A stretch of 5,977 nucleotides of DNA from IMG/VR virus record IMGVR_UViG_2627853869_000001; one strand, given 5' to 3'. Source of the stretch: a virus (lineage: Duplodnaviria > Heunggongvirae > Uroviricota > Caudoviricetes). Numbering within the stretch: position 1 is the stretch's first letter; each line of letters starts with the position of its first letter. This document shows, one piece after another, positions 1-5,977 of the stretch. Position numbers and translations under genes: made by a program. The notes under the pieces were generated by a model. It was not told the origin of the DNA, made no database searches, and saw only the letters and a list, made by a program, of their open reading frames with translations.

Positions 1-1645
1 TTTCCGGTTCCTGTTGCGCTACTGGCTCAGGTTGTTTCGTTTCTGGCTCGTTTTGTTGCGTATTTGGGCTGTTTTGTTCCGCTTTCTGGTCGTTCTGTTC
101 CGATTCTTGCTGGTTCTGGTTTACAGAATCGCGGGTTTCAATCCCCTTTACCCATTTCGGATCATTCGGGTCGCTAATCCCTGCAACAAATTCTCCGCGA
201 GAGGCAGCAAGCAACTTATCGGCGTCAGGCTGGCTGATATTGGCTGCCTGCATAATTTTGTTTACTTCGTCAGCGGTAACTTTTACCGGCTCTGGTTGTG
301 CGGTCGTGTCAGATGCACCAGTATTTTGTTGTGAACCTGAGTACGTGCCGTTTTTACGTGCGAAGTATTCCTCTTTTGTGATTTCCGTAGCTCCCAAGGC
401 TAGTGCTTTTTCCAGACCAGAAAGTTTGTTTGCGCGACCGTATTTTTCGCCATCCTTGTCGGTGAAGAGGAAGTAGAACGGCCCCTCACGCTCTACAGAT
501 GGTTCGACTTCCACTTTGCATTCGGTTTTTTCGTTGCCCGGAATTGCCGTTTCCACTGCATCAGTTTCTGGTACTGGCGACGAGAGAGTATCAGTTGCGC
601 TCTGATTTCTTCCTTCATCTTCAAACACGCCCTTTGTAGTCAGGTATTCAGTAATGTATTTGTTCAGTGCCACAGGGTCTTTGTGAATGTCGATCGGACG
701 TTCACGGACAAGGCCAAAAATAGTCTGGCGGTCGTAGCGAAGGGCATCAGGCTGTTTGCGCATTGATGCCGAGATACGCTTCCAGTCTTCGCGGTCGTTG
801 TCGATAACTTCATTTTTTGCCCAGCGATGGATGCTGCCGTCAATGTTTCCGGCATCCACATCACCAGGCCAGAGAGCGTAGGCCAGTTCGTCATCCAGTG
901 TTTTCCATGTCTGCTTGTATTCGCGATGAATGGCAGCAATGACCGGGCTGATTTTTCCTGTTGAATTTTCACTGTGCTGTTGATTGGTTCTGGCGCGGGC
1001 GAGATCAACAACAGACGTGTATTTTCCGGTTTCCTTGCGTTCACCTTCGCGACGTTTTTTCCAGATGCGCATCTCTGCCTGAATTTCGGGCCATTTGGCA
1101 CCAGGCTTACATTTATGCTTAACCCACCCGATGGCATGCAGCTTAAGCTCCGGATACATGGCGTTAACTTCTGGCATTTTCATCAACGCTTCAACGATAT
1201 GTCCGTCGAATGTTGCCATGTCTTCCTGCAACAATTCCTGTGCGCTAATAACCATATCAACGGTGATGTTTTCACATGTGTCGAACTTAACCATGACAGC
1301 GTTCTGTACTTCAGGGGCCAGCTTGTCAAAAGTGACGTTCATCGGATCGGATTCAGTCTCAACCGGGACAAAGGAAGCAGACTCCTCATCCCAGCGGTTT
1401 TCCTGCATATATTCAGCATCCCAGGAATCGAGGGCAGGGCGGGGTATACCGGGTTTATCCTCGCAGACAAGAAATTTATAAGCGCAGTCCTGAGCAGCCG
1501 GATAATGCTCCAGGAATTGCCAGTGAAATTTTGCGCGGGCGCGACGTTCATCACCGGCTTCAATGGCTGTGGCTACAGCGACGGCACCTTCTTCCTTTAT
1601 TGCCTGTTCGTCCGGAATGGCGGCGCAAATAAAGACTTTACTCAT
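1..1645 (-). CDS. Large prophage early protein, N-terminal 548 codons; partial, C-terminus lies beyond window start. Occupies the position of ydfE in Qin-type and recE (exonuclease VIII) in Rac-type prophages
   Basis: Manual translation of the minus strand from ATG at 1645 (MSKVFICAAIPDEQAIKEEGAVAVATAIEAGDERRARAKFHWQFLEHY...) stays open with no stop through position 1. GAGGT Shine-Dalgarno lies 8 nt upstream of the ATG. The frame ends in the window with a Q/E/N/P-rich low-complexity linker (…DKLLAASRGEFVAGISDPNDPKWVKGIETRDSVNQNQQESEQNDQKAEQNSPNTQQNEPETKQPEPVAQQEPE). The RecE-like assignment rests on gene order and unverified recollection of a similar motif. Confidence 0.6.
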   Translation of the reverse strand, partial: MSKVFICAAIPDEQAIKEEGAVAVATAIEAGDERRARAKFHWQFLEHYPAAQDCAYKFLVCEDKPGIPRPALDSWDAEYMQENRWDEESASFVPVETESDPMNVTFDKLAPEVQNAVMVKFDTCENITVDMVISAQELLQEDMATFDGHIVEALMKMPEVNAMYPELKLHAIGWVKHKCKPGAKWPEIQAEMRIWKKRREGERKETGKYTSVVDLARARTNQQHSENSTGKISPVIAAIHREYKQTWKTLDDELAYALWPGDVDAGNIDGSIHRWAKNEVIDNDREDWKRISASMRKQPDALRYDRQTIFGLVRERPIDIHKDPVALNKYITEYLTTKGVFEDEGRNQSATDTLSSPVPETDAVETAIPGNEKTECKVEVEPSVEREGPFYFLFTDKDGEKYGRANKLSGLEKALALGATEITKEEYFARKNGTYSGSQQNTGASDTTAQPEPVKVTADEVNKIMQAANISQPDADKLLAASRGEFVAGISDPNDPKWVKGIETRDSVNQNQQESEQNDQKAEQNSPNTQQNEPETKQPEPVAQQEPE

Positions 1646-1737
1646 TTTGTTTTACCTCATTACAGATTTAAGGGTGAACAAATCCCTGCCATTGCTGGCA
1701 TATAAGAATGAAACCGGATATTTATTACGGAACTGTT

Positions 1738-1929
1738 TTAAAGACCTGCCGGGATTTCGTTATTATCCTGGTGAATAACTTTATCGACCGGGTAACAGTT
1801 ACCGGGAATTTTCTGTTCGGTTGCTGCAGTCACACACTCCTGCATTGTCCTGTGAACACTGACTGCAATATCAACTGGCTCTCCGGAAACAAGAAAAACT
1901 GTCAGAACAAGTGCAAATGCTGTATTCAT
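1738..1929 (-). CDS. ydfD: YdfD-like small membrane/lysis protein (63 aa) with N-terminal hydrophobic segment
   Basis: ORF MNTAFALVLTVFLVSGEPVDIAVSVHRTMQECVTAATEQKIPGNCYPVDKVIHQDNNEIPAGL. AAAGG lies 9 nt upstream of the ATG. The start codon overlaps the dicB stop as ATGA (translational coupling). Length and position match ydfD of the Qin dicB operon. Confidence 0.75.
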   Translation of the reverse strand: MNTAFALVLTVFLVSGEPVDIAVSVHRTMQECVTAATEQKIPGNCYPVDKVIHQDNNEIPAGL

Positions 1930-2114
1930 TGCCAGCATCCTTTTTGTATCGGACGTAAACGGGCCAGCATTGAAAGAATGCATATTTTATTTAATAGCTC
2001 CCGTTCGTGTTTTCTCTTGTTAATGGCATCTTCAGTAAATACAGGGTTACTGATATTGACACCAATTTCAAAACAACCTTCAGACGTATTAACGTTTGGT
2101 AATAACGTTTCCAT
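1926..2114 (-). CDS. dicB: DicB cell-division inhibitor (62 aa; MinC-interacting small protein)
   Basis: ORF METLLPNVNTSEGCFEIGVNISNPVFTEDAINKRKHERELLNKICILSMLARLRPIQKGCWQ. GAGGA Shine-Dalgarno lies 7 nt upstream of ATG at 2114. Sequence recognised as DicB; it sits immediately downstream of DicF as in Qin. Confidence 0.85.
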   Translation of the reverse strand: METLLPNVNTSEGCFEIGVNISNPVFTEDAINKRKHERELLNKICILSMLARLRPIQKGCWQ

Positions 2115-2283
2115 TATCGCGTCCTCAACAATGAATTTTGTGATGCGGTGCCTGGTGCCTCCAGGTGACGTTAACCAGTTAACAATTAACGCCGGATACA
2201 GAGAATCCACCCATAACACTGTTTTTGGTTTTAACTGTTCCGCGTGCGCTCAGCCGCATTCACCACATCACAAAATTCACTTT

Positions 2284-2326
2284 AAAAAGGGCGGCAGAGC
2301 AGTCACGGAGTAAAACTGATACCGCC
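2284..2326 (-). terminator. Intrinsic terminator hairpin of DicF (GGCGG…CCGCC stem followed by TTTTT)
   Basis: On the minus strand the GGCGG…CCGCC stem (+ coordinates 2290-2326) is followed immediately by a five-T run (+ coordinates 2284-2288). Confidence 0.55.
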
Positions 2327-2341
2327 AAACGTCACCAGAAA
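2284..2341 (-). ncRNA. dicF: DicF small regulatory RNA (ftsZ-targeting sRNA of dicB operon)
   Basis: Minus-strand sequence TTTCTGGTGACGTTTGGCGGTATCAGTTTTACTCCGTGACTGCTCTGCCGCCCTTTTT matches the DicF sRNA as recalled. It has a single-stranded 5' seed and a 3' GC hairpin followed by a T-run. Exact 5' and 3' ends are approximate. Confidence 0.75.
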
Positions 2342-2366
2342 ATTGATAACAGAGGGCGTTGCAGCG

Positions 2367-2403
2367 GGGTTGTCACTTAAGCGTATGGTCAACCTGACAA
2401 CCC
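2367..2403 (-). other. Perfect 9-bp inverted repeat (GGGTTGTCA-N19-TGACAACCC) forming a stem-loop in the untranslated operon RNA just 5' of DicF; candidate RNase processing structure
   Basis: Arms at 2367-2375 and 2395-2403 are exact reverse complements. The element lies about 25 nt upstream of the DicF 5' end on the transcribed strand. Confidence 0.4.
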
Positions 2404-2682
2404 GGTGTCCTCAACGGTGGAAGGAATAACCCCGCCATACTTACCGCCGCGCCATTTCGCGGATTGCCACAACCGGAAGCGCACGGTCGACGAAAATTTA
2501 ACGACAGGCTATCTATGAACCAGCTACCTCGCCGTGCGCTTTCGCGTTATGGTCTGACTTTTCAGGGAAATATCCTTTCAGTAAACTGTCAGTGCCGGAT
2601 GCTCACCCGTGTCCGGCGCACGCACTCCACCTCACCCGTGGAGAACTCCTTAATTACCAACCTTAGCTTCGTTGGTTAGCTA

Positions 2683-2901
2683 TTAACGCGGGTATGTAAT
2701 CATTCTGGCAATGCTTAATGCCGCTGCTTTTTCCAGATTAGTGATATCCTGCTCCAGAGCGGACAGATTTTCAGCCTGCTTAGCCCTGGCTTCATTGGCC
2801 CATTTCAGATCCTGCGCTGCATTAATTTTCTGGTGCATCCACTCATAAAGTTCATCATCGGTATAGTCTGGCGCGATGATGACGGGTTCTCGTTTCTGCA
2901 T
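2683..2901 (-). CDS. ydfC: YdfC-like small protein (72 aa), function unknown
   Basis: ORF MQKREPVIIAPDYTDDELYEWMHQKINAAQDLKWANEARAKQAENLSALEQDITNLEKAAALSIARMITYPR. GAGGA lies 6 nt upstream of the ATG. Length and order match ydfC of the dicB operon. Confidence 0.7.
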   Translation of the reverse strand: MQKREPVIIAPDYTDDELYEWMHQKINAAQDLKWANEARAKQAENLSALEQDITNLEKAAALSIARMITYPR

Positions 2902-2930
2902 ACTGATTCCTCGCGGTGCTGCTTCGCTTA

Positions 2931-3059
2931 TCAGCCGTTAGATTTTGCCGAGCTGGAAAGCGCCTGTTTAAACTCACTGAAGCTGAGAGCTTCTTCGCCT
3001 TCGGCAAGGCCTTCGAAGTATTCTTCGTAAGCCTTTTCCATGATTGTGTCGAAATCCAT
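2931..3059 (-). CDS. ydfB: YdfB-like small acidic protein (42 aa), function unknown
   Basis: ORF MDFDTIMEKAYEEYFEGLAEGEEALSFSEFKQALSSSAKSNG, below the size cutoff of the supplied ORF track. AGGTGAG lies upstream and the start follows the ydfA stop by 1 nt (TGA-T-ATG). Net charge is strongly negative. Confidence 0.65.
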   Translation of the reverse strand: MDFDTIMEKAYEEYFEGLAEGEEALSFSEFKQALSSSAKSNG

Positions 3060-3060
3060 A

Positions 3061-3216
3061 TCACTCACCTGAGTTTCTTTCCAGCCAGCGACGGGCACCA
3101 TTTTCGGTTTTAAACGTTTTGCTTTTGGTATACGTCATTGCGGTGAACGTGCCGTCCTGGTTTGGAAACACGCCGTACACCAGAGATTCGTTGTTGCCAA
3201 GATCGATAGTATCCAT
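3061..3216 (-). CDS. ydfA: YdfA-like small protein (51 aa), first gene of the leftward operon
   Basis: ORF MDTIDLGNNESLVYGVFPNQDGTFTAMTYTKSKTFKTENGARRWLERNSGE. GAGG lies 5 nt upstream of ATG at 3216. The longer track ORF (start 3372) would run into the promoter/operator region, so the short form is preferred. Confidence 0.7.
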   Translation of the reverse strand: MDTIDLGNNESLVYGVFPNQDGTFTAMTYTKSKTFKTENGARRWLERNSGE

Positions 3217-3331
3217 GCTGACCTCATTTCCCCTTAACGCCGGGGTAGCGGAACTGTTTGCGGAGAACACCGTGCGGTGTGTTGATGGAGGTAATTTAGT
3301 TTTCTCATTATTTTTCGTCAAGGTTTTTTGA

Positions 3332-3344
3332 TGAGAAAACTCAA
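3332..3344. promoter_or_regulatory. Operator-like motif TGAGAAAACTCAA (left operator, O_L analogue) in the leftward operon control region
   Basis: This 13-mer is identical to the one at 3868-3880. It is a near-palindrome (TTGAG-N4-CTCAA type) sitting between the repressor stop and ydfA. Candidate sigma70 elements on the minus strand flank it: -35 TTGACG at 3316-3321 with -10 TAAATT at 3293-3298, or a weaker pair at 3377-3382 and 3355-3360. Confidence 0.5.
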
Positions 3345-3408
3345 GTGCTGGCGCAAGATAAAGCCAATACATTGAAATGTAAGGCTTTAAAATTTTGTGA
3401 AGGGATGA

Positions 3409-3816
3409 TTATTGATGCTTGTTGCGTTTGCGAGCCTCTAATAGCTCGGTGAACAGGCGATTAAAATTCTCAACGCGGGCGCGGAGTTCGCTGAGTTGTG
3501 CTTGTTGCTCTGATTTAGGAAGTGCGCGATACAAACGCAGCATCTCTAACTCATCTTCCGATAAGTCTAGGGTACTATCGAGTGAAACAGGGGGAGCTGG
3601 TGTTTTGTCCTCGTCGCCAAACAGTATCCAGGTTGGTGAACATTGCAATACCTCGGCGAGGCGATGCAAATTTTGCCCGCGCGGGGCTGTATGGTCACTT
3701 TCCCATAATGAAATTGATGAGCCAGATACGCCAGCAGCTTTGCTTAAACCGTTTTGACTTAAGCCTACCTGCTTACGTCTTTCTCTAATGCGTTGACCTA
3801 AAGTTTTCTCGTTCAT
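3409..3816 (-). CDS. dicA: DicA-like HTH (XRE/CI-type) prophage repressor, 135 aa
   Basis: ORF MNEKTLGQRIRERRKQVGLSQNGLSKAAGVSGSSISLWESDHTAPRGQNLHRLAEVLQCSPTWILFGDEDK…ENFNRLFTELLEARKRNKHQ, with an N-terminal helix-turn-helix and divergent orientation to a cro-like gene. An in-frame upstream ATG at 3867 would add 17 aa, but the shorter start fits DicA length. No Shine-Dalgarno precedes either start, so the mRNA may be leaderless. Confidence 0.75.
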   Translation of the reverse strand: MNEKTLGQRIRERRKQVGLSQNGLSKAAGVSGSSISLWESDHTAPRGQNLHRLAEVLQCSPTWILFGDEDKTPAPPVSLDSTLDLSEDELEMLRLYRALPKSEQQAQLSELRARVENFNRLFTELLEARKRNKHQ

Positions 3817-3837
3817 ATTTAGATATCTTAATAATCC

Positions 3838-3867
3838 TTGACTTGAGATTCCTTGAGTGATTAGCAT
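3838..3867 (+). promoter_or_regulatory. Candidate rightward promoter (P_R analogue) for the cro-like gene: -35 TTGACT, 18-bp spacer, -10 TAGCAT
   Basis: TTGACT at 3838-3843 and TAGCAT at 3862-3867 sit upstream of the GGAGG RBS (3885-3889) and ATG at 3894. The -10 overlaps the operator motif. Confidence 0.45.
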
Positions 3868-3880
3868 TGAGAAAACTCAA
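3868..3880. promoter_or_regulatory. Operator-like motif TGAGAAAACTCAA (right operator, O_R analogue) in the dicA-dicC intergenic region
   Basis: Identical 13-mer to 3332-3344. Here it is embedded in the palindrome ATTGAG-aaaa-CTCAAT (3866-3881), between the candidate -10 and the RBS of the cro-like gene. Confidence 0.5.
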
Positions 3881-3893
3881 TATTGGAGGTGCG

Positions 3894-4121
3894 ATGTTTA
3901 AATCAGACGTAATTAATTTTTACGGTACGAAAGCCAAAGTAGCGAAAGCTGCTGGCGTTGACCCATCTGCTGTTTCTCAATGGCAAGAGCTAGTTCCTGA
4001 AGGTCGCGCGATGCGTCTACAGGAGGCATCTGGCGGCGAGCTTCTGTATGATCCCAAGGTTTATGACGAATATCGTAAGACGAAGCGGGCGGGGCGGTTG
4101 AACAATGAAAATCACTCCTGA
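3894..4121 (+). CDS. dicC: Cro-like small HTH regulator (DicC/YdaS family), 75 aa
   Basis: ORF MFKSDVINFYGTKAKVAKAAGVDPSAVSQWQELVPEGRAMRLQEASGGELLYDPKVYDEYRKTKRAGRLNNENHS. GGAGG RBS precedes the ATG. It is divergent from the repressor; the family assignment is from recollection of the YdaS/DicC pattern. Confidence 0.7.
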   Translation: MFKSDVINFYGTKAKVAKAAGVDPSAVSQWQELVPEGRAMRLQEASGGELLYDPKVYDEYRKTKRAGRLNNENHS

Positions 4122-4626
4122 ACAGGCTCGTGAGGCTCTGGATGCCTGGATATGTCGACCAGGAATGACACAGGAGCAGGCGACGATATTAATCACTGAA
4201 GCATTCTGGGCTTTGAAAGAGCGCCCGAACATCGATGTTCAGCGTGTCACAGATGAAGGTGGCGCGGTTGATCAGCGAGCGCTTGGCGTTAATCGAGTGA
4301 AGATATTCGAACGCTGGAAGGCTATCGACACCAGGGATAAGCGTGAAAAGTTCACGGCGCTAGTGCCTGCAATTATGGAGGCTATCCGGATTAATGATTT
4401 CAGGTTGTATCGTGAAATTAGTGACGGAAAAAGCATCACGTACATGATCGCCGGGTTAAACAAAGAATATGGCGATGTGGTGGAGTCCGGACTGCTTTTT
4501 GCTGATCCTGCCGTAGTGGATCGTGAAACTGACGAACTTATAGAAAAAGCAATTGCTTTCAAACTTGCGTATCGACAGCAATACCAACAAAAAGCTGGAT
4601 GGAATTATGAGCCTTCTTTTTGCTGA
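4105..4626 (+). CDS. YdaT-family protein (173 aa) in the position of lambda CII; putative regulator
   Basis: ORF MKITPEQAREALDAWICRPGMTQEQATILITEAFWALKERPNIDVQRV…. Its start overlaps the cro-like gene by 17 nt. The gene order repressor / cro-like / ydaT-like matches Rac-type racR-ydaS-ydaT modules. Confidence 0.55.
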   Translation: MKITPEQAREALDAWICRPGMTQEQATILITEAFWALKERPNIDVQRVTDEGGAVDQRALGVNRVKIFERWKAIDTRDKREKFTALVPAIMEAIRINDFRLYREISDGKSITYMIAGLNKEYGDVVESGLLFADPAVVDRETDELIEKAIAFKLAYRQQYQQKAGWNYEPSFC

Positions 4627-5384
4627 ACGCCCACTGGTTATAAACACACAGCTTGCGATGAAGATTGGCTTAAATGAAGCCATTGTGTTGCAGCAGTTGC
4701 ATTACTGGTTGAGAGATACCAATTCCGGCATGGAATGTGATGGTGTTCGCTGGATTTACAACACAACGGAACAATGGCTGGAACAGTTCCCATTCTGGTC
4801 AGAGTCAACGTTAAAGCGCGCGTTTGCAAGTCTGAAAACGCTGGGGCTCTTGCGTTGTGAAAAGCTCAATAAATCAAAGCGCGATATGACCAATTTCTAC
4901 ACGATTAACTATGGGAGCGAGCTTTTAGATGATGGCAAATTGAGCGAATCCATCGGTTCAAAATGCGCCGCTCCATCAGGTCAAAATGACACGATGGAAG
5001 AGGTCAAAATGAAACGCTCCATTGGTTCAAAACGACCCAATGTCATCGGGTCAAAATGGCCCGATGATCCTACAGAGAATACAACAGAGATTACTACAGA
5101 GAATAAAAACACTTTTCGTCCGGAAGCTTCGCAACCGGACCCGCAGACGGCTGAACAGGATTTTTTAATCCGGCACCCTGGCGCAGTTGTGTTTAGTGCG
5201 AAAAAACGCCAGTGGGGTAGCCAGGAGGATCTGGCGTGTGCGCAGTGGATATGGGGGCGGATCGTGGGTCTCTACGAACAGGCCGCCAGTGATGATGGCG
5301 AGATCATGCGACCAAAAGAGCCTAACTGGACTGTCTGGGCCAATGATGTGCGCACAATGCGGATGCTGGATGGCAGAAGCCACA
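4607..5384 (+). pseudogene. Lambda O-like replication initiator gene with internal iterons, 3'-truncated by IS insertion at 5385
   Basis: ORF from ATG 4607: MSLLFAERPLVINTQLAMKIGLNEAIVLQQLHYWLRDTNSGMECDGVRWIYNTTEQWLEQFPFWSESTLKRAFASLKTLGLLRCEK…. It overlaps the ydaT-like stop by 20 nt and contains the iteron array. Beyond 5384 the frame runs into the IS terminal repeat, so the 330-aa track ORF is a chimera. Confidence 0.6.
4951..5066. repeat. Five tandem iteron-like direct repeats (~23-bp period, core GGT(T)CAAAATG with dyad-symmetric ends CATCGG…CCGATG); putative prophage replication origin
   Basis: TCAAAA(T/C)G cores start at 4958, 4981, 5004, 5027 and 5051. Units 4 and 5 are internally palindromic (CATTGG…CCAATG; CATCGGG…CCCGATG). 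The array is followed at 5067-5110 by a moderately AT-rich (about 68%), purine-rich stretch with three (T/A)ACAGAGA(A/T)T repeats. Confidence 0.6.
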
Positions 5385-5424
5385 TGAACCGCTCCGGGTT
5401 TCCTGGAGAGTGTTTTATCTGTGA
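5385..5424. repeat. Right terminal inverted repeat of the IS3-family element
   Basis: The IS terminus sits immediately 3' of the OrfB stop (5427-5429). The exact inner boundary of the repeat is uncertain because the other end is outside the window. Confidence 0.5.
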
Positions 5425-5426
5425 AC

Positions 5427-5977
<551 letters not shown>

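What the first reader, a model, noticed from the sequence alone, without database searches (positions are those of the whole stretch)
1..1645. Large intact upstream ORF (at least 548 codons) ending in a Q/E/N/P-rich linker; possible RecE-type protein
The ORF downstream of ydfD on the minus strand is uninterrupted across the whole window. Its last visible residues form a low-complexity Q/E/N/P-rich linker (nucleotides 1-120 are a degenerate GTT/TTC-rich repeat on the plus strand), implying a further domain beyond the window. By position it corresponds to ydfE, which I recall being IS-truncated in E. coli K-12, and to recE in Rac-type prophages. A motif near its window-proximal end (…LLAASRGEFV.GISDPNDPKWVKGI…) resembles what I recall from exonuclease VIII. 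If correct, this would be an intact recombination exonuclease with a divergent N-terminal domain of unknown function.
Basis: partly seen in the sequence, partly recalled or inferred. Interest (0 to 1): 0.5.

Follow-up and report, generated by a model that had tools for sequence, protein, structure and literature searches.

The report
Prophage YdfE exonuclease gene, cut short
The open reading frame is real, but it is the first two-thirds of a common, already catalogued prophage "exonuclease" gene (the intact form of E. coli K-12's broken ydfE) that shares a middle section with RecE and ends in a different, 3'-to-5' nuclease domain with no RecT partner.

Summary
A 548-codon frame runs on the minus strand from the ATG at 1645 to the window edge and ends in a Q/E/N/P-rich repeat linker. 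The window is a whole 5,977-bp contig of a Shigella boydii draft assembly, so it cannot be extended in its own record. Two other contigs are 100% identical over window 1-5392, including the same IS junction. In one of them the gene continues for 275 codons to an intact 823-aa protein.

The protein is the intact version of K-12 YdfE (96% identity over the 257 residues left before the IS2 cut). It shares a central module with Rac RecE, and the recalled motif is RecE 458-481. Its nuclease domain is a DEDDh 3'-5' exonuclease (Pfam PF16473, the T4 DexA family), not RecE's PD-(D/E)XK domain. xis and int follow directly, and there is no recT.

Rare alleles with an identical window part do carry the RecE nuclease plus recT. 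They arose by a crossover about 100 nt beyond the window. The gene is under purifying selection. The DEDDh-type junction is present in about 75% of complete E. coli genomes, annotated "exonuclease". The N-terminal 548 residues match no known fold. The biological role is untested. The gene is ordinary and already catalogued.

The parts
1..1645 (-). Codons 1-548 of an 823-codon YdfE-family prophage exonuclease gene. The remaining 275 codons lie beyond the contig end.
   Evidence: Open frame. Precomputed Pfam hits YdfE_N and YdfE_C. 100% identical contigs L009 and L010 continue it to 823 aa.
1654..1658 (-). Shine-Dalgarno GAGGT, 8 nt upstream of the ATG
   Evidence: Sequence read
1031..1645 (-). 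Residues 1-205: confidently modelled N-terminal alpha/beta plus helical domain (YdfE_N type). This is the part retained in the K-12 YdfE pseudogene.
626..907 (-). Residues 247-340: helical domain, weakly similar to RecE 278-360
   Evidence: pLDDT 81-87. BLASTP alignment to RecE. phmmer mapping across the family.
341..493 (-). Residues 385-435: small beta-hairpin/helix domain with invariant GPFY...RANK...G..EI motif
   Evidence: Invariant columns G388 P389 F390 Y391 R404 A405 N406 K407 G418 E421 I422. pLDDT 75-86.
140..214 (-). Residues 478-502: motif LLAASRGEFVAGISDPNDPKWVKGI, shared almost exactly with K-12 RecE 458-481
2..139 (-). Residues 503-548: disordered Q/E/N/P-rich linker made of degenerate heptapeptide (21-nt) repeats. 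The contig ends inside the segment shared with recE.
1738..1929 (-). ydfD (DUF1482 lysis protein), the upstream gene of the same operon
   Evidence: PF07358, E = 4e-25
1926..2114 (-). dicB, in the same operon
   Evidence: PF05358, E = 1e-36
2289..2340 (-). DicF small RNA, in the same operon
   Evidence: Rfam RF00039, 76.7 bits against a gathering score of 48
3409..3816 (-). DicA/CI-like repressor, expected to control the operon
   Evidence: HTH_3 hit. Annotation of L005. DicA represses the dicBF operon in K-12 (PMC10448788).

Best explanation
What it is (shown). The ORF is the 5' two-thirds of the intact ydfE-type gene of a lambdoid prophage integrated next to ompW in Shigella boydii. It is the last gene of the DicA-repressed ydfABC-dicF-dicB-ydfD operon, just before xis and int. 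The full protein has 823 residues. It consists of a YdfE-type N-terminal domain (1-205), a helical domain (247-340), a small GPFY/RANK domain (385-435), a RecE-shared motif (478-502), a disordered heptad linker (503-548), a CxxC-x8-CxxC zinc ribbon, an acidic linker, and a DEDDh 3'-5' exonuclease domain (642-813) of the Rv2179c/T4 DexA family.

How it likely works (inferred). The window part is a non-catalytic scaffold that holds the nuclease on DNA ends or on partner proteins. The nuclease removes nucleotides from 3' ends. The role I favour, at about 45%, is processing of DNA ends for recombination or repair when the prophage operon is derepressed. My reason is that the same scaffold is found elsewhere fused to RecE's 5'-3' exonuclease or to a Rad52-fold annealase. 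The confidence value given below refers to the identity and architecture, not to the biological role.
Confidence: 0.8

Rival explanations
1. One reading: the gene is an intact RecE-type (exonuclease VIII) 5'-3' dsDNA exonuclease with a divergent N-terminus, working with RecT.
For: The best database hit, P0001 (900 aa), is 100% identical over the 548 residues. It carries PF12684 and is followed by recT, lar, xis and int at the Rac site. A central module is shared with RecE.
Against: L009 and L010, identical to the window over 5392 nt including the IS junction, carry the DEDDh domain and no recT. L004, the RecE-type locus, matches the window only over 1-2662 and has a different immunity region. 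No complete E. coli genome has the RecE-type junction at more than 94% identity over its full length, while 143 have the DEDDh-type junction at 99% or more. The L004 allele is a recombinant: from gene nt 1572 onward it is 97.5% identical to K-12 recE.
Confidence: 0.04
2. It is a prophage-encoded defence or superinfection-exclusion nuclease. The DEDDh domain would degrade the modified DNA of incoming T-even-like phages, as reported for the E. coli DexA homologue EcD (HREX).
For: The domain belongs to the DexA family: PDB 8KEL, E = 6e-6, and PF16473. EcD protects against T4 (PMC12153337). The neighbouring gene dicB protects against phage infection (PMC6832061).
Against: EcD is a different, stand-alone protein that starts MIDTET and ends TIPETYD, as read from its primers. 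In the alignment the residue aligned with DexA W152 is Tyr. There is no PADLOC hit. The nuclease is fused to a RecE-like scaffold and sits in the exo position next to xis and int. Plaque-forming phage mEp460 keeps the gene.
Confidence: 0.2
3. It is a 3'-5' exoribonuclease acting on RNA, for example in processing or turnover of operon transcripts such as DicF or of host RNAs.
For: The Pfam family is named after the exoribonuclease Rv2179c. Some RefSeq annotations call the protein a 3'-5' exoribonuclease.
Against: The closest solved relative by sequence is a DNase, T4 DexA. The alternative modules on the same scaffold are DNA enzymes: the RecE nuclease and a Rad52-fold annealase. The gene sits in the recombination and excision region.
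Confidence: 0.1
4. It is a decaying remnant with no function, in a defective prophage.
For: The prophage replication gene is split by an IS at window 5386. The K-12 copy is a pseudogene.
Against: The gene is intact at 823 aa in the identical lineage. dN/dS is 0.14 for the window part and 0.25 overall. The DEDDh-type junction is present in about 75% of complete E. coli genomes, and the gene is carried by viable phage.
Confidence: 0.03

Closest known systems
YdfE of E. coli K-12 (Qin prophage pseudogene b1577)
   Same: Same gene and same position after dicB-ydfD. 96% identity over residues 1-257.
   Different: The K-12 copy is cut at codon 257 by IS2E. The copy here is uninterrupted through 548 codons, and through 823 in identical contigs.
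RecE / exodeoxyribonuclease VIII of the Rac prophage (P15032; nuclease domain structure 3H4R, from my own knowledge)
   Same: Same place in the early-left operon upstream of xis and int. Shared central module: residues about 262-345 weakly, and 455-626 strongly, including LLAASRGEFV.GISDPNDPKWVKGI, the zinc ribbon and the acidic linker. Large N-terminal part of unknown function (PMC11611040).
   Different: The N-terminal 200 residues belong to another family: RecE has PF06630 and this protein does not. hhalign gives only 16% probability of a relationship. The nuclease is DEDDh 3'-5' rather than PD-(D/E)XK 5'-3'. There is no recT.
T4 DexA (PDB 8KEL) and the E. coli homologue EcD (HREX; PMC12153337)
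   Same: The C-terminal domain beyond the window is in the same Pfam family, PF16473, with conserved DEDDh residues.
   Different: DexA and EcD are stand-alone proteins of about 200 residues. Here the domain is the tail of an 823-aa multidomain protein. Similarity to DexA is weak (E = 6e-6). The residue aligned with DexA W152 is Tyr.
Lambda Exo (Red alpha)
   Same: Positional analogue: an exonuclease gene immediately upstream of xis and int in a lambdoid early-left operon (from my own knowledge).
   Different: Unrelated fold and, by family assignment, opposite polarity. Lambda Exo works with Bet, whereas this gene has no annealase partner.

Membership tests
RecE / exodeoxyribonuclease VIII | C-terminal PD-(D/E)XK nuclease domain (Pfam PF12684) | tested here: not met
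   The full-length protein of the 100%-identical contig L009 hits PF16473 and not PF12684. K-12 RecE and P0001 do hit PF12684.
RecE / exodeoxyribonuclease VIII | Reaches the NCBIfam equivalog cut-off (NF007259, 1269 bits) | tested here: not met
   282.7 bits, matching only residues 246-626 (on the near-identical allele of L001)
RecE / exodeoxyribonuclease VIII | N-terminal Exonuc_VIII domain (PF06630) | tested here: not met
   No Pfam hit in the window protein. K-12 RecE residues 2-178 hit with E = 6e-98.
RecE / exodeoxyribonuclease VIII | Adjacent recT annealase gene | tested here: not met
   xis and int follow directly in L001, L005, L009 and phage mEp460. recT is present in Rac and in L004.
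RecE / exodeoxyribonuclease VIII | Central module (motif, zinc ribbon, acidic linker) | tested here: met
   BLASTP E = 3e-63 overall, with near-identity from RecE 453 to 592
YdfE family (Pfam PF27430 YdfE_N, PF27432 YdfE_C) | Hits to both family models | tested here: met
   Precomputed hits for this exact contig's 548-aa product.
YdfE family (Pfam PF27430 YdfE_N, PF27432 YdfE_C) | Orthology and synteny with K-12 ydfE | tested here: met
   96% identity over 257 aa. Same order dicF-dicB-ydfD-ydfE.
DEDDh 3'-5' exonuclease, Rv2179c-like / DexA family (PF16473) | Domain model hit | tested here: met
   E = 3.1e-63, residues 642-813 of the L009 protein. This lies outside the window.
DEDDh 3'-5' exonuclease, Rv2179c-like / DexA family (PF16473) | Catalytic D-x-E, D and H-x4-D residues | tested here: met
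   MIDLET, GANFD and ERHNALDD in the L009 protein. D7, the Exo I glutamate (FIIDFET motif) and D119 of DexA align. The catalytic residue list is from PMC12153337.
DEDDh 3'-5' exonuclease, Rv2179c-like / DexA family (PF16473) | 3'-5' exonuclease activity and substrate (DNA or RNA) | not testable with these tools
   Needs biochemistry
HREX anti-phage nuclease (EcD-like) | 5hmC-recognition residues equivalent to DexA W152 and D169 | tested here: inconclusive
   The W152 position aligns with Tyr. The D169 region lies beyond that alignment. PADLOC gives no hit.

The most novel reading that the evidence does not exclude
The N-terminal-plus-central part encoded in this window may be a portable platform for DNA-end recombination. 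Enterobacterial phages would combine it freely with any of three effectors: a 5'-3' PD-(D/E)XK exonuclease (RecE), a 3'-5' DEDDh exonuclease (this gene), or a Rad52-fold annealase. The DEDDh form, present in about three-quarters of E. coli genomes, would then be an uncharacterised, annealase-less 3'-5' resection recombination function, or alternatively an anti-phage nuclease. The scaffold would be what makes full-length RecE better at linear-linear recombination.
Probability: 0.3. Interest if true: 0.55.

Novelty: already known. Interest (0 to 1): 0.25.

Why it matters
The gene itself adds little. It is already in RefSeq as "exonuclease" or "3'-5' exoribonuclease", and its domains are in Pfam. 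The result corrects a tempting mis-assignment, because this is not RecE. It also shows that the ambiguity comes from a draft-assembly break inside a segment shared between prophage genes.

Two wider points are worth noting. One of the commonest prophage genes of E. coli has no experimentally known role. The unexplained N-terminal part of RecE belongs to a scaffold that is shuffled among three kinds of DNA-end enzymes, which gives a handle on why full-length RecE behaves differently in recombineering.

Tried and rejected
- Pfam on the window protein alone gave no hit, because the YdfE models are newer than the local copy.
- PADLOC gave no hit for either full-length form.
- An exact search for the IS junction in GTDB representative genomes gave 0 matches. 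megablast of the junction in complete E. coli genomes found no record with the same junction. The junction was finally found by looking up the truncated replication protein.
- Foldseek against BFVD found nothing with E of 0.001 or less. A profile search against PDB sequences found nothing. The afdb50 library was unavailable.
- hhalign of YdfE_N against the RecE N-terminal domain gave 16% probability, so common ancestry of the two N-modules is undecided.
- Literature searches for ydfE plus exonuclease, and for Rv2179c plus prophage, found nothing on function. One search was swamped by "receptor" matches.
- I considered that EcD of the HREX paper is this protein's C-terminal domain and rejected it. 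The EcD cloning primers encode MIDTET... and ...TIPETYD, not this sequence.
- A weak terminator-like hairpin between ydfD and the ORF is no more than chance would give.

Full report
**Observation**

On the minus strand, an ATG at 1643-1645 opens a frame that runs without a stop for 548 codons to the window edge. The other two frames of that strand are full of stops. At the window's base composition the chance of such an open frame is about 6e-13. A GAGG Shine-Dalgarno lies 8 nt upstream. RefSeq annotations of near-identical genomes use the same start. The last 50 residues are 62% Q/E/N/P against 23% elsewhere. Nucleotides 12-118 form a degenerate 21-nt (heptapeptide) tandem array. AlphaFold models residues 499-548 as disordered. 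The description in the finding is therefore correct.

**Where the window comes from**

The truncated replication gene at 4607-5545 runs into an IS, so its product is unique to this insertion. An exact look-up of that product showed that the window is the entire contig AMJZ01000112.1 (5,977 bp) of assembly GCA_000815685.1. Its two proteins are recorded as Shigella boydii proteins, and the ORF product is WP_039064386.1, "hypothetical protein, partial". The sequence therefore cannot be extended in its own record.

The same protein cluster contains a 262-residue fragment of the replication protein that stops at the IS junction. Looking it up returned contigs L009 (21.8 kb, seen in 20 or more samples) and L010. 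Both are 100.000% identical to window 1-5392, including the first 8 nt of the IS at the same insertion point. I treat these as the same lineage.

In L009 the gene continues for 275 codons past window position 1 and gives an intact 823-residue protein. An excisionase gene, an integrase gene and ompW follow directly.

**What the protein is**

- **YdfE orthology.** Residues 1-257 are 96% identical to the K-12 ydfE pseudogene, which IS2E cuts at exactly that point. The gene order DicF, dicB, ydfD, ydfE is the same as in Qin.
- **Relation to RecE.** Against K-12 RecE there is a real shared central module. It is weak over residues 262-345 and near-identical from about residue 455. The near-identical part includes LLAASRGEFV.GISDPNDPKWVKGI (RecE 458-481), a CxxC-x8-CxxC zinc ribbon and an acidic linker. 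The recalled motif is therefore genuine.
- **The nuclease domain is different.** The L009 protein hits PF16473 (Rv2179c-like DEDDh 3'-5' exonuclease) at residues 642-813 with E = 3e-63, and it does not hit PF12684. The DEDDh residues are present as MIDLET, GANFD and ERHNALDD. The only solved relative by sequence is T4 DexA, PDB 8KEL.
- **Failed RecE tests.** The RecE equivalog model reaches 283 of the required 1269 bits. RecE's N-terminal family PF06630 is absent here but present in K-12 RecE. No recT is adjacent in L001, L005, L009 or in the plaque-forming phage mEp460, which carries a 94%-identical copy in the same position.

The best protein hit, P0001, is 100% identical over all 548 residues but is 900 residues long. 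It carries the RecE PD-(D/E)XK domain and is followed by recT, lar, xis and int at the Rac attachment site. At the DNA level this allele is identical to the window lineage, apart from one base, up to gene nt 1744. From nt 1572 onward it is 97.5% identical to K-12 recE. It is thus a recombinant whose crossover lies in the shared zinc-ribbon segment, about 100 nt beyond the window end.

The contig ends inside that shared segment. Other assemblies break the gene at 466, 548, 570-630 or 708 codons. This pattern fits an assembly break at a repeat shared between prophages. I did not test that explanation directly.

In complete E. coli genomes the junction of the middle module with the DEDDh domain is contiguous in 4068 of 5426 genomes. 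The junction with the PD-(D/E)XK domain is contiguous in only 114, and that count includes ordinary recE.

**The part inside the window**

An AlphaFold model built with 73 diverse homologues has mean pLDDT 69. Confident blocks are 1-205, 247-340 and 385-435. Disordered linkers are 344-384, 438-455 and 499-548.

Invariant residues include W75, W85, H149, K184-W185-P186, W195 and a GPFY...RANK...G..EI motif. None of these resembles a nuclease active site. That last point is my reading of the pattern, not a test.

- Foldseek against BFVD gave nothing significant.
- A profile search against PDB sequences gave nothing.
- PADLOC gave nothing.
- Whether the YdfE-type and RecE-type N-terminal domains are remote homologues is undecided, with an hhalign probability of 16%.

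dN/dS against the mEp460 allele is 0.14 for the window part, so the sequence is constrained.

**Family picture**

The family is small: 226 clusters at 50% identity among 1.84 billion representatives. Domain mapping shows two N-terminal types (YdfE_N and PF06630) and three C-terminal types. The C-terminal types are PD-(D/E)XK, DEDDh and a third with no Pfam hit. All six combinations occur:

| N-terminal type | PD-(D/E)XK | DEDDh | Third type |
|---|---|---|---|
| YdfE_N | P0001 | P0007 and this gene | P0133 |
| PF06630 | K-12 RecE | P0167 | P0229 |

**How it probably works**

Shown:
- the architecture;
- an intact DEDDh domain;
- the location at the end of the DicA-type repressed operon;
- purifying selection;
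- the shuffling of modules.

DicA control of this operon is established for K-12, where YdfE is stated to be uncharacterised (PMC10448788).

Inferred:
- The 548 residues in the window are a non-catalytic scaffold that positions the effector on DNA ends or on partner proteins.
- The effector trims 3' ends.
- The role is recombination or repair of linear DNA after prophage derepression. I put this at about 45%.

The inference rests on two things. The alternative effectors on the same scaffold are both DNA-end recombination enzymes. Full-length RecE outperforms its isolated nuclease domain in linear-linear recombination (PMC11611040). The lack of any annealase partner weakens the inference.

Rival roles:
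- **Anti-phage nuclease (about 20%).** The DexA homologue EcD plays this role (PMC12153337). However, EcD is a different stand-alone protein, and the residue aligned with DexA W152 is Tyr here.
- **Exoribonuclease (about 10%).**
- **Functionless remnant.** This is unlikely given.

**Verdict**

The gene is the intact ydfE, a very common prophage gene that is already annotated and already in Pfam. It shares a scaffold with RecE but carries a 3'-5' DEDDh nuclease and has no RecT. Novelty is low. The open points are the untested function and the combinatorial scaffold.

Noticed in passing
window 5386-5977 (junction at about 5385/5386): An IS3-family element (IS629/IS1203-like end TGAACCGC...; partial transposase on the minus strand, 5427-5945) is inserted in the prophage replication gene (4607 onward), which makes the prophage defective. 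The same junction occurs in contigs from 20 or more other samples, but in no complete E. coli genome of the collection.
   Followed up: yes
window 1 and window 5977 (both contig ends): The window is a complete draft-assembly contig bounded by repeats on both sides. One end lies in the segment shared with recE and the other in an IS. Many assemblies break this gene between codons 466 and 708.
   Followed up: partly
window 2289-2340, minus strand: DicF small RNA (Rfam RF00039, 76.7 bits), sitting between ydfC and dicB as in the Qin prophage.
   Followed up: no
[not shown]
   Followed up: partly
representative proteins (P0001, P0007, P0133, P0167, P0229, K-12 RecE): Both N-terminal types (YdfE_N, PF06630) occur with all three C-terminal types (PD-(D/E)XK, DEDDh, Rad52-fold), so shuffling around the shared central module is fully combinatorial.
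   Followed up: partly
L004 10001-12703 compared with L009 4568-7039: The 900-aa RecE-type allele is a recent recombinant. It is identical to the window lineage up to gene nt 1744 and 97.5% identical to K-12 recE from nt 1572, so the crossover lies in the zinc-ribbon segment.
   Followed up: yes
P0125 group (for example P0125 residues about 450-702; phrog_26058): A possible fourth C-terminal type with no Pfam, PDB or annotated PHROG match. The grouping may partly reflect the shared middle region, so it is uncertain.
   Followed up: no
window 1687-1700, minus strand: A weak terminator-like hairpin (TGCCAGCAATGGCA followed by a T-rich tail) lies between ydfD and the ORF. It is not above chance. 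A K-12 study, however, detected transcripts ending after ydfD and none reaching ydfE (PMC10448788).
   Followed up: no
window 1926-2219, 3061-3372, 3409-3867: The gene calls stored for this contig are longer than RefSeq calls for near-identical DNA: dicB 97 aa against 62, ydfA 103 against 51, repressor 152 against 135. These are probably start-codon over-extensions.
   Followed up: no

Follow-up and report, generated by a model that had tools for sequence, protein, structure and literature searches.

The prophage locus and its dicF-dicB-ydfD module

The window discussed here, that is, the whole stretch of 5,977 nucleotides that was analysed, is the immunity-proximal part of a lambdoid prophage and carries the following features, all on the minus strand, between an exonuclease gene and a repressor gene.

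2-1645, minus strand: RecE-like exonuclease gene, 5' part, the next gene of the operon after ydfD (NCBIfam exodeoxyribonuclease VIII, partial, 148 bits)
1677-1700, minus strand: weak terminator-like hairpin with a T-rich tail, after ydfD (terminator scan)
1738-1929, minus strand: ydfD, 63 aa, DUF1482 (Pfam PF07358)
1926-1929, minus strand: ATGA, the ydfD start over the dicB stop (read from the sequence)
1926-2114, minus strand: dicB, 62 aa (Pfam PF05358, NCBIfam NF049927)
2289-2341, minus strand: DicF sRNA, 53 nt (Rfam RF00039)
2342-2682, minus strand: untranslated ydfC-dicF spacer, 341 nt (comparison with K-12)
2683-2901, minus strand: ydfC, 72 aa (215/219 nt, 98.2%, identical to K-12, with one amino acid change)
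2931-3059, minus strand: ydfB, 42 aa (128/129 nt, 99.2%, identical to K-12, protein identical; annotated in an identical prophage)
3061-3216, minus strand: ydfA (DUF1391), 51 aa (Pfam PF07151, 95.4 bits; 100% nucleotide identity to K-12)
3293-3344, minus strand: PL-like dicBF promoter (promoter scan, sigma-70-like)
3409-3816, minus strand: DicA-type repressor gene, 135 aa (NCBIfam NF007257; Pfam HTH_3 also matches)

The initial annotation had read positions 1738 to 2341 as DicF, DicB and YdfD, contiguous and apparently intact, and this reading holds: all three lie there in that order, position 1738 being the last base of the ydfD stop codon and 2341 the DicF 5' end, the matches are full-length, and neither frameshifts nor internal stops are present in the module. 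DicF scores 76.7 bits against Rfam RF00039 (gathering score 48; E = 3.4e-16; model positions 1-52 of 52), DicB 124.9 bits against Pfam PF05358 (cut-off 27) and 130 bits against NCBIfam NF049927 (cut-off 100), both over residues 1-62 of 62, and YdfD 88 bits against Pfam PF07358 (cut-off 25). Aligned to the K-12 reference, dicF is identical at 53/53 nt, dicB at 93.7% of nucleotides (54/62 aa, 87%) and ydfD at 97.4% (59/63 aa, 94%). Also, identical DNA carries RefSeq dicB and ydfD annotation in many genomes, with dicB in the identical prophage recorded as WP_000449179.1. The identity of the parts, their intactness, their layout and their conservation are thus matters of observation, and the region is very probably the distal part of a PL-type operon in a Qin/PPompW-type lambdoid E. 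coli prophage, orthologous to K-12 dicBF.

It is a common possession. The 701 bases from 1700 to 2400 match 4650 of 5426 complete E. coli genomes (3778 of which cover at least 80%), with a median of two matching places and a maximum of nine per genome that has any, and at least 18 of the genomes listed show 100% identity to them, while 1265 records reach 99% or better. Isolated temperate phages, namely mEp460, PhiR42_1, HannyBb and vB_EcoS-640R1, carry the module too, as do PPompW prophages of STEC. Since most E. coli genomes carry one, this stretch is an ordinary and already known thing, an intact copy of a well-studied prophage cassette.

Prophage context, promoter and repressor

Positions 1-5384 are 99.9% identical to many genomes. 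The identical prophage in strain DA33133 adjoins ompW and carries int, xis and the exonuclease gene, which is 2,472 nt at full length and annotated there as 'exonuclease'. The plus strand of the window holds a P22-Cro-like gene, a YdaT-like gene and an O-like replication gene, the last interrupted from 5385 by an IS3-family element; none of the 5426 complete E. coli genomes has the exact junction of insertion sequence and prophage, the best matches stopping at 5384, and neither do the species-representative genomes. With an insertion in its replication gene the prophage may be defective, in which case the only role left to the operon may be that of a host-domesticated module.

The order of the operon is that of K-12 Qin, namely a DicA-type repressor, a PL-like promoter, ydfA, ydfB, ydfC, a spacer, dicF, dicB and ydfD, and the module relies for its expression on a promoter some 950 nt upstream, a point that the initial annotation did not raise. 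The PL-like promoter has a -35 box TTGACG (3321-3316), 17 nt, and a -10 box TAAATT (3298-3293). It is flanked by inverted repeats at 3295-3308 and 3331-3344 with 14-nt arms that are 93% complementary, and a 13-mer, TGAGAAAACTCAA, at 3332-3344 has an exact second copy at 3868-3880 in the repressor/cro intergenic region. The inverted repeats and 13-mers are candidate operators, and the local repressor presumably acts through the repeated 13-mer. The promoter and terminator scans gave hits no more numerous than in shuffled sequence, so that the promoter and terminator calls rest on position and on K-12 homology. The hairpin at 1677-1700 is likely to be the 3' end of the ydfABC-dicFB-ydfD transcript, because arithmetic from the 1,608-nt dicBF transcript (PMC10448788) falls there.

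The repressor matches NCBIfam NF007257, 'transcriptional repressor DicA', at 239.1 bits (cut-off 101) over residues 1-135 of 135, and is only about 60% identical in nucleotides to K-12 dicA, with many gaps, the repressor and promoter region together being about 60-67% identical. A different immunity type therefore sits on a nearly identical dicBF operon and, since this region differs, the inducing signals known from K-12, the Rem antirepressor included, may not carry over.

DicF and the spacer before it

DicF lies between ydfC and dicB, as in a dicBF-type operon, and begins with a single-stranded region and ends in a stem-loop/terminator and T-run, with all stem-loop pairs standard in the Rfam alignment. 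Because it is identical to the characterised K-12 DicF at every position, its pairing regions are unchanged, and by that identity ftsZ, xylR, pykA and manX are its predicted targets for base-pairing repression. That DicF represses ftsZ mRNA, as the initial annotation stated, is in print: the sRNA blocks ftsZ translation (PMC10448788). It comes from a polycistronic transcript that starts upstream of ydfA, no internal promoter having been found for it, and is processed by RNase III to a 190-nt form and by RNase E to the 53-nt form (PMC10448788).

By arithmetic on the same data (PMC10448788), the 5' end of the 190-nt precursor would map to position 2478 of the window, which falls within a long helix in the predicted fold of the ydfC-dicF spacer. 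The spacer could be taken for a 330-nt insertion between ydfC and dicF; this was rejected, and it is a normal part of the operon, since the K-12 record has a 340-nt gap at the same place (333/341 nt identical, 97.7%) and 4326 of the 5426 complete E. coli genomes have the spacer. It contains no Rfam family at E <= 1.

A direct action of DicF on dicB was considered as well. In a single-sequence fold the DicF 5' region pairs with dicB codons 2-5, and there is a 10-bp complementarity between DicF and dicB codons 6-9; self-regulation of this kind was dropped, as about 0.5 chance matches, by a rough estimate, are expected in a region of that size.

A structured leader RNA between dicF and dicB

The 174-nt gap between dicF and dicB holds a folded, pseudoknotted and conserved RNA, which is less described than the rest of the module and to which the initial annotation did not refer. 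Its parts are as follows.

2130-2281, minus strand: leader RNA (sub-threshold match to Rfam STnc100, fold and covariation)
2281-2261 with 2150-2130, minus strand: closing helix H1, about 21 bp (predicted fold)
2257-2242, minus strand: helix P2 (predicted fold)
2193-2185 with 2175-2167, minus strand: helix P3 (predicted fold)
2165-2151, minus strand: helix P4 (predicted fold)
2237-2231 with 2182-2176, minus strand: pseudoknot of the tail CAGUUAA with the P3 loop UUAACUG (covariation)

Against Rfam STnc100 (RF02076) the leader scores 38.7 bits, below the gathering score of 47, over model positions 1-206, and other copies of it score 30.5-43.8 bits. The window's copy has a fold z-score of -4.66. 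A consensus structure computed with RNAalifold from 22 diverse copies has 29 pairs in four helices; the share of cells that pair across these copies is 97.1%, where slid controls give 27-42%, both sides have changed in 11 pairs with 36 cells, and the covariation score of 0.220 (0.098 in shuffles) was reached by none of 500 shuffles, with helix 2 uninformative for covariation because it lies inside the search pattern. The pseudoknot occurs in three co-varying versions, CAGUUAA/UUAACUG, AAGGUUG/CAACCUU and UGGUUAU/AUAACCA, each with 7/7 Watson-Crick pairs.

Furthermore, the element is not confined to dicB. In a search of phage genomes, positions of about 2130-2294 match on their own in many phages that have no dicB: Rac-SA53, Shigella Stx phage 75/02 and phage pPE4 have the leader immediately before kilR, the P1-like phages P7 and D6 have it before tciA/terB, and a Klebsiella phage carries it too. 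The verified sRNA KilS and kilR of K-12 Rac are 175 nt apart and the leader takes up that gap, so that Qin and Rac share a layout of an sRNA with its terminator, the leader and a division inhibitor. A scan of viral contigs for one conserved leader block found at least 120 loci, and the first ORF behind the leader, with the number of nucleotides that separate its start codon from CACCUGGAGGCACCAGGCACC, the conserved core motif of block 2, was as follows among the loci listed.

DicB: at least 55 copies among the loci listed, 32 nt from CACCUGGAGGCACCAGGCACC
KilR: at least 11 copies among the loci listed, 37 nt from CACCUGGAGGCACCAGGCACC
A protein of about 280 aa: at least 7 copies among the loci listed, 40-41 nt from CACCUGGAGGCACCAGGCACC
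TciA/TerB: at least 3 copies among the loci listed, 40 nt from CACCUGGAGGCACCAGGCACC
Several small proteins: a few copies each among the loci listed, 36-66 nt from CACCUGGAGGCACCAGGCACC

About 27 further copies among the loci listed have a hairpin and T-run of their own behind them, like a free-standing sRNA, and DicF lies directly upstream in 49 of the 55 dicB copies listed and in few of the others.

An in-phase ORF upstream of dicB, of 97 aa and with a GTG start, runs over the leader. Coding as the cause of the leader's conservation was rejected, as the central length varies by non-multiples of three, the same element precedes unrelated genes, and substitutions in the helices are compensatory.

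Literature searches returned nothing specific that describes a dicB/kilR leader or RNase III sites in it. The descriptions of STnc100/PasD do not mention dicB or kilR, and treat the copies that they cover as trans-acting sRNAs of unknown or hypothetical function (PMC12370729; bioRxiv 10.64898/2026.05.13.724894). The leader most likely governs how the message of the toxic gene that follows it is processed or translated, and RNase III acting on the closing helix is a possible means; a 1,146-nt species (PMC10448788), counted from the origin given by the 813/814 cut, ends in the 3' strand of H1, which is arithmetic and a weak hint.

I would put forward, tentatively and with the balance of probability against it, a broader idea: that the leader belongs to a divergent branch of STnc100/PasD and serves as a portable cis-acting control module, which temperate phages would put 32-45 nt before toxic takeover genes of unrelated sequence. 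These genes may comprise dicB, kilR, tciA/terB and several small membrane or Cys-rich proteins, and the gating could be by RNase III cleavage of the 21-bp closing helix or by the binding of a protein or small ligand. Were this true, the conserved unit would be an sRNA, a terminator, a leader and a toxin, as in DicF/DicB and KilS/KilR.

DicB and what it is for

dicB is preceded by a Shine-Dalgarno sequence, GAGGA, at 2126-2122 on the minus strand. Its product begins METLLPNVNTSEGCF, with residue 2 present and L5 kept, so that the N-terminal segment needed for activity is intact; in DicB, mutations of K2 are tolerated, L5A is inactivating, and the last eight residues tolerate change (PMC4967827). 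Eight substitutions separate the window's protein (E2, N20, H36, L47, P55, I56, Q57 and W61) from that of K-12, and five of these fall at change-tolerant positions (K2 and four of the last eight residues, the tail changes being L55P, M56I, P57Q and A61W). E2 is in fact the commoner natural residue, present in five of six aligned DicB alleles, the window's own included.

Both activities that the initial annotation ascribed to DicB are published: it works via MinC on FtsZ (PMC10448788) and it blocks phages that use ManYZ, a phage-exclusion phenotype on which deletion of ydfD or dicF has little effect (PMC6832061). By analogy with the K-12 orthologue, the window's DicB would be expected to block division in a MinC-dependent manner and to inhibit ManYZ.

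Which of these effects has kept the gene in phages is another matter. In an active phage the cassette might serve lytic development, halting division and reshaping metabolism early after induction, with ManYZ exclusion as a by-product, and I find the case for this evenly poised. The module has its place in the early-left operon, with the immunity region on one side and exo/xis/int on the other, and isolated temperate phages carry it; Rac-type phages have KilR, another division inhibitor, in the same position and behind the same leader RNA, and lambda Kil, which acts early after induction, offers a parallel. However, protection against lambda-type infection is a known effect of DicB expressed from a cryptic prophage (PMC6832061). 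A role in lytic development is compatible with the main explanation, that of an operon orthologous to K-12 dicBF, and bears on its selective value.

ydfD and the stop/start overlap

The N-terminus of YdfD is hydrophobic, MNTAFALVLTVFLVSG. Overexpression of YdfD lyses cells, co-expression of DicB or SulA prevents the lysis, and the K-12 protein acts on IspG (PMC8835842); lysis antagonised by DicB had been cited correctly in the initial annotation, and lytic activity of the window's YdfD is to be presumed from what is published on the K-12 protein.

The initial annotation also had the dicB stop overlapping the ydfD start in an ATGA, which is present at 1926-1929: on the minus strand the junction reads ...TGG CAA TGA with ATG AAT ACA, or GGCAATGAATACA, and the K-12 annotation has the same 4-nt overlap. 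In an alignment of six copies (the window, K-12 and four diverged chromosomal loci) the overlap is kept in all six, as ATGA in four, window and K-12 counted, and as GTGA in two, and in none of the six are dicB and ydfD separated, while identity within the set falls to 60% for DicB and 47% for YdfD. An overlap kept despite 40-53% protein divergence supports selection for the arrangement, as translational coupling predicts, and coupling of dicB and ydfD is plausible. The proposal of 'coupled stoichiometric expression' is made plausible in its first half by the conserved overlap and is unsupported in its second; the literature on YdfD and DicB (PMC8835842, PMC6832061) yielded neither a coupling experiment nor a fixed DicB:YdfD proportion.

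It is doubtful, though deserving of consideration, that the ATGA is incidental packing, ydfD being translated from its own ribosome-binding site and the levels of DicB and YdfD unlinked. Four-base gene overlaps are common in compact phage operons, and a Shine-Dalgarno-like GGA, invariant 11-13 nt upstream of the ydfD start in 6/6 copies, is at a workable position and makes independent initiation possible; that PMC8835842 and PMC6832061 yielded no coupling experiment also counts on this side. Set against these are the constancy of ATGA/GTGA through such divergence, and the fact that linked synthesis is biologically sensible because DicB suppresses YdfD lysis (PMC8835842). dicB and ydfD were already stated to share an operon 'with partial overlap' (PMC8835842), and the overlap is not a new observation.

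How the operon would work

Taking the operon as the K-12 dicBF orthologue, processing, targets and phenotypes would carry over from the literature on K-12. In the lysogen, the DicA-type repressor would hold the promoter at about 3321-3293 off, and derepression would give a single transcript of ydfA, ydfB, ydfC, the 341-nt spacer, dicF, dicB and ydfD. RNase III would cut the spacer duplex and RNase E would trim the product to the 53-nt DicF, the 3' end of which would be set by its own terminator and which would pair with ftsZ and other mRNAs. Transcripts that read through would bear the pseudoknotted leader and then dicB, and the DicB made from them would bind MinC, stop Z-ring formation and inhibit ManYZ-dependent entry of phage DNA. 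ydfD would be translated, most likely, by ribosomes finishing dicB, via the overlapping start, and the lysis protein YdfD would thus be made only alongside DicB, the suppressor of its lysis.

That the module is instead a decaying relic of a defective prophage, non-functional in this strain, is highly improbable: the O-like replication gene is indeed broken by the IS3-family element at 5385, and the orthologous K-12 operon sits in the cryptic prophage Qin, yet all six reading frames and DicF are intact (DicF matching the functional K-12 copy throughout), positions 1700-2400 recur at or near full identity in the many genomes counted above, viable phages carry the module, the repressor, promoter and operator-like repeats are intact, and Qin itself is defective while its dicBF operon is functional (PMC10448788, PMC6832061).

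What does this amount to? The module is a textbook prophage cassette and adds no new biology; the mechanisms of DicF, DicB and YdfD have their own literature (PMC10448788, PMC5069750, PMC6832061, PMC8835842), and each functional statement attributed to it is already in print. The strain would be expected to filament on prophage derepression, to gain exclusion of lambda-like phages of the DicB type, and to carry a latent lysis gene. The leader RNA could matter more, as a conserved pseudoknotted domain before several unrelated toxic phage genes, and is the only item here that might repay more work.

Relation to known systems

Four known systems come closest, and one of them is lambda Kil with other early-left host-takeover genes. 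Like DicB, lambda Kil is a small division inhibitor encoded in a PL-type operon under the prophage repressor, although it is unrelated in sequence to the module. Lambda uses N antitermination, and the window has no N-like gene.

The leader shares with STnc100 (RF02076)/PasD the closing helix, the P3 hairpin and a P4 hairpin with the GGAGGCACC loop region. The described STnc100/PasD copies, however, come from the late regions of phages, close to Q and behind stx2, and are treated as free sRNAs (PMC12370729; bioRxiv 10.64898/2026.05.13.724894), whereas the window's element is an internal leader, 32 nt before the dicB start codon.

A third is the kilS-kilR region of K-12 Rac, which has the KilS sRNA with its terminator, a gap of about 175 nt with the leader, KilR and an exonuclease gene. 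It differs in that KilR has no sequence relationship to DicB, the likeness of KilS to DicF is limited to the terminator region, and a ydfD homologue is missing, ydaE and racC coming next instead.

The fourth is the dicBF operon of K-12 Qin (ydfA-ydfB-ydfC-dicF-dicB-ydfD-ydfE), with the same order, the same spacing, the same 174-nt dicF-dicB gap (173/174 nt, or 99.4%, identical) and the same ATGA overlap, and with YdfA and YdfB proteins identical to those of the window. The two differ in that the K-12 ydfE is a pseudogene truncated by IS2 while its exonuclease counterpart in the window is intact, and in that the window-identical prophage adjoins ompW and is not at the Qin site.

The dicF-dicB leader and its relatives

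The gap between dicF and dicB holds a pseudoknotted RNA domain (window 2130-2281, minus strand) that is backed by covariation and that shows a sub-threshold relation to the Rfam family STnc100. The same domain also lies 5' of unrelated genes in other phages, including kilR, tciA/terB, a gene for a ~280-aa protein and genes for small membrane or Cys-rich proteins, and in these phages it is held at a fixed 32-45 nt from the start codon. In phase with dicB, a longer ORF of 97 aa begins at a GTG codon (window 1926-2219, minus strand), crosses the leader and has dicB as its last part, an arrangement that fits the 1988 report of an internal in-phase start for DicB translation (Cam et al., as cited in PMC8835842). 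The N-terminal extension of this ORF overlaps the structured RNA, and a coding role for it is unlikely.

In about 27 of the 120 copies among the matches listed in the viral-contig scan, the leader-like element has no ORF behind it but a GC-rich hairpin and T-run of its own (GGCGGTACCAG...CTGGTACCGTCCTTTTT). Three viral-contig loci serve as examples:

L100, hairpin/T-run-ended copy
L111, hairpin/T-run-ended copy
L015, hairpin/T-run-ended copy

These copies resemble free-standing sRNAs, and they carry a different co-varying pseudoknot pair, AAGGUUG/CAACCUU.

DicF conservation and processing

Among the four diverged chromosomal dicB copies, DicF is 100% identical in three (76.7 bits each) while the proteins beside it fall to 60-87% (DicB) and 47-79% (YdfD) identity, and therefore the sRNA appears to be under much tighter constraint than its neighbors or to have been exchanged separately. 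No DicF match at E <= 0.01 was found in the dicB locus L009 (STEC435). Upstream, the predicted fold of the ydfC-dicF spacer (window 2342-2682, minus strand) contains a long duplex (...AAGCGCACGG / CCGUGCGCUU...) around 2478, and by arithmetic the published RNase III cut that makes the 190-nt DicF precursor (PMC10448788) would map to the 3' strand of this modeled duplex.

A separate database match, H106, lies in the 254-kb jumbo-phage record of Aeromonas phage AP1 (MT713136.1, 249916-250152), where a stretch of 237 nt shows 97.9% identity to the dicF/leader region of E. coli; this similarity has the look of contamination or a chimeric assembly, not of true homology.

State of the prophage

The O-like replication gene is interrupted by an IS3-family element, and the prophage is probably replication-defective:

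5385-5977, IS3-family element, with the C-terminal 172 aa of its transposase on the minus strand (NCBIfam, 205.7 bits)

The IS3/prophage junction was not found among 5426 complete E. coli genomes or among species-representative genomes, and it therefore appears to be specific to the source strain. An exact 13-mer, TGAGAAAACTCAA, stands beside a PL-like promoter (3293-3344), whose -10 is overlapped by an inverted copy, and recurs in the repressor/cro intergenic region (3868-3880); these copies are candidate operators of the DicA-type repressor.

Comparison with K-12

This repressor differs from K-12 DicA in immunity type. Downstream of ydfD, a RecE-like exonuclease gene (2-1645, minus strand) stays open through all 548 of its codons that fall in the window, and an identical prophage carries it at a length of 2,472 nt. 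Its equivalent in K-12, ydfE, is a pseudogene truncated by IS2. The layout itself is matched in the K-12 Rac prophage (L133, 1731-2003), where the verified sRNA KilS is followed by a 175-nt gap with the leader common to Qin (one mismatch to the block-1 pattern) and then by the division inhibitor gene kilR. KilS shares only its terminator region with DicF.

Follow-up and report, generated by a model that had tools for sequence, protein, structure and literature searches.

Covariation points to a conserved four-way-junction RNA domain in the leader of the prophage sRNA DicF

Few bacterial sRNAs have been known for longer than DicF, whose operon encodes toxic inhibitors of cell division. The handling of the DicF precursor has so far been reduced to two cuts, one made by RNase III and one by RNase E. 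What, then, is contained in the 340 nt of RNA that separate DicF from the gene upstream? We considered this question for a 5,977-nt window (the whole stretch of DNA that was analysed), which is the immunity region of a Qin-type lambdoid prophage. Its minus strand carries, in order, dicA, a ydfA-like gene, a ydfB-like gene, ydfC, DicF, dicB, ydfD and an exonuclease gene. On sequence grounds, the 340 nt, which are read from the minus strand, represent the ydfC 3' UTR and the leader of DicF in a dicBF operon of the Qin type: the segment is flanked by ydfC and dicF, shares their strand and lies downstream of dicA-ydfA-ydfB. The 631 nt from ydfC to DicF are 98.1% identical to a K-12-derived chromosome in which ydfC and dicB are annotated, and 98-100% identical in thousands of complete E. 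coli genomes, K-12 derivatives included. Nothing is annotated between ydfC and dicB in K-12.

The original prediction held that no credible ORF lies on the transcribed strand between positions 2342 and 2682, and we agree. Within this segment, a 31-aa GTG ORF (2389-2484) is the only one on the minus strand to reach 30 aa, and we regard it as non-coding because close relatives differ by 1-nt indels inside it (alignment columns 153-156). The plus strand has ORFs of only 37 and 71 aa. A protein-coding gene on either strand was rejected: the ORFs are short, close relatives differ by 1-3-nt indels, and substitutions keep base pairs. A scan of 1900-3500 placed no promoter or terminator on either strand within 2342-2682, consistent with the published lack of an internal promoter. 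A permissive Rfam 15 scan of the window (E ≤ 1) returned DicF and a sub-threshold STnc100 match outside the segment, and nothing else; an ARAGORN search for tRNA and tmRNA genes returned none.

The segment had also been described as highly structured, which holds to a limited degree when it is folded as a single sequence: the MFE is -124.1 kcal/mol, and the z-score against shuffles (-2.33) lends modest thermodynamic support. Three hairpins had been singled out, and all are present exactly as described: a 9-bp inverted repeat with a 19-nt loop (2367-2375/2395-2403) and two 6-bp hairpins (2594-2599/2612-2617 and 2625-2630/2638-2643). The number of perfect hairpins of at least 6 bp is unremarkable, as dinucleotide shuffles give 1.47 ± 1.45 against the four seen here (p ∼ 0.08); the 9-bp hairpin is unusual by the same comparison (p ∼ 0.02). 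A longer inverted repeat, of 13 nt and 92% complementary (2474-2486/2532-2544), had been missed. From these and the homologue comparisons below, we propose that the leader would be a composite of four pieces, namely a mosaic junction, a long stem (P0), a four-way-junction domain and a 16-nt linker (Table 1).

Table 1. Features of the DicF leader and flanking genes, numbered by window position except in the last row; helices are given as their two paired strands
Feature	Position	Strand	Basis
dicA	3409-3867	-	
ydfC ORF	2683-2901	-	
Mosaic junction, with three short 6-bp hairpins (2656-2676, 2625-2643, 2594-2617)	2563-2682	-	homology breakpoints
P0, long imperfect stem-loop, putative RNase III substrate	2467-2552	-	MFE fold and inverted repeat I1
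P0 5' arm	2527-2552	-	
P0 hypervariable tip	2493-2526	-	
P0 3' arm	2467-2492	-	
Putative RNase III cut, 5' end of the 190-nt precursor	∼2475-2480	-	precursor length of 190 nt, measured from the DicF 3' end (2289)
Four-way-junction RNA domain, ∼116 nt	2358-2473	-	covariation and covariance model
P1	2466-2473 / 2358-2365	-	
P2	2458-2462 / 2447-2451	-	
P3	2443-2446 / 2403-2406	-	
P4	2430-2434 / 2415-2420	-	
P5 (9-bp hairpin of the original prediction)	2395-2402 / 2368-2375	-	
Probable pseudoknot (tentative assignment), GUAUGG with CCAUAC in the P5 loop	2435-2440 / 2383-2388	-	inverted repeat I5
AU-rich single-stranded linker GCCCUCUGUUAUCAAU, 16 nt	2342-2357	-	unpaired in the consensus structure; ends at the RNase E-dependent DicF 5' end
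DicF sRNA, seed and terminator hairpin	2289-2341	-	Rfam RF00039 match at 2289-2340, 76.7 bits, E = 3.4e-16
Covaried long stem in Salmonella (L131)	∼260 nt upstream of the DicF-like hairpin		

Covariation across homologous prophages, named in the original prediction as a check, separates the hairpins, in that the 9-bp one covaries while the two 6-bp ones show no compensatory changes. Among 78 Qin-type sequences, RNAalifold found no compensatory pairs anywhere, because these copies are too similar (93% mean identity). Further copies were collected by way of an e14-like partial match, a search of phage genomes and then a motif scan that excluded Qin variants and added 120 loci, which gave an alignment of 36 non-redundant copies (<97% identity) with a mean column identity of 71%. 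(Several matches in the scan of genome contigs were set aside as chance hits in unrelated MAGs.) In these 36 copies, 97.3% of the cells belonging to P1, P2, P3, P5 and the pseudoknot are paired. Both sides have changed at 12 of the 31 pairs, compared to 3.3 ± 1.3 in shuffles, none of which reached 12 in 500 trials, and to 1-4 pairs in slid controls, where the partners were moved by 1-3 columns. Compensatory changes are found at six of the eight pairs of P5. As the length of P4 varies, this helix was checked per sequence instead of by column; it forms in 37 of 37 representatives, as at least eight different stems. The pseudoknot is assigned tentatively: 99.1% of its cells are paired, with one compensatory event (GCAUGG/CCAUGC, in phage P1) and two wobble-compatible variants. 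Collectively, the covariation identifies the ∼116-nt domain as a conserved structured RNA.

With a covariance model built on 35 copies (R1), the window reaches 142.3 bits (E = 3.7e-35; 2356-2475, minus strand), and a copy outside the training set reaches 80 bits. Loops of the domain are near-invariant and more conserved than its helices. Single-sequence folding of the 190-nt RNA did not reproduce P1-P4, and this fold was left out of the evidence. The idea that the segment holds a second unannotated RNA has thus stood in part: the 9-bp hairpin is one helix of the covarying domain, and a regulatory role or a separate RNA species is putative. A CU-rich sequence (UCCUU/CCUCC) is usual in the P4 loops, and GAGGAC is often found in the strand directly 3' of the helix (2407-2414); variants with a CCAUUG loop have AAAAUG in this strand. 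Seen by eye, this hints at a second pseudoknot, between the P4 loop (2415-2434, minus strand) and GAGGA.

The domain is found in 4417 of 5426 complete E. coli genomes (81%), with a median of two and a maximum of eight copies per genome, and 506 copies reside on plasmids. It is never annotated in these E. coli genomes, and Rfam 15 has no family for it. Relatives of the inner ∼120 nt, at 77-90% identity, occur in lambdoid phages of the e14, 2H10, cdtI and Stx2c types and in P1/P7, with a further relative in a phage deposited as an Actinobacillus phage; the domain thereby spans lambdoid prophages of several immunity types. Hypothetical CDSs are called antisense to the domain or DicF at three loci (L141 1206-1412, L142 1245-1439 and L265 3100-3255). 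These calls are probably spurious, given the RNA covariation and the fact that the three differ in position and length.

One relative has been noted before. In the phage P1 record (NC_005856), a misc_feature in the leader of the ban operon, shortly after a repressor-controlled promoter, is termed the 'dicF-like region' and annotated as a sequence similarity only; it corresponds by homology to the 3' half of the domain together with a terminator hairpin. The P1 copy, at 77% identity, differs in having no DicF seed and in preceding tRNA genes, and several of the compensatory changes in the domain come from it. A literature search for 'DicF-like' elements, or for DicF in P1, returned nothing relevant. 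Neither PMC10448788 nor the other DicF papers found mention a folded domain or its covariation, its occurrence outside Qin or the stem that holds the RNase III site, and the folded domain appears to be undescribed so far.

Processing of the leader has been worked out in K-12, where RNase III makes the 5' end of the 190-nt DicF RNA and RNase E makes the 53-nt DicF (PMC10448788). Both steps were first shown by Faubladier in 1990, as cited in PMC10448788, the 2023 study in which Ragunathan and colleagues confirmed them. The 190-nt species is gone in an rnc mutant, while in an rne-ts strain the 53-nt species is gone and the 190-nt species builds up; primer extension located the 5' end of the latter, and an internal promoter was not found (PMC10448788). 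Dependence of the DicF 5' end on RNase E is reported in both PMC10448788 and PMC5069750. The K-12 Qin precursor, also termed the ydfC 3' UTR, is the same locus at 98% identity with the same RNase III/RNase E scheme, so we transfer the processing to the window by sequence identity. The suggestion that the segment carries determinants of DicF maturation was thus correct in kind, and already known, whereas the hairpins named for this role are not the RNase III site. The DicF 5' end falls at 2340/2341 by the Rfam match. Counting back by species length, which is a K-12 measurement and leaves the position uncertain by a few nt, the RNase III cut would lie in the 3' arm of P0 and in none of the three listed hairpins.

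RNase III requires about two helical turns, and helices of 6-9 bp are too short for it. P0 is predicted by MFE folding to consist of ∼23 bp with three small bulges, and the cut would thus be surrounded by ∼20 bp or more of largely paired RNA. The 13-bp core of P0 persists in the 78 Qin-type sequences, where the changes to it are of the wobble type only. Covariation links the two arms across prophage families, with a mean duplex energy of -18.8 kcal/mol for cognate arms and -13.9 kcal/mol for non-cognate ones, and the cognate arm ranks 1-3 of 12 among candidate partners. The 5' flank of the domain and the upstream arm form P0 in nearly all families. Moreover, P0 always accompanies DicF; 97 unique sequences from upstream of DicF, taken from viral contigs, are all homologous to the window over 2287-2562, which is the minimal shared module. 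In Salmonella (L131; S. enterica CP191473), a covaried P0 is followed directly by a DicF-like hairpin and a gene start, with the domain absent. This covarying stem, too, appears to be undescribed so far.

RNase III stems are familiar from the lambda N leader and T7 early mRNAs, where cleavage separates functional RNA segments. In general terms, P0 resembles these in being an imperfect helix of roughly two turns in an early-operon transcript. It differs in that it abuts a conserved folded domain and that its 3' arm overlaps helix P1, and this overlap suggests refolding that would depend on cleavage. We also note that the sequence AGCGCACG (2243-2250, minus strand), ∼40 nt 3' of DicF, is complementary to CGUGCGCU in the P0 3' arm (2479-2486, minus strand), with duplex energies of -16 to -19 kcal/mol in all Qin-like types. 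Outside the Qin-like types, this long-range pairing has no covariation support. AGCGCACG could be an alternative partner of the P0 arm, or could be tied to the reported RNase III cut that gives a 72-nt DicF.

Upstream of P0, the picture is one of mosaicism. Beyond position 2562, homology to the window breaks at 2562/2570, 2622, 2640, 2662, 2781 or 2901, and past the breakpoint other prophages have different genes, often the start of a small ORF on the opposite strand (L003 1208-1486, L004 1242-1442, L002 1749-2186 and L265 2663-2863 are instances). Many of the DicF prophages without ydfC show a small opposite-strand ORF that begins, with an SD and ATG, exactly at the breakpoint upstream of the leader; its promoter would have to be in or beyond the leader, and we found none that was convincing. 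The two ydfC-proximal hairpins of the original prediction show no compensatory changes, the pairing of one of them (H1) is broken in 13 of 42 variants, and they are absent in 14-26 of 68 unique DicF-upstream variants. Because homology in other prophages breaks before reaching them, both are dispensable for DicF loci. Comparisons based on covariation, chance expectation and homologues gave no evidence for a functional role of 2563-2682 in DicF biogenesis. The loops of the hairpins at 2594-2617 and 2625-2643 (minus strand) share the 10-mer CACGGGUGAG, which lacks covariation and is altered to CACGGAUAAG in other classes.

What follows the domain is also exchangeable. A GC-rich hairpin with a U-run lies ∼20-100 nt 3' of the domain in 35 of 37 representatives, the L192 and L213 clusters being those without a nearby terminator hairpin. 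At least eight types of seed plus hairpin follow the domain, DicF being one of them, and the copies in P1/P7 and e14-type prophages are essentially without a seed. Seed cassettes were seen at loci L231, L232, L233, L125, L139, L169, L204, L149 and L153/L190; most share a GGCGG/CCGCC stem base, and in L153 and L190 an SD and start codon lie within the hairpin loop. By sequence comparison, the stem, the domain and the terminator cassette are separable modules, and the set has the look of a family of prophage sRNAs akin to DicF, in which seeds have been exchanged on a common upstream scaffold. Such a modular family of cassettes appears to be undescribed so far. The domain is neither required for sRNA production nor restricted to it, given the Salmonella locus, which lacks the domain, and the L192 and L213 clusters, which lack the terminator.

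Given this arrangement, what might the domain do? The reading we prefer, with a probability of roughly 0.4, is that it is a cis-acting module for maturation or stability of the sRNA precursor. RNase III would cut P0, at the position reckoned above, to make the 5' end of the 190-nt precursor, and the domain would form the body of that precursor, its 5' two-thirds. Two partners are available to GUUGUGG (2467-2473). In the uncut transcript, it would pair with the upstream CAUAAC at the base of P0, a pairing that is seen in the MFE fold of the window, in an e14-type locus and in Salmonella. Removal of the P0 5' arm by RNase III would then free GUUGUGG for the downstream GCUGCAAC, closing helix P1. 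The closed domain would provide a compact, nuclease-resistant 5' body that stabilises the precursor, with only the AU-rich linker staying open to RNase E, which would yield the 53-nt DicF. The domain would in this way set the rate at which the toxic sRNA is released, and many prophages, as well as P1, would reuse the stem-domain-(seed)-terminator cassette with other seeds. Of the two known cuts, one falls on either side of the domain.

DicF can be compared in this respect to CpxQ, SroC and SdhX, which are RNase E-processed, 3' UTR-derived Hfq sRNAs (review PMC9438474). Like them, it is cut out of the 3' region of an mRNA by RNase E and has an intrinsic terminator at its end. Unlike the DicF precursor, theirs have no reported conserved multi-helix domain and RNase III stem upstream of the sRNA.

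The conservation of loops over helices fits a partner-binding RNA more than a passive protective fold. It is a real possibility that the domain represents a new class of phage structured RNA with its own function, being either a protein-free modifier of RNA polymerase (similar to put or EAR, but unrelated) or a stable RNA of ∼137 nt that is excised and binds to a factor of the host. If so, the seed-swapped DicF-type sRNAs would be passengers in the same cassette.

The first of these two forms, in which the domain modifies the following terminator in cis as a put/EAR-like antiterminator or as a termination enhancer or insulator, would have it decide read-through into toxic early genes (dicB, kil and the ban operon of P1). 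The settings of the domain suit such a role. It sits in repressor-controlled early operons, lying ∼45 nt after the C1-controlled Pban promoter in P1/P7 and, in prophages of the e14 type, within the leader that follows a PL-like promoter, and the terminator-like hairpin present in 35 of 37 representatives would need to be read through for downstream genes to be expressed. This arrangement, a structured element upstream of an intrinsic-terminator-like hairpin, is also that of riboswitches and attenuators. The viable phage mEp460 has a repressor, small ORFs, the domain, DicF, dicB and an exonuclease gene in this order, with no N gene annotated in that operon. K-12 makes both a terminated 1,146-nt and a read-through 1,608-nt transcript, and highly conserved loops are what binding of a macromolecule would lead one to expect.

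The put RNAs offer the obvious comparison. They suppress downstream terminators in cis by binding the zinc-binding domain of the RNA polymerase β' subunit. In HK022, put is ∼70 nt long, forms two stem-loops and is present in copies after both PL and PR (PMC9378689). Like put and the Bacillus EAR element, the domain is a structured nascent RNA found upstream of terminators in early operons of N-less phages, making antitermination a candidate role by analogy. It differs from put in its size (∼116 nt), its fold (five helices, with a four-way junction and pseudoknot) and its copy number. Each of 258 loci had one copy per contig and never two, with no second copy in the rightward operon, so the put-type arrangement of one copy per early operon was rejected. 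R1 also found no match at E ≤ 10 in HK022 23000-31000, a region expected from gene order to contain putL and putR, which are unannotated in that record. On all four counts, then, the domain does not belong to the put family. A riboswitch-style switch was likewise rejected, as the complementarity of terminator arms to the domain is not cognate-specific (-11.8 versus -11.8 and -15.4 versus -14.7 kcal/mol for cognate versus non-cognate pairings). Furthermore, Salmonella has the terminator and then a gene with the domain absent, and the Qin-type domain lies ∼800 nt into the transcript, behind three genes. We consider control of the terminator unlikely on balance.

Excision of a stable RNA seems similarly doubtful. 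Here, cuts by RNase III at ∼2478 and by RNase E at 2342/2341 would liberate a ∼137-nt RNA with a function in trans, which might bind or titrate a host protein or base pair through its CU-rich P4 loop. Both known cleavages bracket the domain exactly, the compact junction, pseudoknot and near-invariant loops are reminiscent of protein-binding RNAs, and the CU-rich sequence recurs in most P4 loops. Seedless copies in e14- and P1-type loci, and terminator-less copies in L192 and L213, are also in line with this reading. Against this, no species of such a size has been reported, albeit from published Northern blots that used DicF probes only, and there is neither an Rfam match nor a detectable tRNA or tmRNA gene. 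The linkage to a hairpin in 35 of 37 representatives further suggests that the functional unit includes the downstream hairpin.

Two other readings are disfavoured. That the hairpins at 2367-2403, 2594-2617 and 2625-2643 are themselves the RNase III/RNase E determinants is highly improbable: all three exist and the 9-bp one is conserved and covarying, but the 5' end of the 190-nt RNA (∼2478) falls in another, longer stem, such short helices generally do not serve RNase III, and the 6-bp pair is at chance level, non-covarying, sometimes disrupted and missing from many DicF loci. We give equally little credence to the notion that nothing beyond the cleavage sites is functional, with the sequence kept by recent ancestry or hitch-hiking with DicF or harbouring a hidden gene, for which one might cite the absence of compensatory changes among the 93% identical Qin-type copies and the hypothetical CDSs placed antisense to the domain in some phage records; at 71% mean column identity the helices stay paired through double substitutions, the domain is retained while its flanks and downstream cassette are swapped, and no ORF crosses it on either strand of the window, with 1-nt indels in relatives.

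On the precursor-module reading, a defined RNA element would bear on when prophages release a toxic sRNA. Two-thirds of the 190-nt precursor is a covariation-supported fold, and this fold is carried by ∼81% of complete E. coli genomes. The domain also bears on how N-less early operons pass their first terminator, and on whether a further stable RNA is made. The seed-plus-terminator cassettes, of at least eight types, are relevant to how phage sRNAs acquire targets.

Two observations concern other parts of the window. The sub-threshold STnc100 match (38.7 bits, with a gathering score of 47) covers 2082-2291 on the minus strand and spans the DicF-dicB spacer; sequence of this spacer is also found 3' of most of the differing DicF-like terminator types in other prophages. 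At the far end, a 172-aa minus-strand ORF (5427-5945) was judged by eye to be similar to IS3-family transposases. A long ORF on the plus strand (4553-5545), which we read as a replication gene, extends into it with its 3' end, and this overlap suggests an IS insertion that truncated the replication gene.

Follow-up and report, generated by a model that had tools for sequence, protein, structure and literature searches.

Putative operators of a P22-type immunity switch with its own recognition sequence around a DicA-like repressor gene of Escherichia coli prophages

The c2 repressor of phage P22 binds six 18-bp symmetric operators with the consensus ATTTAAGATATCTTAAAT, and its Val33 packs on the methyl groups of the TTAA core (PMC5175364). 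Its contacts are with positions 2-7 and 12-17 of the operator; the four base pairs in the centre remain untouched, and here A-tracts, which narrow the minor groove, are favoured (PMC4267663). Reading P22 immC directly, we find O_R3 adjoining the c2 ATG, O_R2 after the -35 hexamer TTGACT, and O_R1 over the -10. In Qin, a prophage of E. coli K-12, DicA binds the operator Oc in vivo, and a single A-to-C change abolishes this binding; Om and Oa, taken alone, are not bound by DicA (PMC3441716). DicA represses dicBp, and the antirepressor Rem relieves the repression (PMC10448788). DicC ChIP-seq peaks flank dicA on both sides, with a palindromic motif TT[ACT]G / C[GAT]AA (PMC11430063). The phage mEp460_ev081, which carries homologues of dicB, dicF, dicAC and rem, is a functional temperate phage (PMC10448788).

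The DNA analysed here, a stretch of 5,977 nucleotides referred to as the window, is the immunity region of a Qin-like E. coli prophage and nearly identical to mEp460_ev081, in which the same immunity region encodes a repressor of 99.3% identity. A sequence-only reading of the window had described a DicA-like repressor gene, a divergent cro-like gene and a leftward dicB-type operon, and both homology and annotation agree with this gene context (Table 1). Gene order and gene lengths are the same as in K-12 Qin. According to the annotation of an identical locus, the leftward operon runs ydfA-ydfB-ydfC-dicF-dicB and differs from P22, whose early-left genes it does not carry. Aligned with K-12 DicA, the repressor shows 57% identity across 127 residues, among them VLQCSPTWILFGDEDK and those of the C-terminal helices; for the Cro-like protein, the identity with K-12 DicC is 70%. 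The solved N-terminal domain of P22 c2 (1ADR, 2R1J) aligns without gaps to repressor residues 1-68 (E = 8e-16), with about 47% identity between the two N-terminal domains by tblastn. Pfam gives only helix-turn-helix (HTH) families for the repressor, and no LexA/S24-type peptidase or autocleavage domain was found in it; at 135 residues, against 216 in P22 c2, it has a short domain at the C-terminus and lacks one for RecA-dependent cleavage. Both the 135-aa repressor type and the content of the leftward operon assign the locus to the DicA/DicC (Qin-type) module. A rem-like gene is present in mEp460, outside the window. Some part of positions 3200-4110 is matched in 3838 of 5426 complete E. coli genomes, and 797 of the 5426 carry at least 80% of this interval, mostly at more than 99% identity.

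Table 1. Coordinates of putative operator sites, predicted promoters, genes and the immunity cassette in the window
Feature	Position	Strand	Sequence or elements	Basis or remark
O_L1, promoter-proximal leftward operator (putative)	3293-3310		AATTTAGTTTTCTCATTA; core 3295-3307, inverted 13-mer with 1 mismatch	Matrix score 23.4
O_L2, distal leftward operator (putative)	3329-3346		TGATGAGAAAACTCAAGT; contains exact 13-mer 3332-3344	
Predicted leftward promoter (dicBp / P_L equivalent)	3293-3321	-	-35 TTGACG 3321-3316, 17-bp spacer, -10 TAAATT 3298-3293	Consensus scan
O_R3-like site	3816-3833		TATTTAGATATCTTAATA; adjoins repressor ATG	Same place as P22 O_R3
P22 O_R2 position	3841-3858		ACTTGAGATTCCTTGAGT	Left half is a consensus half-site, right half is not
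Predicted rightward promoter (dicCp / P_R equivalent)	3838-3867	+	-35 TTGACT 3838-3843, 18-bp spacer, -10 TAGCAT 3862-3867	Consensus scan
O_R1, strongest site (putative operator)	3865-3882		C-ATTGAG-AAAA-CTCAAT-A; perfect 6-bp arms; exact 13-mer 3868-3880	Matrix score 26.1
Immunity cassette, 703 bp	3288-3990		Holds all operator sites, repressor gene and cro HTH	Alignment to K-12 Qin
ydfD	1738-1929	-		
dicB	1926-2114	-		
DicF RNA	2289-2340	-		Rfam match, 76.7 bits
ydfC	2683-2901	-		
ydfB	2931-3059	-		
ydfA	3061-3216	-		DUF1391
DicA-like repressor, 135 aa, WP_001003382.1	3409-3816	-		RefSeq annotation of identical locus; Pfam HTH_3, N-terminal
Cro/DicC-like gene, 75 aa	3894-4121	+		P22_Cro family (Pfam)
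YdaT-family gene	4105-4626	+		

The sequence-only reading had reported an identical 13-mer flanking the repressor gene on each side. Both copies of this word, TGAGAAAACTCAA, are exact (3332-3344 and 3868-3880, both on the plus strand), and their occurrence is above chance in shuffles as well as in simulations. With up to two mismatches allowed, the 13-mer pattern has three matches in the window compared with 0.21 expected, and at least three matches were obtained in 0 of 200 shuffles. Of 3000 first-order Markov simulations, 2 gave an exact word of at least 13 letters common to both intergenic regions, which measure 192 and 77 bp, with either strand counted. The claim that the motif occurs nowhere else in the window holds for exact copies, but an inverted copy with one mismatch on the other strand, TGAGAAAACTAAA at 3295-3307, had been overlooked. 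A dyad of 16 bp, ATTGAG-AAAA-CTCAAT at 3866-3881, includes the right-hand copy, and the sites in general take the form of 16-18 bp dyads with the consensus A-TTGAG-AAAA-CTCAA-T. The exact 13-mer was absent from the literature that we searched.

The nine strong sites found in the window and in two Buttiauxella relatives served to build a position matrix, with which the window and the 45.9-kb mEp460 genome were scanned. In both alike, the top three matches are O_R1 (26.1), O_L1 (23.4) and O_L2 (20.6). In the mEp460 genome these three, together with one of two matches tied for fourth, fall in the 600-bp immunity region, and the scan gave no further sites elsewhere in that genome, the remaining matches scoring at most 12.4 and being scattered. 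The simpler pattern TTGAG-N4-CTCAA with up to two mismatches has 13 matches in the mEp460 genome compared with 21.9 expected, 5 of the 13 within the 600-bp immunity region. The set of repeats is extended in this way from two sites to three strong and one or two weaker putative operators: O_L comprises two sites rather than the single one counted earlier, and O_R comprises the strong site and an O_R3-like site that the sequence-only reading had missed.

The placement of these sites follows P22. O_R1, centred at 3873.5, starts inside the -10 of the predicted rightward promoter and spans the predicted start region of the cro-like transcript, in line with the earlier observation that the right-hand copy overlaps the candidate -10/+1 of the cro-like gene. 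On P22 numbering, the perfect arms of O_R1 coincide with the contacted positions and its AAAA with the non-contacted ones. The three O_R centres, at 3824.5, 3849.5 and 3873.5, are 25 and 24 bp apart, and those of P22 are 25 and 23 bp apart. On the leftward side, O_L1 (centre 3301.5) covers the -10 and the spacer of the predicted leftward promoter, and O_L2 (centre 3337.5) lies immediately upstream of the -35, with 36 bp between the two centres and one or two mismatches in the arms of these two sites. P22 has TTGACC-17-TAAATT at the aligned place, with O_L1 over TAAATT and O_L2 upstream of TTGACC, 35 bp apart. Beyond O_L2 we found no convincing candidate for a third O_L site of the kind that P22 has, and a conserved block at 3363-3385 is not operator-like.

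The promoter frameworks also align with P22, by TTGACT at P_R and TAAATT at P_L, and the predicted rightward promoter aligns with K-12 dicCp as well as with P22 P_R. The promoter hexamers themselves are consensus matches (9 of 12 positions), and the number of such matches in the region is not above the expectation from shuffled sequence; support for the promoters therefore comes from the alignment with P22 and K-12. P22 O_R2 reads ACTAAAGATTCCTTTAGT, and the window shares its GATTCC centre at that place as well as the TAAGAT before the repressor ATG. The layout is thus close to base-for-base that of P22, which makes 3816-3833 the counterpart of O_R3 and 3841-3858 the counterpart of O_R2, although the O_R2 position is degenerate in the window, unlike in P22. 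Like P22, the window has dyads of this geometry, multiple sites at both predicted early promoters, and a c2-like repressor gene between O_L and O_R that is divergent from cro.

Since O_R1 lies at the predicted start of the cro transcript, the palindromes could function not as DNA sites but as RNA hairpins, in the leader of cro or at the 3' end of the mRNA for the repressor. The O_R1 copy can indeed form a 6-bp stem (-4.4 kcal/mol, z = -3.9). The O_L2 copy, however, reaches only -2.4 kcal/mol, no better than shuffled sequence, and the O_L1 copy remains unfolded (0 kcal/mol). Moreover, O_L2 lies upstream of the leftward promoter, the copies occur in opposite orientations, and their placement follows the -10 and -35 elements. 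Because of these folding energies and of the placement and orientation relative to the promoter elements, we rejected RNA hairpins as an explanation of the repeats. For the conserved leftward leader at 3220-3290, a structured RNA was likewise rejected, its consensus fold being without compensatory changes.

To place the sites among related loci, immunity-type modules were gathered by a genome scan with a DicA alignment and by a protein search of phage records. The repressors of Buttiauxella ferragutiae and B. gaviniae are 74-76% identical to that of the window and have the recognition helix VS[G/D]SSISLWES. Both Buttiauxella loci keep all three sites in place (ATTGAGAAAACTCAAT, CTTGAGAAAACTAAC and others). 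The DNA of one of them (locus L005) is 69% identical to the window overall. In the Buttiauxella loci, 50 of 56 bases (89%) at the O_L site positions are identical to the window, compared with 119 of 242 (49%) in the surrounding non-coding flanks. A chance duplication not conserved in related immunity regions had been named earlier as what would speak against the operator reading. In favour of a chance or recent duplication without function, the region is A+T-rich (58-66%) and the AAAA core is of low complexity, so that short repeats are likelier. On the other hand, a shared 13-mer was as rare in simulations as stated above, a third copy is present, Buttiauxella retains all three copies between flanks that have diverged to about 49% identity, and other immunity types have dyads of their own at the same three places. 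On the statistics and the conservation, chance duplication is practically excluded.

Across the collected modules, five or six immunity types can be distinguished, each with its own dyad that is reused at O_R1, O_L1 and O_L2. The dyad is TGTTAGT-N4-ACTAACA in K-12 Qin and Citrobacter sp. NCU1, CCTTAGG-AAAA-YCTAAGG in PPompW and a Klebsiella phage, and ACTAAC-AAAA-GTTAGT in the Cronobacter phage phiES15. In types with different recognition helices, one copy of the dyad follows the cro -10 and two lie around the leftward -35, where the spacing of the O_L pair is 34-36 bp. This arrangement of sites is common to P22 and five other DicA-type immunity types. Between O_R1 and O_L there are 0-4 mismatches in 16 positions within a type and 4-8 between types, the lowest cross-type value, 4, coming from the degenerate sites of a Citrobacter braakii locus (L007). 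The operator sequence thus covaries with the recognition helix across immunity types.

The comparison with published DicA operators that the sequence-only reading had suggested shows the same placement and a different sequence. Like the window, K-12 Qin has one dyad (Oc) after the dicCp -10 and two sites flanking the dicBp -35. The K-12 dyad, however, is TGTTAGT-TATG-ACTAACA where the window has ATTGAG-AAAA-CTCAAT, and the recognition helix is SHVSVSQ in K-12 and SGSSISL in the window. K-12 Oc differs from the window O_L sites at 7-8 of 16 positions and window O_R1 from the K-12 O_L sites at 6-7, and the K-12 DicA operator specificity, TTAG-N6-CTAA, was not found at the window sites, whose specificity is predicted to be another one within the family. 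Based on these differences in both dyads and helices, the two prophages are predicted to be heteroimmune. The K-12 locus has experimental support, and the specificity of the window allele is predicted from sequence.

Given that the genome-wide binding data for K-12 concern DicC (PMC11430063), and that YdaT proteins, which are CII-like, bind inverted repeats as well (PMC9986795), the sites might be bound only by the Cro/DicC-like or the YdaT protein and not by the DicA-like repressor. We consider this improbable. In K-12, binding of Oc in vivo (PMC3441716) and repression of dicBp (PMC10448788) are activities of DicA, the site geometry suits a P22 c2-type domain, which is that of the repressor, and the recognition helix of the repressor covaries with the site. 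For YdaT in particular, the motif of the CP-933P protein is different, TTGATT-N6-AATCAA, and is located where the cro-like gene ends (PMC9986795). The window has a YdaT-like repeat, TTGAAC-N6-AATCAC, at 4098-4115, at the end of the cro-like gene and not at O_L or O_R. With both the known motif and its location differing, YdaT was rejected as the binder of the O_L/O_R motif. Use of the same sites by the Cro-like protein is expected and hence does not compete with binding by the repressor.

The limits of the variable segment also fit an immunity region. The window is 97-98% identical to K-12 Qin on 1223-3287 and on 3991-4384, and between 3287 and 3991 the sole match to K-12 Qin is 66 bp that encode the conserved VLQCSPTWILFGDEDK stretch. 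The breakpoints against K-12 Qin are 3287/3288 and around 3990, and comparison with PPompW gives nearly the same ones. The first 32 or so codons of the Cro/DicC-like gene, which encode its HTH, fall inside the cassette. A cassette that starts at O_L1 and ends past the cro HTH is in agreement with the classical definition of an immunity region. Very probably, the repeats serve as operators in a lambdoid immunity switch of the P22 (DicA/DicC) type that has its own DNA specificity. The O_L/O_R arrangement proposed by the sequence-only reading is supported by placement as in P22 and K-12, by conservation, by covariation with the recognition helix and by the limits of the cassette.

The two weaker O_R sites call for more caution. 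The core of the O_R3-like site at 3817-3832, ATTTAGATATCTTAAT (ATTTAG-ATAT-CTTAAT), has a matrix score of 12.4 and ranks fourth in the window; in the 45.9-kb mEp460 genome it ties for fourth with one unrelated match, and it ranks third when only the half-sites are scored. For a promoter of the repressor gene itself there is a candidate -10 hexamer, TAAGAT at 3830-3825 on the minus strand, which the site overlaps. The O_R3-like stretch is identical at 28 of 28 bases in Buttiauxella, and its sequence is kept also in C. braakii L007, of which the O_R1 differs. It is thus possible that its conservation reflects the repressor promoter or the 5' end rather than an operator. For 3842-3857, which had been described as carrying half-sites of lower affinity, the position is homologous to P22 O_R2 as noted above. 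The score, however, is weak, amounting to 7.3 bits when half-sites alone are counted and falling below the genome-wide top 15 in mEp460, and the site is not conserved. Its right arm has decayed, with CTTGAG where CTCAAG would be expected, and in Buttiauxella the TTGAG is not retained. It may possibly be a weak site dependent on cooperativity. The corresponding positions of K-12 are Om (for 3841-3858) and Oa (for 3816-3833), which alone are not bound by DicA, and for this reason it may be that the two weaker O_R sites do not serve the repressor.

In its general organization the locus also resembles lambda, with divergent repressor and cro genes, several dyad operators shared at P_R/P_RM and a second operator set at the leftward promoter downstream of the repressor gene. 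Lambda differs in the family of the repressor fold at the sequence level, in site length and in spacing. The lambda O_L sites are adjacent, whereas those of the window flank the -35, and lambda CI is cleaved through RecA, whereas the window repressor has no autocleavage domain.

By analogy to these systems, a dimer of the DicA-like repressor would bind each 16-18-bp dyad with one helix-turn-helix per 6-bp arm. The four central A:T pairs would remain uncontacted and favour a narrow minor groove, as for P22 c2. Judged from P22 and K-12 Qin, occupancy of O_R1 would block transcription of cro, ydaT and the replication genes, and occupancy of O_L1, over the -10, and of O_L2, upstream of the -35, would block ydfABC-dicF-dicB. 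The same sites are expected to serve the Cro-like protein as well. At the O_R3-like site, which overlaps the repressor start, Cro or excess repressor would probably shut off repressor synthesis, and the candidate -10 TAAGAT would give a leaderless or nearly leaderless repressor mRNA with a predicted start near 3816-3818. Considering K-12 Qin and the lack of an autocleavage domain in the repressor, induction may be expected to proceed through a Rem-type antirepressor.

The differences from P22 in the recognition helix coincide with a difference in the core of the half-site. The window has TTGA/TCAA where P22 has TTAA, and SGSSISL where P22 has SNVAISQ, corresponding to N32G, V33S and Q37L. The K-12 and PPompW repressors keep Val33 and Gln37, and their cores are CTAA. 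P22 c2 packs four thymine methyls around Val33; a change from TTAA to TTGA takes one of them away, and the window repressor has Ser33, together with Gly32 and Leu37. Tentatively, and with some doubt on our part, this could represent a natural switch of specificity within the P22 c2 fold. If the mEp460-type repressor were to read G5/C14 by other means than the "valine cleft", it would provide a compact model for the evolution of heteroimmunity.

In conclusion, we report here a predicted immunity specificity, ATTGAG-AAAA-CTCAAT, for a widespread prophage type that includes the viable phage mEp460_ev081. The locus introduces no new principle and shares its architecture with P22 immC and K-12 Qin, but its recognition sequence is its own. 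The operator coordinates provided here can be used for annotation and for experiments on cross-talk between prophages. In about 15% of the complete E. coli genomes this allele stands beside dicB and dicF, and, if the switch of specificity considered above is real, cell-division inhibitors would be controlled by a separate regulon in those strains.

Comparison with K-12 Qin, a prophage of another immunity type, gave 97-98% identity over positions 1223-3287 and 3991-4384 of the window, and the intervening 3288-3990 was unrelated. PPompW prophages, also of a different immunity type, depart from the window at almost identical breakpoints. These alignments delimit 3288-3990 as an immunity cassette whose mosaic boundaries are sharp.

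Sequence features of the window
Feature	Position	Strand	Sequence or elements
Leftward operon leader	3220-3290	minus-strand transcript	CATCAA; short hairpin 3267-3280; GTTCCGCTACCC then CCCC...GGGG
Conserved block	3363-3385		small palindrome ACATTGAAATGT
Operator-like sequence	3798-3813	minus	AACGAGAAAACTTTAG
YdaT-like repeat	4098-4115		TTGAAC-AATGAA-AATCAC
IS3-family transposase ORF	5427-5945	minus	

All DicA-type loci conserve the leftward operon leader, which may serve as an element for processing or antitermination; no compensatory changes were seen in the consensus fold of the leader. The conserved block, located between the predicted operator O_L2 and the repressor stop codon, is present also in the Buttiauxella loci, and may act as a weak terminator or as the 3'-end hairpin of the repressor mRNA. 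Inside the repressor gene, codons 2-6 contain an operator-like sequence that scored 10.8 with our position matrix of nine strong sites. Because this sequence is not retained in Buttiauxella, which has a Met codon where the window has Lys, we consider it probably fortuitous.

In prophage CP-933P, footprinting identified TTGATT-N6-AATCAA as the YdaT site (PMC9986795). The repeat found in the window where the cro-like and YdaT-family genes meet is similar to this site in sequence and occupies an equivalent relative position, a P_RE-like region.

Three loci (L003, L004 and L008) share 99% identity with prophage sequence from E. coli and come from metagenome bins labeled Bacillota, Veillonella parvula and Collinsella; these bins are probably contaminated by Enterobacteriaceae contigs.

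The viable phage mEp460_ev081 is about 97% identical to the window over 1-2548 and 3073-5384. Since this match fails across the ydfC-ydfB segment (2549-3072), mosaicism extends to the gene content within the leftward operon itself. Similarity to intact relatives (the related locus L001 and mEp460) ends at 5384, and together with the transposase ORF this indicates that the replication gene appears to be interrupted by an insertion sequence in the stretch 5385-5977. The copy of the prophage represented by the window is probably defective.

Follow-up and report, generated by a model that had tools for sequence, protein, structure and literature searches.

The initiator gene and its interruption

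The window is the whole stretch of 5977 bp that was analyzed. The prophage type to which it belongs shares with phage lambda the gene order repressor, cro, cII-like, O, and ren-like. The O-like replication initiator gene lies at 4607–5384 on the plus strand and comprises codons 1–259 of 321. It was assigned by nucleotide and PHROG matches: Up to position 5384, it does not differ from the intact 966-bp gene of E. coli 55989 (100% identity; product WP_000054487.1, 321 amino acids); it is 97% identical to the gene for the "replication initiation O-like protein" of phage HannyBb (gp43); and it matches PHROG 391 "replication initiation O-like" with an E-value of 8.5e-92. The initiator has roughly 4100 homologues, and in most records, it is annotated as "hypothetical protein." Homology to intact initiator genes ends at 5384. 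The adjoining segment (5385–5977, minus strand) is part of an IS3-family insertion sequence (IS1203/IS629-like), as judged by this break in homology and by matching records, which annotate an "IS3-like element IS1203 family transposase" there; the transposase ORF runs from 5427 to 5945 on the minus strand. Through the insertion, the initiator lacks its last 62 residues, tail included. Because the initiator is cut at 5385 by the IS element, the window copy cannot fire alone; going by the sequence, the putative origin is probably orphaned and this copy probably inactive.

The predicted N-terminal winged-helix DNA-binding domain (amino acids 1–107) is encoded by 4607–4927 on the plus strand. Its AF2 model features the order H-H-b-b-H-H-b-b in residues 14–100 at moderate confidence (pLDDT 56–74). 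The best Foldseek matches in the PDB are winged-helix structures, weakly matched (E 0.04–0.07) and led by 4pql and 5kbj (the N-terminal domain of a staphylococcal plasmid RepA_N and a Rep–DNA complex); with no hit below E 0.04, the matches give the fold class only and no family membership. Pfam yielded no family on the intact homologue at E up to 0.01, NCBIfam yielded on the intact initiator only a sub-threshold DnaT match in the last 20 residues, and a PDB sequence search with the initiator matched the DnaT tail alone. Residues 109–180 are predicted to be disordered. The C-domain (amino acid 181 onward) belongs to a region with 34% identity to lambda O over 153 amino acids (BLASTP, E 1e-26; amino acids 142–294 aligned to lambda O 130–270), and this alignment starts at the last of the repeats described below. 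The window retains only amino acids 142–259 of the lambda-O-like part. Intact homologues carry at their end a DnaT-like tail, which duplicates the DnaT C-terminus; a paper on the preprimosome states no role for the extreme DnaT C-terminus (PMC13377028). The gene after the initiator in intact relatives is Ren-like/DUF977 (PHROG 142). No P-type or DnaC-type loader gene lies directly downstream of the initiator in intact relatives, and neither a helicase loader nor a helicase is annotated anywhere in phage HannyBb.

The iteron array

Between the parts of the gene coding for the two domains lies an array of 23-nt direct repeats on the plus strand. Repeat search and TRF (period 23 bp) bear out the five repeats of about 23 bp that had been claimed for the replication gene: iteron 1 at 4951–4973 (CATCGGTTCAAAATGCGCCGCTC), iteron 2 at 4974–4996 (CATCAGGTCAAAATGACACGATG), iteron 3 at 4997–5019 (GAAGAGGTCAAAATGAAACGCTC), iteron 4 at 5020–5042 (CATTGGTTCAAAACGACCCAATG), and iteron 5 at 5044–5066 (CATCGGGTCAAAATGGCCCGATG). 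Their start-to-start distances are 23, 23, 23, and 24. All five were also identified by core count and by a weight matrix, the seed sequences of which came from the same family. The core given in the earlier note, GGTTCAAAATG, fits copy 1 only; the core common to all five is G(G/T)TCAAAA(C/T)G. It has five matches in the 5977-bp window, all within the array, against a chance expectation of 0.11 on average, and none of 200 dinucleotide-preserving shuffles of the window reaches five. The palindromic ends that had been ascribed to several units are partial palindromes present in some of them: Copy 4 has arms of 9 nt, and copy 5, the best palindrome, has the arms CATCGGG/CCCGATG. At copy 5, the matrix gives a score on the minus strand as well, at identical coordinates, indicating dyad symmetry.

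A degenerate sixth copy, iteron 0, lies in the 23-bp register at 4928–4950 on the plus strand (GATGATGGCAAATTGAGCGAATC) and scores 17.3 bits, compared with 20–28 bits for the other copies. This position is better preserved in relatives, which have GGTCAAAGTGA there, than in the window. The extent of 4951–5110 with five iterons, as first proposed, is to be widened: The five repeats stand, the count is really six, and the origin probably spans 4928–5140. The Rfam scan of the window matched only DicF and nothing at the repeats, leaving an RNA element there without support.

The 12-mer array and the palindrome

Directly after the iterons follow three tandem 12-mers (CTACAGAGAATA / CAACAGAGATTA / CTACAGAGAATA...) at 5070–5108 on the plus strand, a putative DNA-unwinding element according to repeat search, TRF (period 12 bp), and duplex stability. 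The pattern ACAGAGAWTAM has three matches (5072, 5084, and 5096) compared with 0.01 expected. The AT content amounts to 67% over 5067–5112 and 69% over 5070–5108, and purines make up 65–69% of the top strand (69% for 5070–5108), in agreement with the description of a purine-rich ACAGAGA stretch of about 68% AT. No 40-bp stretch of the gene is less stable than 5076–5116, which overlaps the 12-mers and ranks within the top 0.64% of the whole window. An easily melted, AT-rich, and strand-asymmetric tract adjoins the last iteron, as in a lambda-type origin. "Moderately AT-rich," the wording of the earlier note, is right as to the AT figure but falls short of a sequence-conserved 12-mer array: In most related loci, reaching from Enterobacterales as far as Staphylococcus and Geobacillus, CAGAGAnTAC is kept directly on the 3' side of the iterons, and, on these comparisons, generic AT-richness does not explain the sequence conservation of the putative unwinding element. 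The bottom strand of CAGAGA contains 5'-CTG-3', the start triplet of E. coli primase; the CAGAGA motif is also kept in hosts with other primase preferences.

To the right of the 12-mers, outside the coordinates proposed earlier, lies the palindrome GTCCGGAAGC-TTC-GCAACCGGAC at 5118–5140, in which eight of the ten arm positions are complementary. A 10+3+10 palindrome occurs at the equivalent place in 27 Enterobacterales loci; its outer arms were imposed by the pattern used for collection, and the window copy has two mismatches. One inner pair covaries over the 27 loci (GC in 17, CG in six, TA in four, none unpaired).

Comparison with known origins

The origin of phage lambda consists of iterons and a 38-bp AT-rich tract inside O (PMC3349717), and lambda O binds the AT-rich region in single-stranded form (PMC7466680). 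The likeness to ori-lambda inside gene O that had been pointed out holds: The array lies between the domains, at the same place relative to the lambda-O-homologous C-domain. In both systems, the element sits mid-gene in the initiator and encodes the interdomain linker; the iterons are dyad-symmetric with a CAAAA(C/T)G center and recur at 20–24 bp; and they are followed by a purine-rich, low-stability tract of about 39 bp and then by a palindrome, which in lambda is GTCAGAGAATTC-tggc-GAATCCTCTGAC at the equivalent position. The spacing, said earlier to differ from that of lambda, does not really do so: Lambda iteron starts are 20, 24, and 23 bp apart, and those in the window are 23–24 bp apart. 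The iteron sequence does differ, as had been stated, and lambda-type iterons were rejected, since the family matrix finds nothing in ori-lambda. The number of six iterons is shared with Stx phage origins (PMC7466680). The tract in the window carries a conserved 12-mer repeat, whereas that of lambda is generic AT-rich DNA, and at 67–69% AT over 39 bp it is less extreme than the lambda tract. The window also differs from lambda by the lack of a P gene; its intact homologues have the copy of the DnaT C-terminus. The designation "O-like" is justified for the C-domain and the architecture but not for the N-domain: That of lambda O is PF04492 Phage_rep_O (5.7e-36), whereas that of the window has no Pfam match, and hhalign aligned it to the lambda O N-terminus with a probability of 0.1%, i.e., without profile similarity.

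The RepA_N initiator of pSK41 features an N-terminal domain that binds boxes central in rep, with the ori-encoded linker being dispensable and the C-domain exchangeable and host-specific (PMC5703833). The combination of a winged-helix N-domain (about 110–120 amino acids), gene-central repeats with a linker, and an exchangeable C-domain is common to both systems. Membership in RepA_N (Pfam PF06970) was not found, as there is no Pfam match and the fold likeness is weak; moreover, the window is of phage and not plasmid type, and the repeat sequence and the 12-mer array differ. The third related system is DopC (Brezellec et al. 2017, PMC5509034), which is O-like and bears a C-terminal DnaT motif that either replaces or accompanies the usual O C-terminus. 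Its gene is chromosomal and domesticated and is paired with a P-like loader; no iterons were found in it by those authors (PMC5509034). The window protein shares the O-like character and the DnaT C-terminal motif with DopC but belongs to a prophage, has iterons, and lacks a P-like partner.

Covariation of the N-domain with the iterons

Residue 67 of the N-domain lies at the start of the predicted helix 66–78 and is Ser in the window. Its identity goes in hand with base 8 of the iteron: Ser occurs with T in 30 loci, Asp with G in 25, and Lys or Arg with A or mixed A/T in eight. The mutual information of this pair is 1.19 bits, compared with 0.72 for the next column, in a sample of related sequences that is subject to phylogenetic inertia; about 10 parsimony changes of each character were counted on a neighbor-joining tree. 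The match of residue 67 and base 8 represents a candidate recognition code.

Covariation of this kind speaks for binding and not for initiation. The array could bind the initiator as an autoregulatory, titration, handcuffing, or exclusion site while replication starts elsewhere, and lambda iterons placed on plasmids can indeed silence replication (PMC3349717). We consider this unlikely, although it is the strongest of the alternatives. In the complete genome of HannyBb (45,272 bp, an isolated phage), the iteron matrix finds matches in one cluster only, the one in the initiator gene. The iterons are followed directly by the duplex with the lowest stability in the gene and by the palindrome, in the same order and geometry as in ori-lambda, and conservation extends to all three parts of the cassette rather than to the iterons only.

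Distribution of the cassette

Among some 85 homologous loci, which range from Enterobacterales to Bacillota, most have the cassette in the same position. Both at least two matrix-scoring iterons and at least two CAGAGA units directly after the part coding for the N-domain are present in 51 of the 85; a further 13 and 12 pass only one of the two counts, mostly because of a diverged copy below threshold, and nine pass neither. Iterons recur every 23 bp in Proteobacteria and every 22 bp in Bacillota. Intact genes with in-register repeats occur in HannyBb, mEp460-type phages, E. coli 55989, Klebsiella phages, and dozens of other species. The earlier note had named absence of the repeats from intact related genes as evidence against an origin; they are kept there. 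Six Bacillota homologues possess the N-domain but neither iterons nor 12-mers, so the N-domain can exist without an embedded origin. Part of the element is conserved all the way from E. coli phages to phages of Staphylococcus and Bacillus; the putative cassette would extend from Enterobacterales and Pseudomonas to phages of Campylobacterales, Staphylococcus, and Geobacillus. The prophage replication module occurs in 1999 of 5426 complete E. coli genomes. None of the database records of relatives that were examined carries a rep_origin feature. Literature searches, which covered few subscription journals, returned only unrelated primer sequences and no paper quoting the motifs when the motif strings were used, and nothing on this family when iterons, replisome organizers, lambdoid phages, and Staphylococcus phage origins were the subject.

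By comparison of these loci, the cassette travels with the N-domain and not with the rest of the replication and immunity region. The C-domain is swapped for Phg_2220_C in a Klebsiella phage and for DnaB_2 in Staphylococcus phage 96, and the helicase genes downstream also vary among relatives. Homology to a Klebsiella phage ends inside the 12-mers, with a different C-domain thereafter. The region is, by this break, a mosaic junction, and the repeats might be a joint for recombination of phage modules or sites at which a different protein acts (immunity repressor or Cro, a host factor such as IHF or DnaA, or a recombinase). Such a role is very unlikely: In mEp460_4F5, the repressor and cII-like genes differ and the repeats are unchanged; the repeats accompany the N-domain in several phyla, between which the host factors differ; and the iteron core changes together with an N-domain residue. 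A recombination joint would be a consequence of the conservation, not its function. An operator site and chance were both rejected, given the unchanged repeats of mEp460_4F5 and the five cores against 0.11 expected.

Selection on DNA rather than protein

The 23-bp period places the iteron copies in all three reading frames. The peptide (S/V)IGSK is encoded by copies 1, 4, and 5 only, and copies 2 and 3 encode PSGQND and EEVKMK in other frames. The SIGSK-type low-complexity linker that had been proposed is therefore correct for copies 1, 4, and 5 but not for copies 2 and 3. Over 10 loci that are 72–97% identical, the N-domain has identities of 0.88/0.94/0.56 at codon positions 1/2/3, the usual coding signature; the corresponding values are 0.92/0.93/0.82 for the iteron cores and 0.96/0.79/0.97 for the 12-mers. 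In these 10 loci, nucleotide identity exceeds amino acid identity both in the iterons (0.83 and 0.68) and in the 12-mers (0.92 and 0.77). The variable base of the 12-mer falls on codon position 2 and changes the amino acid. In six loci, the 12-mers have a period of 9–11 bp and fall into two or three frames, with the ORF staying open throughout. Since the codon signature is lost and nucleotide identity exceeds amino acid identity in relatives, selection acts on the DNA; as judged by these values, the repeats are constrained as DNA and not as protein. That they arose by duplication and are kept as a flexible low-complexity linker (SIGSK/TENTTE) is barely credible. The predicted disorder of the encoded segment and the recurrence of TE-rich peptides in homologues speak for such a protein-level explanation, but it is contradicted by one DNA motif yielding the unrelated peptides SIGSK, PSGQN, and EEVKM, by the lack of third-position relaxation, and by the multiple frames and the codon-position-2 variation of the 12-mers.

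Proposed origin and mechanism

The comparative tests able to refute an origin were all favorable to it. We propose, with a probability of roughly 85%, that 4928–5140 is the cis-acting theta origin of a Qin/mEp460-type lambdoid prophage, located inside its own initiator gene. It is very probably of lambda-like build with a different DNA-binding domain, i.e., an element of the expected kind save for the part that is conserved across phyla.

Protein–DNA covariation, dyad symmetry, and position suggest that dimers of the N-domain bind the six 23-bp iterons. Each iteron would act as an imperfect inverted repeat around GGTCA-AAA-TGRCC with an A-tract, about two helical turns from the next. By analogy with the lambda O-some, the bound dimers may form a bent nucleoprotein complex, the stress of which would open the adjoining 39-bp CAGAGAnTAC array. 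The initiator may also read this motif, probably as single-stranded DNA, because its conservation concerns the sequence and not just the composition; this is the most uncertain step. Such reading could resemble that of DnaA on DnaA-trios or of lambda O on the AT-rich strand. The palindrome directly to the right of the 12-mers would be a conserved third element. The lambda-O-like C-domain or the DnaT-like tail presumably recruits the host helicase machinery, there being no P-like or DnaC-like gene, and amino acids 108–180, which are encoded by the origin, would serve as a disordered linker only. The origin appears intact in the window and would fire only if a related phage supplied the initiator in trans.

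More tentatively, the 12-mers might be an element that the N-domain recognizes by its sequence, probably in single-stranded form, and that makes up, together with the N-domain and the iterons, a portable origin cassette on interchangeable helicase-recruiting C-domains, with the residue 67 code setting the specificity; we regard this extended proposal as possible but somewhat doubtful.

Significance

For the window itself, an apparently intact origin beside an IS-inactivated initiator means a defective prophage, and the practical message is modest. More broadly, the locus is the probable origin and specificity determinant of a widespread E. coli prophage replication module, and the origin cassette would be common to phages of Gram-negative and Gram-positive hosts. 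If the recognition rule is true, a change of residue 67 together with base 8 would switch the specificity of the origin and, as a consequence, the incompatibility and trans-activation among prophages residing in the same cell.

Prophage setting and repeats of the initiator gene

The window comes from a lambdoid E. coli prophage of the Qin/mEp460 type. Its left part carries, leftmost first, an exonuclease gene, ydfD, and dicB; the DicF sRNA (2289–2340, minus strand; Rfam RF00039, 76.7 bits), directly to the right of dicB, confirms the Qin type. To the right of DicF follow ydfC and ydfA, a DicA-like HTH repressor gene (3409–3867, minus strand), a P22-Cro/DicC-like gene (3894–4121), a YdaT/cII-like gene (4105–4626), and the initiator gene holding the repeats, which starts with ATG at 4607. 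The exonuclease gene runs off the left end of the window on the minus strand, and imperfect 21-bp tandem repeats are found within it at 12–118 (TRF scores 54–76)—a period that would give a heptad-like peptide repeat.

The initiator gene features five 23-nt direct repeats—the iterons—at 4951, 4974, 4997, 5020, and 5044, spaced by 23, 23, 23, and 24 bp as judged by repeat search; TRF reports a matching 23-bp period. The core G(G/T)TCAAAA(C/T)G has five occurrences in the window, all of them within the array, with 0.11 copies expected from shuffles and 0 of 200 shuffles reaching five. A weight matrix trained on 23 iterons from the window's phage and its relatives adds a sixth, weaker iteron in register at 4928–4950 (17.3 bits versus 20–28 for the other copies), a position at which relatives carry a better copy. 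The array of five repeats of about 23 bp described in the earlier note is borne out by these searches, its core sequence and copy number requiring small corrections. The tract at 5070–5108 is, as also described there, AT-rich (69%) and purine-rich (69% of the top strand) and holds three copies of ACAGAGAWTAM with a 12-bp period (TRF) versus 0.01 expected. The 40-bp duplex of lowest stability in the whole gene, 5076–5116, overlaps this tract, which puts it among the top 0.64% of the window; the few stretches of still lower stability are in AT-rich regions upstream of the initiator gene. On the bottom strand of the tract, every CAGAGA reads 5′-TCTCTG-3′ and so includes CTG, the triplet at which E. 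coli primase prefers to start. A link to priming is speculation only, and the motif is kept also in hosts whose primases prefer otherwise.

Conservation of the cassette

A tblastn search with the N-domain (residues 1–107) against the phage collection yields 155 records, including Klebsiella, Erwinia, Pseudomonas, Vibrio, Staphylococcus, Bacillus, and Listeria phages, and a scan of one genome per species adds 80 loci. Scanning all loci with the matrix detects arrays of two to six iterons immediately downstream of the N-domain coding segment and hardly any elsewhere in the flanks; the repeats are thus present in homologous intact genes of relatives, where the earlier note had proposed to look for them. 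In the complete genome of the isolated phage HannyBb, the matrix matches only the cluster in the initiator gene. The iterons are spaced by 23 bp in Proteobacteria and by 22 bp in Bacillota. Adjoining the last iteron on its 3′ side, two to five copies of CAGAGAnTAC are found in most loci, with a consensus of C-W-A-CAGAGA-n-T-A-C over 204 units; the hosts comprise Escherichia, Xenorhabdus, Pantoea, Pseudomonas, Campylobacterales, Desulfuromonas, Staphylococcus, Geobacillus, and Brevibacillus. At least two matrix matches plus at least two CAGAGA units are found in 51 of 85 loci; 13 and 12 loci fall short on one count, mostly by a diverged copy below threshold. The remaining nine have neither element, six of them being Bacillota genes with a simply acidic linker. 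These six homologues, on Bacillus/Neobacillus chromosomes (L062, L068, L069, L079, L080, and L086; approximately 1780–1980), retain the N-domain without iterons and 12-mers. Their origin may lie elsewhere, or they may be domesticated or defective copies; they form a natural contrast in which both elements are lost together.

The cassette of iterons and 12-mers goes with the N-domain and not with the immunity region, the C-domain, or the downstream gene. Phage mEp460_4F5 has a different repressor, so the cassette is independent of the immunity region. The C-domain beside it is of the lambda-O type in the window, Phg_2220_C in Klebsiella phage Kp4882-3, and DnaB_2 in Staphylococcus phage 96, and the downstream gene encodes a primase-helicase, a DnaB-like helicase, or a Ren-like protein. 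Kp4882-3 shows a mosaic joint inside the probable origin (L003:2456–3370): the same N-domain, iterons, 12-mers, and palindrome are followed by the Phg_2220_C-type C-domain. In Scandinavium (L059) and Edwardsiella (L023), iterons and 12-mers of the family are joined to a lambda-like palindrome (..GAATTCTG.CGAATCC..). The E. coli prophage segment, with an encoded N-domain 100% identical to that of the window, also turns up on three contigs assigned to Veillonella, Bacillota, and Collinsella MAGs (L012, L013, and L071)—most likely binning contamination and not host range.

Selection on DNA

As 23 is not a multiple of 3, one DNA motif is read in three frames: SIGSK, PSGQN, and EEVKM. Codon positions were compared among ten loci of 72–97% identity and identical geometry. 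The N-domain bears a normal coding signature, with identities of 0.88, 0.94, and 0.56 at positions 1, 2, and 3 (nucleotide 0.79, amino acid 0.86). This signature is absent from the iterons and 12-mers: the values are 0.92, 0.93, and 0.82 for the iteron cores and 0.78, 0.81, and 0.78 for their flanks (whole iteron region: nucleotide 0.83, amino acid 0.68), and 0.96, 0.79, and 0.97 for the 12-mers (nucleotide 0.92, amino acid 0.77). Successive CAGAGA units in all related loci are 12 bp apart in 112 of 122 intervals, the others being 11 bp (six), 10 bp (one), 9 bp (one), and 24 bp (two); in six loci, copies of the motif fall in two or three different frames relative to one uninterrupted ORF. In the AF2 model of the intact protein, residues 109–180 are predicted to be disordered—exactly the part encoded by iterons and 12-mers. 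Because of the three-frame reading, the missing coding signature, and the predicted disorder, the repeats are maintained as DNA and the encoded peptide is a passive linker. Of the SIGSK-type linker proposed earlier, the linker character stands, whereas SIGSK is only one of three readings.

Covariation of residue 67 with the iterons

The iteron core varies by clade between GGTCA, GGGCA, and GGACA. Residue 67 stands out in the N-domain alignment: over the 64 loci that have two or more scored iterons, its column shares more mutual information with core base 8 than any other (1.19 bits); the runner-up (0.72 bits) is itself iteron-encoded. S67 occurs with T (30 loci), D67 with G (25 of 25 loci), and K/R67 with A or mixed A/T (eight loci). 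Phylogeny was taken into account by a parsimony count only: on a neighbour-joining tree built without column 67, residue and base each change approximately 10 times and remain matched. The K, D, and S types are interleaved within Pantoea and neighbours. Residue 67 opens the predicted helix 66–78, likely the recognition helix. This covariation is the strongest evidence for binding of the initiator to the repeats within its own gene.

Comparison with lambda

That lambdoid O-type genes harbour an origin is textbook knowledge, and a specialist would expect one here. Residues 142–294 of the initiator align with residues 130–270 of lambda O (34% identity, E 1e-26, BLASTP), the alignment beginning at the last iteron. 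Lambda has four annotated iterons in the same relative place in O, with starts 20, 24, and 23 bp apart, followed by an AT-rich tract and the palindrome GTCAGAGAATTC-tggc-GAATCCTCTGAC. The window features the same order at nearly equal distances—iterons to 5066, the 39-bp tract at 5070–5108, and a palindrome at 5118–5140—in accord with the ori-lambda-like architecture that the earlier note had recognized. Iterons of both systems have inverted arms around a CAAAA(C/T)G centre, but lambda iterons do not score with the family matrix. The claimed difference from lambda hence holds for iteron sequence and not for spacing.

The N-domain belongs to a different family: lambda O matches Pfam Phage_rep_O at 5.7e-36, whereas the initiator has no Pfam match, and profile comparison of its N-domain with lambda O found nothing. 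Residues 14–100 adopt a winged-helix layout of moderate confidence in the AF2 model; among PDB structures, it most resembles the N-domain of staphylococcal plasmid RepA_N and a Rep–DNA complex, both weak matches (E 0.04–0.07).

A 10+3+10 palindrome follows the 12-mers in 27 Enterobacterales loci with any C-domain type. The search pattern fixed the outer six positions and left the inner four free. One inner pair is GC in 17, CG in 6, and TA in 4 loci and never unpaired, and the exchanges behind this pattern are non-synonymous and affect two codons. Of all cells, 88% are paired versus 17–39% with the partner slid. The palindrome of the window has two inner mismatches.

Proposed mechanism and consequences of the insertion

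In the literature searched, which took in only a minority of subscription journals, no description was found of the iteron family with its Pfam-less N-domain, of a sequence-conserved 12-mer array common to phages of Gram-negative and Gram-positive hosts, or of the pairing of residue 67 with base 8 of the iteron. A mechanism is proposed by analogy with lambda (PMC3349717, PMC7466680) and pSK41 RepA_N (PMC5703833). N-domain dimers would sit on the iterons, as the covariation indirectly supports, and the bound array would distort the DNA and melt the adjoining 12-mer tract, consistent with its low duplex stability. The C-domain or C-terminal tail may recruit the host helicase. In the least secure step, the initiator may read the 12-mers, perhaps as single strands, since generic AT-richness fails to explain their sequence conservation across hosts with unrelated helicase loaders.

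The final 17 residues of intact homologues (VNHISEPDTEIPPGFRG) nearly copy the C terminus of E. coli DnaT (VNTVSEPDSQIPPGFRG; PDB 2ru8, 6aep, 9zbt_D), the tail of the HannyBb initiator being encoded at L001:3470–3517. Similar tails (..IPAGFRG, ..VPAGFRS) end the mEp460_4F5 protein and a Klebsiella phage protein with a different C-domain. Together with the lack of a P-, DnaC-, or helicase-like gene in the HannyBb annotation, this suggests that helicase loading differs from the lambda O–P route and involves a host restart-primosome partner.

The intact initiator gene comprises 966 bp and encodes 321 residues. The gene of HannyBb, annotated as 'replication initiation O-like protein', is 97% identical to that of the window, and the intact gene of E. 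coli 55989 is 100% identical up to the insertion point. The match to intact genes ends at 5384, leaving codons 1–259; an IS3-family element (IS1203/IS629-like) inserted after codon 259 occupies 5385 to the window end (5977). With residues 260–321 removed, the initiator has lost the DnaT-like tail and a portion of the C-domain. The reading frame continues for approximately 53 codons into the IS end (ORF to 5545), giving a chimeric product with an exact 279-residue match in public data (P0001, 91 member sequences). The DNA of the probable origin is undamaged and shows no difference from strains carrying the intact gene. The window copy is expected to be inactive without a related initiator provided in trans. 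Of 5426 complete E. coli genomes, 1999 carry the origin segment, with a maximum of four sites in one genome; it is therefore conceivable that prophages sharing a host trans-activate one another.
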